DNA of 64,000 nt from Thermodesulfobacteriota bacterium (lineage in GTDB: Bacteria; Desulfobacterota; Binatia; Bin18), in the NCBI GenBank assembly GCA_964291405.2, contig OZ219926.1, positions 4,064,001 to 4,128,000 on the forward strand, in the 5' to 3' direction. Position numbers and translations under genes: made by a program. The notes under the pieces were generated by a model. That model searched no databases. It was not told where the DNA came from and saw only the letters and a list, made by a program, of their open reading frames with translations. Positions within the stretch are counted from its first letter, which is position 1. Each line of letters opens with the position of its first letter. Of this stretch, positions 1-64,000 are shown piece after piece.

Positions 1-1647
1 GACCAGGGTGGAGGGCAGGGATTGCAGCAGGAGCAGGCCGAAGCCGATGGTCGCCACAAGCAGCAGGCCCATGGCCGGGCGATGGTGGAGAGCCCAGCGG
101 AGTGCACGCTCATAGCCGCGGTTCAGGCTGGCGAAGAAGGGTTCAAGGGCATAGTAGAAGCGTCCATGAACCGCCCGAACAGTCAGAAACTGAGAGCACA
201 ACATGGGCACCAGGGTCAGGGCGACAAAGGTCGAGATGAGGACGCTGGCGGCCATGGTCAGGGCAAATTCGCGAAAGAGACGGCCCAGGTTGCCGGTCAA
301 CAGAGAGAGGGGAATAAGGACGGCAACCAGCGCAACGGTCGTGGCAATGACCGGAAAGCCGACTTCCTTTGCCCCACGGCGGACACTGACTTGGCGCGTT
401 TCGCCCAACTCTTGCCGACGGTAGACGTTCTCCATCACCACAATGGAGTCGTCGACCAAGAGACCAATAGCCAGGACCAGGGCGAGCAGGGTGAGGACGT
501 TGACCGAAAAGCCGAGGACAAGCATGACGGCAAAGGTGCCGACTAAAGAGACGGGAATGGCAATCGATGAGATAAGCGTCGTTACCGCGGAGCGGAGAAA
601 GATCAGATTCACCATCACAACCAGGATAAAGACTATACCCAGGGTGAACCACACCTCTGCGAGAGAGGCTCGCACAAAGATCGTGCTATCGACCGCTACC
701 CGGAGATCGACCCCGTCCGGCAGGGCCGCGCGGATAGCCGGCAGGCTGCGCCGCACGGCGTCCGAGACTTCGAGCTGGTTTGAGCGCGACTGGCGGACGA
801 TGCCGGCGCCGACCGTCGAGCGGCCGTTAAGGCGGGTGAGCACATTATAATTCTCGGAGCCCAGTTCGGCCCAGCCAATATCCTTGAGGCGCACTCGGGT
901 CTCGCCTTCCTCGCGGATGATGAGGTTTTCGTACACGCCCGGGTCGTCAATCTGGGCATCGGCCAGCACGGTAAATTTTCGGGTCGTGCCCTCGACCTCG
1001 CCCGCTGGAACCTGGAGATTGTTCTCAATAATGGTGCGGTGAATATCGGCCGGGTCCACGCCGTGCAGCGCCATTTTTGCGGGGTCGAGCCAAATGCGCA
1101 TGGCGTACTTCCGCCCGCCGAGGAACACCTCGGCCACACCCGGCAGAATCTGAAGCGGCGGCTTGACAATGCGGTCCGCAATATCGGTCAGATCTTCCGT
1201 CGAATATGCTTCGCTCTGCAAACCGATCCACATAATCGGGAAGGTATTGGCCCCGGACTTGGCAACAATCGGCCGTTCGGCTTCCTCTGGAATATCGTCA
1301 AACGCGCGTTGGATTGCATTGCTGACATCGGTGACTGCCAGATCGATATCACGGCCGGCAACAAACTCGACCGTAATCGAGCCGCGACTGAAACCGCTAA
1401 TCGACGTGATATTGCGAATACCCTCGACACCGTTGAGGGATTGTTCAAGCGGCTCGGTGATGGTGCTCTCGACCGTCGTCGGGCTGGCCCCAACATAGAC
1501 CGTGGTAATCGAGACAACCGGGTTGTCGACGTCGGGGTATTCTCGGACCGGTATATATAAAAAGGCGGCAATTCCAGCCAGGACAATGAGCAGGCTCATC
1601 ACCGTCGCCAGAACCGGACGGGTAATGCACAGGTCGGAAAGAATCAT
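1..1647 (-). CDS. RND efflux permease subunit (AcrB/MexF-like), 3' end outside the window
   Basis: Read from ATG 1647: MILSDLCITRPVLATVMSLLIVLAG...VREYPDVDNPVV...AIGLLVDDSIVVMENVYR. The frame is open to the window edge and lies directly downstream of an adaptor gene. Confidence 0.95.
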   Translation of the reverse strand, partial: MILSDLCITRPVLATVMSLLIVLAGIAAFLYIPVREYPDVDNPVVSITTVYVGASPTTVESTITEPLEQSLNGVEGIRNITSISGFSRGSITVEFVAGRDIDLAVTDVSNAIQRAFDDIPEEAERPIVAKSGANTFPIMWIGLQSEAYSTEDLTDIADRIVKPPLQILPGVAEVFLGGRKYAMRIWLDPAKMALHGVDPADIHRTIIENNLQVPAGEVEGTTRKFTVLADAQIDDPGVYENLIIREEGETRVRLKDIGWAELGSENYNVLTRLNGRSTVGAGIVRQSRSNQLEVSDAVRRSLPAIRAALPDGVDLRVAVDSTIFVRASLAEVWFTLGIVFILVVMVNLIFLRSAVTTLISSIAIPVSLVGTFAVMLVLGFSVNVLTLLALVLAIGLLVDDSIVVMENVYRRQELGETRQVSVRRGAKEVGFPVIATTVALVAVLIPLSLLTGNLGRLFREFALTMAASVLISTFVALTLVPMLCSQFLTVRAVHGRFYYALEPFFASLNRGYERALRWALHHRPAMGLLLVATIGFGLLLLQSLPSTLV

Positions 1648-1650
1648 GGA

Positions 1651-2796
1651 TTAAAAATCACACGTCGTCAGCAGTGCAGTGCTTGCCCCGAGTGCAAGGT
1701 TGGTATTCTCAACCGGCTCATACGGGGTCGGCTGTACTCTGTCTCCGGGTCGCAGTTTCTGGTGCCCAGCAACAATGATGGTATCTCCGGGCTTGAGCCC
1801 GCTGAGAACCTCAACCTGCTGCAGGGCAAATTGTCCGAGCTGTACGTGTTGGCTCGCGACCAGATTATCATCTTGAAGCGTATACACGAGCCGCTTCGTT
1901 CCCTGCCGAATAATGGCCTCCAGGGGAATGGAGATCGCATCTGAGAGCCTGGCAACTTCGAGGCGTAAGGCTACGGCCATACCGGGCAAAAGCGTTCTCT
2001 CTTCGTTCGGAACAACAGCCTGCACCGTAACCGACCGTGTGTCCGGATTGAGGAAGGGGTCTATCACGCTGACGGTTGCCGTGAACCGACTCGTGCACTG
2101 ACCCGCTACCCCGCGAATGCGCTGGCCGGTTGCGAGGTCCGGTACATAGTGCTGTGGCAGGCTGAAGACCAGGTGCAGGGGGTGAACCTGGGTGATCCGG
2201 ACCATGGCATCGCCGGGCTCCAGATAGGTGCCCAGACTGACCTGGCGCAGCCCCAGGCGGCCGGTGAAGGGCGCACGGATAGTCATTTTACGTAAAATCG
2301 TTGTCGCCTCGTCCAGCTCTCCCTTGGTCGTTCGGACCGCCGCCTGCGCGTTGTCCAACGCCTGCTGGGAGCGCGCCCTCGGCGGCAGCTTGGTGAGCCG
2401 TTCCAATGTCGCCTGGGCGTTCTGATATTGGGCCTGGGCCACGTCGACCGCCGCCTGCGCCTCCGCGGCATCGATATGCGCCAGGACGTGACCCTGCCGA
2501 ACCTCCTGCCCTTCTGGAATATCGAGGAAGACAATCTTGCCGCTCCGGTCGGCGGTTACCTGGGTGGTTTGCGGGCTCTCAAGCCCGCCAACCGCCGAAA
2601 TTGTGCGCGGCAGATGCTGGGCCTTGAGCGTCAGCGTCTGTACGAGGATCGGTGGCGGTACAGGACTGCGCGACGGCTCTGCGGTTTTTTGACAGGCCCC
2701 GAAAAGGAGGCAGCCGAACACTAGGAACACCGGAACGAGCGGATATCCAGACAGCGCGAGTCTGGTAGAGTGCGGATGAACGTAACGGGTATGCAT
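1651..2796 (-). CDS. RND periplasmic adaptor (membrane fusion protein)
   Basis: Lipobox-like LFGAC, GQEVRQGHVLAHID, IRAPFTGRLG, LLPGM, GLKPGD; 3 nt from the RND permease. Confidence 0.93.
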   Translation of the reverse strand: MHTRYVHPHSTRLALSGYPLVPVFLVFGCLLFGACQKTAEPSRSPVPPPILVQTLTLKAQHLPRTISAVGGLESPQTTQVTADRSGKIVFLDIPEGQEVRQGHVLAHIDAAEAQAAVDVAQAQYQNAQATLERLTKLPPRARSQQALDNAQAAVRTTKGELDEATTILRKMTIRAPFTGRLGLRQVSLGTYLEPGDAMVRITQVHPLHLVFSLPQHYVPDLATGQRIRGVAGQCTSRFTATVSVIDPFLNPDTRSVTVQAVVPNEERTLLPGMAVALRLEVARLSDAISIPLEAIIRQGTKRLVYTLQDDNLVASQHVQLGQFALQQVEVLSGLKPGDTIIVAGHQKLRPGDRVQPTPYEPVENTNLALGASTALLTTCDF

Positions 2797-3208
2797 GAGT
2801 GATTGCCTGGAGAGACTATGCCGCGAGAGTGGAGGAGTGTGCTCGGTACGGCTGTAAAATGTCTACGCGCATAATCTCCTCAACCGTTTTTCAGCATGGC
2901 ATAAACACCGATGGGAGTCACTACGATCGAGCCATGACAGACAAACTTCTCTTGACGTGGGTTTGTAGGTGCGTCATGCAGAACGGGACCCGGCACTCGT
3001 CGGGGGTGGTCTGAGTCGGGGAACAGGAAGAGAGAGTATGAACACGCCATCAGTCCCCGGCGCTGGATTTCAACCATATTAAGTGTACCTGTTCCGGTAC
3101 GAAGAAGGTCAACCCGAATCACACTTTTCCCACAGGGCCGAACAAGATTTTTTCCTAAGCGTGTCGCACGCCTCAAAAAGCTCCGAGGGAAAGACTGAGA
3201 GGATATAT

Positions 3209-4180
3209 ATGAAAGCCATGCGTCTAGCCGAGTTTGGTAGCCCGGAAAACTTGCGTCTTGAAGAAGCGCCTGATCCTGAGCTGAGAAAAGGTCATGTGGT
3301 GATCCGGGTCAAAGCCACCGGGATCAATCCTGCCGATCTGGTCCGCATGTCCGGAAGGTATCCACAACCGCTTCCACTTCCATATATCCCAGGTACGGAT
3401 GTAGCGGGTGAGGTCGAAGCGATTGGTGCGGGAGTGAGCCACGTCCGGGTTGGAGAGCGTGTCTTTGGCCGTTCGCTGAATGGGGGTGGCTATGCGGAAA
3501 AAGCTTGCCTGCCAACGAATGAGATATTTCAACTACCGGAAAATCTCTCATTTGCTGAAGGGGCAGCGATCCCGGTCCCGTTCTACACCGCCTATGTCGC
3601 TCTTCATCACAAGGCTCAAATTCAGTCAGATGAGACCGTACTGATCTCGGCTGGGGGCGGTGGAGTAGGGGTAGCGGCCATACAGCTTGCCAAAGCGGCT
3701 GGGGCGCGACTGATTACCACGGTCGGTTCACAAGAGAAGGCTGAACGAACAAAAGAGTTAGGCGCGGATGTCGCGCTGAATTACAAAGAGCAAGACTTTG
3801 CGGCTGAGGTACAAAAGCTGACTGACGGCAAAGGCGTAGATGTCATTATCGAGAATGTTGCGGCGGACAATTTTGCCAAAGACTTTAGCGCGCTTGGCAG
3901 ACACGGCCGCATCGTACTCATCGGTACCGGAACCGGCAAAGCGCCTGAGTCAACATTTATGACTGGTGCGGCGCTGTTTAAAGAAGTCACGATCTACGGC
4001 ATGGCCCTGTCGAACTCGGTTGCCCTAATCCCCGATATTGCCAACGCCCTCATTCCATTGTTCGCAGACCAGAAGGTCAAAGCCATGGTGTATAAGAGCT
4101 ATCCATTAGTGGAAGCACAACAGGCGCTACTGGATCTCGTTGCAGGAAAAGTGTTCGGGAAGTTAGTGCTTGCGCCATGA
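3209..4180 (+). CDS. NADPH:quinone reductase / MDR-family oxidoreductase
   Basis: PYIPGTDVAGEV, AGGGGVGVAAIQLAK, GKLVL; ATG 3209 follows GAGGA. Confidence 0.92.
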   Translation: MKAMRLAEFGSPENLRLEEAPDPELRKGHVVIRVKATGINPADLVRMSGRYPQPLPLPYIPGTDVAGEVEAIGAGVSHVRVGERVFGRSLNGGGYAEKACLPTNEIFQLPENLSFAEGAAIPVPFYTAYVALHHKAQIQSDETVLISAGGGGVGVAAIQLAKAAGARLITTVGSQEKAERTKELGADVALNYKEQDFAAEVQKLTDGKGVDVIIENVAADNFAKDFSALGRHGRIVLIGTGTGKAPESTFMTGAALFKEVTIYGMALSNSVALIPDIANALIPLFADQKVKAMVYKSYPLVEAQQALLDLVAGKVFGKLVLAP

Positions 4181-4220
4181 AGAGGGGCCATTGCTAACCA
4201 CCTCTACTCCTCTCGCTGCT

Positions 4221-5390
4221 CTAATGTTCGGTTTCCTGCGATCCTGTCATGTCGACAAAACGCCCGTGCCGGAAAGGATGGAGGGAGAGTGAAGGTTGTT
4301 TCTCGGTTGCGAGTTCACAAATGACCCGTCCAGTCATAGGACCCAAACAAAAGCCGTGCCCAGAAAAACCGGCAGCAATGATGAGCCCGTCGACTTCTGC
4401 GGTGCGTTCAATAACGGGGAGGCCATCCGGCGTGATATCGAGCAGCCCGCTCCATACCTGGTCAATCTTTGCCTGACCAAATGCCGGCAACACCTCAGTC
4501 GCACGGTCACTGATTGTCTCTATAACACGAGCGGCAAGCTGTTCTTCATTCGGCAACCCCTGCCAAGGCCCAACTCTCGCGTTCATCAGTAGTCGACCGC
4601 CTACCTCTTGACGGCCGGAAAAATCGGCGTTGGCCGTGCCAAGCACCTGTTGCAGGATGGGTCGTAACGGGGTCGTTTGCACAATCGACGCATGCGTGAT
4701 GGTCAGCGGCAGCTCGAGGCCGACCATTCTACACAGATGACCCGAATGCACACCGGCCGCAATCACTATAACGTCTGTCGCAACAGGACCTGCACTTGTC
4801 TGTACCCCGATGACCCGTCCACCCCCCACGTCGATTCCAGTGGCCGTTGTGTGGGTGAGGATGCTCGCTCCGTGCCGTTCAGCCGCAGCGGCAAAAGCCT
4901 GAACCGTAACAGCTGGATTCGCGTGACCATCGGTGGGGCAGTATGAAGCAGCCTGAACGGCTTCTGACAGCGCTGGGGCCACTTCTCGGACAGCAGCATT
5001 ATCTGGAAGAAACGTAAGATCAAGGCCTAATACGCGTTGCGCTTCTACCATGTGGGTAAGAGTTTCTACTTCCTCGGGGGTGCGGGCTAGGCGCAGATTT
5101 CCTTCTTGGCGATACTCTATGTCGGCTTCCAGTTCATCCGCCAGATTTTCCCAGCGACGGATCGCGGCCTGGGAGAAAGGTAATTCAGCCACGGCTCGGC
5201 CAGACTGTCGTACCCCGCCCAAGCTCAAACCCGAGGCCATGCTCGCCAGCGAACCTTGTTCAATGAGAGTCACAGACACGCCAGACCGGGCTAATTCATA
5301 GCACGCCGCTGCGCCACTAATACCTCCTCCAATGATGACGACATCCCGAACGTTTGCGGTCATATTGCTAAACCTTGCCCCATCTCTCAT
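4221..5390 (-). CDS. FAD-dependent oxidoreductase (DadA / sarcosine oxidase beta-like)
   Basis: DVVIIGGGISG, TPDGLPVI, GFSGHGFCLGP; alternative start at 5363. Confidence 0.9.
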   Translation of the reverse strand: MRDGARFSNMTANVRDVVIIGGGISGAAACYELARSGVSVTLIEQGSLASMASGLSLGGVRQSGRAVAELPFSQAAIRRWENLADELEADIEYRQEGNLRLARTPEEVETLTHMVEAQRVLGLDLTFLPDNAAVREVAPALSEAVQAASYCPTDGHANPAVTVQAFAAAAERHGASILTHTTATGIDVGGGRVIGVQTSAGPVATDVIVIAAGVHSGHLCRMVGLELPLTITHASIVQTTPLRPILQQVLGTANADFSGRQEVGGRLLMNARVGPWQGLPNEEQLAARVIETISDRATEVLPAFGQAKIDQVWSGLLDITPDGLPVIERTAEVDGLIIAAGFSGHGFCLGPMTGRVICELATEKQPSLSLHPFRHGRFVDMTGSQETEH

Positions 5391-5500
5391 ACCATGCCCA
5401 ACTGAAGATTGAACGCAAGGTGGTCATGGACTAAGAAGGAGAGGAAAGAATAAGCAGGTGATAACGGCGTCAGACACTGTTGCACTCAGAAGAGAGCGGT

Positions 5501-6706
5501 ATGGGCAAAGTCGGCATGTATGGCGAGCGAGTGAAGATTACTCGCGGCCCCTTCGACCCTGGCGGACAACCCCAGGTAGACAGCCCGCATCCCCTCGTCC
5601 TCGGCTTGTTCGCTTGGAACCTCACTGGTGGCGCCACTATCTCTAAGGCGGTTCAGGCGGACCCTGCGCGCTATCGTGACTTCTGGCACTGGGATACCGC
5701 CCGCTATTTGGTCCAGTTCGCCGAGCGTATTGGGTTTGAGTTCCAAGTGCCATTCGGGCGCTGGCTCGGCCACGGTGGCCCGAGCCGCTTTAATGAAGAC
5801 CAGCTCGATTTTTTAACTACCGCGGCGGCCTTGGCGCCCCTCACGCAGCAGATCCTGCTCTTCTCCACGGCTCACGTCACGTATGGCTTTCACCCGCTCC
5901 ACTTTGCCAAGTTTGGGGCCACGATCGACTACTTATCGGGGGGGCGATGGGGGCTCAACATTGTGACAGGCTGGATCGAAGATGAGCAGGCGTTGTTCGG
6001 ACAGACGTTTCCTGACCATGATTTACGCTATGAGATGGCAGACGAATTCACGACGTTGATGAAGTGGGCCTGGGCGAGTGAGGAGCCCATTACGTATGAG
6101 GGAGAGTTTTACAAGTCGTACGGGGCGTATGTGAGCCCCAAGCCGGTGCGTAAGCCGCGCCCGTATCTTGTCAATGCGGGATCGTCACCGGCGGGTATCG
6201 AGTTTACCGCAAAGCACTGTGACTGGCTGTTCTCTTCCGGGAATTTAGACAAGATACGGGCGGCAGCGGATGCAGTACGGGAACGCGCACGCCACTACCA
6301 ACGCCAAGTAGACACACTCACCACTGCGTACGTCATTATCGAGGGGACCGATGCCAAAGCGAAGGAGGTACGCGACTGGGTGGCAGCCGAGATTGACGAA
6401 GAGGCCACGGATACGTTTATCGAGCGGGCAACGTCGCAGCCCCACTCGTTTGCGCCCGAGCGGCGACGAGAGCCCAACACCCGGATTCGGCAGCAGACGG
6501 GCGAGGAAGCGTATCGCGACGTTGCCCTGGGACTCACCGCCTATAATGTCTATGGCAGTCCAGAGACAGTCGCTGAGCAGCTGCGTGAGGTACACCAGAA
6601 GGGCGGACAGCGGGGAGTGATGCTGTCGTTTTTCGATCCTGTCAAAGGCTTACACATGTTCCATGATGAAGTGCTGCCGCTGCTGCGCCAGATGGGCCTG
6701 CGGTAG
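5501..6706 (+). CDS. LLM-class flavin-dependent monooxygenase (SfnG/RutA-like), paralog 1
   Basis: RWLGHGG, STAH, GGRWGLNIVTGW, NAGSSPAG. Confidence 0.9.
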   Translation: MGKVGMYGERVKITRGPFDPGGQPQVDSPHPLVLGLFAWNLTGGATISKAVQADPARYRDFWHWDTARYLVQFAERIGFEFQVPFGRWLGHGGPSRFNEDQLDFLTTAAALAPLTQQILLFSTAHVTYGFHPLHFAKFGATIDYLSGGRWGLNIVTGWIEDEQALFGQTFPDHDLRYEMADEFTTLMKWAWASEEPITYEGEFYKSYGAYVSPKPVRKPRPYLVNAGSSPAGIEFTAKHCDWLFSSGNLDKIRAAADAVRERARHYQRQVDTLTTAYVIIEGTDAKAKEVRDWVAAEIDEEATDTFIERATSQPHSFAPERRREPNTRIRQQTGEEAYRDVALGLTAYNVYGSPETVAEQLREVHQKGGQRGVMLSFFDPVKGLHMFHDEVLPLLRQMGLR

Positions 6707-6759
6707 TAGGCCTGCGGCAGAGATTGAGTTCTGGTCTTGGGTTCTTTGGAGACAGATCT

Positions 6760-8814
6760 ATGGCGTGGGCTGTCGGTGTTGACGTAGGCGGAACTTTTAC
6801 GGATTTCTACGTGTTCGATGACGGATCGAATGGTGCCTTCGTCCACAAAGTCCCTTCGACGCCAGCCAACCCTGCACAGGCCATCATCGGTGGTTTGCAC
6901 GCCTTGTGCGCCGAACGCGGTATCGACCTCGGGACGATCCAGCGCCTTGCCCACGGGACGACTGTGGCCACCAATGCGCTGCTCCAGCGTCGTGGCGCCA
7001 CTGTTGCCCTGATCACAACCCAAGGCTTCAGAGACCTGCTTGAGATCGGTCGCCAGACTCGACCGCATATGTTCAGCCTCCAGGAGGATCACCCGCTCCC
7101 CCTGGTGCCACGCGAGCGGCGCCTGGAGGTGAAAGAACGGGTTACGTCTAGCGGCGAGATCCTCCATACTCTGAGCAGAGAATCTTTGGAGGATATAGTG
7201 ACCCAGGTGCGGGCCTCGGGCGCACAAGCCTGCGCCGTGTGCCTGCTGTTCTCTTTTGTGAATCCGAGTCACGAACAAAATCTTGCTCAGGCGTTGGCGG
7301 CTATCCCAGGCCTCTATATTTCCCTGTCGTCGGAGGTACGGCCAGAGTTTCGTGAATACGAACGGCTATCGACTACGGTGCTGAACGCGTATCTACAGCC
7401 GATTATCACCCAGTATCTGCGTCATCTGGAGGCCGAACTCGCCCAGGACCTGCCTGCAGCAGTCCTCGGTATCAATCAATCTAACGGCGGTTTAATGTCG
7501 ATCGAGCGTGCGCGCCGTTTTCCGATTCGCACCACGCTGTCTGGGCCAGCCGCCGGAGCGATTGGCGCGACCCACTTAGCCAGACTATCCGGTCGTCCGG
7601 ATGTGATCACGCTCGACATGGGGGGCACCAGCGCCGATGTTGCGCTGATCCGTAACTATGAAGCCGGGGTCTGCTTCGACCGGGAGGTTGGCGGCTTTCC
7701 CGTCCGCCTGCCCATGGTTGACATCAATACGGTCGGTGCTGGAGGTGGCTCGATTGCCTGGTTTGATCGTGACGAGCTGCTCAAGGTCGGCCCCACGAGC
7801 GCGGGTGCCGTGCCCGGCCCGGCGTGTTATGCGGCTGGTGGGGACCAAGCGACCGTGACTGATGCAAATGTCATCCTCGGCCGGCTCGCGCCCGGTGGTC
7901 TGCTCGGCGGAACAATGCCCCTCGATATCGACGCGGCACGTGCCGTCTTCGCTCCCCTGGCGGCGCGACTCGGTTTTACCCTAGAGCGGACTGCATCCGG
8001 TGTTCTCGACATCGTGGTTTCGAATATGGTCCGGGCAATTGGCGCTATCTCGATCGAACGCGGCCATGACCCGCGCGCGTGCGCCCTTATGCCGTTCGGC
8101 GGTGCTGGGCCGTTGCATGCCAGTGCTGTTGCACGCAGCCTGGGTATCCGCGAGATTGTCGTTCCGGCTGCCCCAGGCATCTTGTGCGCTCAGGGTTTGG
8201 TGGTATCCGATCTGAAGGAAGACTTCGTGCGCACGGCGCAGACGCGGGTTGACGAAAACCATATCGGCCAGATTCGAGATCACATTGGTACTCTGATGCG
8301 GGCAGGCGAGGCGTGGTGCGAGGCGGAGAGGCTAGCGCCGGACCGCCGGACCCTCCAGGTGGCATTGGACATGCGCTATGTCAGACAGAATTTTGAATTG
8401 TCCGTCCCGCTGGACGCTGACCTGCTCGCCAAGCTGTGCGAGGTGGACGTAGCGGCCCGGCTGTGTCGCCTGTTCTCTGAGGCACACGAGCGACACTATG
8501 GTTACGATAACCCCACCGACCCAGTGGAAATTGTGAACTACCGCTTGACCGCCCAGGGCCGACTGCATACGCCTCCCAAAGCGACGGCCGCTACTGCCAT
8601 GCACACACCAGAGCCGCTGGACACGCGCCGGGTGTATTTCACTGCCGACGAAGCGATCACGACACGAGTTTTCAGCCGCAACGCCCTGGCGCCTGGCCAT
8701 GTTCTGACTGGCCCAGCCTTGGTTGACCAACTCGACGCTACGACCCTGATCTATCCTGGCGATACACTGCGCGTTGACACTGCACGCAACCTCATTATCG
8801 AGGTCGCGTTATGA
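6760..8814 (+). CDS. Hydantoinase/oxoprolinase family, subunit A
   Basis: [44 protein letters not shown]. Confidence 0.95.
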
Positions 8815-10511
8815 AGTTTGAGCAGCCTGAATTGGACCCCATCTTGCTGGAGATCGTGCATAATGCGCTGCGCTCGGTCACGGACGAGGTCTTCATCACT
8901 TTGATGAAAAGCGCGTATTCCACCAACATCAAAGAGCGGCGTGACCACAGTACTGGCTTTATCGATGCGCACGGACGTTTGATCGTTATGTCGGAGGCAT
9001 CACTGCCCATTCATCTCGGCTCGCTGTTGGGTGTAACGGAAACGCTGCGTGCTAAATACCAGCCGGAAGATATCGATGCCGGTGATATCTTCGTTGCGAA
9101 CGACCCGCATGTGGCGGGCGGTACTCATCTCCCCGACGTGACAATGGTGATGCCGGTGTTTATCGGCGCTACCCTAATCGGCTTTGTTGGCAACATTGCC
9201 CACCACGCTGATATCGGAGGCATGCAGGGCAGCTCCGTCGGGGATAGAGCTGATATTTACCAGGAAGGTGTCCGCATCCCGCTCATCAAGCTCTTCCGCC
9301 GGGGCGAGCTCCAAACGGACCTGCTCGACCTCCTTCTTCTCAATGTTCGAGTACCTGAGGAACGCCGGGGTGACTATTTTGCCCAGATCGCTGCCTGTCG
9401 ACTAGGCGCACGCCGAATCACGGAGCTGGCTGAAACTCATGGAACGGCAATACTTGAGGCGGTCTTCGACGCGATAGTTGCCCGTACCGAGCAGCGTATG
9501 CGTAACGCTGTGCAGACGATCCCCGACGGTGTGTATACCTTCGAGGATGTGCTGGACGATGACGGTTACGGCACATACGACATCCCGATTACGGTGCGTA
9601 TCGAGGTTGTCGGTGACCGCATCCGACTCGACTTCACCGGTACTGCGCCGCAGGTACCGGGTAACGTCAACACGGGTTTCAACGCAACCCAAGCGGCATC
9701 GTGCTACGCGATTAAGGCCCTCCTCGATCCAGAGGTTCCCAACAACCAGGGCGTCCTGAATGTTGTTGAGGTCTTCGTTCCCCAGGGCACACTCATTAAC
9801 TGTGTGTTCCCGAGTGCTGTAGTCCGGCGTTCCACCACCTGCCAGCGAATCGTCGACGTGGTCCTTGGCGCACTGACCGAAGCCTTGCCCGAGGCTTCCG
9901 TCGGCGCGGCAAATGGCGCCAACACGGTGGCCCAGTTCTCGGGTATCGATCCGGTGACTAAGCAACCGTACGTATATCTTGAAACGCTGGGTGGCGGCTT
10001 TGGCGGGCGTGCCACAAAGGACGGGAAAGACGCCGTTCAGGTCCATATCACCAACACCTCAAATCTGCCGGTCGAGGCGATCGAGATGGAATACCCGCTG
10101 TTAGTCGAAGGCTACGGCATCATCGAAGATTCGGGTGGAGCCGGCACGTTCCGGGGCGGCCTGGGCCTGCGGCGCATTGTCCGGCCGGTCGGACACACAT
10201 GCCTCTTCACCGGTGCGGGCGAACGGTTCCGCCATAAGCCCTGGGGTGTGTTTGGCGGTAAAGGGGGTAGGCCCGGACGCTATCTCCTCCGTACTGACGA
10301 TGGCACTCAGCTCAGACTCGACAACAAGCCTAGGGGCGTGAGCGTCACACCGAATCAGACCGTGGAGGTCGAGACGCCCGGCGCAGGAGGTTATGGTCCA
10401 CCCGCCCGGCGCGACAGAGACAATCTCCGCGAAGACCTACGCAGCGGCAAGTTTAGCGCGGCCTCTTTGAAAGCGCACTATGGTTTCGATCCTGACAGCA
10501 ATGACGAATAG
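8811..10511 (+). CDS. Hydantoinase B/oxoprolinase family
   Basis: NDPHVAGGTHLPD, AHHADIGG, GAGTFRGGLG, TPGAGGYG; ATGA overlap with subunit A. Confidence 0.95.
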   Translation: MKFEQPELDPILLEIVHNALRSVTDEVFITLMKSAYSTNIKERRDHSTGFIDAHGRLIVMSEASLPIHLGSLLGVTETLRAKYQPEDIDAGDIFVANDPHVAGGTHLPDVTMVMPVFIGATLIGFVGNIAHHADIGGMQGSSVGDRADIYQEGVRIPLIKLFRRGELQTDLLDLLLLNVRVPEERRGDYFAQIAACRLGARRITELAETHGTAILEAVFDAIVARTEQRMRNAVQTIPDGVYTFEDVLDDDGYGTYDIPITVRIEVVGDRIRLDFTGTAPQVPGNVNTGFNATQAASCYAIKALLDPEVPNNQGVLNVVEVFVPQGTLINCVFPSAVVRRSTTCQRIVDVVLGALTEALPEASVGAANGANTVAQFSGIDPVTKQPYVYLETLGGGFGGRATKDGKDAVQVHITNTSNLPVEAIEMEYPLLVEGYGIIEDSGGAGTFRGGLGLRRIVRPVGHTCLFTGAGERFRHKPWGVFGGKGGRPGRYLLRTDDGTQLRLDNKPRGVSVTPNQTVEVETPGAGGYGPPARRDRDNLREDLRSGKFSAASLKAHYGFDPDSNDE

Positions 10512-10675
10512 TGGAGTCAGTGTGACTCATTGGCGACAGGGTGATCCCTGCGTTTGCCGGATGATGCGACAGCAAACTGTTCCAGTGCGCGGTCAGGCCC
10601 AAAAGAGAGGTCGGTCATTCTGGACTAAAGAAGCGCGTAGGTGAAGAATTTCTCCGTAATATTTGAAAGGGAAAT

Positions 10676-11134
10676 TCACCCAAGATAACGGTACACCGTC
10701 TCGGCAACACACACGGGTTTCTGGCCGTTTTCGACTTCAAATAACAGGCCCAAAGTCACCTCCTGTCCGTCTTGAACAGGGGTGACGCGTCGAACGCTGG
10801 CCTGCAGTCGCACCCGTTTGCCAACGAGCAGCGGAGCGGGAAAACGCAGACGATTGATGCCGTAGTTCATGCCGAGCCGAGCCCCTTGGAGGTACCAGAT
10901 TTTTTTCAGCAGCCCCGGAGCAAGCGCCAGAATAAAATAGCCCGGCGCCACCGTCCCGCCAAAAGGAGACTCTTTTTTCGCTCGCTCCACGTCTTCGCAA
11001 AACCACTGATGGTCATCGGTTGCCGCCGCATAAGCATCGACGGCCCGCTGAGTGACGAGATACCAGTCCGATACCCCAACTTCCTGGCCGACGAGGGTGG
11101 AAAGGTCCTGGAGGAGAATCCGTTTTGCTGTCAT
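10676..11134 (-). CDS. MaoC-family (hotdog) dehydratase
   Basis: SDWYLVTQ, DDHQWF, NYGINRLRFPAP, KPVCVAE. Confidence 0.9.
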   Translation of the reverse strand: MTAKRILLQDLSTLVGQEVGVSDWYLVTQRAVDAYAAATDDHQWFCEDVERAKKESPFGGTVAPGYFILALAPGLLKKIWYLQGARLGMNYGINRLRFPAPLLVGKRVRLQASVRRVTPVQDGQEVTLGLLFEVENGQKPVCVAETVYRYLG

Positions 11135-11172
11135 GGAGAGAACCTTAGGGTCATAACCGTAACGATGATTCC

Positions 11173-12516
11173 TTAGCGCCGGCCTTCCGTGAGTTTATTG
11201 AGATCGAATAGGCCCTCGATATCGACGGGAGCCACTGCGGGGTAGTCCATCTCAAAAGTGATGTAGAGTGTAGCCTGCCTGCTTTGTACATCGATGGTGG
11301 GTACTCCCTCATACCGGACGATAAAGAGCCCTTGATCGGGATTCGGCTGTTCCACCGTGTCCTCCGACCAGGAGTTCTGAGGCTGCCATATCTTCCACAG
11401 GTTGCCGTCTCGATCAAACGCAAGGGCAATCGCAGTCCGGTAGGTCTGCGCGTCCCAGAACAGCAATTTGCTGCTATAGGGATGTCTCGGGTCCTTGGGT
11501 GCCATCTCGACAACCACGCACCTTCTTAACTCCCAGCGGTCATAGGGCAGCCAGCCATTGGGGCCGTAGTAATGCGGATACGGATAGCGCGAGTTCATGA
11601 CGTGGAGGATCTCCTTCCAGCCGTGGAAGGTCCAGTTATAGTCCAGCGGGTGGCCTGAGAATCCATAAAAGTCGTCCAGGGTTGTGTCAGTGCCGGCAAA
11701 CGAATCGGCCCGTTCTTCGGCGGAAAAGCGACGGACTCGGCGGAGCGTTGGTGAGTACGACCATGCCTGATCGGCCAAGCGTGGGTCAGCCGGCCGCTGG
11801 ATGACGGAGCGTTGTCCGCGCTGCTCGTAGGGAGCTAAAAATTCAGAGTAATCTTTGAATTCGAATTGTTCGGCCTCGGGCGCGGGGAAGGTATAATTGC
11901 TCGTCGGTAGAATGGCCAGATGGGTGAAGTACACGCGCTGGTATCGCTGCCACAGGACCCGCTCGATCTGTCCACCCGTCCCCCGAATCACCTCCTCTGG
12001 CAGCTCTGCGATTGGACCGTGCGTTCCACCTCCCTGGACTAAGAGGTAGGCATATCTATCCACGCGCTGGCCGTAGTGCTGCCAGCGAAAATTAAAATTC
12101 CAAGCGGCTTTTATCCCAGACTCCGGGATCTGTGTATCCAGGCTCGCGTTGGGAAACGGTTGACCGGCCGTATAGTTTTCAAGGGCACCGTCTGCTGCCA
12201 GTCGGGTCTGGCCGGCGAATTTTTCCGTGGCCTCGCGATAGGCAGGGTGGGGCGGATAATCGCCCGTCTGGGTTATCGTAAACTCGACATCCGGGAAATT
12301 GTATTCCTCAAAGTAGCCGGGCGGAAGAAATGGTCGCGTCTTCTCCAGGTCATCGAGTTTCAATGTTTTGCCTGCCTGGAACTCAGGCTTGGCCCTCTGA
12401 AAGGTCTCGACCCAATGGAGGACCGTTTCCTTCGTCGTGCCTGGTGAATGCTCATTTGCTGCCCATCCCACACTGACCCAACAACACAGGACAACAAATC
12501 CCAAAAAACTCTTCAT
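11173..12516 (-). CDS. DUF1329-family secreted protein
   Basis: Signal peptide, AGQPFP, AAWN, WSYSPTLRRVRR, HPYSSK; resembles 33940-35187. Confidence 0.85.
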   Translation of the reverse strand: MKSFLGFVVLCCWVSVGWAANEHSPGTTKETVLHWVETFQRAKPEFQAGKTLKLDDLEKTRPFLPPGYFEEYNFPDVEFTITQTGDYPPHPAYREATEKFAGQTRLAADGALENYTAGQPFPNASLDTQIPESGIKAAWNFNFRWQHYGQRVDRYAYLLVQGGGTHGPIAELPEEVIRGTGGQIERVLWQRYQRVYFTHLAILPTSNYTFPAPEAEQFEFKDYSEFLAPYEQRGQRSVIQRPADPRLADQAWSYSPTLRRVRRFSAEERADSFAGTDTTLDDFYGFSGHPLDYNWTFHGWKEILHVMNSRYPYPHYYGPNGWLPYDRWELRRCVVVEMAPKDPRHPYSSKLLFWDAQTYRTAIALAFDRDGNLWKIWQPQNSWSEDTVEQPNPDQGLFIVRYEGVPTIDVQSRQATLYITFEMDYPAVAPVDIEGLFDLNKLTEGRR

Positions 12517-12569
12517 TCCAGCTATTCCTTATACACAAAATGAGGACATACTCTTGTCTGTCTTCGCCC

Positions 12570-12752
12570 CTAGAAAAACGGCTCGCCCGGCTCAAGCCCG
12601 AGAAACATCCGTCCTGCGGACTGGTAGGTCTTCTGGGATACGACTACATGCTGGTTCAAGGTATGAATGTCGCGGAAATGCCGATCCAAGGGATAGGCGG
12701 CTTCCACAATCTGTTCGGCCTCATCCGTCGTGACTCTCATGCTGCCAGCCAT
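12570..12752 (-). pseudogene. Remnant of an acyl-CoA-dehydrogenase-fold flavin hydroxylase (HsaA/DszC-like) with a large internal deletion
   Basis: Only about 60 aa, but ends in PLDRHFRDIHTLNQH...YQSAGRMFLG, the typical C-terminus of this family; GAGGGA precedes ATG 12752. Confidence 0.7.
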
Positions 12753-12874
12753 GGATTCCCTCATGAGTTCCTACCCGCCTGCAAAGACGGTTTTGTTCCG
12801 TATAGCGCATAATATGGTAGAATGCGAAATTGCCTGGAGAGAAGAGGCTCGCCAGGAAGAACAGGAGAGATGGT

Positions 12875-13084
12875 ATGTCTGATAATCCAGGTTCGGTACT
12901 CCTCGTTGGCAGCGTCCCGCTGGAGAGTGCCGAAGCGGTTTTCCGTACCTGCTCCCAGGAATTCGGCGAGTACCTGGGCTGTCTGCCCGACGGAGAAGTT
13001 GGGGACCGGACTATCTGAGTCGTCTTTCAGGCCTATCGCATCTTTCACGAGCACCCGGACCTGATTACACTCCTACGGCCTTAG
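12875..13084 (+). pseudogene. Truncated N-terminal fragment (LLVGSVPL...LPDGEVGDR, MetE-like hypothetical family) with in-frame TGA
   Basis: AGGAGA precedes the ATG; TGA at 13016-13018 and a protein-like frame continues to TAG 13084. Confidence 0.65.
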
Positions 13085-13110
13085 CAAACAAGGGAGCGTT
13101 CGGCTTTTTA

Positions 13111-13713
13111 ATGAGCAAGCAGCTTGAGTTTTGGTTTGAGTTTGGTAGCACCTACTCGTATCCGACGGCCACCCGCATCGAACGGCTGGCCCACGCGTGC
13201 AGCATTACTCTCATCTGGCGGCCCTTTCTGCTAGGACCAATTTTTCGAGAGCAAGGCTGGGAAGATTCTCCTTTCAATATTTACCCGACCAAAGGCGCGT
13301 ATATGTGGCGGGACATGGAGCGTCTGTGTGTGGCTCTGGACCTCGCCTTCAAACGCCCCAGCCAGTTCCCTCGCAATGGCCTATTGGCGGCCCGGATTGC
13401 GTGTTGGTTTGAGGGAGAAGCGTGGTTGCCGGACTTTGTGCGTAGCGTGTATGACGCAAACTTTGTCTGTGACCAAGACATTTCAAATTCGCGTATTGTG
13501 AGCTCGATTCTTGAAGAGCTGCGACTGCCAGCGAGTGAAATACTCGACGCGGCACAGTGTCCAGAGTCAAAAGCTAAGTTGCGTGCCCAGACCGAGCAGG
13601 CGCGGTCGCTCGGGATCTTCGGGGCGCCATCTTTTCTCGCTGCGGGAGAACTCTTCTGGGGCAATGATCGGCTCGAAGCCGCCTTGGACTGGCTACAGCG
13701 CAAAGTAGCCTAG
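13111..13713 (+). CDS. 2-hydroxychromene-2-carboxylate isomerase / kappa-GST (DsbA-like) family
   Basis: FWFEFGSTYSY, WRPFLLG, GIFGAPSF, FWGNDRLE. Confidence 0.92.
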   Translation: MSKQLEFWFEFGSTYSYPTATRIERLAHACSITLIWRPFLLGPIFREQGWEDSPFNIYPTKGAYMWRDMERLCVALDLAFKRPSQFPRNGLLAARIACWFEGEAWLPDFVRSVYDANFVCDQDISNSRIVSSILEELRLPASEILDAAQCPESKAKLRAQTEQARSLGIFGAPSFLAAGELFWGNDRLEAALDWLQRKVA

Positions 13714-13755
13714 TCAGTTCGTCCTCCTCTTGGCAATCTACTCCTACCCGCCTTG

Positions 13756-14016
13756 TCAGGCGGCAGCGCCTTCCCCTTGCTCGTATCCGCCCGATTTCAG
13801 CACTCGCTTTGTCGAGGTAGGGTATTTGGCAAGCGGCATGGCTGGCCGAATCGGACGTTCGACTAAATTCCTTCCGCAGTTCGGACAGGTCCAATTCAGC
13901 TTGTCTTGGGCGCAGGTTCGACAGAACGTGCATTCAGACGAGCATATAACGGCTTCCGCAGAAGCTGGCGGTAAATCTGCATCACAGCATTCACAGTTTG
14001 GACGCAGTTCTAGCAT
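13756..14016 (-). CDS. DUF1272 cysteine-rich protein
   Basis: MLELRPNCECCD...ICSSECTFCRTC...CPNCG; AAAGGAG precedes ATG 14016. Confidence 0.9.
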   Translation of the reverse strand: MLELRPNCECCDADLPPASAEAVICSSECTFCRTCAQDKLNWTCPNCGRNLVERPIRPAMPLAKYPTSTKRVLKSGGYEQGEGAAA

Positions 14017-14107
14017 CAATGCTCCTTTCAATGAGGCAAGTCTTCGACCAATCGAGAAAACCATCTAACGTCTTCTCGTGTTCTCCATAGCTGAAAACGT
14101 CTGTCCC

Positions 14108-15196
14108 TTACCACCACAGCCCGCCTTCGAGATACTCCCAGACGAGAGCGGCGCCGATACGGTAATGAAAGGGGTCCGTCCCGGCTATGGGGATTTGAGC
14201 GCCAATACGCAAGGCGACATGACCGCGAAAACGCAGGCCGGTATAGAGTTGCGGCGTCAAGAGGAGCACTGCATTGCTCTCACCTTGCAGGTTATGAAGG
14301 AATTCGACTTCCAGGCTGGGGACGAGGTCACGCTTCAGTAGTGAGGTCACATAGCTTCCGGCGACCCGATAGCGCATTTGCCGGTCCGCTCGGTCCTCGT
14401 TGAGCGGAAGAACCGCTTGAATCTGGTTTTGGAACACAAACTGACGCAACGCAATCCCACTCAAAAAAGAGGGCTCGAACTTGAACGTACCATCGCCAAG
14501 TCCACGATCGCGGTCGCCTGAAGGAAAAACCACTTCGAGGGCGGCGGCCGTCAGCGCGCGCTTTTCCGTGTGGGTGGACAGGACGTGTTTGTATTCGAGA
14601 GACAGGTCGCCTGGGCCGGCGGTCGTCTTCTCGCGCGTTTCTTTGACGATATACGGCAGGCTGAGATCCCACTCGCCCCGGGCACCAAGCCGTTGCTCAT
14701 GCGAGAGCGTTGTTGTCCACTCTCTCATTCCTTTCTTCCCTTTGATGAATTCCTGTTTGAGTACGGCTTCATTTTCCGGAAACGCTTTGGACGTAAAGAG
14801 GGTTTTGTGAAAATTCAGGTCGCCGGACGGCCAGCCCTCTTCCTGACAAAAATTTCGGACATATTTGAGGACGGTCCGGATTTCCTCTGGGCTTAGGACC
14901 TCGCCAAAGGAGGGCATTTGGTCCGAGAGGCCCATGAATGCACTACCATTGATAATGATATCGGTCCAGCCACTTGTTGAGGCACTACTATTGGACGAGC
15001 AGTCCGTGAAATCCGGCAGCGGAACGGTCAGATCGGTGCCTTCGGGCGACCCCTGCCCACCCTTGCCGTGACAGCTTGCACACTCCTTTGCATACAGGGT
15101 TGGGCCGTCGAGGGGTGCGGACCAAACCGGCCCCCCAAGGAGAAGGATCAAGACGCTGCCGAGGCACAATCTTCGTCCGAGGCGTTTCCCCATCAT
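14108..15196 (-). CDS. Monoheme cytochrome c fused to a probable outer-membrane beta-barrel domain
   Basis: Signal peptide, CASCHG, MPSFG (candidate axial Met), then alternating polar/hydrophobic strands and a terminal WW. Confidence 0.8.
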   Translation of the reverse strand: MMGKRLGRRLCLGSVLILLLGGPVWSAPLDGPTLYAKECASCHGKGGQGSPEGTDLTVPLPDFTDCSSNSSASTSGWTDIIINGSAFMGLSDQMPSFGEVLSPEEIRTVLKYVRNFCQEEGWPSGDLNFHKTLFTSKAFPENEAVLKQEFIKGKKGMREWTTTLSHEQRLGARGEWDLSLPYIVKETREKTTAGPGDLSLEYKHVLSTHTEKRALTAAALEVVFPSGDRDRGLGDGTFKFEPSFLSGIALRQFVFQNQIQAVLPLNEDRADRQMRYRVAGSYVTSLLKRDLVPSLEVEFLHNLQGESNAVLLLTPQLYTGLRFRGHVALRIGAQIPIAGTDPFHYRIGAALVWEYLEGGLWW

Positions 15197-15304
15197 AAGA
15201 ACCCGTCTTCTATCATACCCAGCTATCCAAGGGGGGCAGGCCGGGTATATATCAAGACAAGAGGAATTGTCATGTCCCGAATCGTCAGTGAATAAGGGGG
15301 AGAT

Positions 15305-16285
15305 ATGCAAACACCTGGGATGTTGCTGTTCACGGGATCGGCTAGCATTACGCTGGGACGTGCGACCGAGTATGCAAAAATGGCTGAGGAGCGCGGCTTT
15401 CGGAATTTCCTGGTCACTGAAGCAGCCTCAGACGCTTTAGCGCTCACCCAACATCTGGCGAGCGAGACTTCCCGTATTCAGGTCGGCACCGCGATCTTTA
15501 ATATTTTTCTCCATCCACCTCTCCAAGCAGCCCTACACGCGTTGACGATTGATGAGATTGCCCCTGGCCGACTCTTCCTGGGGCTCGGAACGAGCCATGC
15601 TGCCTTGAACCAGGCGTATGGCCTGCCTATGGACAAACCGCTGACGGCGATGCGCGCCTATATTGGAGAGCTGAAAAGTGTCTTTCATGGCGATCATCCC
15701 GGGCTGTCTCAGCTTGGAGCCGCGGGCCTGCCGGTTCCGAAGGCCGAACGGAAAATCCCGATTTATCTCGCCGGGGTATCACCTAAGAGTATTCAACTGA
15801 CCGGCGAACTGGCTGACGGGAGCATCCCCGCCCAATACGGCCCGGCGATGTTGAAAGAAATTATTGATGGTGTTGCGGCCGGGGTGGAGAAAGCTGGTCG
15901 TTCGCCACGTGACGTAGAGATTGCGCCGATTGTCCACTGCTGTGTGTGTGAAGATCGTGGCCTCGCGCTCCGCTCGGTGCAACAACAGTTAGCCTTCTAC
16001 GGCCAGATGCCATTTTACAATCGAATCTTTGCCCGGCATGGCTTTGAGCAGGAAGCGGCCCACATTATGGATGCGGCGCTCAGGGGAGACCAGGCCGGTG
16101 CGGCTGATGCCGTGTCCGAACGCATGGTGGCCGAATGCGCTCTTGCAGGCACTCCGCAAGAGTGTCGAGACCAGGCTGAGGCTTTTGAAAGGGCCGGGGC
16201 TACGTACTCCATTCTCTATCCGATGGCCATTGGTGGAGACATGGACCGGAGTGTCCGGGCCGCATTAGACGCGTTCGCGCAGTAG
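15305..16285 (+). CDS. LLM-class oxidoreductase (Mer-like, possibly F420-dependent)
   Basis: TSRIQVGTAI, PGRLFLGLGTSH, IPIYLAG, GELADG, AGTPQEC. Confidence 0.88.
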   Translation: MQTPGMLLFTGSASITLGRATEYAKMAEERGFRNFLVTEAASDALALTQHLASETSRIQVGTAIFNIFLHPPLQAALHALTIDEIAPGRLFLGLGTSHAALNQAYGLPMDKPLTAMRAYIGELKSVFHGDHPGLSQLGAAGLPVPKAERKIPIYLAGVSPKSIQLTGELADGSIPAQYGPAMLKEIIDGVAAGVEKAGRSPRDVEIAPIVHCCVCEDRGLALRSVQQQLAFYGQMPFYNRIFARHGFEQEAAHIMDAALRGDQAGAADAVSERMVAECALAGTPQECRDQAEAFERAGATYSILYPMAIGGDMDRSVRAALDAFAQ

Positions 16286-16299
16286 TCGGACAGAGGAGG

Positions 16300-16755
16300 C
16301 TATCCTGCGTGTTGTCCACAATCTTCCCAGACCATGCGGATATGCGTCTCTGTCGTGCCATACTCCTTGAAACCAAGCCTTCGATATAGCTCGATGGCCC
16401 GGTTCTCTCTGAGGACTTGAAGCCGGAGCGAGGACTTCGCTTCTCGTCCGCGTTGCATCTCCTCGTTGAGGAGTCGAGAGCCAATACCACGCCCTTGAAA
16501 CTGGGGGGCAATCACGATTTCGCTTATGTAGATGTGATCGGGATGGTCTTCTACCAAAAGGAAACCGCACGGGTTCCCGTCGCAGAGAACGATTTCAAAT
16601 TGGTTTGGTCTCCATTTCTCCTCGAACAAACGATCTTGCAGCGCTTCATCCCATGCTCCGAATTGACGAGAGACGACGTCGCGATAGGCCTCGTGATGTG
16701 AGATGCGCGCAAATTCCGTGTCACTCGAAGTTGCTGGTCGCCGCTTGAGGAGCAT
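16300..16755 (-). CDS. GNAT-family N-acetyltransferase
   Basis: FQGRGIGSRLL, NRAIELYRRLGF. Confidence 0.92.
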   Translation of the reverse strand: MLLKRRPATSSDTEFARISHHEAYRDVVSRQFGAWDEALQDRLFEEKWRPNQFEIVLCDGNPCGFLLVEDHPDHIYISEIVIAPQFQGRGIGSRLLNEEMQRGREAKSSLRLQVLRENRAIELYRRLGFKEYGTTETHIRMVWEDCGQHAG

Positions 16756-16785
16756 AGAGTCATCCAGGGTAAGGAGAAAGCGCCA

Positions 16786-17199
16786 TCAAGTCCGGCGGAT
16801 CGCTCGCACAAACAAGTAGGCCGGCACCAGGACAAGCAGGCCCAACGTCAGTACATTCCCAATTTTATCCAGCATCGAAGTGTACACGTGCAAATGCGTC
16901 ATGTGGTAGGTGAAGTGCGGGATCTGGGAGACGAGCCAGCCGAGTGCGGCGGCAAGAACCGTTTCACGGGTTTTGGCAAACACCGCAATCAGGGTCACCG
17001 CGCTCAGGGCTAAATAGAGACCGCCCACATCTCGAACCAGATGTTCATTAAACGGACCATCAGCCGAAACCCAACTGCGGCCAAGGCCGGGAAAGCTGTC
17101 GTAAAACGCCTGGGGAAAGAATTGCGCCCACGCGCCAACCATGACGCCGCTCACAATGAGAAACCAGAGGCCGACGCGCAGACGTGTATCAACAATCAT
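16786..17199 (-). CDS. Small four-helix membrane protein of unknown function
   Basis: Four hydrophobic segments, GPFNEHLVRDVG, PHFTYH; GGAGGAGG ribosome-binding site. Confidence 0.8.
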   Translation of the reverse strand: MIVDTRLRVGLWFLIVSGVMVGAWAQFFPQAFYDSFPGLGRSWVSADGPFNEHLVRDVGGLYLALSAVTLIAVFAKTRETVLAAALGWLVSQIPHFTYHMTHLHVYTSMLDKIGNVLTLGLLVLVPAYLFVRAIRRT

Positions 17200-17212
17200 G
17201 TCTACCTCCTCC

Positions 17213-18121
17213 TCAGCTATTGAGCATCTGACGCCAGCCCTCTCTCACACTGGGATAGCGGGGGGTCCAGCCCGTGGTGTGCTTAAAATGCCTGTTCGAG
17301 ATGCGCTGCGAGCGCGTTAAGGCTTCAATACTCCCAGGCAGCTCTCCTTGTATGGACTCAGGTGGGGCAGGGGACGCCACCCCTTCAAGCTCGGCAATGG
17401 CCGCCGCCAACTCCTGACGGGTCAGCGGCTGGTCATCGGCAACGTTATAGATACCTGCGGGCGCATTAAGTACGGACACAACGGCCGTAGCGGCATCATC
17501 GGTGTGAATATGGCTCATATAGCTGGTGGGGTCGCCGAGAAACGGAGACTGGCCCGCACGGATTGCAGCCTGAAATTCCTGGGTATGCGAGCTGTCGTGG
17601 GCGTAAAACAGGGCGAAGCGCAGCACGATGCCTCGCCCGCCGTTTTCGCTGAACCACGCAGCCTGTTCCTCTGCCACGCGGCTGCTGGCCATCTCGGGCG
17701 GACAGTTATCCGCATCGGTCTCCTCAATCCATTCTGCGCCTTTATCCGCATACGGAAAGGTAATCGACTCTTGGATAAAAATTCGACAGCCAGCCTCAGC
17801 CGCCGCTCGGGTCACGCTGCGGGACGCCTCGTTACGGAGGCGGTTATGCATGTCCCAGGCGGTCGGCTCCAGCGCCCGTTCAAGCGGTGGGACATTGGTC
17901 GCCAGATTGGCGACTGCCTTATGGTCGGCAAGTACAGGCTCCAGCGCTGCCGGGTCAAACAGATCGACCCGCACCGGGACTGCTCCGAACTGGCGGAGAA
18001 GCGACGCTTTCTGGTCCGTACGCGCAAGGCCGGTCACCTGATGCCCGGCCCGGATGAGTTGGGGAACAACGCGGCGACCAATGACTCCGGTCGCGCCAGT
18101 CACAAAAATTTTCATGCTCAT
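17213..18121 (-). CDS. NAD-dependent epimerase/dehydratase (extended SDR)
   Basis: KIFVTGATGVIGR, IYNVADD, GWTPRYPS; ATGA overlap with ogt. Confidence 0.9.
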   Translation of the reverse strand: MSMKIFVTGATGVIGRRVVPQLIRAGHQVTGLARTDQKASLLRQFGAVPVRVDLFDPAALEPVLADHKAVANLATNVPPLERALEPTAWDMHNRLRNEASRSVTRAAAEAGCRIFIQESITFPYADKGAEWIEETDADNCPPEMASSRVAEEQAAWFSENGGRGIVLRFALFYAHDSSHTQEFQAAIRAGQSPFLGDPTSYMSHIHTDDAATAVVSVLNAPAGIYNVADDQPLTRQELAAAIAELEGVASPAPPESIQGELPGSIEALTRSQRISNRHFKHTTGWTPRYPSVREGWRQMLNS

Positions 18122-18615
18122 ACCCCTTCGTGCCGAAGTAACCAGTGTTTGCGTTCCAGACCCCCCGCGTAGCCGGTAAGTGCGCCGTTGGCACCAATGA
18201 GACGATGGCAGGGCAGAACAATGGAGATCGGGTTAAGGGCATTTGCCCTGCCGACGGCGCGCCAGGCGTTTGGCCTGCCTATCTGTTCGGCCACGTCACG
18301 GTAGGTTCGTGTGGTTCCCGGCGGAATAATCCGTAGCGCCTCCCAGACCGTTTGCTGAAACGCGGTCCCGCCGGGGTCCACCTGAATGTTATTGATCGCG
18401 TCGAGTTCTCCTCCGAGATAGGCCCTGAGCTGTTGTGTCACGCCGAGAGGTTTGGAGGCTGCACATAACCGGAACTGGTGATAGCGCCGTTGTAACAACC
18501 GGGTCATCCGCTTATGGCTGTCTGCATAGTCAAGCGCGCACAACCGATCTGCGTCAAATACGAGCACAAGGCGACCGATGGGTGACCCTAGGGTGTCGGT
18601 GAGTAAGGCCATCAT
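18118..18615 (-). CDS. ogt: Methylated-DNA-[protein]-cysteine S-methyltransferase
   Basis: GTAFQQTVW, RAVGRANALNPI, PCHR active site, GYAGG. Confidence 0.95.
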   Translation of the reverse strand: MMALLTDTLGSPIGRLVLVFDADRLCALDYADSHKRMTRLLQRRYHQFRLCAASKPLGVTQQLRAYLGGELDAINNIQVDPGGTAFQQTVWEALRIIPPGTTRTYRDVAEQIGRPNAWRAVGRANALNPISIVLPCHRLIGANGALTGYAGGLERKHWLLRHEGV

Positions 18616-18690
18616 ACTGACTCCTACTTGAGCACCGCGCGCCTCGAATTACAGCCAGCCGCTACGCGGTGGCTTGATATTATTGAGCCA

Positions 18691-18788
18691 ATAATTGCCA
18701 ATTATCGAAGGCGGCGGAGTAGCACTCATAATTCCCCCTTGGATTGAGACGTTTCACATCCTCATGAAGGGTGTTACTCAGGAGTAAC
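18691..18788. promoter_or_regulatory. Two palindromic candidate operators in the divergent ogt / binding-protein gap
   Basis: ATAATTG-C-CAATTAT (18691-18705) and GTTACTC-AG-GAGTAAC (18773-18788). Confidence 0.35.
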
Positions 18789-18833
18789 CCGGTCGAATAT
18801 CTCTTGTCTATACTCAGCCAAGGAGGATCACCA

Positions 18834-19760
18834 ATGGCAGAGCAGGCCCGCGTCGACTTCACGTGGGGGCACGCCAATCAAGGTGGCCAGCATGACTGGC
18901 CCTTTGTAATGGCGCTCCGAAAGGGATTTTTCTTAGAAGAGGGGATTAATCTCCACATCCGGGTTGTCCCCGGCGGAGACGCGTTGGCGCAGGCGATGGG
19001 GCGCGGAGAAATTCAAGTCGGCAGGATGGGGAGTCCGCCTTTTTTGACGGCGGTTGGCAATGGGGTGCTCCCAGGCAAGATTATTGCCAGTAGCGTGATC
19101 GGGAATCTCGATCACTTCTTGTTTGTTGTCCGCCCGGAAATCCAGGAGTTGGCCGAACTGCGGGGGAAGACCGTCGGCGTGTTATCCCGCGGGAGCTGCG
19201 ACGGGCATCTCTTGAAGCTGGAGCTGAAGAAGGCTGGCCTTGATCCCGAGCGAGACGTTGCCTACCGGGAGCTGTGGCAAGACTATAATAAGATTGATGG
19301 TCTCGCTTCCGGGGAGTTATGCGCCCAACTGATCGTAGAGCCCTGGGTCTCTTTGGGCGAGCGGCAAGGAGCGCTGCGGGTGGTGGAGCCAGCCAGTCGG
19401 GTTGAACCCCATTTTCAATGGGGACTTTTGGTGGCGCGCGAGGATTTTATTGTAGAACAACCAAGGTTGCTGCAGAAATTGTTACAGGGATACCTGAAAG
19501 GCGCCCAATACTGTACCGCCCATCCTGAAGAAACCAAAGCCATGGTCTGCGAGTATATGCCAGGGTACGAGCCTGCCACTGTTGAGCAAGCGTTGACGCG
19601 GACTTTACCGATTTGGAACACGACGGGCCTGATTGATATGGACGGCTTGGCGGTAGCGGTAGAGACGATGTGCACCTTAGGGGCAATCCCTCAGAAACTG
19701 AAACCTGAAGCGCTGGTTGACTTGCGCGGTTTGTCTCAGGGCGCCGGCAACGGAATTTAG
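18834..19760 (+). CDS. NMT1/THI5/SsuA-like solute-binding-fold protein without signal peptide
   Basis: KGFFLEEGI, ELRGKTVGV, AGLDPERDV, YCTAHPEE; AAGGAGG precedes ATG 18834. Confidence 0.85.
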   Translation: MAEQARVDFTWGHANQGGQHDWPFVMALRKGFFLEEGINLHIRVVPGGDALAQAMGRGEIQVGRMGSPPFLTAVGNGVLPGKIIASSVIGNLDHFLFVVRPEIQELAELRGKTVGVLSRGSCDGHLLKLELKKAGLDPERDVAYRELWQDYNKIDGLASGELCAQLIVEPWVSLGERQGALRVVEPASRVEPHFQWGLLVAREDFIVEQPRLLQKLLQGYLKGAQYCTAHPEETKAMVCEYMPGYEPATVEQALTRTLPIWNTTGLIDMDGLAVAVETMCTLGAIPQKLKPEALVDLRGLSQGAGNGI

Positions 19761-19769
19761 GGCGAGCGA

Positions 19770-20978
19770 GTGGGCAGAGTAGGGCACTATGGAGAACGGG
19801 TACAGACTACCCGGGGACCGTTCGATCCGGGCGGGCAGCCCACGATCGATAGTCCGCATCCACTCTTACTGGGTCTCTTTGCCTGGAACCTGACCGGTGG
19901 GGCGACCATCTCCAAAGCCGTGCTTGACGACCCGGACCGGTATCAAAACTTCTGGCACTGGGATACGGCCCAGTATCTGATCCAGTTCGCCGAGCGGATG
20001 GGCCTCGAATTTCAGGTCCCGTTTGGCCGCTGGCTCGGGCACGGCGGGGAGACTCGCTTTAACGAAGACTCGCTCGATTTCCTGACGACGGCCGCCGCGC
20101 TGGCTCCGCTGACACGCCGGATTCTGCTCTTTTCCACGGCCCACGTGTCATACGGATTTCACCCGCTACACTTCGCCAAATTCGGGGCCACGATCGACTA
20201 TCTCTCGCAGGGCCGTTGGGGCCTGAATGTCGTGACGGGCTGGATCGAAGACGAGCAGGCCTTGTTCGGACAAACCTTTCCCGACCACGATTTGCGCTAC
20301 GAAATGGCGGACGAGTTTGTCACCCTCATGAAGTGGGCCTGGTCGAGTCAGGAGCCTGTCACCTACGAAGGGGAGTTCTACAAATCCTATGGGGCCTATG
20401 TGAGTCCAAAACCCGTCCGTAAGCCGCGGCCGTATCTGGTCAATGCCGGGTCCTCACCTGCCGGCATCGAGTTTACAGCCAAACACTGTGAATGGTTGTT
20501 CTGCTCCGGAGACATCGAGAAGATGAAACTGGCGGCTGATACCGTGGTCGACCGCGCGGCGGAATATGGCCGCCATGTCGATCCTGTGACATTTGCTTAT
20601 ATCATTCTTGAGAGAACTGACGCCAAGGCGGAAGCCGTCTACAATCGCCTGGTCGAAGAGATTGACGAAGACGCGACAGATACCTTTGTGGAGCGTGCTA
20701 CGGCACGACCGATCTCCTTCGCGCCAGATCGGAAACGCGACACCACGAAACGTATGCGGGAACAGATTGGCGAAGACGCCTACCGTGAGATCGCACTGGG
20801 TCTGACGGGGTATCAGATCTGTGGCGGCCCGCAAACGGTGGCAGAGCAACTCCGCGCGATCCACGAGCAGGCCGGACAACGCGGAGTATTGCTATCCTTT
20901 TTCGATCCGATCAAAGGGTTGCATATGTGCCATGATGAAGTGTTGCCCCTCCTGCGTAAAATGGGGCTCCGCAAGTAG
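19770..20978 (+). CDS. LLM-class flavin-dependent monooxygenase (SfnG/RutA-like), paralog 2
   Basis: Collinear with and very similar to 5501-6706; GTG start. Confidence 0.9.
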   Translation: MGRVGHYGERVQTTRGPFDPGGQPTIDSPHPLLLGLFAWNLTGGATISKAVLDDPDRYQNFWHWDTAQYLIQFAERMGLEFQVPFGRWLGHGGETRFNEDSLDFLTTAAALAPLTRRILLFSTAHVSYGFHPLHFAKFGATIDYLSQGRWGLNVVTGWIEDEQALFGQTFPDHDLRYEMADEFVTLMKWAWSSQEPVTYEGEFYKSYGAYVSPKPVRKPRPYLVNAGSSPAGIEFTAKHCEWLFCSGDIEKMKLAADTVVDRAAEYGRHVDPVTFAYIILERTDAKAEAVYNRLVEEIDEDATDTFVERATARPISFAPDRKRDTTKRMREQIGEDAYREIALGLTGYQICGGPQTVAEQLRAIHEQAGQRGVLLSFFDPIKGLHMCHDEVLPLLRKMGLRK

Positions 20979-21032
20979 GGACTCCTGGGAAGCGTCGTTG
21001 CAGCAGACCGACTGGAGCAGGTCTGCCCAACA

Positions 21033-21887
21033 TTAGCTCTGCGCTTCCACCAGGGCTGCGTCGTCAAAATTCACCAGACCCAGACGTCCACCAAAGACGG
21101 ACGGATGAGGATGATAGGAGCGGTAGCCCAGGAGGTGCTGGGCCTGTTCGGGCAGTTGGCGGGCGACTTCCAAAGGAACGGCCAGAGAATGGTGCTCCTC
21201 CGGGCGTAGCCAGCCAAGAACAAAGCTGACGTGCATCCCGCGCCGCCACGTGTCTGGCGTGCGGTTTGCCCCAGCTCCGTGAATGACCTTTCCCGTGTAG
21301 AGCAGGACAGAGCCGGCCGGCATGACTGACTGGGTCAGTTCTTCGGGGCGAGCCTCGCGCTCCGGATCCTGCCAGCGATGGCTGCCCGGCGCGACGAGCG
21401 TGGCACCGTTCTCTTCGGTGAAGTCGTTCAGGGCAAACAGCGAGCTAACCGTGAGTTCCGGGCCGGACCAGGGAAAATGGGGCCAGTTGGCCTCATCGCG
21501 ATGCAACATCTGGGCTGGTTCTCCCCCACCAATGATCATGGTCTGGGAGGTATTTAGCCAATATGAGCCGCAATTGGGCAAAAGATAATGATCTGCAAAC
21601 GCTTTGAGCGTAGGGTGGAGGAGGACCTCAATAAACGTCCGTGACTTCGCGGCCAGACCGCAAAAACGGATCGTTTTCTGGCCATGAAAGACTTGCCAGA
21701 GTTCTTCGTCGCTACGACTGCCGGGCGGGTGGGTGGCGATATAGCCGTCGAGTTCGGTATTGAGCCGTCTTACCAGGTCGGGCTCAAGCAGGTTTTCGAT
21801 AATTACCCCGCCGTCCCGCTCGATCACGGACAGGTACTCTTCTGCGTTGACGTCAGGCCCCACAGTCGTGAGTGTAACTTTGCTCAT
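21033..21887 (-). CDS. Phytanoyl-CoA dioxygenase (PhyH) family Fe(II)/2-oxoglutarate enzyme
   Basis: LHRD, DFTEENGAT, PGSH, HGAGAN, GWLRPEE. Confidence 0.92.
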   Translation of the reverse strand: MSKVTLTTVGPDVNAEEYLSVIERDGGVIIENLLEPDLVRRLNTELDGYIATHPPGSRSDEELWQVFHGQKTIRFCGLAAKSRTFIEVLLHPTLKAFADHYLLPNCGSYWLNTSQTMIIGGGEPAQMLHRDEANWPHFPWSGPELTVSSLFALNDFTEENGATLVAPGSHRWQDPEREARPEELTQSVMPAGSVLLYTGKVIHGAGANRTPDTWRRGMHVSFVLGWLRPEEHHSLAVPLEVARQLPEQAQHLLGYRSYHPHPSVFGGRLGLVNFDDAALVEAQS

Positions 21888-21957
21888 ATGCTCTCCTTTG
21901 ATACTGCCCTGTCCCGGTTTGCATACCGCTCTTCACCGGTTCTTTCCAGCCGCCGTC

Positions 21958-22422
21958 TTATCTCCTGACCCTGACGACTCTGCCCCCGTTGGCCCGGAGG
22001 AGCGCCTGGGGCGAGACGCGGACCAAGGCGGTTTCCGATCCGCCGCCGGTATACACTTCATCTTTCTGCATGACCCGAGGATCAATAAGAAAGGTTGCGG
22101 CAAACCCAAACGACGGTGTCCCACCGCACGGATAGCCCGTTTTGGTCAGCATTTCATCCGGCGTCATGGTTCTCACCCGCTCGGTCTGGAGCACCTTGGC
22201 AACCCGTGAGGTGCTGGCTCGATCTTCGCCCTTGACAATGGCGACAATCACCTGGCCCTGAGTGTCCGTCATGCAGATGTTCTTGACAAAATTTTCCGGC
22301 CTCGTGCCGACCACCGCGGCCGCTTCGGCCACCGAGTGACACGACTGCTCGAAGGATAAATGTTCCGCCTCAATACTACCGGCAGCAATAAACTGCTTGA
22401 GCTTGTCTTCATAGGCGTTCAT
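21958..22422 (-). CDS. YbaK/EbsC-family aminoacyl-tRNA deacylase
   Basis: HSVAEAA, FVKN, TGYPCGGTPSFG, GGGS; start uncertain. Confidence 0.88.
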   Translation of the reverse strand: MNAYEDKLKQFIAAGSIEAEHLSFEQSCHSVAEAAAVVGTRPENFVKNICMTDTQGQVIVAIVKGEDRASTSRVAKVLQTERVRTMTPDEMLTKTGYPCGGTPSFGFAATFLIDPRVMQKDEVYTGGGSETALVRVSPQALLRANGGRVVRVRR

Positions 22423-22550
22423 AGCTACTGATTCATATACCATCTTCTGCGCCATTCTCCCACATGGATAAGAAAAAGACTTCGGTCTGCCGCTTGCACC
22501 TCGTCCGGCCCTCGTGCTAGGTGGCGAGAAAACACTGCGTGAGGTCGGCC

Positions 22551-23477
22551 ATGACAAAGCGAGTGCTGTACGTGAACCCCATTTACCTCGATGCCAATCC
22601 CGCCATAGACGCGCTCGCCTACGGGTTGCAGTCGGTCCTGCACGCGGCGGATATTCAGATGCCGGTGCTGTTTGCCGATTTTCGCGAACCGGGCATGCGA
22701 AGAAAGTATGAAGCCGCGATCGAGGAAGGAATACGTGCCCAAGTCGAGGGCATCGTGATTTATGCCCTCAATCCGACGCTGTTTGGCGAGGCCGTGGCCA
22801 AGGCCCGCTCTGCCGGCATTCCGGTTTTTTCGTTTATTCGACCGCGCTACGCCGTCAATGCGTCAGTGGTCTTTCCAAATTTCAACCACGGCGTGTTCAT
22901 GGCTGAATACCTGGCCTCGGTTTTACCGGCGGACAGTGGGGTGGGGGTGATCGGAGGACCGGATACGGTGGACGATGCAGAAGAAGTGGCCGGTCTGGTC
23001 TACGCTCTGAAACGCAGCCACTGTCGCTTGCTGAACGACCCTGAGGATACACAGTATTGCAACGTTCAAGATGTCTCGGAAGGCGCGCGCGAGCCAACTC
23101 TCCTCCTCTTGGACAACATTCCACAGTCTCAACTTCAGGGGCTCATTCCCTATAATGACGAGACCATGCTGGGCTGCCTGAGCGTGCTCGAAGAAACGGG
23201 AAGGCTGGGCGACCTCAAAATCATCTCCCGCAATGGTTCACCCCAAGCGGTTGAGATGGTCCGGACCGGGAAAACGCTCGGGACCTGGGACCTGGATGCA
23301 TCGGGCATAGGCACGACGTTGGGGGAGTTGGTTGTTCGTCATCTGGTGGGTGGAGAAGTGCTCGAAGATTATCTGAGCATGAGCCCGGTTGGCCGGATGA
23401 TCACCCTGGACAATATTGAAAGCTGGAAGCCTTGGTCAGAGCGGGTGGACTGCACGCCGCTATCAGTCGGGCTCTAA
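22551..23477 (+). CDS. Type I periplasmic-binding-fold protein (RbsB-like), no signal peptide
   Basis: KARSAGIPVFSF, NDETMLG, NGSPQAV; GAGG precedes ATG 22551. Confidence 0.82.
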   Translation: MTKRVLYVNPIYLDANPAIDALAYGLQSVLHAADIQMPVLFADFREPGMRRKYEAAIEEGIRAQVEGIVIYALNPTLFGEAVAKARSAGIPVFSFIRPRYAVNASVVFPNFNHGVFMAEYLASVLPADSGVGVIGGPDTVDDAEEVAGLVYALKRSHCRLLNDPEDTQYCNVQDVSEGAREPTLLLLDNIPQSQLQGLIPYNDETMLGCLSVLEETGRLGDLKIISRNGSPQAVEMVRTGKTLGTWDLDASGIGTTLGELVVRHLVGGEVLEDYLSMSPVGRMITLDNIESWKPWSERVDCTPLSVGL

Positions 23478-23490
23478 AGCGGAGGACGAG

Positions 23491-24408
23491 GTGCGTGTAC
23501 TCTACGTGAATGTGATGGAATACGGGGCACATCCGGGTCTTGATGCCCTTGCCCATGGACTTGACCACCGGTTGCAGCAGTCGGAGATTGAACTGCGAAC
23601 GCTGACGGTCGATGTGCGCCGACCGGATTGGATAGCCGGGCAGGACCAGGCGATTCGGCGCGGTATGCAGGCCGGGGTGGACGGGATCGTTGTTTATGTC
23701 CTCGACCCCGTACAGCCTGCCGAGGCGGTCGAGGCGGCCCGCCAACGGGGGATTCCGGTCTTCTCGTTTGAGCGCCCGCGCTTTCCGGTCGCCGCGTCGT
23801 TGGTCTACCCGAATTTTAATCACGGCGTGTATATGGCTGAGTATCTGGCCTCGCTCCTGCCCGTCGGGGCGAGGCTGGCGATCATCGGGGGGCCGGAAGT
23901 CATTGACGATATCGAGCTTGTCACTGGCATCGTGCACGGTGTTAGACAGAGTGGATTCACCCTGGTCAACAATCCGTTTGAGGAACGCTATCGGAATTTA
24001 CAAGATGTTGCCGCGGGCGGTAGGGAGGCCGCGCAACGTCTACTGGCCGATTTTACCGACTTGGCTGGTCTGATTCCGTTCAACGACGAAACCATGCTGG
24101 GAACCCTTGATGCGATTGAGGCGGTCGGTCGCTCCGGTGAGATGAAAATGGTCTCGCGCAACGGCAGTCCAAAGGCCGTCGAAGCCGTCCTGGCCGGAAG
24201 GTCTCACGGAACCTGGGATATCGAGATCACCAATATCGGGGCAGCGGTCGGCGATCTGGTCGCGCGGGTACTAGTTGACGGCGAAGACCTGCACGGCGAG
24301 TCTTTTATCGCCGGTCTGGGACGGCTTATCACGCCCGAGAACGCCCATACGTACAAGCCCTGGACGGAGCGGGTGTCGCATACACCACTGCGGGAGGGGC
24401 TGGAGTAG
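23491..24408 (+). CDS. Type I periplasmic-binding-fold protein (RbsB-like), tandem paralog, no signal peptide
   Basis: Shares PNFNHGVxMAEYLAS, NDETMLG, SRNGSP, GTWD and KPWxERV with the upstream gene; GGAGG precedes GTG 23491. Confidence 0.82.
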   Translation: MRVLYVNVMEYGAHPGLDALAHGLDHRLQQSEIELRTLTVDVRRPDWIAGQDQAIRRGMQAGVDGIVVYVLDPVQPAEAVEAARQRGIPVFSFERPRFPVAASLVYPNFNHGVYMAEYLASLLPVGARLAIIGGPEVIDDIELVTGIVHGVRQSGFTLVNNPFEERYRNLQDVAAGGREAAQRLLADFTDLAGLIPFNDETMLGTLDAIEAVGRSGEMKMVSRNGSPKAVEAVLAGRSHGTWDIEITNIGAAVGDLVARVLVDGEDLHGESFIAGLGRLITPENAHTYKPWTERVSHTPLREGLE

Positions 24409-24420
24409 GAGCAGTGCTTT

Positions 24421-24445
24421 TCCCTCGCCCGTTGAGGGCGAGGGA
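24421..24445. repeat. Palindrome / bidirectional terminator between convergent genes
   Basis: TCCCTCGCCC-GTTGA-GGGCGAGGGA. Confidence 0.6.
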
Positions 24446-24458
24446 CATACCAAGGGGT

Positions 24459-24938
24459 CTACGCCGCCAACGGCGGATTGTCCAAGAGACGCTCAATCGG
24501 CTCGACCGAGCTGTCCGGCTGACCTTCAATCTCACGCACGGTGAACTCCAACAAGGCACGCTCGTGTCGAGTAATATGCTGTGCGATGGCCAGCCCATCG
24601 GACGGAGCCGTTTTCTCGTGCTTTTCAAAGTAACGGATGTACTTCTCAAGCTCGGGTTTCAGCTTATCCATCGCCTCGGACCAGGGCAGTTTGGCAAACC
24701 GCTCGCCCCAGGATTTTCCCTCGGCACGTTTTTCAGGGTCCTCCTCGACCGATTCGCCGAGGGCTTCGAGCGCAGCCCGAATGCGGCCTTTGGTCTCGCG
24801 TTCGAGCTGTTCCACAAAACGCCACTTCTGGCTGTGAACGGGGTCTTGCACCGCTTCTGCGAGTGCGACTCCAAGGGCTTCGCCCATCACTTCACCCTGA
24901 AAACATTCGTGCAGATACGCTACAAATTGATCGCTCAT
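24459..24938 (-). CDS. Ferritin-like four-helix protein (hypothetical)
   Basis: QGEVMGE, QLERET, ITRHERAL; helical and Glu/His rich. Confidence 0.7.
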   Translation of the reverse strand: MSDQFVAYLHECFQGEVMGEALGVALAEAVQDPVHSQKWRFVEQLERETKGRIRAALEALGESVEEDPEKRAEGKSWGERFAKLPWSEAMDKLKPELEKYIRYFEKHEKTAPSDGLAIAQHITRHERALLEFTVREIEGQPDSSVEPIERLLDNPPLAA

Positions 24939-24950
24939 GGTCCTTCCTCC

Positions 24951-25364
24951 TTACTTTGCCGTACAATCCGACACAATGACAAACTTCTTAAAGGCGCTAT
25001 GAAAATTCCACTGCGAGCGGGTGCCTTTCACAAAGGAGGCAAAGTCGCCGACCTTGAGAGACACTTCCTCGCCCGTATCGAGCAGGGTGATCGTAACCGA
25101 GCCTTCTACCACAAGGAAGGTCTCATCTCCGCCTGGGAAGGTGTATTCGGGCGAGAGGCCAGCCTCCGTTTTCCACAGACCGACCGCCAGGGTGCTATTG
25201 CCGTCATGACCGGTTTCGCGAATCAATTGGATCTCGCCGAATGTCTCCGGTTTTCCGTCCGGGCCGGGGTACTCGAACGGAACATATTCTCCCCCATCAA
25301 GCGTCCCGGTATAAAAAGCCTGGAGCTGGCTGGTGAACGATTCTTTCAGCTGTGCTACTGCCAT
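24951..25364 (-). CDS. Cupin domain protein (DUF861 / cupin_3)
   Basis: VGLW, DETFLVVEGSVTI, GDFASFVKG, FKKF; GAGGAGG precedes ATG 25364. Confidence 0.88.
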   Translation of the reverse strand: MAVAQLKESFTSQLQAFYTGTLDGGEYVPFEYPGPDGKPETFGEIQLIRETGHDGNSTLAVGLWKTEAGLSPEYTFPGGDETFLVVEGSVTITLLDTGEEVSLKVGDFASFVKGTRSQWNFHSAFKKFVIVSDCTAK

Positions 25365-25411
25365 ACCCGCCCTCCTCAATCAAAGGCCAATAATCCCATT
25401 CGACGACGTAC

Positions 25412-25432
25412 CCTGAGAGAAATTCTCTCAGG
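25412..25432. promoter_or_regulatory. Inverted repeat with perfect 10-bp arms upstream of the cupin gene
   Basis: CCTGAGAGAA-A-TTCTCTCAGG. Confidence 0.45.
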
Positions 25433-25510
25433 CGGTCGGGAGGGACCTCCTCATCTTTGCACATGTCATAGATAGCCTCCAGGGCGTGTAAACTCGCGAG
25501 TGAAGCGGCG

Positions 25511-26656
25511 TCAGCCGCGCGGCAGTGGGACCCCGGCGGTCGTCAGCACCATCCGTACGAGGTCAGCCTGGCGGGAGATGCCCAGCTTGGCGTGGATTTG
25601 CCTGACATGCCAACGGACCGCCGCTTGCGTCCGATATGTCGTTACGGCGATGTCCTGTACACTGTGGCCCTTGGCCAAGGCAACCGCCACTTGGCTTTCG
25701 GCGCGAGTGAGGCCGAGGGGCGCAGCCACCTGCATGGGATTAATATGAGGCGGTTGCGCGGGATTGACGAGCAGCACCAGCGCGGCCACGCGCTGGGCGC
25801 CAAAGTCTGCCCGAAGGCTGACCGGGTTGATATGCAGGGTGAGCGGTGGCCGACCGGGAGCCAGCCTCATCGTCATGGACCCGCTTACGGCGGCCCGGCC
25901 CCATTGTGGCAGAGCGCGGCCGATGAGTCGCTGGAGCTTGGCGTCGTCGGTCGGGCATCGGGCGTGCAGGGCGCCGCCCCGACCTACTACGCCGTCGCCG
26001 TACCGCAGCATGCCCAGGCCGCGGGCATTGGCCTCGACAATCGTTCCGCGGCGGTCGAGGTAGAGCACGCCGATCATGGCGTTATCAAGCAGGTGGGTCA
26101 GCGAGGTGCAGAGCGCCTCGGCAGCGGCGAGAGCCTGCCGGACCCGGACGAACTGGCGAATATGAGGGAGAAGCTGTTTTATCAACGCGAGCTGCGCGGA
26201 GCCCCAGCCCAGCGGGTCATCGGGGTCTGCCAACGCCCAGATAATGTGTAAGCCATCCGGGCCGTCCAGGCGTACGTTCAAACCGTTGCGAGCGCTGACC
26301 TTTGGTAACCCTTCATTATACGTCAGGGAAGTCCATTGTTCCTGTTCGGTGAAGACATCGGTGAGGTGAAACACCTGGCCGTCCGGCAGGCGGAACAAAC
26401 GGGGAAAGCGTTCGTCGCGGGGGAAGTAGATGGTGGGGTATTCTCGCCCGAGTTCGAGGAATTCACCGTGGTGATAGACATCCCCGAAGAGGAATTCGGC
26501 GCCATCCTGAGCATGCTCTTGCAGGATCGTCAGATGACTCCCGATCATCCCGACCGCGTCATCAATAAGGGCCGACGTGCTGGGCCACAAGGTGTCGTCT
26601 AGCGCGGCGTCGTGCAGGGCCGCGACGATGCGGTCGAAGTTGTCCTGTTGGCTCAT
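25511..26656 (-). CDS. LuxR-type HTH transcriptional regulator with GAF/PAS-like sensor region
   Basis: GLTRAESQVAVAL...HVRQIHAKLGISRQADLVR; GVLYLDRRGTIVEAN. Confidence 0.9.
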   Translation of the reverse strand: MSQQDNFDRIVAALHDAALDDTLWPSTSALIDDAVGMIGSHLTILQEHAQDGAEFLFGDVYHHGEFLELGREYPTIYFPRDERFPRLFRLPDGQVFHLTDVFTEQEQWTSLTYNEGLPKVSARNGLNVRLDGPDGLHIIWALADPDDPLGWGSAQLALIKQLLPHIRQFVRVRQALAAAEALCTSLTHLLDNAMIGVLYLDRRGTIVEANARGLGMLRYGDGVVGRGGALHARCPTDDAKLQRLIGRALPQWGRAAVSGSMTMRLAPGRPPLTLHINPVSLRADFGAQRVAALVLLVNPAQPPHINPMQVAAPLGLTRAESQVAVALAKGHSVQDIAVTTYRTQAAVRWHVRQIHAKLGISRQADLVRMVLTTAGVPLPRG

Positions 26657-26678
26657 GGTTGCGCTAATGTGTCTCTGA

Positions 26679-27305
26679 CTATGAAGAAACGAACTCAATC
26701 CTGAGTGGCGTACATTGCGCCCCATTAGGTTGCTGGCCGTCAATTTCTATATCGTACGGACACGCCGAGACCGCGACCAGGCAATCCATCAGCGCTTTCA
26801 GGGCAACGTATTCGCCCGCCTGGGTTGCCGCGGGACGCGCGTCGATGGTGCCGTCGGAGCGGACCCGCGTATATTGGAACAGGTTGATGGGGTCGGGCAC
26901 GTCGAGATAGCCCAGCCTGTACGGCTCCACCGCCTCGGTGAGATTGTCCCGACAATTGCGATGGTTGAGGGCGCCGGCGGCCGCATAGAGAGCGCTGCTG
27001 CACGGAGCAAACAGGGCGTCGTGCACGCCGTGGGCCTTATCCTCGACAATCTCGAACATGGGGTGCTGAAGATTTGAGTAGAACCTGCTGCCAACCGTGA
27101 AATGCAGGGAACCGCTCCCGGTCAAGGTATTGAAATTCACGGTTTCACCGGTAGACAGTTTTTCCGCCAGATGATGCAGGTGAAAGCAGACGAAGTCGCA
27201 GATCTGCTGGCCTTCCACATCAACGATGCGAATCGTTTCTCCTTGCCGAACCGCACAGGCTGCACCCTGGGTTGCCGGAACATGCACGTCTCGTTTGTCA
27301 GCCAT
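26679..27305 (-). CDS. Urea carboxylase-associated family protein (DUF1989)
   Basis: IVDVEGQQICD, HDALFAPC, NCRDNL, INLF, VAVSACP; AAGGAG precedes ATG 27305. Confidence 0.92.
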   Translation of the reverse strand: MADKRDVHVPATQGAACAVRQGETIRIVDVEGQQICDFVCFHLHHLAEKLSTGETVNFNTLTGSGSLHFTVGSRFYSNLQHPMFEIVEDKAHGVHDALFAPCSSALYAAAGALNHRNCRDNLTEAVEPYRLGYLDVPDPINLFQYTRVRSDGTIDARPAATQAGEYVALKALMDCLVAVSACPYDIEIDGQQPNGAQCTPLRIEFVSS

Positions 27306-27450
27306 GGTGTCGTTCTCCTTCCGGCTGATTTGATCTGACATTCCCGATACTGCTGTTTGTCTTTCACGTCCCCTTCCTCCCCGTCAACAGGAGAGACGCT
27401 TCGGTTCGTCCATGTTTTCTCGTCTTCCCTTGTCATTTTTCTGACCATTT

Positions 27451-27466
27451 CTATCAATTTTGATAG
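27451..27466. promoter_or_regulatory. Palindromic candidate operator
   Basis: CTATCAA-TT-TTGATAG in a divergent intergenic region. Confidence 0.35.
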
Positions 27467-27601
27467 TGTACGGCGCGGCAAGATCGTGTATGGTGCGGGC
27501 TTTGATTGAAACCTTAAAGGGTCAAGTGCGCGTGAACCCCCATATCCTCAAACCGAGCCCCGCCCCGCTAGGAGTAGCCCCAAGAAAGTAGAGACTGCTG
27601 T

Positions 27602-30600
27602 ATGCCCCCCCTCCGTCGTTGCCCCATCTCTCCCTCCTGCCTGTTCGCTCTCGCCTGTCTACTCCTCCTGTCCGTGTATCGGGTTCCGGCCGTCAGGGCG
27701 CAAGCCGTACTGGAGAACCCGGCCCCGGATTCCGCGCAGAGTGGGGTCGGAGTGATTTCGGGCTGGGCGTGCGAGGCGAATCGGATTGAGATTCAGTTCA
27801 ACGACCGGCCGCCCCAAGCCGCGGCCTACGGCACGAGCCGACCCGATACCCAGGGGGTGTGTGGGGATAGCAATAACGGCTTTGGGCTGCTGTTCAACTG
27901 GAACCGGCTGGACGATGGGCTCCACACCGTGCGGGCGCTGCTCGATGGTGCGCGGAGTTTGCGCGGACCCAAGTGAGCGTCACCACCTTTGGCGAGGAGT
28001 TTCCACGCGGCTTCCGGGGCAGCGTAGCCGTCGCCGACTTTCCCAACTCGGGCGAGCGGCGGACCCTGGTGTGGCAACAGTCCCAGCAGAATTTTGTCAT
28101 CACCGCTGGTCAGCCCAGCCAAGGCGGAGGCGCGAGCGGGGGTTCTCCGCAGGTGTTGGAAAACCCCCCGCCGGGCTCATTTCAGAGCGGCGTGGGGGTA
28201 CTCTCGGGCTGGGTGTGTGACGCCGAGCGGGTCGAACTCATTATCGGGGACTTGCCCCCCCAAAGAGCCGGCTACGGGACCGAACGGCTGGACACGGCCG
28301 GGGCGTGTGGGGATACGGACAACGGCTTTGGACTCCTGTTCAACTGGAATCGCCTCAGAGACGGACTCCACACGGTCCGGGCCCTGGCCGATGGGCGAGA
28401 GTTTGCCCAAGTGACCGTGCAGGTGACCACCTTGGGGGAAGAGTTTGCGCGGGGGCTGAGCCAGGAGGTCACCCTGGCCGACTTCCCGGAGATGGGCACC
28501 GACACCACCCTGGTGTGGCAGCAGGCCCAACAGAATTTTATCGTGACCACTGCCCTGCCCACCCAGCGGCAGGTGTCAGTCAGCCCGGCGGTTACTATCC
28601 CGGCGGGTGTCACCTCCGTCTCAGCGTCGAATGTCAGCGTCACCGCCCTGGCTCCTCCACCAGCGAGGTGCGGGCCAGTCCCGCGCCCACGCTACTACTG
28701 GCCGAGGACGATGGGGGGACAGTGCTGCTGACCCTGGCCGATCTGGACGGGGGGTTGCTGGGCGAGGGCTCCGGCCAGGTGGAGGCCAGCATCGACAGCA
28801 CCGCCGTGACCCTGGTGGCGCTGACCGCCGGAGTTCCGCTGCATGCCATCGACCAGAGCCTGGTCGACGAGATCCAAGCCCACGCGCAGTATCCGGCCTT
28901 ATGCCAAGCTATGACCCAGGCCTTGCAGGCGGACAAGAACTTTCTGGACCAGATTCTGACCTATCCCGAGGTGATGCGGCTGATTCGGGAGGTGGCGACG
29001 TTTCAGACCAACACGGCGCAGGCCCTCGCTGCGCCCATCGCCGCGGCCCCGCCGCCTCCCCAGCCGACGAGTATCGCGCAGGCGATTGCTGCCGCCCTGG
29101 CCGACCTCCAGCAGAGCGCCAGTATCCAAGCGGCAGGGCTGCCAGATGGCGAGCGCCACGACTTTGTGTGGTGGAGTCCCTGGGACGAGCATGAGCCGTG
29201 GCGCTGGTTTGACAGCGGTATTCTCTTCGCGCCGCCGTTTCTGGCCAATTCCCTCCATCCCGACTACCGTTCCCTGCATGCGACGGGCAATCCCAACTAC
29301 GTGGCGTATGCGCTGGAGTTGTACACGCAGGAGGCCTATCGGGACTGGCTCTACATCTCGGGCAACGGGTCGGTGGTGGAGAAGGTCGGCAATTCGGGCG
29401 CGGCCCAACGTCTCATTACGGCACGGCCGGGAGGGGCAGGGTATCGGTTCAGCCCGGATATTGCCCAGGTCCGCTTTGCCCGCTATCGCTTGAGCGCTGG
29501 CAGCTGGCGGGCCGGGATCCTGAGCTTTATCAACACCTTCAATATGGCCTTGTCAGTGGTGCATCTCCTGGCCGATGTCCGGGCGCTCTCGACGTGGTTG
29601 GATACGCTGGGAGAGCTGGATGATGCCGTGCAAGCGGCCCTGCTTCCGTGTTTTGTCGATATAGCGACCGGCCTGCAACCCCCGGACGAGACGGCGGGTG
29701 ATGCGGATGAACAGGCGTCGAGATTTCTCACGTCGACTTTGGGAAATACGTTTAGGAAGGCGTTCAACTGCCTCCTGAGTAACCCGAGTGCCTTGCTAAG
29801 GAAGCTAGGGCTCGACGGTGACTTACTCAAAGACATGATCAATGAGACGCTCCACCGAACGCTGCCCAAAGTGTTCGCCAAGACGTCGAACCCGGCGGGC
29901 TGGGCAGCCTTGATCTTGGACGGGGCGAATACGACCGCGCCGGTCCTCGGTTCGTATTTTCTGCCGGCCGCGGGTGATGTGGACTATGCGCTGGAGTGGG
30001 CGACGACGGCCGACGGGACGCCGTATATTGTCCGGGTGACTGAGCAGCCGGTGCGGGTGACCGGCCCGCCGATTGAGCCGCCGGGGCCGCCGGCACGGCC
30101 GACCAACCTGCGGGTGAGTGCCAGTGGGGCGACGGTGACGGTGCGCTGGGATGCTGTGGCGGGGACGGGCATCCGCTATGTGCTGTACCAGCACTATGGG
30201 GGCGGCCGGTATTGGGCGCGGGAGGTAGACGGACGGAGCACGACCTTTGACGACCGGCAGGCCAATACGGAGTATTGTTTTACGGTGGTGGCGGTGAATC
30301 CGGCCCGGCAGGAGTCGGCCCCGTCGGCCAGACAGTGTGTCCGGACGGGGACGGACGATGACGGCGAACTACCACCGCCGGGCACGACATTCACGGACCC
30401 GCTCACGGCAGGCGGGGTGGGGCCGGAGATGGTAGTGCTGCCAGCAGGTTCATTCCGCATGGGATGTCTGAGCGATGACAACGATTGCCGGGATGCCGAG
30501 TTGCCGGTGCACCAGGTGACCGTTCCGTCATTTGCGATAGGGAAGTATGAGGTGACGTTTGCCGAGTGGGATGCGTGCGTGGCGGGCGGGGGATGCAAGG

Positions 30601-31127
30601 GGTACCAGCCGCCCGATCAGGGCTGGGGGCGTGGCGACCGGCCGGTGATCAACGTGAGCTGGGAAGCCGCGCAGTCCTACGTGATATGGCTGTCGGCGCA
30701 GACGGGCGAGACCTACCGGTTACCGAGCGAGGCGGAGTGGGAGTACGCGGCGCGGGCGGGGACGGAGACGAAGTATCACTGGGGCAACAGCATTGTTGGA
30801 CAGAACCGGGCGAACTGCAAAGGCTGTGGCAGTCTGTGGGACGGTGAGGAGACTGCGCCGGTGGGGAGTTTTGGGCCGAACGCGTTTGGGCTGTACGATG
30901 TGCACGGGAATGTGTGGGAATGGGTGCTAGATTGTTGGAACTCGCATTATGTGGGGGCGCCAAGTAACGAGCAGGCGTGGGAAGCAGGACAGTGTGATTG
31001 GCATCCCATACGCGGCGGTTCCTGGGAATCCACTCCAAGGGCGCTCCGTTCGGCCTTCCGCGGCGCTCAAGGCGCTGGCAGTTTGGGCATCCGCACCGGG
31101 TTCCGTGTGGCCCGGTCGCTGCCTTAG
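27602..31127 (+). pseudogene. Large secreted protein (signal peptide, two LENP...FNWN repeats, unknown middle, FN3, FGE-sulfatase/CLec domain) broken by two frameshifts
   Basis: Repeat alignment shows a shift near 27952 (GGTGCGCGGAG, 2 extra nt); a second shift near 28650 (CTGGCTCC, 1 nt missing). C-terminus has RLPSEAEWEYAARAG, NAFGLYDVHGNVWEW, RGGSW, GFRVAR. Confidence 0.82.
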
Positions 31128-31160
31128 TTCCTGAATCTCTACTTCTTCACCTTTGGGGGT

Positions 31161-31181
31161 CCAGGGGGCGTCGTCCTTTGG
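31161..31181. other. Degenerate GC-rich hairpin downstream of the CLec gene (DGR cruciform-like)
   Basis: CCAGGGGGC-GTC-GTCCTTTGG: 9-bp stem with three G:T pairs, preceded by a pyrimidine-rich tract. Confidence 0.5.
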
Positions 31182-31318
31182 CCGAATTTCTGGGAACCGG
31201 CGAAGGGGGTTGCGTGACAGGCAATGCGACAGTGGCTTCACTGCCGCGTTGACCCGAGCGTCGCCGGTTGTATAGGATGCCAACGCATTTTTTAGCCTGA
31301 ACAGGAGAAAGGGAACCA

Positions 31319-32152
31319 ATGAAAGCCTATGCACACCCTGAAGTACTGGTTGATCCGCAGTGGGTTGCCGCACATCTGAATGATCCGCAGGTGCGCATCG
31401 TTGAGGCGCATATCGATCCTGCGCCGTATGAATCCGGTCATATTCCGGGGGCAGTTTTTTGGAACGGTTTTGAGACGCTGCTCACACCGGACTGGCGCAT
31501 CAATTTTGACATAGCCGCAGTCGAACAGTTCTGCGGACGGTCGGGCATGGATAACGACACCACCGTGATCGCCTATAGCGACCATAGTGCGATTGCGCCG
31601 TGGGTATTCTGGTTTCTCAAATCCGTCGGTCACGGTGAGGTGCGTGTCCTCAATGGCGGACGCAAGAAATGGGTTACCGACGGCCATGCGCTGACGACCG
31701 AGGTGCCGACCATTACGGCTACGAGCTATACCGCCCGTGAGCCCGACCCGGACCTGCGGGCGCTACAGGAGCAGGTTCGGGCTGCCGTTGGGAAAGAGAA
31801 CCAAGTCCTGCTGGACGTCCGCACTCCCGAGGAATATCGGGGTGAATTATTCCTGCTGGAGCCGCCCCAAGGCAGCGAGCGGGGCGGCCATATTCCAGGT
31901 GCGACCCATCTCTATTATGAAGCTGCTCTCAACGACGACGAGACGTTCAAATCTGCGGACGAGCTGACCGCCCTCTACGCGAGCCATGGCGTCACCGCGG
32001 ACAAGGAAACGATCACGTACTGCGCGGTTGGCATCCGCTCGGCCCATACCTGGTTTGTGCTGACGCAACTGCTCGGCTATCCGGACGTCCGCAGTTTTGA
32101 TGCCTCGTGGAATCTGTGGGGTCGGCTGCCGGATACGCCGGTTGAGGCATAA
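31319..32152 (+). CDS. Two-domain sulfurtransferase (rhodanese)
   Basis: GHIPGA twice, LNGG, LLDVR, YCAVGIRS. Confidence 0.94.
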   Translation: MKAYAHPEVLVDPQWVAAHLNDPQVRIVEAHIDPAPYESGHIPGAVFWNGFETLLTPDWRINFDIAAVEQFCGRSGMDNDTTVIAYSDHSAIAPWVFWFLKSVGHGEVRVLNGGRKKWVTDGHALTTEVPTITATSYTAREPDPDLRALQEQVRAAVGKENQVLLDVRTPEEYRGELFLLEPPQGSERGGHIPGATHLYYEAALNDDETFKSADELTALYASHGVTADKETITYCAVGIRSAHTWFVLTQLLGYPDVRSFDASWNLWGRLPDTPVEA

Positions 32153-32155
32153 CAG

Positions 32156-33868
32156 CTAAAACTGGTACGTCATCCGCACAACGGTCTCGTCCCGTTTGCG
32201 ATACAGCCCGCCCAAACCCCAGCTCTCGTCCACTTGGCCGCCAAAGCCGGGCACGAAGAAATAATTCTGGGCGAGCCGGAAGATCAGCCGGGGCGTGATG
32301 TAGTAATCTACTACCCAGCCGAGCTGGGAACTGTAGTGGTTGATCGGGTCAATAACAAAGAAGGCCACCGGCAGGAGCTTGCCTCGCATATAGGTGGTAC
32401 TGGCGGCAATCGTGCCGACGGCTTCCCAGTTGCGGACTTTATCCGTGGCTGAAATCTGCCCCTGAAAACGGGACGTGCTGGTCGGAATATACTGCCAGAA
32501 GACCTGCGAGGTTAGAAAAAACGTGGAGCGGCGGTTGAGGGTGCGAATCCAGGTCGGTCGGTCAAAGCCGATAAACGCCTGCCAGACATCGCTCTTCTTG
32601 ATCCCGAGGAAGCCGCTCTCTATAGGGTTCTCGCCCTCATCCAGAATCATAATGGGCTTGCGTTTATCGGCGAAGGGCTTGCCGAACTCATAAATCGTTT
32701 CCATGCGCCACACGCCCTCGGTATAGTCATCGTCCGCATAACTGGCGGAGACGCCGACCGCGTGAGTGTAGGGATAGTAGGCTTCAGCCGGCAGAATACC
32801 GCGCCCGAGCAGGGCGGCATTGCTGCGCGCCACATCCGCTATGGTTTCACATCCGACCGTGCCGAGCCGGCACTGGTTGAGGCCGCGCAGAGCGGAGGTG
32901 TTGACGCCGTCATCGTGGGCCGTGCGTTGATACAGATAGTTCAGCGTTACGGTCACGCCCTGCGGTGTGGTCGCGCCCAGGCGGAAACCGACCTGGCTGT
33001 TCTCGTCTATGCTTTTGCTATAGTTACCCTGCCGACCCAGGACCGTGCGGTTGAGGAGCTTGAAATTTCCTCCGGTCGGACTCCCTCCAAACGGATTCGC
33101 ACTTGGCGAACTCCAGGGCCGTCCCGGAGAGAAGCCAAACTTGAGCGGCACCCACAGTCCCGGCACCCAATAGGACTCGGTATACACATCGCTCAAATCC
33201 CCAATCCGCCCAAAACGATAGGTGGCGCGTATCATCCAGTACGGAATACGCAGATCGTCCCAGGTCTCCTGGCCGACTCCGCCCCCGTGCCAGGTGGTAT
33301 CCAGCGCATTGGTACGGTCGAGCATACGCAGATTGTCAGACTCTCCCCACACCACCATCTGGCGGCCAAGCCGCAAGGACAGGGGAATCTTGGCAAACTC
33401 GATGTCGGTGAAGACTTCGCGAAACGTACTCTCAAAGCGCAGGGCGTGGGCCGCTTTGTGAGAGAGGTCGGACAGTTTTCCGTCCCGACCGGCCCGACCG
33501 CGATAGGGAAACACGTCCTGGCGCGGACCGGGTTGAAAATCGTACACGCTGTCATACACGCCCCGGTACAGGCCGACAAAGTGGGCGTAGTCTATGCCCG
33601 GCAGGGAGAAGCGGCTGAAAGCCTGGCCGTTTTTGATCCAGTCATATTCCACGCGCGCGCGTATGACGTTGCGCTGCTGAATGATCGACCATTTGTCCGG
33701 TTCCGGATGACGAAAGATCTGCTGCGTTTGCAGATTGCCGGACAGGGAAAGATCACCATAGGTGAAGTCTGCGTGGGCGAAGGAAAAGGGAAGGGCGAGG
33801 GTCAGCACGCCCAGCGCAAGGAAAATACAGCCAGACCGTAAGAGAGCCTTGTAATGAAATATGTTCAT
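32156..33868 (-). CDS. DUF1302-family outer-membrane protein
   Basis: Signal peptide, RLGRQMVVWGESD, terminal TYQF; downstream of a DUF1329 gene. Confidence 0.85.
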   Translation of the reverse strand: MNIFHYKALLRSGCIFLALGVLTLALPFSFAHADFTYGDLSLSGNLQTQQIFRHPEPDKWSIIQQRNVIRARVEYDWIKNGQAFSRFSLPGIDYAHFVGLYRGVYDSVYDFQPGPRQDVFPYRGRAGRDGKLSDLSHKAAHALRFESTFREVFTDIEFAKIPLSLRLGRQMVVWGESDNLRMLDRTNALDTTWHGGGVGQETWDDLRIPYWMIRATYRFGRIGDLSDVYTESYWVPGLWVPLKFGFSPGRPWSSPSANPFGGSPTGGNFKLLNRTVLGRQGNYSKSIDENSQVGFRLGATTPQGVTVTLNYLYQRTAHDDGVNTSALRGLNQCRLGTVGCETIADVARSNAALLGRGILPAEAYYPYTHAVGVSASYADDDYTEGVWRMETIYEFGKPFADKRKPIMILDEGENPIESGFLGIKKSDVWQAFIGFDRPTWIRTLNRRSTFFLTSQVFWQYIPTSTSRFQGQISATDKVRNWEAVGTIAASTTYMRGKLLPVAFFVIDPINHYSSQLGWVVDYYITPRLIFRLAQNYFFVPGFGGQVDESWGLGGLYRKRDETVVRMTYQF

Positions 33869-33939
33869 AACGAAACGGGATTGAGTGGGAAAGCAGGAGG
33901 CCGAGCGGAGCGTACTCAGCGGCCTCTTCACTGGAACCG

Positions 33940-35187
33940 CTAGCGCCCTCTGGCGACAATCTTGTTGAGATTGAAAAAGTCGGCAGGTATGGGCTCATTG
34001 TAGATGATTTTGGTCACTTCAGTGACAGACCCAAACTCGTTCTGATAGTCAATCATGGTCTCACCGGTCCACACCGGCACGCGCACATGTTCGTTGCCGG
34101 GATTGAATTTCGGGTTTCCGTACAACTCGAACATGGTCTTGATATGCGTCCCGGCGTGGTCATACATGAGCGCATAAACGGGCACAAACATCTGGCGGTC
34201 GAGATACAGAACGCGTTTGCCATACGGATGATCGTCGGCCTTGGGCATACCTTCGAGGACCACCATCTCGCGTAACTCCCAGGGATCGACCGGATACCAG
34301 CCGCCGCGCCCGCCAAAGGTCGTTTTTACCGCCTGGACACCGACCGGCGCGAGGAGGGTCTGTATGCCGACCAACTTCCACGTATAGCTGCGGATATAAC
34401 CGGAGAAGCCAAAGTAGTCGTCGTTCAGCATACCCGAGTCGAGCGCAGCATCTTCGTGTTTCACAATGATCTTGCGAATCTTGCGTCCGGCCGGGGAATA
34501 GACCCAGTCGTCATCCTTGGCCTGGTCACGGACATGACGATGCTTCAGACTAATCGTATTTTTTAGATCAAACGGCGCCGTGATGTGGTAATACTCCTTG
34601 TACAGCAAACCCTCTTCCTGCCAGATGTTGGGGTCGGGACCATCCGTTGGCGGTCGATGCATGCCGAAGGCCACGACATAATAGTTTTCGATCTCCCGGT
34701 TGACGGACCCGGACTCTTCGATGAGGCGAAACGTATTCCAAACCTGCATGATATTGCCAAAGTCGCGGTGGCGATAATTCCACGCCGCTTTGAGCCCGGC
34801 TTGTTCATCGGCCGGGTCGAGAATGGGGAAGGGCATGCCGGCCACATAGCCACCGAGTTCGCCGTCGGCGCCAAGTTGCACGTGTTCGGCGTGGTTCTGC
34901 GTGGCCGTGATATAGGCTTCGCTCACCGGCAGGTCGGTCGTTTCCCGGACTTCAAACGCCAGTTCGCCGGCTTTGATCCTGTTGAGGATTTCGACCGGCA
35001 GATAACCCTGGGCCGCCTGCCACGAATCTGGTCCAATCTTCGTTCCGGGAGACAGGCCCTCCACCGACGGCTTGCCGTTGGCATAGGGATGAAACATCGC
35101 CTGTATGGCCGTGGCAGACATCTCTGCCCAGGCAGGCGATGACCAGAGCAGGCCGCAGATACTAAAAACCCAGAGCAATTTTTGCAT
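33940..35187 (-). CDS. DUF1329-family secreted protein
   Basis: Signal peptide from ATG 35187, AGMPFP, KAAWN, WVYSPAGRKIRK, HPYGKR. Confidence 0.87.
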   Translation of the reverse strand: MQKLLWVFSICGLLWSSPAWAEMSATAIQAMFHPYANGKPSVEGLSPGTKIGPDSWQAAQGYLPVEILNRIKAGELAFEVRETTDLPVSEAYITATQNHAEHVQLGADGELGGYVAGMPFPILDPADEQAGLKAAWNYRHRDFGNIMQVWNTFRLIEESGSVNREIENYYVVAFGMHRPPTDGPDPNIWQEEGLLYKEYYHITAPFDLKNTISLKHRHVRDQAKDDDWVYSPAGRKIRKIIVKHEDAALDSGMLNDDYFGFSGYIRSYTWKLVGIQTLLAPVGVQAVKTTFGGRGGWYPVDPWELREMVVLEGMPKADDHPYGKRVLYLDRQMFVPVYALMYDHAGTHIKTMFELYGNPKFNPGNEHVRVPVWTGETMIDYQNEFGSVTEVTKIIYNEPIPADFFNLNKIVARGR

Positions 35188-35367
35188 AATTCCCCCTGTT
35201 GGCCGGCGGTCTCCCTGGCCCGTCAAACCGACCGAGACGCCAACCGATAACGCCGCCTTATACCAGTTCGTTCGATCTCCAGCAACGAAGCCAGCGCAGT
35301 GCTCCTTCTCCTTGTGTCCCAAACGTTTGCCTGCTAGGTGTCGGCTCAGTGCACTGAGGAGGGATCT

Positions 35368-36519
35368 ATGGCCGCTCCAGTCATTATTTCGAGTGATAGT
35401 CATATCGTCGAACCGCCCGATCTCTACACCAAGGGTATGCCCGCAAAGCTGCTGGACCAGGCGCCGGTGATGAAGCGCTATAAAACCGAGGATGGAAGAG
35501 ACGGGGACGCGTGGTTTCTTGGCGACACTCAGGTCGCCACCTTGGGAGGCGTGACCCAAGCGGGTCGGCGCTTTGATGACGGTTCGACCATCGATTTTGT
35601 CAGTATTTGGGAAGACGTGAGAGAAGGGGCGTATGAGCCGCGGGCGATGATTGCCGAGTTGGAGATGGATGGCATCTGGGGAGCTGTGCTGCAGCCGAGT
35701 CAGGGGTTATTCTGGTACCACCTGGAGGACAGCGACCTCCTGTCTGGTATTTGTTACGCCTATAACGACTGGATTGCCGATTTTTGTACCGCCTATCCTG
35801 AACGGTTGCGCGGTATTGGTATGATCAACGTCGATGATCCTGCACAGGCGAGTACCGAGCTCAAGCGCTGTGCTGAGCTCGGGTTAGCCGGAGTATTTAT
35901 TCCCGTTACCCCGCTGCCCGGACGTCCCTACCGCGATCCCCTGTACGAGCCCTTCTGGGCGGTTGCCCAAGAGACGGACATGCCGCTCTTAATGCACTTG
36001 GCGACGCAGCGGGCCAACGTGCCTGGCTGTGAGATCTCGATCAGTTTTTCGACCTTCACGCCAGCCGGACTCCGGCCAACTCAAGATTACTGGGTCCGCT
36101 ATGCGCTGACCGATATTATTTTTGCTGGGGTGTGCGAGCGCTATCCGCGTATCAAGATTGGCTCTGTCGAGCACGAAATCTCATGGGCTCCGCACTGGCT
36201 GCGGCAGATGGATTATACGTATACCGACCGGCCGGTGTACGCGAAATTCAAATCCAAAGAGGGGCTGTTGCCCAGTGACTACTGGCGCCGAAATATGTTT
36301 GCTGTATTTCAGGAAGATGAGGTCGGCGTTCTGCTGCGACACCGGATCGGCATGGACACTATGCTGTGGGGCAACGACTTCCCGCACTCGGAATCGACTT
36401 GGCCGAAATCGATGGAGTTCCTGGAGAAGATGTTTGCCGGGGTACCTGCGGCCGAACGCCGTCAATTGACGCGGGATAATGCTGTGAGGCTCTTTGGGTT
36501 CTCTCCTCCAGAGGCATAA
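35368..36519 (+). CDS. Amidohydrolase_2 family metal-dependent hydrolase
   Basis: SSDSHIVEP, AYNDW, WGNDFPHSESTWP. Confidence 0.93.
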   Translation: MAAPVIISSDSHIVEPPDLYTKGMPAKLLDQAPVMKRYKTEDGRDGDAWFLGDTQVATLGGVTQAGRRFDDGSTIDFVSIWEDVREGAYEPRAMIAELEMDGIWGAVLQPSQGLFWYHLEDSDLLSGICYAYNDWIADFCTAYPERLRGIGMINVDDPAQASTELKRCAELGLAGVFIPVTPLPGRPYRDPLYEPFWAVAQETDMPLLMHLATQRANVPGCEISISFSTFTPAGLRPTQDYWVRYALTDIIFAGVCERYPRIKIGSVEHEISWAPHWLRQMDYTYTDRPVYAKFKSKEGLLPSDYWRRNMFAVFQEDEVGVLLRHRIGMDTMLWGNDFPHSESTWPKSMEFLEKMFAGVPAAERRQLTRDNAVRLFGFSPPEA

Positions 36520-36534
36520 CGTGGGCTACAGAAA

Positions 36535-36556
36535 GGGGCGGTAACGATACCGCCCC
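36535..36556. terminator. Hairpin after the amidohydrolase gene
   Basis: GGGGCGGTA-ACGA-TACCGCCCC. Confidence 0.6.
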
Positions 36557-36740
36557 AACTCACCTTTCTCAGCCGCTTATCTCTCGCGCGGTTCGCCATC
36601 ATATTTCTTTCGTTGACTATCATTGGCTCCTTGAGAGCATTGAACTGTACAAGATAACAAGGTAGGGTGTCTCAGTTGTGCAGACGAACCAAGATAAGGG
36701 TTTCCTTCCTCATAACGAGTGGTAGTGAAGGGGCAACAGC

Positions 36741-38744
36741 ATGCGTATGAAAAAAGGACTGCTGATTGCGTCGGAATTTCCGGCTGATTCCTTCTGGAGC
36801 TTTAAGTATGTGATGAAGTACATCCGACGCAAAGCTCCGTTCCCGCCAGTCGGGCTCCTGACCTTTGCGGCACTGATGCCGCAGGACGAATGGGAATTTG
36901 AACTGATTGATCTGAATGTCGAGCGCCTTTCGTCTCAAAAGCTCCGAAAAAAAATTCAGGACAGCGACGCCGTCTTTACCGGAGCGATGAATGTCCAACG
37001 TGACTCCCTCGTTGACCTCCTCAAAGGGCCGGCCCACGGAACGGACACACCCTGGGTTCTTGGCGGGCCCCTGGCCTCGACCTATCGCGACTCCATTATG
37101 AACCCGCGGAACGAAATGGATGAGGTTCTGCATCGGGGGTTCGACTACTTGGTCTGGGGAGAGGCGAGTCCGTGGATTGCCGACCTCAATCGTCGCCTGG
37201 AGGAAGCCCCCAAACATAGCGACGAGTCCCCCTTTCTCTTTATCCCCGAACAGGTTCTTAACGCCCCCGAGGCCTCTCGCAAGTATCTCCAAGATCGTTC
37301 AATTTTCGAGCCGTTTGACGGCTTGGCCAGTCCGCGCTGGGATTTGATTGATGTTGGTGACTATCGCGCCTTGATGTTGCAAACAACCGCTGGCTGCCGC
37401 TTTCGGTGTAATTTCTGTGACATCATTCAGTTCAACGGTGGATTCCCCCGGGCAAAGGGCGGCATCGATGTCACGCGAGAGTTGCAGGCCATCTATGACA
37501 CCGGCTTTCGTGGTGGGGTGTTTACGGTTGACGATAATTTCGTGTCCGAACCCAAGGCCATGGAAGAGATTCTGAACGCGATGACGGAATTCCAACGTCA
37601 ACACGACTATCCCTTTGGATTTTTTACTCAGGCGAGTATTGACCTGGGCAAAGAATCGCTGTCCTATCTGGTACCCCTGATGCAGCAGGCCGGGTTTGCC
37701 ACTGTCTTCTTGGGTATCGAGAATCCCGACCCCGCGGCCCTGCGGCAGATGAATAAGATTCAGAATATCAAGACTGCCCCAAAAGATACGATTGGGTTGC
37801 TACAGAAACATGGCATTGAGGTCCAGGCCGGTTTCATCTTTGGGGCCGATACCGATACCCCACAGACGGCCGACAATATTGTTGACTTTGCCGAAAAGAA
37901 CGGGGTTTTCTCGGCCATGACCGGCACCTTGACCCCGTTGCCGCATACGCCGCTATACGTCGAGCTTAAAGAGCAGGGCCGCCTGCTCGAAGCAGAGTTG
38001 GCGTGTAATAATGTTGACGACACGGTCCAGTTCAAACCCGTGATGGGCCTCGACAATCTACAGAATGGCTTTCTGCATATCCTGGAGTCCCTGTTCAGCC
38101 CACAGGCCATGTATGGACGGGCGGAGCGCCTGATTGGTCGCCTCGATACCCATATTTTTACAAACAGTCATCTTGATATGAGCCACGTCTCGGCGGCCAT
38201 TCGTTCGTTTACCAAGCAGGGCCTGGGCGGATTGTGGGCGAAGGAACAGCGGGGCTACCTCCATCTGCTCAAACGCGCCGTCCAGCTTGATAGACAATTC
38301 CTGCGAGATATCCGCACCGAATCCCGGAATCTGGGTTCCTATTGGGACAAGGTGGGGGCTGCGGCCAAGAATCATGTCGAGTTGGACGGACAAGACGCGA
38401 AGCGGTTTGCCGAGATGCTGTCCTATGCCCAGGATGCGTTGGTGCGCTGCCGGCCCGACATGGGTCTGACGGAAATCCAGGATTTTGTCCAACGCGTGCG
38501 AGAAGAGGTTGCTCAGGGTGTCCTGCCACGTACAGAAGCCCAATCGGTCTATGAAGCCGCCCGCGAATATTTGCTTGCGAAACGTGCCCTGTTTCAGTTT
38601 CCAGGGTCGCATCTTGTGAAGGCAATTGAATTGTCCATTGTCGGCATTCACTATGGAACGGTGGTGGATCACGTCCTCACCAAAATGCGAGCGGGTCGTG
38701 AGGTGACGCTTTCCACCGAGCCCATGAGCGCGAGGCCGGTATAG
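36741..38744 (+). CDS. B12-binding radical SAM protein with DUF4070-like C-terminus
   Basis: SFWSF, PPVGLLTFAA, CRFRCNFC, VDDNF, FLGIE, GFIFGADTD, PLPHTPLY. Confidence 0.92.
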   Translation: MRMKKGLLIASEFPADSFWSFKYVMKYIRRKAPFPPVGLLTFAALMPQDEWEFELIDLNVERLSSQKLRKKIQDSDAVFTGAMNVQRDSLVDLLKGPAHGTDTPWVLGGPLASTYRDSIMNPRNEMDEVLHRGFDYLVWGEASPWIADLNRRLEEAPKHSDESPFLFIPEQVLNAPEASRKYLQDRSIFEPFDGLASPRWDLIDVGDYRALMLQTTAGCRFRCNFCDIIQFNGGFPRAKGGIDVTRELQAIYDTGFRGGVFTVDDNFVSEPKAMEEILNAMTEFQRQHDYPFGFFTQASIDLGKESLSYLVPLMQQAGFATVFLGIENPDPAALRQMNKIQNIKTAPKDTIGLLQKHGIEVQAGFIFGADTDTPQTADNIVDFAEKNGVFSAMTGTLTPLPHTPLYVELKEQGRLLEAELACNNVDDTVQFKPVMGLDNLQNGFLHILESLFSPQAMYGRAERLIGRLDTHIFTNSHLDMSHVSAAIRSFTKQGLGGLWAKEQRGYLHLLKRAVQLDRQFLRDIRTESRNLGSYWDKVGAAAKNHVELDGQDAKRFAEMLSYAQDALVRCRPDMGLTEIQDFVQRVREEVAQGVLPRTEAQSVYEAAREYLLAKRALFQFPGSHLVKAIELSIVGIHYGTVVDHVLTKMRAGREVTLSTEPMSARPV

Positions 38745-38776
38745 GCGACTCTCCCGCCTGGGGACTATCGTTTACC

Positions 38777-39751
38777 TTGCCGCGTGCGGATCTGCCCGTT
38801 CCCCTTATGCCTCGTCCTGTTGCAGCCCACGCCTGCTCTCTCCCGTTTGCGGAAGCCGAGTATACGCGGACCTTTGAGGCCGAGATTGACAATCTGGTCA
38901 ACTCGGAAATGCGAGTCCGGGGAACGCTTGCCGACCATCGTTGTACCCTGACCGCCGAGTGGATTGTGTGTCTCCCGACCTATGAAATCCGCCAGGCTTC
39001 CGCGACGCATCTCTCCGGTGCCCCCAATGTGCTCTCGCCGGCGTTGATCACGCGTCTTCCCACCATTCAGGGCGCAACAATTGGTCAGGGCTTTAGCCGG
39101 ATCATGGGAGCGACTCTGGGCAATCTGCCGGGTCACAAAGAGCACCGGACGTTAGCAACGGAAATGGCGCGCGTTAGCCTTCAGGCATTCCCGGTTCCCA
39201 AAGACGATCATGAACGGTTTGCGTCGTTTGTGACGGACATGCCGCCCGGACCGAGTCGGCTGGCGCGTATGCTCTGGGAACGGGACCGCGCCGATTTCAG
39301 CATGCTGAAGAACTCGTGTTTTACGTATCGTGATCAGTCGGCCCGACTGTTTGAAGAACGGACGGTTGAGCCTTTCGATCCTGATATGACTGTCCCTGAA
39401 CCGGGGGAGGCACGCTTCTTTTGGCGTACGAAGCGCTTACAGATTACCCCACGCCCTGACCGGGCGGGTTTTCACTGTCAGCATGCACTGGATGATCGCT
39501 TTCAGCAGATGCAGATCGATTTTGATATCGACGTTGAAGGGACGATCACCAACGCTACCAGTCGGCCCGGACGGCTACCCTTCCGCGGGCTATGCGAAGA
39601 GCCTCACTCCCGAACGGGAGGGCTCAACGGCCTCAAGCTCGGAAAAAATTTCACGCCTCCGGTCGTCGATCAGATCGGTGGCTCAACCGGCTGTCGCCAT
39701 TTGTTTGATTTGGCGACGGACTGCCTGCGTCTCTTTACCTGGCGAGAATAG
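38777..39751 (+). CDS. DUF2889 domain protein, apparently two copies of the domain
   Basis: GSTGCRHLFDL, LKNSCFTY, LPFRGLC; start may be ATG 38808. Confidence 0.7.
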   Translation: MPRADLPVPLMPRPVAAHACSLPFAEAEYTRTFEAEIDNLVNSEMRVRGTLADHRCTLTAEWIVCLPTYEIRQASATHLSGAPNVLSPALITRLPTIQGATIGQGFSRIMGATLGNLPGHKEHRTLATEMARVSLQAFPVPKDDHERFASFVTDMPPGPSRLARMLWERDRADFSMLKNSCFTYRDQSARLFEERTVEPFDPDMTVPEPGEARFFWRTKRLQITPRPDRAGFHCQHALDDRFQQMQIDFDIDVEGTITNATSRPGRLPFRGLCEEPHSRTGGLNGLKLGKNFTPPVVDQIGGSTGCRHLFDLATDCLRLFTWRE

Positions 39752-39771
39752 CCGGGTCCCTCCACGCCGTT

Positions 39772-40632
39772 TTATGGGAGTACGTCTGCCTGCACGACCC
39801 AGGTTGCGCTCGACAGGTAGACGCTGTCTCCGTCCGCATACGGGAGCAGAGCTGCCCGAATAGACTCGGCAACGCGGCTGCGTGTCTCGGCATCGGATTC
39901 ACGCAACAGGGATGCAACCGGCCCGATGGCGAGAAGGAAGGCGACCGCTCCGTCTACGCCCGTTGCACCGCCGACGCTGATATTCGTTTCATGGGACTGG
40001 CAGCGCACATTGCGAAATCCGGCCGAGTCGAGAATAGCGCGTACGCGGTCAGGGTCGGCCAAGGAAAAGGGACCGGGGGTGCCGGGCTCGGGACGAGGCG
40101 GAAGCGGTACATGTTGAGCCGCGGCTTGAAGCGGAACCCGAACCCAATCGTTCTTCTGCAACTCCTGCCAGCACAGGAAACACAGTCGCCCTCCAGGGCG
40201 GAGTGCAGTCCGTAGATTACCGAAAGCCTGGGCAGCGTCCTCGAAAAACATGACGCCGAAACGAGAAAAGAGCAGATCAACGCTCTCCGGCTCAAAGCGG
40301 TGCGTCTGGGCATCGGCATGCAGGAAGCTCAAGTTCCTAAGCTGTTGTTCCTGTTGACGCTCACGGGCGCGACCCAGCATGGGGCGGGAGACATCAATCC
40401 CCGTCACCGAGCCGTGAGGACCAACCCGGTCTGCCAGAGCGAGCGCGGTGTGTCCGCATCCGCAGCCAACGTCGAGCACGGACTCTTCCGGTTGCGCGGC
40501 CGCTTGCTCCAAGGCGACGAGTCCCAACGGACCGATCTGGGCATCGAGCCGCTCCTGGAGTTTGACCCATTGCGGCCCGCCCCGTTCATTCCAATACTCA
40601 ATCTGCTCTGCGTTGGTCTGTCCGTTTGCCAT
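39772..40632 (-). CDS. Class I SAM-dependent methyltransferase
   Basis: VLDVGCGCG, GIDVS, SRFGVMFF, LRPGGRL. Confidence 0.94.
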   Translation of the reverse strand: MANGQTNAEQIEYWNERGGPQWVKLQERLDAQIGPLGLVALEQAAAQPEESVLDVGCGCGHTALALADRVGPHGSVTGIDVSRPMLGRARERQQEQQLRNLSFLHADAQTHRFEPESVDLLFSRFGVMFFEDAAQAFGNLRTALRPGGRLCFLCWQELQKNDWVRVPLQAAAQHVPLPPRPEPGTPGPFSLADPDRVRAILDSAGFRNVRCQSHETNISVGGATGVDGAVAFLLAIGPVASLLRESDAETRSRVAESIRAALLPYADGDSVYLSSATWVVQADVLP

Positions 40633-40733
40633 ATACTGCTCCAACCGATACCGGGGTGTCTCCTCTAGGGCTGGCGTTCTCGTGTATCAGTCCGAAGGGC
40701 TGCTGGCCAGTGAGAGCCCGGCGTGGTAGTGTA

Positions 40734-41612
40734 TCAGTTTGAATTTCTTTTTTTGTACGGGCCACGCGGACCAGGCTTCGGGGCTCGTGCATCCATCAGC
40801 CCTACGACCCACTCCATGTCGTGTAGCGTATTGTCGATCCCGGCTGCCATTGCTGGGGACATTTGCAGGGTTTTGTGAATTCGGCAGAAGTTGTAGTGCA
40901 GGAAATACAGCGCGATCATATAAAAATGGTGCTCGATCTTTTTTGAAAAAGCATTGGTGAGCCGTGTGAACCGACGCATACTCATTCGCATAGTCAAATT
41001 CTGGCGCTCTACATAGCTGGTTGAAATGTGGTCAGGATCAGGGTTGCCCGAGACTGGCGACGGACGAGCCCCAATACACTCAGCAGGGCTGTAGCGTCGC
41101 TCTGCTTCGGGCGGCACGCCGTACAGCTTCATCAGTTGCGCGTAATCAACCTCACACCCGAACGCATCTTCTACAGCATCCAGATAGGCCCTGTGGCCGT
41201 CCGTTGTGAGTTGAACCCGACGGGCGAGACGCCCGGCCACATCCTGCATGAACTCGTAGGCATAGCCACCATCTCGGCCCCCAAGCAGATATGACACAAT
41301 CAATTTGCTGTCTGCATCTATTGCTGTCCAAGTCCATACGTCGCCAGCTTCATCCGGGGCTGCCTTCGCTTTCGGCACGTTCTTCTCTTTGGCATAGACA
41401 TAGGACCAGATTTCGTCACACTGTACTCGCTGAGACTGCACATTGCGGACATGCTTGTTATGGTACTCAGCGGCTGCCTGCCCAGCTTGAATCAGAAGTT
41501 TTTTGACAGTGTTGATCGAGACATCAGCTACGCGGCTAACTGCCCGCATCGACATCCCCTCAACCAGCATATTGAGAATTTGTACCCGCTTGTGAATTGG
41601 GAGCTTGTTCAT
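40734..41612 (-). CDS. IS1-family DDE transposase, single ORF, 292 aa
   Basis: HTH GMSMRAVSRVADVSINTV; DDE in QCDEIW / TTDG / YVERQN; RRFTRLTNAFSKK; stop codon lies inside the inverted repeat. Confidence 0.92.
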   Translation of the reverse strand: MNKLPIHKRVQILNMLVEGMSMRAVSRVADVSINTVKKLLIQAGQAAAEYHNKHVRNVQSQRVQCDEIWSYVYAKEKNVPKAKAAPDEAGDVWTWTAIDADSKLIVSYLLGGRDGGYAYEFMQDVAGRLARRVQLTTDGHRAYLDAVEDAFGCEVDYAQLMKLYGVPPEAERRYSPAECIGARPSPVSGNPDPDHISTSYVERQNLTMRMSMRRFTRLTNAFSKKIEHHFYMIALYFLHYNFCRIHKTLQMSPAMAAGIDNTLHDMEWVVGLMDARAPKPGPRGPYKKRNSN

Positions 41613-41619
41613 GCTCCTA

Positions 41620-41648
41620 ATTGTATGAAATTTTATGCTTACTGTCAA
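41620..41648 (-). promoter_or_regulatory. Sigma70 promoter of the transposase
   Basis: TTGACA-17 nt-TACAAT, ending 7 nt before the ATG. Confidence 0.8.
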
Positions 41649-41718
41649 GTAAAAAGTTCATATAATTATATGTCTAGCGTCAATATTTATGAAAGACTCT
41701 TTTCCCTATAGATAAGAA

Positions 41719-41752
41719 GAAGCCGCCCCAAGATTCTTCCTGGGGCGGCTTC
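41719..41752 (-). terminator. Intrinsic terminator between cargo and transposase
   Basis: GAAGCCGCCCCA-10 nt-TGGGGCGGCTTC, followed by TTCTTAT on the minus strand. Confidence 0.75.
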
Positions 41753-41790
41753 CTTTGCTGAGGTGAGAGGAAAGAGAAATTGTCGAGAAA

Positions 41791-41976
41791 TCAATAACCT
41801 TCCGGTTCTTTACGCATTGCCGGAGCCTCTACATTACCGTCATTCTCGTGTATGTCTATGTTAGTCGGCGTGAATCCCGTCAGATTCTCCGTCAGGACGA
41901 TCTGGCGTTCCAACTGATGCTGGAGGATTTTTTCCATCTCCTCCCGCGCTTCCTGTTCGGTCGGTCGCTTTGTCAT
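41791..41976 (-). CDS. Small acidic ORF (61 aa) overlapping the 3' end of the protease gene
   Basis: AAAGGAG-8 nt-ATG; MTKRPTEQEAREEMEKILQ...; ends just before the terminator. Confidence 0.5.
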   Translation of the reverse strand: MTKRPTEQEAREEMEKILQHQLERQIVLTENLTGFTPTNIDIHENDGNVEAPAMRKEPEGY

Positions 41977-42859
41977 TTTTGGACTCCTTTCTTTTCGCCG
42001 TGCCACTGAGACAACGAATAATAGGTGTTCGTCTGTTGTCCTTCCTTCTGATCTCGTTCCGTGCCTGTAATCTGAGCTTGTCTACTAGCTGGCGTTCGTT
42101 GGCTGTTAAATCCCGGACATTTTTGAATAGGCTGCTCGCTTCATGGATATCTATAACAAAAGAATGGGACGGATAGGTTTGTGTCAAATGTTCTATTGCT
42201 TTGTCCTTTAGATTTCCTGAGTGTACATTCAGTCTTTGAGCATAATCCGACGCAATGCGCATTGCGCGTAATTTCTCACCAACTTCCATTGGGTCAATCT
42301 GAGAGAATATCGGCGCATAAAGGCCAGTCACTAGTTCAGATGCCGATTGCGTGGCTGTCTTAAAGGAAATGACTGCCTCCGTATCGGTTATTATACCTGA
42401 AAATATATCGGCATGTGTTTCAATTGCTGATTTTATTAGATGGTCTATGGATACCGTGATTGTCAACCCGGATTGGCGTTCAGCCAGGTTATCCGTTTTG
42501 TAAGTCTGAATGTCGATAGGTCCTATTTCACCATAGGGCGCAAAAGCAACACTGTGTGCTCCTACTGCTATCAGGGTACCAGCACTCTTACACAATCCAG
42601 AAACAAGGACGGTGAAATTCTCGTACTTGTTTTGCATATACCTGGCCATCTTATATGCTGCATCAGGATTTCCACCATGCGTGACCAGAATAAGAATTGC
42701 GTTTTTCTTGGCCTTTTGCTTGTGTACCTCTTGAATGAACGTCAGATCAGCGCCTCGTAGAATCTCGCCATTATACAAATAAACATCGCTGTCACTGTCA
42801 TCACTGACTGCCCTAGCGAGTTCCGCAAGTTCTGATTCTGTCACACTGTTATCAGGCAT
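41861..42859 (-). CDS. SDH-family ClpP-fold serine protease (IS cargo)
   Basis: THGGNPDAA, CKSAGTLIAVGA (catalytic Ser), GPIDIQ, YPSHSFVI. Confidence 0.88.
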   Translation of the reverse strand: MPDNSVTESELAELARAVSDDSDSDVYLYNGEILRGADLTFIQEVHKQKAKKNAILILVTHGGNPDAAYKMARYMQNKYENFTVLVSGLCKSAGTLIAVGAHSVAFAPYGEIGPIDIQTYKTDNLAERQSGLTITVSIDHLIKSAIETHADIFSGIITDTEAVISFKTATQSASELVTGLYAPIFSQIDPMEVGEKLRAMRIASDYAQRLNVHSGNLKDKAIEHLTQTYPSHSFVIDIHEASSLFKNVRDLTANERQLVDKLRLQARNEIRRKDNRRTPIIRCLSGTAKRKESKNDKATDRTGSAGGDGKNPPASVGTPDRPDGESDGIHAD

Positions 42860-42872
42860 CTTAGTGAGGAGC

Positions 42873-43109
42873 CTAGCGGTCTCTACTCTTTTCAGCCCAG
42901 CGTGCAGATGCACCTTGCTTGGCAATCGCGGTACGTTGGGCAGCGGTGAGCTTCAACGCACGCGCACGTCCGCCTAGCCGTCCAAGAGTCTGGCCGGCGG
43001 TTCGTGTTTCGATCTGTTCTGTTTCCTCACCTGTAGCGATCCGCGCGACCGCCACTGCTGCCCCAACCACATCACGCGGACGTACCTGTCCTTGTGGTCC
43101 TCGTGGCAT
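42873..43109 (-). CDS. Small basic IS-associated protein (78 aa)
   Basis: AGGAGG precedes the ATG; RPRDV...VARIATGE...LGRLGGRARA...RTAIAKQGASARW. Confidence 0.82.
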   Translation of the reverse strand: MPRGPQGQVRPRDVVGAAVAVARIATGEETEQIETRTAGQTLGRLGGRARALKLTAAQRTAIAKQGASARWAEKSRDR

Positions 43110-43137
43110 GCGTTGCACCTCCTGTCCGTCGGTCTGT

Positions 43138-43182
43138 ATATTACGCATAAGTGTGAGCATGTCAACTTATAAATTATAAGTT
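43138..43182 (-). promoter_or_regulatory. Promoter and palindromic operator of the cargo operon
   Basis: TTGACA (43160-43165)-16 nt-TAATAT; AACTTATAA-A-TTATAAGTT (43164-43182) overlaps the -35 box. Confidence 0.6.
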
Positions 43183-43261
43183 CGCTGAATGGCGTGTGCG
43201 AGTGTGGATCGAAGAAAGTCTGAAAAAATCAGATTTCAAACTGATACACTACCCCCGGCGT

Positions 43262-43660
43262 TTATGCCGCGGCGATCTTTTGGCGCGTCAGTGTAAGCGG
43301 TTCATGAAAATGCGTTTCCACCAGTGTAATACCAAGACTTTCCGCTATCGCTCGATCCTCGGCGTCCCAGCCATCCTCGACCCACACGATCTTTTTTCCT
43401 GGTCCGACCAGGCCAGCCAACCCCTCAGTTTTTGTAGCCTTCCAGGACAGTGACGGCAGGTGGATATCGAGCGCTGCGAATTCCAGGTGGATGTGGGCCT
43501 GCCACGAAGAGAGGATAAGGACGACGTGGAACTGTTCCTGACACCACGCGACGAATTCCTGGACTCCCTCTTTCCAATCCGTCCCACGTATGGTGCCAGC
43601 AGCACCCTGGAGAGATTTCAGCACACCATCGACATCGAGCAAGAGAATATTTGTCGTCAT
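43262..43660 (-). CDS. Small HAD-superfamily protein
   Basis: LLLDVDGVL (motif I), ILSSW, VWVED; the stop codon abuts the IS target duplication. Confidence 0.75.
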   Translation of the reverse strand: MTTNILLLDVDGVLKSLQGAAGTIRGTDWKEGVQEFVAWCQEQFHVVLILSSWQAHIHLEFAALDIHLPSLSWKATKTEGLAGLVGPGKKIVWVEDGWDAEDRAIAESLGITLVETHFHEPLTLTRQKIAAA

Positions 43661-43668
43661 GGGAAAGT

Positions 43669-44499
43669 TCAGCGGCCGGTGAAGACTGGCGATCTTTTCT
43701 CCTTGAAAGCTCGGATCGCTTCTTGAAAATCCTGTGTCCCAGACGCCCGAATCAGCCGATCCGCTTCCATATCCAGACAGGTATGCAGATCCTGGGTCGT
43801 GGCCCGGTTCAGATTCTCCTTCATATAACGCAAGGCCAACGGCGGGCCGGCGGCAATCCGTTCGGCAAAGGCCAGGGCTTCCGTCTCAAAGGCATCGTCC
43901 GCAAAGACCCGGTTAAAAATGCCTAAACGCTCACATTCTGCGGCGTCGATGCGCTCTGACGTATAGTAGAGTTCCCGCGCCTTGGCGGTGCCAATCAGTT
44001 GGGTCAAAAACCAGCTTCCCCCGTAATCTCCGGGTAGTCCGATCTTCCCGAATCCGGTTGTGACGAACGCTCGTGCCGCAGCAATGCGGATATCGCACGC
44101 CAGGGCGATCGAAAGTCCGGCTCCGGCCGCCGGGCCGGGCAGGGCGGCGATCACGGGTTTTTCGAGTTCGTAAATCATGCCGGTCAGCGTTCTTTGTCGC
44201 CGCCGCAGGAGCTGGATCTTCTCTTCCGGCGTCTGTTCTTCTTTGGACCACGAACCAAAGGTTTTGACGTCACCGCCGGCGCAAAAGGCCGTCCCGGCTC
44301 CGGTGAGCATAATGCAGCCTACATCGGGGCGTATTGCCAGCTCCGGAATGATGGTGCGGAGCGCCGGGGTCAGCGTATCCGACAGCGCGTTACGGACTTC
44401 GGGGCGATTGAACGTCACCACCCCCACACGATCTTCGAGATGGCATAGGAGTTGTTCCGTACCGGTGTCTATGGCTTGTCTGTGCGATTTTTCGGACAT
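43669..44499 (-). CDS. Enoyl-CoA hydratase/isomerase family
   Basis: NRPEVRNAL, AFCAGGDV, AAGAGLSIALACD, KRSPVFTGR. Confidence 0.95.
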   Translation of the reverse strand: MSEKSHRQAIDTGTEQLLCHLEDRVGVVTFNRPEVRNALSDTLTPALRTIIPELAIRPDVGCIMLTGAGTAFCAGGDVKTFGSWSKEEQTPEEKIQLLRRRQRTLTGMIYELEKPVIAALPGPAAGAGLSIALACDIRIAAARAFVTTGFGKIGLPGDYGGSWFLTQLIGTAKARELYYTSERIDAAECERLGIFNRVFADDAFETEALAFAERIAAGPPLALRYMKENLNRATTQDLHTCLDMEADRLIRASGTQDFQEAIRAFKEKRSPVFTGR

Positions 44500-44606
44500 G
44501 TTTGCTCCTCGTTCCTAGAGTATTACCGGTCCGCTGTATCCAGAAAAATTCTCGCTTCTTGCAGTGCCTCGGGTACATTTTTGTCACTCCAGCCGGCGAG
44601 CAGCTT

Positions 44607-46142
44607 TTAATAACCTTGGCGTGCAGTGCTGATGTCAGCGCTTTTTGCAGCTGCTCGCGCCAAGCCACGCAGAGAAAGGCGACGGTTCGGAGTACGCTGT
44701 AAGGAGATCTCGAACTGGGCCATCGCCTTTTGCGGCTGGCCAAGCTCAAGCAGGATTTCTCCATACAACTCGTGCGCGGGTTTGATTGGTATGGCTGCTC
44801 CATTGGGTAAACCGAGACTGTTTGCCATAGTCACGGCTTCGTCCATGAGGGCGACCGCTTCGTCGCCCTGGCCCTGTGCCAGACGGACCAGGGCTGCAAC
44901 CTCAAGACGCATAATAGTCAACGCCTGCTGGCGGTGTTTGGAGCGGGACGGCGGATCTTCCTGCTCCATTTCTCTTAACTTGGCTTCCGCCTGTTGAGCG
45001 ATTGCCACATCCCCCATGCGGACAGCACTCATGCCTGTTGCCATCAATTCATGCGCAGTCAGGTTGGAAGAAAGTGGCAGTTGCTCCCACCGTTCGCTTT
45101 CGACAATAGTGCGGGCCGTCATTTCTCCGACACCCTCCTTGACCCACCGGACGGTACTTTTCTCTGCCACCGGCCGCAGAAGCTCAATCGCCTGCTTTGC
45201 CTTGGTCCAGTCCGCCTGTTGCAGCGCCCCGTACTGGCCCCAATCCAAAGCGTGCCAGATATACACATCGTTAAAATAGCGCTGGGTCTCAGAAAAACTG
45301 TCTCGCTGCGGCCACTTTGCAAAAGCGGCGTGATAGGAGGCTTCATTGGAAGCAACCACTTCGGCCCACATGCCGCGCTGAATAAAAATATGCGAGGGCA
45401 TGTGTAAGGCATGGGAGACGTCCGGGGCGATTTGCGCGTAGCGTTCGGCTGCCGTCAGGGCCAGGGGCGCGTGAATAGGGTCATCGAAGGCGTGAATAAT
45501 ATAATGGGCCGCGCCCGGATGGTTCGGGTGTTTGCGAAACACCTCCTGGGCTATCGCACCCGCTTTCATCCGTACCCCAAACGTTGACTCTGCTCCCCAG
45601 GTGTCTCCAAGATAGCGGACCGTCCCCAGTAGAGCCACGGCGTAAAACGCTTGAAGCTCTTCGTCCTCAGGATATTGGGCAGCCAGCCGACCCATCGCCT
45701 CCGCGTAAGCAGATGCGCGCTCGGCACCCTCTCCCTCTCCATACAGAATCTCTACTGCGGCCAGTAAGCCGGCTTCACGTGGGGTAGGGGCTTTGGCTGC
45801 CCGCTCGGCCGGCGAAGAACCAAGACGGGCCAGCACGTTTCTCGGCGTTTCAAGGTCACGCGCAGGTTGGAGAGGATGATTGTGGCTCAGCGCCTCTCCC
45901 CAGTAGGCCAAGGCAAAGCCGGGCTCTATTTTCGCCGCCGCCTGGAACGCCTCCGCAGCGTCCTCGAACCCAAAATTATGCAGATATTTGACGCCCCGAA
46001 GGAAGTGTTCTTGGGCTGCTGCCGAACCGGAGGTCGGGAAATTCAGTTCTCCGAGTTGCTCGGCTCGGGCCTCTGGCGGACCGACAAAGACACTTGCGAG
46101 CAGGAATAGGACGATGACACCGTGCGTGATTCTTTGCCTCAT
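44607..46142 (-). CDS. Secreted TPR-like protein with His-rich motifs
   Basis: Signal peptide; AQEHFLRGVKYLHNF, HPGAAHYIIHAFD, HALHMPSHIF. Confidence 0.85.
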   Translation of the reverse strand: MRQRITHGVIVLFLLASVFVGPPEARAEQLGELNFPTSGSAAAQEHFLRGVKYLHNFGFEDAAEAFQAAAKIEPGFALAYWGEALSHNHPLQPARDLETPRNVLARLGSSPAERAAKAPTPREAGLLAAVEILYGEGEGAERASAYAEAMGRLAAQYPEDEELQAFYAVALLGTVRYLGDTWGAESTFGVRMKAGAIAQEVFRKHPNHPGAAHYIIHAFDDPIHAPLALTAAERYAQIAPDVSHALHMPSHIFIQRGMWAEVVASNEASYHAAFAKWPQRDSFSETQRYFNDVYIWHALDWGQYGALQQADWTKAKQAIELLRPVAEKSTVRWVKEGVGEMTARTIVESERWEQLPLSSNLTAHELMATGMSAVRMGDVAIAQQAEAKLREMEQEDPPSRSKHRQQALTIMRLEVAALVRLAQGQGDEAVALMDEAVTMANSLGLPNGAAIPIKPAHELYGEILLELGQPQKAMAQFEISLQRTPNRRLSLRGLARAAAKSADISTARQGY

Positions 46143-46235
46143 GATTCACCTTCCTTAACGTCCAGTTGTCTCAAAACATCATAGAGTTCCTCTGATCAAC
46201 CCGCTATATAGGCTAAAAGAGAAAAGGAGAACATC

Positions 46236-46655
46236 ATGGCAGCGGACGTACAGAGTTTGGAAACGGCCTTTCGCGCCTGGAATGCCGGGCTCAATACCAG
46301 CGACTTGGACGCCTTCTGGCAGGCGTTCCACGAGGAGGCGGAAATTCTGGACGAAGACTTTCCGTGGCGTATGGACCTGGACGACTTCAAGGACCATATT
46401 GCCTTCCACGCCGGCGGGAAGGGGATGTGGGAGTCGTTTGAATGGAAGCCGCGCGAAATGCACTTCAAGGTGTTTGGGGATACCGGCCATGTCAGCGGCT
46501 TTTCGACGTTTCGGGGCAAACCGCGCGATGCCGGTTTCCGCCAGCGCTTTATGGGTTTTACCCTGACCTGGGTGTATCGGGATGGAGCCTGGAAGCTGGT
46601 CTGCTGGCACCAGAGCCCCTTAATCGGACGGATACTCGAAGCGTCGCCGAGCTAG
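46236..46655 (+). CDS. NTF2/SnoaL-like (DUF4440) protein
   Basis: AAGGAG precedes the ATG; KVFGDTGHV, DGAWKLVCWHQS. Confidence 0.87.
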   Translation: MAADVQSLETAFRAWNAGLNTSDLDAFWQAFHEEAEILDEDFPWRMDLDDFKDHIAFHAGGKGMWESFEWKPREMHFKVFGDTGHVSGFSTFRGKPRDAGFRQRFMGFTLTWVYRDGAWKLVCWHQSPLIGRILEASPS

Positions 46656-46715
46656 GAACAGTCCGGAGAACCCACCCCGCCGTTCCGCGGCACCCTTCCC
46701 AAGAGGGGATTTCCC

Positions 46716-46743
46716 GTAGGGGCAATTCATGAATTGCCCCTAC
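46716..46743. repeat. REP-like perfect 28-bp palindrome
   Basis: GTAGGGGCAATTCATGAATTGCCCCTAC between convergent genes. Confidence 0.8.
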
Positions 46744-46744
46744 A

Positions 46745-47902
46745 TCAATATATGGCCGCCTCCACCCGTTCCCGCAGGCCGCGCAGACGATTGACGGGCT
46801 CGTTTGAGAAGACAAAGCGGACAAAGTTTGCGCTCCGCTCGCTGCCCCAGCCCGTCATGGCCGTTGCCGCGATTTTTCCTTTCTCCAACAAACGCTGAGA
46901 GGCCTCTGCGCCTGTCAGGCCAAAACCCGAGACATCCAGCAGCATGGACCAGCCGCCTTCGGGCTTGACGATGGGGAAACCCTCAAGTTCGTGCAGAATC
47001 GTATCTCGCCGGTGCTGCCATTCCACACTGGCCGCAGCAATATCAGTGTAGGGTGCTTGCAGCGCCACGGTTGCCGCGGCTTGAGCGATGCCGACCGGGC
47101 AGACCACGTTGGAGATATTCACCAAGCCGATATCATCGATAATGGCGGGTGGGGCAACGATCCAGCCGACCCGCCAGCCTATCATCCGGTACTCCTTGGA
47201 CACCGCACCAACCGTAATGGTCCGCTGGGCCATACCGGGGAACGAGGCCGGGTGCATGGAGTCCAGGCCGTCGAACAGAATGCGTTCCATGGCGCTGTCA
47301 TACAGCAGCCAGGCGTCGGCGTCCCGACAGGCCACGCAGATGCTGTCCCAATCCTGGCGCGTAAAGACGGCGCCGGTCGGCATGGAGGGGCTCATCATCA
47401 GTAGGACTTTTGTTTTGGGGGTCACGACCTGCCGCAACCGGTCACGGTCTAAACGCCAGACGCCGTCTTCAATCCGGTACGGAGCAAAAACCGGGACACC
47501 GCCAGCCAGCCGCACGCGGTTGACCAGACCAATATAGATCGGGTCGGTAAGGATGACCTCATCTCCGGGCTCAAGCAGAGCCAACAGCACGTTGAGAATG
47601 CCGTTCAAGCCGCCGGCACTGACAATGGTGGAATTCTGCCAATTATACTCCACACCCGAGAGGCGACTGACGAGGGCGGCGGCCGCCTGCCGTAGAGTGT
47701 CGGCACCCAGAAACGGCAGATAGCTGTTGGCGTCGTCTTCCCCTACCGCCCGCCGGGTCGCTTCTTCCACTCCGGGCGGCGGCCGCAGGTCGGTGTCGAG
47801 ATTCTCCAGACGCAGTATCGCTCCGTCCTGGGACTGGTCCGCCAGATTACCCATGCGGTCAACCCCAATCCCGGCCATTCCGGCCAATCTGCTCACTGGC
47901 AT
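46745..47902 (-). CDS. PLP-dependent aminotransferase class I/II
   Basis: PSMPTG, YDSAME, SKEYRMIGWRVGW (PLP lysine). Confidence 0.93.
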   Translation of the reverse strand: MPVSRLAGMAGIGVDRMGNLADQSQDGAILRLENLDTDLRPPPGVEEATRRAVGEDDANSYLPFLGADTLRQAAAALVSRLSGVEYNWQNSTIVSAGGLNGILNVLLALLEPGDEVILTDPIYIGLVNRVRLAGGVPVFAPYRIEDGVWRLDRDRLRQVVTPKTKVLLMMSPSMPTGAVFTRQDWDSICVACRDADAWLLYDSAMERILFDGLDSMHPASFPGMAQRTITVGAVSKEYRMIGWRVGWIVAPPAIIDDIGLVNISNVVCPVGIAQAAATVALQAPYTDIAAASVEWQHRRDTILHELEGFPIVKPEGGWSMLLDVSGFGLTGAEASQRLLEKGKIAATAMTGWGSERSANFVRFVFSNEPVNRLRGLRERVEAAIY

Positions 47903-48009
47903 ACTGCTCCTCCTATCGCCCTGTAGAGACGACTGTTTGCATAGCGCCTTTTCGGATAGAATACAGCCCGACTGAGCTAAGACTATGGGAAGACGGGAAA
48001 GGATACACC

Positions 48010-49110
48010 ATGAAATTCGGAGGTTCGCTGATTTGTCAGAACTATTTTCGGTCGCCCCGACCGGACCATGAGATTTACGCCGAAGACCTGGCTCTGGCCG
48101 AAATGTACGAGGACCTCGGATTCGATATGGTCTGGTCGGTGGAGCATCACTTCACGGACTATGAACTCATTCCCGACCCGGTGCAGATGCTAAGTTATGT
48201 GTGCGGACGGACCAAGAAGATCGGACTGGGCACGTTTGTGATCGTGCTGCCCTGGCACGACCCGGTGCGGGTCGCCGAGCAGATTGCCATGCTGGATAAT
48301 TTTGCGCGCGGACGCGAGCTGCTGCTGGGCTTCGGGCGCGGTGCCGCCCAGGTGGAGTACGACGGCTTTCGGGTCTCGATGAGCGAGGCGCGCGAGCGTC
48401 TGATCGAGAGTATTGAGGTCGTGAAGTGCGCCCTCGGACAGGACCGTTTTTCCTTTGCAGGCAAATATTTCAATATCCCGGAGATGCGCATTCGCCCGCG
48501 CCCGGTCAGTTCAGACCTGACCGGACGGATGTACGGGGCCATTATCAGCCCCGAGACTGGCGAGATCATGGCGCGGGCTGGCTTGGGCATGCTGATCATC
48601 CCCCAGAAGAGTTGGGCCGACCACCTGAAGGACTATGAGGCATATCAGGCGGCGTGTGCCAGATTCGGCACTACGGCGCGGCGGCCAATTATTACCGCCT
48701 GGATCTATTGCTCCGAGGAGGAGTCGGCCCAGGAAGATGGGCGGAAGTGGATCATGGACTATGCCGACACCGCCGTGCAGCATTACGCCTTTGACGAACC
48801 CGAGCATTTCCGCGCCGCCAAAGGCTACGAGACCTATGCCGAGCTTGCCGAAGCTAGCCAGCAGCAGGCCAACGCCTTTCAGCAGGAGTTTGCCAAAACG
48901 CAGATCTTTGGCACCCCGGAGCAATGTATTGCTGCCATTCAAGAGCTGCGCCAAGCCATGAACCCGAGTCAGTTTGTCGGTGTGTTCAAGTACGGCAGCC
49001 TGCCCAACGACCTGGCCGTCCGCAGCACCGAGTTGTTTGCGTCACAGGTGATGCCGGTTCTCCGGGCGGATGACACTGCAACCCAGGAGCAGCCGGCAGC
49101 CGCCCTCTGA
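48010..49110 (+). CDS. LLM-class (LuxA-like) oxidoreductase
   Basis: VEHHF, LPWHDPVRVAEQIAMLD, GFGRG, FGTPEQC. Confidence 0.93.
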   Translation: MKFGGSLICQNYFRSPRPDHEIYAEDLALAEMYEDLGFDMVWSVEHHFTDYELIPDPVQMLSYVCGRTKKIGLGTFVIVLPWHDPVRVAEQIAMLDNFARGRELLLGFGRGAAQVEYDGFRVSMSEARERLIESIEVVKCALGQDRFSFAGKYFNIPEMRIRPRPVSSDLTGRMYGAIISPETGEIMARAGLGMLIIPQKSWADHLKDYEAYQAACARFGTTARRPIITAWIYCSEEESAQEDGRKWIMDYADTAVQHYAFDEPEHFRAAKGYETYAELAEASQQQANAFQQEFAKTQIFGTPEQCIAAIQELRQAMNPSQFVGVFKYGSLPNDLAVRSTELFASQVMPVLRADDTATQEQPAAAL

Positions 49111-49204
49111 GGCCCGGAGACTCCTTCTATTGCCGAGTGGAGAGCCGAATGAACTCTCTAGCGCAGTTTCCTCCGTGGTGTAGCGAGGTGCTCTCCAGAG
49201 TTCC

Positions 49205-49256
49205 GTAGGGTGCATCCCATGCACCACCTTTCCCCGGTGCGCAGGGCGCACCCTAC
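49205..49256. repeat. Inverted REP doublet (REPIN-like)
   Basis: GTAGGGTGCATCCCATGCACC...GGTGCGCAGGGCGCACCCTAC. Confidence 0.8.
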
Positions 49257-49287
49257 TTATCAGGAAACGCGCGGAGGCCGGTGGACG

Positions 49288-49689
49288 CTACACTAATGTG
49301 AATTTTGCTCTAGGAGGGAGAATCAGGACTCCTCCCACCGTCTGACCGTAATACGACCCGAAGTCTGTTCTGTCTCCGGTAATAAGATAACGACAGTGCG
49401 CGGCTATCGCCGCTGCCAGGATAGGCCGATCTTTTGCCTTGAGATCAATCGTTTTTGGCAGGTCCGGAAACTGGGCTGGATCGCTTATGATCCTCGTTTG
49501 CATGAGGAGATCCTGGAGAGCGGAGAGTCGGTCAGGTTTGGCAAGGGTGATATTCCGAGTTGCTTCTTCTGCTGCACAGGCAGAAGTCACGAACTCCACG
49601 TCTGAGAGATGCCATAACTTGGTCAGCGATGCGTTCGTCTTATAGGCCGCAGAGAAGAGGACGTTGGCATCGAGAAAGGCCCGTTCCAC
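49288..49689 (-). CDS. PIN-domain toxin (VapC-like)
   Basis: FLDANVLFSA, KDRPILAAA, LITGD. Confidence 0.9.
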   Translation of the reverse strand: MERAFLDANVLFSAAYKTNASLTKLWHLSDVEFVTSACAAEEATRNITLAKPDRLSALQDLLMQTRIISDPAQFPDLPKTIDLKAKDRPILAAAIAAHCRYLITGDRTDFGSYYGQTVGGVLILPPRAKFTLV

Positions 49690-49692
49690 GGC

Positions 49693-49992
49693 TCAGTCCG
49701 CTGAGAGCCTGTGATGAGGAATTTTATTCGGGTCAAGACCGAGCTTCCGTACCTCTTGGATCGCCTCTGCATAATCGTCTGCGTCAACGGCGTTTGACAA
49801 CAGGAATTCTGCTCTGCGCTCTGGAGTGTAAATTTCAACGGGAGTCACGACGGCAGGACGAATAAGAATGCCCTCGGCACACTCCTCAGCAATCACAAAG
49901 GAGCCTTCTTCGATCCCAAAACGACGCCGGAGGCGAACCGGCAGGACGACCGTCCCCCGTTTTCCTACTTTGCTGGTTTCAGTAGTTCCCAT
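49693..49992 (-). CDS. AbrB/MazE-family antitoxin (VapB-like)
   Basis: KVGKRGTVVLPVRLRRRFGIEEG...GILIRP; 3 nt upstream of the PIN gene. Confidence 0.9.
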   Translation of the reverse strand: MGTTETSKVGKRGTVVLPVRLRRRFGIEEGSFVIAEECAEGILIRPAVVTPVEIYTPERRAEFLLSNAVDADDYAEAIQEVRKLGLDPNKIPHHRLSAD

Positions 49993-50011
49993 AATCTTTT
50001 CTCGCCTGATA

Positions 50012-50055
50012 TTCAGACTTTCAGACATTCTATACCTTTCCGAGGAGTATAACAA
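50012..50055 (-). promoter_or_regulatory. Toxin-antitoxin promoter with tandem operator repeats
   Basis: TTGTTA-17 nt-TAGAAT, immediately followed by GTCTGAA-A-GTCTGAA. Confidence 0.6.
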
Positions 50056-50159
50056 TATAAACCCAACACAACAGCCGTCCGCGCGCTCTGTTTCATCCTC
50101 ACCTTTTTTCGGATCGGTAGGGAATCATTGTGACAAGAAGAAATCATGAGCGGTCTTCA

Positions 50160-51281
50160 TCAAATCCCATAGAACGCAGCGCCATTCGCTCCCAGGATTT
50201 TATCGACCGACTGGGTTGGCAGCGCGGAGAGCAGCTCTCGCATGGTCTCCACCGGTTTGGTAAAGCCCTCGGCGTGGGGGTAGTCCGAGCCCACAAAGAA
50301 TTTCTCGTCCCCGGCAAACTGGACGATATACGGTAGCAGCTTTTCACTTGGGTCGGCGTTGATCCAGATATTGCGGGCCAGATATTCTCGAATCGGACGC
50401 TTCATCTGCGAGGTGTGGCGCATGTATTGGTAGCGGTAGTCAAAACGCTCAATCCACTCCCCAACCCAACTGCCCATAGATTCCACGGTTGCCGCGCGCA
50501 ATGTAGGAAAGCGCTCAAACACGCCGTCATACACCATGGTGCTCAGCGACATGCGGGGGTCCTGGATCACATTCATGGAAATAAACATGAAGCCGGGGTT
50601 GCGATTTTTATACCAGGCGCTACCGAGATACTCCTTGTTGCCGGCCGGGTGAATGCTGACGGCGATATTGCAATCCTGAGCGGCTGCCCAGAGCGGATCG
50701 TAATCCGGGTGGCCGAAACTTTTCCCATTTATGGGCGCGGAGCCGATCATGATTGAATGTGCGCCGAGTTTGGCCACGCGTTGGATCTCCTGCACGGCTA
50801 GCGTTGGCTCACGGAGCGAGATATGGGCCGCGGGAAAGAGGCGGTCACGATGGCCGGCGCTGATCTCAAACGCCCAGGTGTTATAGGCCCGACAGAGGGC
50901 CGCGGCGAGCTGCGGGTCCTGGACTTCGCCTTCCCATAACAGGCCCAGAGTGGGATAGAGGACCTGATAATCAATGCCCTCAGCGTCCAGAAATTGCATA
51001 CGCTTGTCCATGTCCTGCCAGGCACCGCCCTCGTATAGGGACTGGTCAAACTCGTTGAGCGCGCTCCCATCTTCCTTCTGCCCATAACCGACGACGATGC
51101 TGAGCATCTCGTCGATTTCGCTCCCTAACCGCATGGATTTATTATCCACCACCATACGCAGCTTGCCGCTGGCGCTATCCTGCTCCACGTGCATGGCCCG
51201 CTCGCGGTAGGTTGGCTCAATATACTGGAGGTATAAATTCAGCGGTTCGATCAAGTGACTGTCGCCATCGACGATTTTCAT
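50160..51281 (-). CDS. Amidohydrolase_2 family protein
   Basis: DGDSHLIEP, CRAYN, GVFERFP, GSDYPHAEG. Confidence 0.93.
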   Translation of the reverse strand: MKIVDGDSHLIEPLNLYLQYIEPTYRERAMHVEQDSASGKLRMVVDNKSMRLGSEIDEMLSIVVGYGQKEDGSALNEFDQSLYEGGAWQDMDKRMQFLDAEGIDYQVLYPTLGLLWEGEVQDPQLAAALCRAYNTWAFEISAGHRDRLFPAAHISLREPTLAVQEIQRVAKLGAHSIMIGSAPINGKSFGHPDYDPLWAAAQDCNIAVSIHPAGNKEYLGSAWYKNRNPGFMFISMNVIQDPRMSLSTMVYDGVFERFPTLRAATVESMGSWVGEWIERFDYRYQYMRHTSQMKRPIREYLARNIWINADPSEKLLPYIVQFAGDEKFFVGSDYPHAEGFTKPVETMRELLSALPTQSVDKILGANGAAFYGI

Positions 51282-51356
51282 ACTGGGCTCCTCTTCTCTT
51301 TACCGCAGGAACGACTCTACCCTCTTCTAGGACGTGCTGAAAGATAAGGACTCAGC

Positions 51357-52121
51357 TCAAAGCTGCTCCTGCAAAAATCGATTGATGACCGTGGCGACGT
51401 AGACCGGCGCTTCCTGCTGCGGGTAGTGGCCGGCATTGCGGCAGACAGCCATTTCGGCGTTGGGGTACCAGGTGAGAAAGGTCTCTTTTGTTATCGCCTC
51501 GGTGAACGGCTCCATGTCGAACTCGCCAATGATGATGAGCATGGGCGTGGTATTGCCCTTCATCTGGTCGAGAAAGCCTTGGGTGGCCAGGCTCTTCAAA
51601 TAGCCGGCCTGGGCTTCTTTGCTGCGGGTTGAGCGGGTCTGCCGGATTTTGAAGTCGAGCCATTCCCGGCATAGCCGGTTACCGGTCAGGACGTCGAAGG
51701 CTTGGGCCAGGGCGTCGTTGTCGGTGATCGAGTCGGTGATGACGGCCAGGCCCTCGGGAGAAAAACGTAAGCCGGTCGCCGCAACCGGCGTGTTGAGGAT
51801 CGCCGACTTGACGCGCTCGCCGCCGTCCAAGACGACCCTCTGGGCCAGCATGCCGCTCATGGAATGGCCGACGATGTGGAACCGCTGCCAGCCCAGATTG
51901 TCGGCCAGGGCAAGGATGTCGGACGCGGCTTCCACCGGCGTATATTCGCCGGGAATGTGGCGCGACGCGCCGTAGCCGCGTACCTCAACGAACGCGAAAG
52001 TAAAATTCCTGGTGTCAAAAAAATTACGGGCGAACGCCCAGGTGTCCCGGCAGCCGTAGAAGTCGTGCATGACGATAACGCCTTCCGGGCCGCCGCCGTA
52101 CAGTTCGTGACCAATAATCAT
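51357..52121 (-). CDS. Alpha/beta hydrolase
   Basis: RGYGAS, GHSMSG nucleophile elbow, GEFD, AGHYP. Confidence 0.92.
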   Translation of the reverse strand: MIIGHELYGGGPEGVIVMHDFYGCRDTWAFARNFFDTRNFTFAFVEVRGYGASRHIPGEYTPVEAASDILALADNLGWQRFHIVGHSMSGMLAQRVVLDGGERVKSAILNTPVAATGLRFSPEGLAVITDSITDNDALAQAFDVLTGNRLCREWLDFKIRQTRSTRSKEAQAGYLKSLATQGFLDQMKGNTTPMLIIIGEFDMEPFTEAITKETFLTWYPNAEMAVCRNAGHYPQQEAPVYVATVINRFLQEQL

Positions 52122-52158
52122 GAGTGATGCCCTCCTGTGTGTTGCAGATGGATATAGC

Positions 52159-53673
52159 TCACAGTTGCTTCCAGTCGCCAGCCCGCTCAAAGGCATGGGC
52201 CGCACGGTAGACGGTCAGTTCATCGAAATGCCGGCCCACCAGCATCAGCCCCACGGGAAGATCGTTGACCGCCCCGCATGGGAGCGAGAGCGCCGGATGG
52301 CCGGTGAGGTCAAAGGCCGGGGTGTTGGGCACCATTTCAAGAGCGCGGGCGACAATTTCCGATGCGGGAGCGTCCGGTGCCGGAATTGCAGGAGCGGTCA
52401 TGGGGAGCGTTGGCATGAGTAAGAGGTCGTGTTCCTTGAGTACCGCGTCGTAGGCTGCGGTCAGGCGTGGCCGGAGATTTTGGGCCTTCGCATAGTACAG
52501 GCCCCCATAGGCCTGTGTCATATACTCTCCTGTGAGCAGCACCAGTTTCGTTTGGGGTCCGAATTTATGCGTGTGGTCGCGCCAGTGCGCATGGGAGCGC
52601 ATCAGGCTGGGGACATAGCTGCCCGCACGGTTTTTGCCATAGCCGTTGTCGTGCATCATCGAAACGACCAGCCCTTCTACGTAAATCGGCGTCCAAATCG
52701 CAGCGCTCACCCGATGCAGAGGAATCGACACGACGGAGACCGACGCGCCCAGCGCCTCGTATGTCTTGGCTGCGGCCCGGACTTTTTCATCCACCTGCGG
52801 GTCAGAATTCGCATGGCCGAAACCCTCCTGTACGAGCGCGACTTTCAGGCCCGTAACTGGTTCTCCGAGCGCGGTGGTATACCGTTCGGCCGTGCAGTCA
52901 GGTTGCACCGGGTCGAGTCCGTCGGAGCCGGCCAACACTTCGAGGAGGGTGGCATTGTCGGCGACATCTTTCGTCATGGGACCGATGTAATCGATGGTCA
53001 TGTCGATCGGCATTGCCCCGGTATACGGCACAAGGCCAAAGGTGGCCTTCATGCCAACAATGCCGCAGAACGACGCCGGTATACGGCACGAGCCACCATG
53101 GTCTGTCCCGACTGCCAGGTCTACCTCGTCGGCGGCCACGAGCGCGCCGCAGCCCGAGGAGGAGCCCCCGGCCGTATGGCCGTGTTTATACGGGTTATGA
53201 ATTGGCCCGGTGGCATTGGTATGACTCCCGCCCGAGGTGCAAAAATATTCGCTATGCGCCTTACCGGCGACAATCCCGCCAGCATCGAGGACACGGGTGA
53301 CCACCGTGGCGTCGACGTCGGGGATATAGCCTTCAAGCGTCGAGGAACCGTTCATCATGGGAACCCCGGCAACCATGATGTTGTCCTTAAAGACGACTCG
53401 CCGCCCACTCAGCGGACCCTGGGTGGCACCCGAGATATGCGTTTGCCAATACCAGGCGTTATACGGATTATCCTCCGGGCTGGGACGATGGCCGGACGTC
53501 CGAGGATATTTCACCGGCGGAAGATCGTCCGGCAGCGCATCCAGGGCTTCGTAGATGCGGAGGTTGCCGTCGATCAACTCCGCGAACTCCTGGGCCTCGG
53601 CAGCCTCGATATCCATAAAGACGTGCTCGCCTAGGCGTTGTATTTCCTGTGCGCTCGGTCGTGTAATACCCAT
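52159..53673 (-). CDS. Amidase signature family enzyme
   Basis: KDN, GGSSSG, GTDHGGSCRIPAS, TGHPALS. Confidence 0.95.
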   Translation of the reverse strand: MGITRPSAQEIQRLGEHVFMDIEAAEAQEFAELIDGNLRIYEALDALPDDLPPVKYPRTSGHRPSPEDNPYNAWYWQTHISGATQGPLSGRRVVFKDNIMVAGVPMMNGSSTLEGYIPDVDATVVTRVLDAGGIVAGKAHSEYFCTSGGSHTNATGPIHNPYKHGHTAGGSSSGCGALVAADEVDLAVGTDHGGSCRIPASFCGIVGMKATFGLVPYTGAMPIDMTIDYIGPMTKDVADNATLLEVLAGSDGLDPVQPDCTAERYTTALGEPVTGLKVALVQEGFGHANSDPQVDEKVRAAAKTYEALGASVSVVSIPLHRVSAAIWTPIYVEGLVVSMMHDNGYGKNRAGSYVPSLMRSHAHWRDHTHKFGPQTKLVLLTGEYMTQAYGGLYYAKAQNLRPRLTAAYDAVLKEHDLLLMPTLPMTAPAIPAPDAPASEIVARALEMVPNTPAFDLTGHPALSLPCGAVNDLPVGLMLVGRHFDELTVYRAAHAFERAGDWKQL

Positions 53674-53778
53674 GCCCGTGCCCCATATACGTGATGAAGG
53701 ATGCAGTGATAGTATCAGCCCTGGTTCTCGGGTCGCTACGGCCCGGGATGGCAATCAACCCCGATGGAGGACGCGCGT

Positions 53779-54165
53779 ATGTCTGACACAAACGAAGTTA
53801 CCCCTGAATTTCTGGCGAATTTCACCCAGGCCTGGAACGACAAAGACCTCGACAAGCTGATGGAGCATATGGCCGACGGCTGTGTGTTCATGGCCTCCGT
53901 CGGCACCGAAACCGAAGGGACCAAGTGGGAGGGGAGAGAAGAAGTCCGCCAGGGCTTTGCCAGTCTATGGGAGGGCTATCCGGATGCCCACTTCGAGCCG
54001 GTGGGTAGAGACTTTATTGTGGGCAATCGGGGGGTATGTGAGTGGATATTTACCGGGACCAGGGTATCAGATGGGATGAAGGTGAGGGCGCGCGGGTGTG
54101 ATGTGCTGACCTTTAAGGACGGTAAAATCCTGGTCAAGAACTCGATGCGCAAACAACGCCCGTAG
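53779..54165 (+). CDS. NTF2/SnoaL-like protein
   Basis: GGAGG precedes the ATG; AWNDKDLD, PDAHF, GCDVLTFKDGKI. Confidence 0.9.
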   Translation: MSDTNEVTPEFLANFTQAWNDKDLDKLMEHMADGCVFMASVGTETEGTKWEGREEVRQGFASLWEGYPDAHFEPVGRDFIVGNRGVCEWIFTGTRVSDGMKVRARGCDVLTFKDGKILVKNSMRKQRP

Positions 54166-54234
54166 CCAAAGCTGATATCGACCCTCTCCCACCGGGATGG
54201 GGTATTCGGAGCGGAGCGAAACTCGACCGCTCGC

Positions 54235-55404
54235 CTAGTGAGCAAATTCGGGAATAATTTTCGTCCCCAAAATATCCAACTGCTCTTTCATCTCGTCCCG
54301 AGGCAAGAATCCCTGGTCAGACAGAATCATGAACCAGTCCGGGTTGAGTTTTTCCTTGACCGCTTCCAGCTGTCGCCGGATATCATCGACCGTCCCGACA
54401 AAGGCAATGCCGGCCTCGATAAGCGGCTCAATCGTGGTTGGAATCTCTTGAGCAAACTTGGCGTGGAACTGGCTGAATAAGAAGATCGCCCCGTCGTGCG
54501 CCCGCCGCAGGGCTTCTTCGCGCGTCTTGGCGACATACAAGAGTCTGGCTAGGCCGACGTTCTGGCCGAGCTGTATATCGTGTCCGGCGGCGTTGGCGGC
54601 TTCGGTGTAGACCGCCGCACCCTGGATAGCCAGGTCCGGGAAGGGCAGGAACATCATCGGGACAATCCCTTCGCGGGCGGTCCAGCGGATGGTTTCTTCG
54701 TTTGTCGTTAGGGCCTGGAACAAGGGCGGATGCGGCTTTTGATACGGCTTGGGCACGGGTGATATCTTATGCAGCCAGCCCTTGGCATCCACCTCGCCGG
54801 GTGCGCCGTAACGCCGGGTTGCCTCGTGGGCCGGCCAGTCGTGGCCGCCGGCAGGAAAGGGAGCTTGATAGTATTTGCCGTTAAAAGAGAACGGCTCGTC
54901 TCTCCAGGCGAGTTTCATGACCTCGAACAACTCTTGAAAAACCTCACGGTTACGGAGTTCGGCGTCAGGACCTGAGGTCCCCGGTTCAACGCTATATTTC
55001 TGTCCCAGAACATTTACCCAGCGCGGAAAAAATCCACGCGCGAGACCAACAAAGATGCGACCTTTCGACATATGATCCACCCAGGCAATGTCCTCAGCCA
55101 GGCGAATGGGGTCCCAGGTAGGTAAGACAAAACCGACCGGTCCAACCTGAATACGTTTGGTGTGGTGTATCAGGTTGAGCATATGCGGAATCGGCGTGGC
55201 TCCCGCCTCAAGGCCTTCGGTATAGAAATGATGTTCTGAATAGCTCAGCGCGTCGAACGCCATCTCTTCAGCAAACTGGGCCAGGTCAACCATTTCTTCA
55301 AGCATTTCCTGGGTTTTATCCGTGCGGTGGGCAATGGGAGCCAGGCGTTCTCGTTCCGCCGGGGTGGCGGGAACGACTGGGGTGAGGTGGAGCATGAATT
55401 TCAT
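54235..55404 (-). CDS. LLM-class oxidoreductase
   Basis: SEHHF, DPIRLAEDIA, PKPYQKPHPP; GGAGG precedes ATG 55404. Confidence 0.92.
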   Translation of the reverse strand: MKFMLHLTPVVPATPAERERLAPIAHRTDKTQEMLEEMVDLAQFAEEMAFDALSYSEHHFYTEGLEAGATPIPHMLNLIHHTKRIQVGPVGFVLPTWDPIRLAEDIAWVDHMSKGRIFVGLARGFFPRWVNVLGQKYSVEPGTSGPDAELRNREVFQELFEVMKLAWRDEPFSFNGKYYQAPFPAGGHDWPAHEATRRYGAPGEVDAKGWLHKISPVPKPYQKPHPPLFQALTTNEETIRWTAREGIVPMMFLPFPDLAIQGAAVYTEAANAAGHDIQLGQNVGLARLLYVAKTREEALRRAHDGAIFLFSQFHAKFAQEIPTTIEPLIEAGIAFVGTVDDIRRQLEAVKEKLNPDWFMILSDQGFLPRDEMKEQLDILGTKIIPEFAH

Positions 55405-55429
55405 GGAAACCTCCAGTGTCGGGCCGATG

Positions 55430-56521
55430 TTACACCAAGTACCGGGCGACCGCGTCCTCGTTCCAGGTGATGCCAGCTCCTGGGGTTGACGAGGGAAAGG
55501 CATCGCCATCTTCAATCTGCGTTGGTTCCTGGAGCACGGGCTCGGCCCAGTCTACATACTCCAGCCAGTGCCGCGTCGGGGTTGCGGCCAGCAAATGAAC
55601 ACTGATTTCCGGGTAGAGATGAGAGGAGATGGGAATCCCGCTTGGCTCGGCCAGTGCGGCGGCACGCAGCCAGCCGGACACGCCGCCGATTTTATTGACA
55701 TCCGGCATGAGAAAATCTCCTGACCCGGCCGCAATAGCTTTGGCCATGTCATGCGGCCCCCAGAAGTTCTCCCCAAGCTGGATGGGCGTATGAGTGGCTT
55801 GGCGAATCTGGGCATAGCCGGCGTAGTCGTCTGCACGCGTTGGCTCCTCGATCCAACACAGCCCTTCGCCGTCAAGAGCGTGGATGCGTTGTATGGCCTC
55901 CGACACGGTCAAGGATTGATTGTAGTCTGACATAAGCGTGATATCGTCCGGCACGGCATTGCGGATTGCCCGTACGATCTCGACATCCGCGCGGGCATCT
56001 TCATAGCCAAGTCGTACCTTTATGGCATCGAAGCCCGGCTCAACCAACTCGCGGGCCTCACTCCGTACCCGGTTTACGTCCGTAATGCTCAGGCCGGTAC
56101 TGTTATAGGCTGGAATGGGTTGTGATTGCCCGCCCAAGAGTTGTACCAGGGGCTGTCCTACCGCCTTGGCGCAGGCGTCCCAGGCCGCCGCATCGATCCC
56201 GGCTGCGGCCATGGCCGTAAAACCCTGCGGGCCGAGCAGCCGAAAAGCCTTGTGGAGCTTTTCTTCCAGGGCGAGCGGGATAACCTTGTCGCCAACAATA
56301 AGCTCGCCCAGATTTTCGAGCAGCTTCACCAGCGGCAGCATGACAAATGGGGCATAGCAGAAGATATAGCTACAACCGCAAATGCCCTCCTCGGCCTCAA
56401 GATCAACCAGGACCATGGGAAATCTCGTGACCGATCCACCCCCGGTATATATCGGGCGATTCATCGGCAAGCTGACCGCGCGGGCGCGGAGGGCGCGAAC
56501 AGTCAGGGCATCGGCAGACAT
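55430..56521 (-). CDS. Mandelate racemase-like enolase superfamily enzyme
   Basis: DYNQ, WIEEP, GEN, MPD, SSHL, HWLE; has KxR where mandelate racemase has KxK. Confidence 0.9.
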   Translation of the reverse strand: MSADALTVRALRARAVSLPMNRPIYTGGGSVTRFPMVLVDLEAEEGICGCSYIFCYAPFVMLPLVKLLENLGELIVGDKVIPLALEEKLHKAFRLLGPQGFTAMAAAGIDAAAWDACAKAVGQPLVQLLGGQSQPIPAYNSTGLSITDVNRVRSEARELVEPGFDAIKVRLGYEDARADVEIVRAIRNAVPDDITLMSDYNQSLTVSEAIQRIHALDGEGLCWIEEPTRADDYAGYAQIRQATHTPIQLGENFWGPHDMAKAIAAGSGDFLMPDVNKIGGVSGWLRAAALAEPSGIPISSHLYPEISVHLLAATPTRHWLEYVDWAEPVLQEPTQIEDGDAFPSSTPGAGITWNEDAVARYLV

Positions 56522-56683
56522 ACAGTCCTCCTTTATATTTCAGGACATTCCTGCGGAACGCTGCGGCGTAAGTATAGCGAATGGATTGGGAGAAAGATAA
56601 TCTTGCTTGCCGCGTGGCAATTTATTATTGATATTCACTATTGCTGGGTTCCGGCAGGTTCGTGATGGAGGAGAGAAATTTGC

Positions 56684-57880
56684 ATGCAACGCAGCACTGA
56701 TCGTGTTCTCACCACTCATGCTGGCAGTCTGCCACGTAGTGCAAGGCTCCTTCAGATGTTGGTCGATCGAGAAGCCCGTCACGAGGTCGATGAAGCCGCA
56801 TTTGAAAAACAGGTCGAGCACGACCTCGATTATGTGTTGCAAAAACAGAAGGCGGTGGGGGTCGATATTGTCTGCGATGGCGAACTGCCCCGGCTCGGAT
56901 TCTCTTTTTATGTCAAAGACCGCATGTCAGGCTTTGGGGGCCACTCGCCACGTGGTACGGTGACTGATTTTGCAAAATTTCCAGGCTATGCCAAACTCAA
57001 GCAACAACAAGCGTCAAGGGGAGACGAGATTTCCAAGAGCGCAACCTTATACGCTATGCCGGAATGCCAATACGCCGTGAAATACGACACAGAGCAGCAC
57101 GCCGCGCAGCAAGAGCTGCGGCTCTTCAAAGCATCCCTGGAACGCACGGGGATCGGGAACCACGTAGCAGAGACGTTTGTGACCGCCGCCACTCCGGGCA
57201 TTGTCTCTACCACTCTGTTGCGCAATCCAAACAATCTCGACTACACCACTGACCGGGACTATGTGATGGCCTTGGCCAAGGAGTTGCGCGGTGAGTATGA
57301 ACTCATTGTAGAGCACGGCCATATTCTTCAGGTCGATGGACCCGACCTGGCCTTAGAGCGCCAGATTCTGTATGTGAATAAACCGCTCGACGCCTTTCTC
57401 AAACGGGTCGAACTGCATATTGAGGCGCTCAACGCCGCCCTGATCAACATCCCCAAAGACCGCGTGCGGCTGCACGTGTGCTGGGGGAACTGGGACGGTC
57501 CCCATATCGACGATATGGATTTGGAGCCCCTGTTGCCGCTCCTCTATCAGGCCAAGGTGGGCGGGTTGAGCATTCCCTTTGCCAATCCGCGCCATCAGCA
57601 TGAGGGCGAGCTGTTTGTGTCCTACCCGCTCCCGGATGATATGCTGCTCTTTCCTGGTGTGGTGGATGTGACGACGAATTATCTCGAACACCCCGAGGTC
57701 GTTGCTGAACGCATTGCGCGGCTGATCGACGTGGTTGGCGAGCGGGAACGTATTATCGCCAGTACGGACTGTGGGTTTTCAACTTTTGCCGGCTATACCA
57801 TGGTCGCTGACGATGTGGTATGGGCGAAACTACAGGTGCTGAGCCAAGGCGCGGCCTTAGCGTCTCAACGTTTATGGTAA
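56684..57880 (+). CDS. Cobalamin-independent methionine synthase II-like / epoxyalkane:CoM transferase-like protein
   Basis: TTHAGSLPR, DGE, LHVCWGN, ANPRH, EHPE, TDCGF. Confidence 0.9.
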   Translation: MQRSTDRVLTTHAGSLPRSARLLQMLVDREARHEVDEAAFEKQVEHDLDYVLQKQKAVGVDIVCDGELPRLGFSFYVKDRMSGFGGHSPRGTVTDFAKFPGYAKLKQQQASRGDEISKSATLYAMPECQYAVKYDTEQHAAQQELRLFKASLERTGIGNHVAETFVTAATPGIVSTTLLRNPNNLDYTTDRDYVMALAKELRGEYELIVEHGHILQVDGPDLALERQILYVNKPLDAFLKRVELHIEALNAALINIPKDRVRLHVCWGNWDGPHIDDMDLEPLLPLLYQAKVGGLSIPFANPRHQHEGELFVSYPLPDDMLLFPGVVDVTTNYLEHPEVVAERIARLIDVVGERERIIASTDCGFSTFAGYTMVADDVVWAKLQVLSQGAALASQRLW

Positions 57881-57907
57881 GACCACGAGTCTGAAGGAGA
57901 GGGAGCA

Positions 57908-58480
57908 ATGGCAAATCGCAACATGACCAAAGAGGAAATTGCCCGGCGAGTGGCCCGGTTTGATCAGCTCCAGCCCATGTCCACGTCAAAAGATATGGCG
58001 GACGTGTCGCAGGACGCGATGGATGTCATCTTTGCGCGCACCCTCATGCCGGTCCTTCTGGAGAAGACCAAGAATCCGTTTGGTGAGACTGCCGCGATAT
58101 TTGGAGCGGCGGGAACAACAATGCACGTTTCCGTTTGCCCGCCAGGACAAGGGCCATGCCTCCACTCGCACAACAATACCTATGAGACCTTCATGGTCCT
58201 CGACGGTGCGTTTGAGTTTTCGGTTGGCGAGGAAGGCCAGGAAACCGTCACGCTCAATAAATGGGACGTGTTCTCCTGCCCGCCAGGTGTATATCGCGGC
58301 TTCCGCAACAGCGCGCCCAAAGACAGCGTGTTGCTGACTGTTATTAGCGGTGCAGCCGATGCCCGGGATGACGTGGGGGTACCACCGAAGGTCACCGAAC
58401 AGATTCGTGCCGATTACGGGGAGGACGTACTCCGCAAGTTTCGGACGATCATGACGTTTGACGATCGGGAGCAGGCATAG
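57908..58480 (+). CDS. Cupin domain protein
   Basis: PGQGPCLHSH..TYETFMVLDG; PPGVYRGFRN. Confidence 0.88.
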   Translation: MANRNMTKEEIARRVARFDQLQPMSTSKDMADVSQDAMDVIFARTLMPVLLEKTKNPFGETAAIFGAAGTTMHVSVCPPGQGPCLHSHNNTYETFMVLDGAFEFSVGEEGQETVTLNKWDVFSCPPGVYRGFRNSAPKDSVLLTVISGAADARDDVGVPPKVTEQIRADYGEDVLRKFRTIMTFDDREQA

Positions 58481-58532
58481 CCGAGCGCAGACTCTTCACC
58501 TGACCCGCATGGAATAAGGAAGGAAGACATTC

Positions 58533-58976
58533 ATGGATGCCGAGCAAAAACAAAAACTCGCAGACCTGTGCGCGCAGCAGCACGTGGCAATCCTCACAAC
58601 TCAAGGGGAAGCCTGGCCGACGGCCCATATGCAAGCGTTTGGGCAGACCGACGAGCTGGATTTGATCTTCATTATGCTGGCCGATGCGGAAAAGTATCAC
58701 AATCTGCTCGCGCGTCCTCAAGCGACCGTTGTGGTTGATAATAGAGACACGGGTGATGTCTCAACCTTTCAAGTGGCCCGCGCGACGATACAGGGACTGG
58801 CCAAAGAGGTCGCTCGGGACAGCGCCGAATGGGACGAGTTAAAAGAGCGTTTCCTGACAAAGAACCCGTTTGAAGAACCGTTCTTTGGCTATGACAGCTT
58901 ACGCATGATGCGCCTGACTCCCAAGCGGGTCTCGTATGCCAACGGCCTGACAGATACATTCAAGGCTGAACTGTAG
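58533..58976 (+). CDS. Pyridoxamine 5'-phosphate oxidase-like (split beta-barrel flavin/F420-binding) protein
   Basis: KYHNLLARPQATVVVD, IQGLA, RLTPKRV. Confidence 0.82.
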   Translation: MDAEQKQKLADLCAQQHVAILTTQGEAWPTAHMQAFGQTDELDLIFIMLADAEKYHNLLARPQATVVVDNRDTGDVSTFQVARATIQGLAKEVARDSAEWDELKERFLTKNPFEEPFFGYDSLRMMRLTPKRVSYANGLTDTFKAEL

Positions 58977-59031
58977 GCAAAAGACAGGTCGGCATATCTG
59001 CTCCGCGTTTCATGTACTACAGAGCCGCGAA

Positions 59032-60036
59032 CTACGGAGCCATGGCGCCGTCCGCAAAGTATTTGGTAGCCAAGTCTCTGGCCTGCTCCCGGCTGAGGCC
59101 GTGCGACTCCCAGGCGTCACGTGAACGATCCAGGATGTCTTCCAGGTCGGTGGTCTTCTTGAAATCGCCGAGCTGATCGTGCTCGGTCTCAAGCCCCAGG
59201 GCTTCGGCAACGAAAGAGATATAATTGCGGACGGTGAGCCGCGTGTCGCCGATGTCGCACCACTCGCGATGACAGGCGTGTGAGATCGTTGCCAGTGTAT
59301 CCGCCTGACTCGTACTCTTGAGCGAGCGGACCAGTTCAGCCCGGATGGCCTGAAAGTGCTGCGGCGGCAGACGCAGGCCGGCCGCCCCGCAGTCGTAGTC
59401 CAACTCCGGTGGAGACTGAAGTTCGTCGAGCAGTTCGATACCAGGAATCGAATCCAGGAGGGCGGCTGCGGCCTCTCGGTCCCGCTTGGCCCGCCGCTGT
59501 CCCTCTTCATGCCCGGTGCGGCCCACGTGGGTATGCAGCGCGACCTTACCGGAAACCGCGCGTTCCCACGCGATCTCCCCGCGCCGGACCATCTCGGCCA
59601 GGAACTGGGTGGTATGAGTGATCTCGAACTGGGGATGACGGCTGTCGCGGCCAATGACGATGTCCTTGAAATGAACGTTGCAGGACGGACACCACATGAC
59701 CACTTGCTTGGGCTGATAGGATTCCAAGCGTTCAACCGTCCGATCAGAAACCTGACTGCCTCGCTTGGGACCGTCAAATTTGTCCCACACGATGCCGCAG
59801 CAGAACTGCACCCCGCCGACGGGAATAAAATCGATCCCCAGGTGTGTGAACACGTCAATGACCTGCTTGGCGATATGTGGCGTGCGTAAAATATTGCAGC
59901 CCAGATACAGCACGGTATCGTAGGCGCGGTCGGGCGTCTGGTGCTTCTCGATCCACGAGACATCCTCCGCCCTGATCTGCAACTGCTTGAGGTCTTGAAT
60001 CCGGCGAAAAAAAGCCGAGTAGTTAAACTCTGCCAT
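59032..60036 (-). CDS. CCG-domain Fe-S protein (heterodisulfide reductase B-related)
   Basis: YLGC, FCCG, WCPSC, DCG, HACHR. Confidence 0.85.
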   Translation of the reverse strand: MAEFNYSAFFRRIQDLKQLQIRAEDVSWIEKHQTPDRAYDTVLYLGCNILRTPHIAKQVIDVFTHLGIDFIPVGGVQFCCGIVWDKFDGPKRGSQVSDRTVERLESYQPKQVVMWCPSCNVHFKDIVIGRDSRHPQFEITHTTQFLAEMVRRGEIAWERAVSGKVALHTHVGRTGHEEGQRRAKRDREAAAALLDSIPGIELLDELQSPPELDYDCGAAGLRLPPQHFQAIRAELVRSLKSTSQADTLATISHACHREWCDIGDTRLTVRNYISFVAEALGLETEHDQLGDFKKTTDLEDILDRSRDAWESHGLSREQARDLATKYFADGAMAP

Positions 60037-60048
60037 AAGGGCCGCTCC

Positions 60049-60894
60049 TCAATACGTCACCCCTTCGACATCTTCGAACATTTCAAGTGGGGTTTCGCGG
60101 GTTTGCAGTTCACTATCCCGGCCATCAACCCAGCCGAGAAAGGTGTCGTGTGCCCGATAGCCGAGCAACTGCTGCAAACGTTCCGGCAGTTCTTTCGCGA
60201 TATCAACCGGGACGGCTAAATACTGATTCTCTTCCTGCCGCAGCCAACCCACGCTAAAGGAAAAAAACAGACCAGTGCGCGGGGTGTCGGTGGTATTCGT
60301 ACCCAGCCCGTGCAGCGTTTTGCCAAGCCACACCACCGCGGAGCCTTGTGGCATGGCGGCCTGGCAGACTTCCTCTTCGGCTGCACACCGGTCTGCCGGC
60401 CAGCGATGGCTGCCCGGCACGAGCCGGGTTGCGCCGTTCTCAGCGGTAAAGTCGCTACCGGCAAACATGAAAAAGAGGATGTATTCCGGGTCGTCCGGAT
60501 TGAGCTTGATAAACGGCGTATAGGCGTCGAGTTCCCGGTGCAGCGGTTGGTTCTGTCCACCGCCCCAGACCTGTATCGATCCGGTGGCATGGAGCTGGTA
60601 GGCCTTACAGCTTGGACCAAGCACCTGGTCTGCGAGTGATTGAACGATCGGGTTGAGGGGGAGTTGGCTCAGCTCCGGTCCGTGAGAGAACAACGCGCCT
60701 ATACTGCGTTTGCGATACCCGAAAAACTTCCCACCGCCCGTTTTGCGCTCGGCGAGTCTGGGCTCGACCTTGCCCATAATGTCTTGCATGGCGGCCCGAT
60801 CAATCAACTCCCGGATGATGACCACCCCGTCTCGTTTGAGAATGGCAAGGATATCGTCCGGCGCAGCCGTGCGCTCTACGCTTTGAATCGGCAT
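60049..60894 (-). CDS. Phytanoyl-CoA dioxygenase (PhyH) family
   Basis: LHRE, DFTAENGATRLVPGSH, LHGLG, GWLRQEENQY. Confidence 0.92.
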   Translation of the reverse strand: MPIQSVERTAAPDDILAILKRDGVVIIRELIDRAAMQDIMGKVEPRLAERKTGGGKFFGYRKRSIGALFSHGPELSQLPLNPIVQSLADQVLGPSCKAYQLHATGSIQVWGGGQNQPLHRELDAYTPFIKLNPDDPEYILFFMFAGSDFTAENGATRLVPGSHRWPADRCAAEEEVCQAAMPQGSAVVWLGKTLHGLGTNTTDTPRTGLFFSFSVGWLRQEENQYLAVPVDIAKELPERLQQLLGYRAHDTFLGWVDGRDSELQTRETPLEMFEDVEGVTY

Positions 60895-60997
60895 GGGCTC
60901 CCTCCCTCAATTAGTGCCGTACCCTTCCCGCCATACCACTTCGGGCCGGTTGAGGAAAGGCTTGGGCGTAGCGGGTGTTGGTCCGGGTGGGAAAGTG

Positions 60998-61020
60998 GGC
61001 ACGGGCGCAACGCCCGTGCC
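60998..61020 (-). terminator. Hairpin after the hydrolase gene
   Basis: GGCACGGGCG-CAA-CGCCCGTGCC, 2 nt after the stop codon. Confidence 0.6.
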
Positions 61021-61022
61021 GT

Positions 61023-61805
61023 TTACTGCAGAAAGGTCGTCACTGCCTGAACAAACTCTTCCGGCTGTTCGTAGGGAAGCATGTGTCCGGCTTTTTCGAT
61101 TTCAATAATTTCGGCGTTGGCAATCTGCGCTTTGAACTGCTCCGCGTAGACCGGAGGAATGAGCGCGTCACTCTTCCCCCATACCAGCAGCGTTGGCGCG
61201 CTGAGGCGGTATAGGCGTTTTGAAAGTCGTCGGTTGGGAACCGGGAAAAGAATTTTTCCGGCCATACTCAACCGGCGGGAATTGCCAATATAGAACTCTT
61301 TGAGCGCCTCGGGGTTTTTGAGATCAAGGCCACCGGTCAACATGGCCTCACCCTGAGACCGGTCGTGGAACAGATATTGCGCGAACTCATGCGGCAGAAA
61401 GGAAAAAATGTCCGGGATTGGATGCTCCGCCAGCCACAGACCGGCTGAGGCGACCAGGACGAGCTTGGAAACGTCGTTCGGTGTCAGGGCTGCCATTTCC
61501 GCCGCAATCATGCCGCCCATCGAATGACCGACAATATGCGGCTTGGTCAAGTCCAACTCGTGCACCACATCCCAGCCGTGCAGGGCGAAGTCCAGCATAT
61601 CTTCCAGCAGGGCTTCGCCGGTTGAATCGCCAAAACCTGGGAATTCAGGGGCGAACACATGGTAATGTTGGGCCAGTTGGTCGAGGAACGGATTCTCCGG
61701 AAACAAGCCGCCGGCGCCGTGCATAAAGACCAATGGCTCGCCGCTGCCCGCGTCGAGGACGTGGACCTTGGTTCCACGTCCCGTCTCGATCATGCGGCTG
61801 TTCAT
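61023..61805 (-). CDS. Alpha/beta hydrolase, translationally coupled to an LLM gene
   Basis: HGAGG, GHSMGG, WGKSD, AGH; ATGA overlap. Confidence 0.92.
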   Translation of the reverse strand: MNSRMIETGRGTKVHVLDAGSGEPLVFMHGAGGLFPENPFLDQLAQHYHVFAPEFPGFGDSTGEALLEDMLDFALHGWDVVHELDLTKPHIVGHSMGGMIAAEMAALTPNDVSKLVLVASAGLWLAEHPIPDIFSFLPHEFAQYLFHDRSQGEAMLTGGLDLKNPEALKEFYIGNSRRLSMAGKILFPVPNRRLSKRLYRLSAPTLLVWGKSDALIPPVYAEQFKAQIANAEIIEIEKAGHMLPYEQPEEFVQAVTTFLQ

Positions 61806-63064
61806 AGCGGCATCCTTGCGTCCTGACGCGCCTGCTCAATACCGGTCTCGGGTTGCAGCCGTTCGTCGAGCGGCTTGCACCACCAGCGATTGTCATCCTT
61901 CCACTCCGGCCACATATCGCGCAGGTGGGGCATGACCTGTTCGGCAAACAGCTTGGTCGAGTAGCGGGTTTTCCAGTCGGGCATATTGCCGATATGGATC
62001 AGGCAGAAGATATGTCCCACGCGCAGAGACTTAATGAGGTCTTCCATGCGTTCGCGAACCGTGGCCGGGCTGCCGGCAATGATATAGCCCTCGTCAACCA
62101 GTTCCTTCCAGGTCAGGTTCGGAAACAGGCTTTGCATCTCCTCGCTCAAAGCGTTGAGCACATCGGCCTTGATGGTCTTAATCGTACGATAGCCCGGCGC
62201 GTCGGCAAAACCGCCGTGGACGTGTAAGCAGCGGTTATAGAAATAGTTGACGTGCTCGGCGTACATCTCTTCGGCCTGCTGGTCCGTATCGGCAACACAA
62301 ATGGTCTGGGCAAAGGCCGCCCGGTAGGGGGATTCGTCTTTGCCGCGGGCGGCCACGCGATCCCAATAGCCGTCCAGCAATTTTTTCCCGCGCAGATAAC
62401 CGGTGAAGGACAGGTAGGAGTAGTTGTAGTCGTTATCCAGGCAGAAATCCCAGGTTTCGACCGAACCGCCGCCGGGGATATAGATCGGCGGATTCGGCTT
62501 TTGAATCGGCTTGGGCCACAGGTTGACATAGCGCAGTTGGTTGTATTTACCGTCAAAGGCAAACGGCTCGTCCTCGTGCCAGGCCCGCATGACCAACTCG
62601 TGCGCTTCGGCATATTTATCGCGGGTCAGACCGGGAATCTGGCCGTAGCAATAATTGGTGTCCATCGAAGTCCCGACCGGAAAGCCGGCCAGCAGGCGAC
62701 CGCCGGAAATGACGTCCAGCATGGCAAATTCTTCGGCAACCCGAAGCGGCGGGTTGTATAGGGCCAGTGAGTTGCCGATCACCGCCAGTGCGGCCTGGGA
62801 CGTGCGCCGGGCCAGACCGGCGGCAATGATATTTGGAGAGGGCATCAGGCCGTAGCCGTTCTGGTGATGCTCGTTGACGCCGATGCCATCATAGCCGAGC
62901 GAGTCGGCGTATTCGAGTTGATCCATATACTCGTGGTAGACAAAGTGACCCTTGTTGGGGTCATACAGCGTGTTGGGAATATCCACCCATACGGAGTGGT
63001 GTTTTTCGCGAAAATTATCCGGCAGGGTCGGCCACGGCATAAGGTTAAACCACGTGAATTTCAT
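61802..63064 (-). CDS. LLM-class flavin-dependent oxidoreductase
   Basis: NEHHQNGYG, PLRVAEEFAMLD, WPKPIQKP, IAGSP. Confidence 0.93.
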   Translation of the reverse strand: MKFTWFNLMPWPTLPDNFREKHHSVWVDIPNTLYDPNKGHFVYHEYMDQLEYADSLGYDGIGVNEHHQNGYGLMPSPNIIAAGLARRTSQAALAVIGNSLALYNPPLRVAEEFAMLDVISGGRLLAGFPVGTSMDTNYCYGQIPGLTRDKYAEAHELVMRAWHEDEPFAFDGKYNQLRYVNLWPKPIQKPNPPIYIPGGGSVETWDFCLDNDYNYSYLSFTGYLRGKKLLDGYWDRVAARGKDESPYRAAFAQTICVADTDQQAEEMYAEHVNYFYNRCLHVHGGFADAPGYRTIKTIKADVLNALSEEMQSLFPNLTWKELVDEGYIIAGSPATVRERMEDLIKSLRVGHIFCLIHIGNMPDWKTRYSTKLFAEQVMPHLRDMWPEWKDDNRWWCKPLDERLQPETGIEQARQDARMPL

Positions 63065-63158
63065 TGCTTCCTCCGTTTCGTAGGCGGTGTGTTTCCGACA
63101 GTTTCCTTTCCCGAATCTAGCCGACCTTGGCGGATAATTCTAGGCCGAACGTCTTCCC

Positions 63159-64000
63159 CTACGCCGCTTGTACCTTCCGTGGAGCGGTCAGTGTCTCCAC
63201 CACATTATGCATCAAACGCAGACCCAGATCTTCTTGAAGCGTCAAGATGGACTCCGGATGAAACTGCACTGCGGCGATGGGCAGGTCGGCATGCTCAACC
63301 GCCATGACAACGCCATCGTCGCTCTCGGCGGTGACGCACAGGCAGGCGGGCAGGCTGTCCTGCAGGGCAAACAGCGAGTGGTAACGCGCCGCCCGAAACG
63401 CTCCGGGGAGATTGTCGTACAGCCCGTGCCTATTGAGGACGTGAATGCGGGACGGTTTGCCGTGCATTGGGTAGGAGAGCGTTGCGAGTTTGCCACCAAA
63501 GTACTCGACAATCCCCTGGAGGCCCAGACACACGCCAAAGATCGGCAGGTGTCGTTTCAGGATAGCGTTGAGCGTCTCCGAGAGGTTGAAATCTCCAGGT
63601 TCCCCCGGACCAGGCGAGAGGACAACCAAGTCGGGACGGTAGGTATCAAATTCGCGCTCGGGAAAACCGGTCCGCAGGGTGAGGACCTCGGCTCCGGTTT
63701 GGCGCAAATAATTGGCCAGGGTATGGACAAAGGAATCCTGATGGTCGATCAGCAGAATTTTCTTATTCCGGCCAACAGGGGCTAAAGGCATACCTTTTTC
63801 TAGAGTAAAGCCACGCGGGCGGCGGATAGCGTCGAGAAAAGCGGAGGCTTTGATGTGGGTTTCTTCCTCCTCCGCCTGCGGGTCGGAGTCGTAGAGCAGG
63901 GTGGCGCCGGCCCGGACTTGGGCCACTCCGTCTTTCAGACGAATAGTCCGCAGCGTCAGGCCGGTATTCAGGCTGCCGTTAAACCCAATCAGACCCACCG
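63159..64000 (-). CDS. trpE: Fused anthranilate synthase TrpE-TrpG, 5' part outside the window
   Basis: NTGLTLRT...RAGATLL (TrpE end) in frame with DHQDSF, SPGPG, GVCLG, QFHPES (glutamine amidotransferase). Confidence 0.92.
   Translation of the reverse strand, partial: VGLIGFNGSLNTGLTLRTIRLKDGVAQVRAGATLLYDSDPQAEEEETHIKASAFLDAIRRPRGFTLEKGMPLAPVGRNKKILLIDHQDSFVHTLANYLRQTGAEVLTLRTGFPEREFDTYRPDLVVLSPGPGEPGDFNLSETLNAILKRHLPIFGVCLGLQGIVEYFGGKLATLSYPMHGKPSRIHVLNRHGLYDNLPGAFRAARYHSLFALQDSLPACLCVTAESDDGVVMAVEHADLPIAAVQFHPESILTLQEDLGLRLMHNVVETLTAPRKVQAA

Follow-up and report, generated by a model that had tools for sequence, protein, structure and literature searches.

A compact IS1-family transporter insertion sequence whose relatives carry variable toxin–antitoxin and anti-phage cargo

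The 64,000-nucleotide stretch of Thermodesulfobacteriota DNA analysed here (the window) carries an intact, autonomous transporter insertion sequence, a single-ORF member of the IS1 family, whose recent insertion between genes duplicated 8 bp of the target. The element belongs to a large clade defined by ends with the consensus GGTAGTGnnTCAGTTTGAA, an IS1-type DDE transposase, and a 78-aa protein (p78) encoded just inside the opposite end. Between these conserved parts lies a slot whose content changes faster than the frame diverges, and which in relatives is filled mainly with toxin–antitoxin modules and known or candidate anti-phage systems. As an overall explanation we therefore favour, with good confidence, an IS1-type frame with p78 and a swappable slot for toxin–antitoxin and anti-phage genes. 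A literature search found no paper describing this element family, nothing on ISMhu11, on IS1 elements with defence cargo, or on Rosmer with a transposase, and nothing beyond two passing mentions on IS1 elements with passenger genes.

The window element and its insertion site

The element spans 2529 bp (40725-43253), is bounded by perfect 19-bp inverted repeats, and carries four genes, encoding the transposase, p78, a protease, and a 61-aa protein. Its features are:

40717..40724, no strand: left copy of the target-site duplication CCCGGCGT, 8 bp; single copy at the empty site of the congener G010
40725..40743, + strand: terminal inverted repeat at the transposase end, GGTAGTGTATCAGTTTGAA; end consensus GGTAGTGnnTCAGTTTGAA common to relatives
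40734..41612, - strand: single-ORF IS1-family DDE transposase, 292 aa (PF03400); stop inside the terminal repeat
41620..41651, - strand: transposase promoter-like region, TTGACA-17-TACAAT, 11/12 positions; hexamers 41648-41620
41717..41754, - strand: terminator-like hairpin between cargo and transposase, 17-bp stem
41791..41976, - strand: 61-aa acidic ORF, AAGGAG 8 nt before ATG; in another frame over the protease 3′ end
41861..42859, - strand: SDH-type ClpP-fold serine protease, 332 aa; disordered C-terminal tail; S93, D117, H233
42873..43109, - strand: p78, small basic three-helix protein (predicted), 78 aa, conserved; GGAGGT before ATG
43138..43182, - strand: p78 promoter-like hexamers (43165-43138) and perfect 19-bp palindrome AACTTATAAATTATAAGTT (43164-43182)
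43235..43253, - strand: terminal inverted repeat at the p78 end, reverse complement of GGTAGTGTATCAGTTTGAA
43254..43261, no strand: right copy of the target-site duplication CCCGGCGT, 8 bp

A search with GGTAGTGTATCAGTTTGAA allowing up to 3 mismatches returned two matches in the window, both of them the element ends, and none in 100 shuffles. A sequence-only reading of this DNA had described the perfect repeats, the 8-bp duplication, and a single-ORF DDE transposase ending inside the repeat, all of which were confirmed (the TGA stop occupies 40734-40736). Its remark that the passengers are AT-richer also held, with a GC content of 0.42-0.49 in the passenger region (~41450-42950) vs. 0.57-0.65 in the flanks. 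The element is present in one copy in its own genome, and this one insertion is its only observed activity. The same genome also holds derivatives of 242-534 bp that bear the ends.

Congeners keep the locus unoccupied, with one CCCGGCGT. In G010, flanks 95% and 89% identical to those of the window join at a single copy of CCCGGCGT, providing the empty-site allele that the earlier reading had suggested seeking; in G007, the two flank matches overlap by the same 8 bp, and in G002, the left and right flanks abut. Two further candidates near the left end were rejected. One, a sequence resembling the inverted repeat 47 bp left of the element (40673-40696), might have been a relic end or a signal for targeting; its presence at the G010 empty site as well shows it to be native. 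The other, 860 bp by which several congeners differ from the window at about 40666-40670, might have been another insertion sequence and is a native 270-aa gene missing here.

IS1-family elements have terminal inverted repeats that begin GGnnnTG and target duplications of 8-9 bp, and the family includes a single-ORF subgroup, with sizes up to about 4.6 kb (ISfinder). Both ends of the window element start with GGTAGTG, and its target duplication is 8 bp. The transposase scores 28.4 bits against PF03400 (cut-off 24.1), establishing homology to IS1 InsB, and matches NF033558 with E 1.4e-18 at a score (67.6) under the cut-off of 100. The residues D66, D138, and E202 are invariant across 35 aligned sequences, as is R209, and plasmid homologues with 68-69% identity are annotated “IS1 family transposase”. 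Aligned end to end with 34 relatives, the transposase is one uninterrupted 292-aa ORF, and the element is therefore grouped with the single-ORF IS1 members, with which it shares a DDE transposase matching PF03400/NF033558, GGnnnTG ends, an 8-bp duplication, and a small transposase module. These findings and the precise empty site bear out the earlier description of an intact, recently inserted IS1-family element. Unlike classical IS1, the element has no frameshifted insA/insB pair (two ORFs with a -1 frameshift). It further differs from IS1 in its conserved additional gene, p78, unrelated to InsA, and in that cargo is almost always there, the gap between p78 and transposase being <300 bp in only 2/60 linked pairs.

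The passengers had also been credited with their own promoter and with insulation from the transposase by a terminator. The hairpin at 41717-41754 is strong (-33.6 kcal/mol, z -6.14; 0/200 shuffles equally good), and promoter-like hexamers are present, but the region holds three promoter-like sites, not above the shuffle mean of 3.4, and these are therefore consensus matches only; terminator and promoters are both putative. The sequence TACTTGACAGTAAGCA (41651-41636) sits over the -35 box of the transposase promoter-like region, and TGCTTGAC (≤1 mismatch) occurs in the 150 bp that precede the transposase gene in 75/111 elements of the clade vs. 2/111 control windows. A strict palindrome, GCTT-N4-10-AAGC, is enriched in relatives and absent from the window’s own element.

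A conserved frame with a variable cargo slot

We delimited 111 complete related elements, with occurrences in viral contigs and in several phyla: 44 from genome contigs (set 1; 84 relatives found, 79 loci kept; 1396-4646 bp) and 67, all distinct, from viral contigs (set 2; 275 relatives found, 80 loci kept; 1323-4797 bp). All loci were found via the transposase, so that the elements are related and cannot be counted as independent events. ORF calling was mechanical, which yields some spurious ORFs where the DNA is rich in GC. A perfect 8-bp duplication flanks 36/45 set-1 elements (window included), and a duplication flanks 44/67 set-2 elements, being 8 bp long in 43 of those 44. Because a perfect duplication is missing in 9/45 and 23/67 delimited elements, some boundaries may be wrong, a possible example being L125, where one cargo ORF encodes an ABC substrate-binding protein.

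The frame is well conserved. p78 sits just inside the element end opposite the transposase and is present in 43/45 complete genome-contig elements (window included) and 67/67 viral-contig elements, and its distances correlate with those of the transposase (Mantel r 0.69, 0/2000 permutations), as expected of the fixed chassis of 78-aa protein and transposase proposed from the sequence. The variable region lies between the two genes and, in some relatives, also after the transposase. Elements L016 and L017 are 93% identical in the end, part of p78, and the transposase, and unrelated in between, while L011 and L013, from one assembly, have transposase DNA 92% identical and carry Panacea and MazEF, respectively. 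The SDH protease label requires 6 changes on the transposase tree. The cargo slot is thus swappable, as had been suggested.

Cataloguing the intervening genes, a check proposed with that suggestion, showed varied rather than identical cargo across the 111 elements. Set 1 carries SDH protease (7 elements), HTH-M78 or M78 (4), Panacea (4), and MazF (3), as well as GmrSD/HEC-06, SoFic, STAND, PIN, DUF4258, RhuM/PDC-S05, and methylases; set 2 carries RmrA (11), PD-Lambda-2_B (7), Panacea (6), and SDH (4), as well as HEC-04, HEC-09, IetA, type I restriction-modification, HigB, ParE, and HipA+PemK. The dominant cargo across the clade comprises Rosmer-like HTH-M78, Panacea, MazF, HigB, ParE, PIN, Fic modules, restriction genes, and SDH proteases, and a large number of cargo ORFs have no family match. 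PADLOC models matched 17/150 cargo ORFs at E≤1e-5 and 31/150 at E≤1e-20, vs. 6/150 flank ORFs at E≤1e-5, and the control flank ORFs are housekeeping genes, 0/150 of which match toxin-antitoxin Pfam families. The cargo therefore exceeds the flanks in defence and toxin genes, and the suggestion of defence or addiction cargo stands for the relatives; the four proteins of the window’s element have no PADLOC match.

Insertion sequence derivatives with passenger genes are called transporter IS (tIS) in PMC9330008. In the window element, the protease and small ORF, unrelated to transposition, lie between the terminal repeats, and, like the tIS of that account, the element has passengers that sit inside the repeats and move with it. 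It differs from tIS in that its passenger region, flanked by two conserved modules, acts as a slot, and in its narrow repertoire of toxin-antitoxin and anti-phage genes. Tn3-family transposons contain embedded toxin-antitoxin pairs, gained on several occasions and proposed to make the transposon more stable, according to PMC7157771, and there, as here, the toxin-antitoxin genes adjoin the transposition module. In contrast to the Tn3 family, the elements described here use another transposase family, are without resolvase or res site, are five to ten times smaller, and also count full defence systems (Rosmer, GmrSD, restriction-modification) among their cargo.

Variable defence sets on a mobile frame are also a feature of other carriers. 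Phage or satellite hotspots carry defence cargo, and Tn7-like transposons reportedly do so as well, in work attributed to Benler et al. in 2021. Their frames run to tens of kilobases, with several transposition genes or a whole phage, whereas the frame described here is about 1.2 kb.

Where such elements reside together, homologous recombination in their conserved p78 and transposase segments could swap the cargo, which may pay for the persistence of the element through addiction or host protection. An ordinary insertion sequence with neighbour genes captured by chance, having no dedicated slot and passengers without a role for the element, would be in keeping with the known capture of passengers by IS elements (the transporter-IS concept, as outlined in PMC9330008) and with the many cargo ORFs that have no recognisable family. 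We consider this very improbable, given that the cargo is almost never housekeeping, unlike the flanks, that its functional repertoire is narrow across elements, that the same classes return in two independently drawn sets, and that it has a constant location, bounded by two conserved segments, and has been replaced where frames are nearly identical.

p78 and the protease module

The p78 gene was found in 77/301 sampled genomes of the class. When the rows of the two profile listings for these 301 genomes were compared by hand, at least 60 of the 79 strongest p78 matches lay 61-3920 bp upstream of a listed transposase match, on the same contig and strand. The protein collection holds at least 7956 homologues, some with the automatic names “histone H1” or “RNA-binding”. 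p78 had no match in Pfam, NCBIfam, or PADLOC, one weak PHROG match (phrog_2384, E 0.001), and no sequence match among solved structures (best E 0.32); its predicted model consists of three helices and gave no Foldseek match and a best VIA Z of 3.9. The C-terminal motif of p78 is also fused to larger proteins, among them the RhuM-family protein of L077 and open frames 217-381 aa long. InsA of classical IS1 is a zinc finger and helix-turn-helix regulator. p78 has no cysteine, so that no zinc finger is possible, and no Pfam helix-turn-helix match.

The window protease falls under the curated cut-offs of both relevant families (PF01972, 22.8 vs. 31.3; NF047768, 33.2 vs. 250), and many of its homologues at 42-70% identity carry a precomputed PF01972 annotation. 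Its triad S93, D117, and H233 is invariant in 8/8 and 41/41 aligned sequences, in the order Ser, Asp, His that we take, from the Pfam description, to be that of the SDH-type family. The predicted model (pLDDT 80.6) most resembles NfeD (3viv, 2.0e-4), SppA (3rst, 4.2e-4), and ClpP chains, and a profile search of the PDB returned ClpP (1y7o, 2.4e-7). The protease thus shares with SDH-type proteases, SppA, and NfeD the Ser-Asp-His order, with the nucleophile in KSAGT and Asp in GPID, and its predicted fold matches NfeD 1510-N, SppA, and ClpP. It differs from SDH-type proteases, SppA, and NfeD in its helical C-terminal half and disordered tail, its overlapping small partner ORF, and its residence on mobile elements.

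The small ORF, previously placed as a gene following the protease, is present and shares about 115 nt with the protease 3′ end in a different frame rather than forming a separate downstream gene. A 71-aa reading of it from a GTG was dropped for the ATG at 41976, which is preceded by AAGGAG. The correspondingly placed ORF of L058 is 43% identical to it. Small ORFs that overlap the 3′ end of the protease gene, or adjoin it, are shared by the window, L058, L043, L026, L059, and three phage or plasmid copies, one phage copy having a similarly placed ORF with the motif ILQHQxER. Homologues of the protease, which matches phrog_21683 (E 2.5e-72), are accessory genes in two temperate phages, and one is on a plasmid encoding a Zot-domain protein and an integrase. 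The family inverted repeat was sought and not found at these three loci, and the stretches examined there carry no annotated transposase. PADLOC-DB 2.0 gave no match at E≤0.1 to the element’s four proteins, so the link of the window’s own cargo to defence is one of association.

What p78 does is a guess from its position and conservation, since it has no Pfam family, solved structure, or fold match. We regard the chances as even that it is a nucleic-acid-binding accessory or regulator of transposition, in the position of InsA without homology to it; it might act via the palindromic TGCTTGAC...AAGCA sites present at both promoters in relatives. That p78 instead regulates or silences any downstream cargo is rather unlikely in our judgement: its leading position in the cargo operon, the recurrence of its C-terminal motif in the larger fusion proteins, and database labels such as “histone H1” and “RNA-binding” would suit such a role, yet it is kept where cargo is on the opposite strand or beyond the transposase, and in two elements with <300 bp separating the two genes, and it co-varies with the transposase.

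For the protease and its acidic 61-aa partner, we tentatively favour, at somewhat short of even chances, a two-gene addiction or host-protection module in which the small protein would restrain the protease or be its substrate. The pair lies inside the element, co-oriented with p78 and transposase and with only 13 nt from the p78 stop to the protease ATG, as might be expected if it served transposition, for example by processing the transposase or p78. This is highly improbable, as the protease occurs in just 8/45 and 4/67 elements and its homologues reside in phages and a small plasmid at loci where no family inverted repeat was found. The module might also aid the mobile element otherwise, by degrading a host factor, countering host defence, or regulation. 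The absence of a defence-library match, the assignment of the protease to a phage family without known function (phrog_21683), and its presence on phages, which also carry counter-defence genes, all speak for this lesser possibility, while the sharing of the slot with classic toxin-antitoxin and defence systems, and a two-gene layout with an overlapping small acidic partner, resembling toxin-antitoxin pairs, speak against it.

A possible minimal vehicle for defence and addiction genes

Since one fixed frame carries a protease here and toxin-antitoxin or anti-phage genes in relatives, the family looks like a minimal shuttle. It is conceivable, though we hold this broader view with some doubt, that p78/IS1 elements form a minimal, widespread platform by which toxin-antitoxin and anti-phage systems are moved around and reshuffled, and that p78 represents a new family of transposition regulators. 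Defence and addiction genes ride on large mobile elements. A frame of ~1.2 kb, comprising two ends, p78, and transposase and moving one swappable system at a time, would be the smallest such vehicle, and would help explain the spread of single modules into ordinary chromosomal sites, far from defence islands. If this is true, the variable slot is a ready catalogue for new systems, for which the conserved ends and p78 offer a simple search handle: unannotated cargo ORFs would become candidates, the SDH protease with its overlapping small ORF being one, and p78 would become a testable new transposition factor.

Precise insertion and gene content of the element

The element (window 40725–43253) is bounded by the inverted repeats GGTAGTGTATCAGTTTGAA at 40725–40743 and its reverse complement at 43235–43253, the only two matches to GGTAGTGTATCAGTTTGAA in the window with up to three mismatches (none in 100 shuffles), and the direct repeat CCCGGCGT adjoins both ends (40717–40724 and 43254–43261). 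GC content over the passenger genes is 0.42–0.49 vs. 0.57–0.65 outside the element. The sequence-only reading of an intact IS1-type cargo element, with repeats, duplication, a transposase ending inside the repeat and AT-richer passengers, was confirmed in each of these points. All genes of the element lie on the minus strand.

Features of the element, in the direction of transcription
Upstream of p78, minus: promoter-like TTGACA-16-TAATAT and a perfect 19-bp palindrome
43109–42873, minus: p78, the conserved 78-aa small protein, first gene
42859–41861, minus: protease, 332 aa, 13 bases past the p78 stop
41976–41791, minus: 61-aa acidic ORF, AAGGAG ahead of its ATG
41754–41717: hairpin with a 17-bp stem (–33.6 kcal/mol, z –6.1), 3′ of the 61-aa ORF
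Between hairpin and transposase: promoter-like TTGACA-17-TACAAT
41612–40734, minus: transposase, 292 aa, last gene, stop within the end repeat

The 61-aa ORF and the 3′ end of the protease gene overlap in different frames. The claim that the passengers have their own promoter stands as far as the hexamers go, but such sites are no commoner than chance (3 vs. a shuffle mean of 3.4), and transcription of the element is therefore putative.

The empty-site allele sought by the sequence-only reading was found in the congener G010, where the left flank (95% identical) and right flank (89%) join at one CCCGGCGT. Two further congeners agree: in G007 the two flank matches overlap by the same 8 bp, and those of G002 lie end to end. 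These sites establish a genuine and exact insertion. Only one copy of the element exists in its own 4.95-Mb genome (G000), the sole other trace being an 82-bp fragment (contig C3, 1572455–1572536) with 95% identity to the central part of the transposase gene, evidently left over from an earlier copy. An end-like sequence, GGCGTTCTCGTGTATCAGTCCGAA, 79% like the element's end, lies at 40673–40696, 47 bp from the insertion point; since it is also at the G010 empty site, it predates the insertion, and it may reflect chance or target preference. At ~40666–40670, eight congeners (G001, G004, G005, G006, G011, G015, G017, and G018) carry ~860 bp of extra DNA, encoding a 270-aa protein in G004, the one examined; this stretch is absent from the window's genome, G010, G007, and G002.

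The transposase family and its small protein p78

The transposase scores 28.4 against Pfam DDE_Tnp_IS1 (cut-off 24.1) and matches the NCBIfam IS1 model with E 1.4e-18, at a score under that model's cut-off. An alignment of 35 sequences shows no variation at D66, D138, E202, or R209. Plasmid homologues with 68–69% identity are annotated solely as "IS1 family transposase", and their neighbours are hypothetical. IS1-family membership and IS elements with passengers are already known (sections of PMC9330008), and Tn3-family transposons with embedded toxin-antitoxin pairs offer a close precedent (passages of PMC7157771). Literature searches returned no paper on this clade, p78, or IS1-type elements with defence cargo. 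The ISfinder IS1 table holds a subgroup reaching ~4.6 kb, which suggests that some clade members are catalogued there as sequences. A second IS1-type clade, 41–45% identical to the window transposase, occurs in congeners (e.g., G031:C1:39872–40624 and G018:C1:3279515–3280282), with no p78 match in these two genomes.

A scan of genome contigs, one genome per species, gave 84 relatives; 79 loci were retained, and 44 complete related elements of 1396–4646 bp were delimited (set 1). By record title, their sources are mostly Alphaproteobacteria and Acidobacteriota, with Nitrospirota, Thermodesulfobacteriota, Ignavibacteriota, Zixibacteria, and Actinomycetota also represented. The family ends are conserved as GGTAGTGnnTCAGTTTGAA, and a perfect 8-bp duplication flanks 36 of 45 elements, the window's counted. 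The viral-contig scan (275 relatives, 80 loci kept) yielded 67 complete distinct elements of 1323–4797 bp (set 2), none identical to a set 1 element; 44 have duplications, 43 of them of 8 bp. Two identical set 1 elements from two records, L048 and L049, hold two p78–transposase units in series inside one outer end pair, the inner ~65% identical to the outer, and are probably one element inserted in or beside another.

Contig C3 of G000 also carries, outside the window, eight short family-type end pairs, 242–534 bp apart with no transposase between.

Short end pairs on G000:C3
2715028–2715273
2943759–2944000
3015742–3016072
3241804–3242132
3621896–3622309
3807881–3808414
3808166–3808414
4877182–4877511

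Perfect 8-bp duplications (CTTTGTTG, ATAAATAC, and CTGCCGGG) flank three of the eight, and end-like sites in this genome number 29 vs. 6 for the reversed control. These pairs look like non-autonomous (MITE-like) derivatives that the window's transposase might move.

Profile matches to p78 were found in 43/45 set 1 elements (window counted) and 67/67 set 2 elements, usually as the first gene inside the end on the transposase strand. It lies on the opposite strand, directly upstream of the transposase, in L029, L031, L032, and L040, and additional genes separate it from the end in L011, L013, L038, and L081. The 78-aa protein is basic, with two conserved blocks, approximately MPKGPxGxKRPxDV..A..V..IATGE at the N-terminus and G..GG.ARA..L..E.R..IA.KAA.ARW at the C-terminus. 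It has at least 7956 homologues, with no Pfam domain among those listed; the predicted structure has three helices (pLDDT 84.5), and neither model nor sequence gave an informative match to known structures. An InsA-type zinc-finger protein was ruled out because p78 has no cysteine. Its position, conservation and co-variation with the transposase suggest a putative role in transposition or its control. Larger proteins also contain the C-terminal block as a fusion, among them a RhuM-family protein (L077:3706–4947, minus) and several open frames of 217–381 aa in the class scan; some fusions are divergent from the adjoining clade transposase (G283:C47 and G070:C1).

Among the relatives, TGCTTGAC (up to one mismatch) precedes the transposase ATG, at a median distance of 38 bp, in 75/111 elements vs. 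2/111 control windows, and the palindrome TGCTTGAC-N2-5-AAGCA occurs in 46/111 vs. no controls. GCTT-N4-10-AAGC is present in the first 150 bp of 21/111 elements (controls 2/102, 4/111, and 3/102). These shared motifs hint that one regulator may act at both promoters; in the window, the transposase promoter bears the variant TACTTGACAGTAAGCA, and the palindrome at the p78 promoter is a different one.

Cargo of the window and its relatives

The window protease scores under the curated cut-offs of the SDH family. PF01972 is present in many of its 678 homologues (E ≤ 1e-10), and the names of some read "SDH family Clp fold serine proteinase" or "SppA". Ser93 (KSAGT), Asp117 (GPID), and His233 are invariant in eight element-borne proteases and 41 closer homologues. 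In the predicted structure (pLDDT 80.6), a ClpP-like N-terminal half is followed by a helical half and then a disordered tail, with NfeD 1510-N, SppA, and ClpP as best structural matches, in agreement with a PDB profile search. A temperate Burkholderia phage carries a homologue as the next annotated gene past its integrase, a Klebsiella prophage-type phage has one adjoining XRE and ImmA genes, and another is on a 9.8-kb plasmid also encoding a Zot-domain protein and an integrase; the homologue family phrog_21683 has no known function. Small ORFs are found repeatedly at the 3′ end of the protease gene (43% identity between the window's copy and that of L058); ILQHQxER is shared by the window and phage copies and PFPYG..GW by L043 and L026, and in these two and L059 the ORF begins at the protease stop. 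PADLOC matched none of the window element's proteins, and a toxin-antitoxin-like or exclusion function is thus putative, suggested by the module's architecture and the company it keeps.

The suggestion of defence or addiction cargo was tested in the relatives, where it gained support. Among 150 mechanically called set 1 cargo ORFs (≥75 aa, transposase excluded), Pfam (E ≤ 1e-3) identified SDH protease in seven elements, HTH-M78 or M78 in four, SocA/Panacea in four, and PemK/MazF in three, one with MazE. Further matches were GmrSD, STAND NTPase, PIN with HTH_17, Fic, DUF4258 with HTH, RhuM, two DNA methylases (one fused to Mrr), dCTP deaminase, Bro-N, P63C, DUF488, a proteasome-like protein, and others. 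PADLOC (E ≤ 1e-5) matched 17/150 (RmrT/RmrA, HEC-06, SoFic, capP, PDC-S05, PDC-S13, PDC-M19A, PDC-M34A, and methylases; two matches generic HTH-type) vs. 6/150 control ORFs, drawn from 279 flank ORFs called identically; AbiD accounts for one of the six, and the other five are generic domains or a group II intron reverse transcriptase. Toxin-antitoxin Pfam families were found in 0/150 control ORFs, the remainder of which were metabolic, ribosomal, or other housekeeping genes.

For set 2, 150 of 153 ORFs of ≥80 aa were scanned. Pfam (E ≤ 1e-5) identified M78 in 12 elements, Panacea in six, SDH in four, methylases in three, AAA_21, nSTAND1, and HigB in two each, one type I-like system, ParE, HipA with PemK, and Abi_2. 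At a stricter E ≤ 1e-20, PADLOC matched 31/150 ORFs in 27 elements (RmrA in 11, PD-Lambda-2_B in seven, methylases or restriction-modification in four, HEC-04 and HEC-09 in two each, IetA, and PDC-S13). The resemblance to set 1 shows that the pattern replicates; because the elements are related, cargo counts are not independent events, and many cargo ORFs in both sets had no match.

Exchange of cargo within a conserved frame

At E ≤ 1e-8 for p78 and E ≤ 1e-15 for the transposase, the two were detected in 77/301 and 92/301 sampled genomes, respectively, of the window's class, tallies that include the unpublished G108 (p78) and G108, G219, and G223 (transposase). Rows were compared manually, excluding G108: among the 79 strongest p78 matches, at least 60 lie 61–3920 bp upstream of a listed transposase match that shares their contig and strand, the gap being <300 bp in only 2/60 pairs; the other 19 are at contig ends, on other contigs, or without a transposase among the matches listed, a further 84 transposase rows being unlisted. 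Distances of p78 and transposase are correlated across 29 elements (Mantel r = 0.69, 0/2000 permutations), as would be expected from shared descent of whole elements, the point under test.

On the maximum-likelihood transposase tree (38 rows), the SDH-protease label requires six changes, at least three being forced by well-supported branches alone, and sister tips carry different cargo. DNA comparison bears out the proposed fixed chassis with a swappable slot: frames match and cargo differs in the pairs L016/L017 (93% identity in the end, part of p78, and the transposase), L028/L077 (82%), L021/L023 (81%), and L011/L013, with matching DNA restarting 20–50 bp ahead of the transposase start. L011 and L013 come from one assembly, and their transposase DNA is 92% identical; one carries Panacea, the other MazEF and a 338-aa protein of unknown function, making them a natural pair for the study of cargo exchange.
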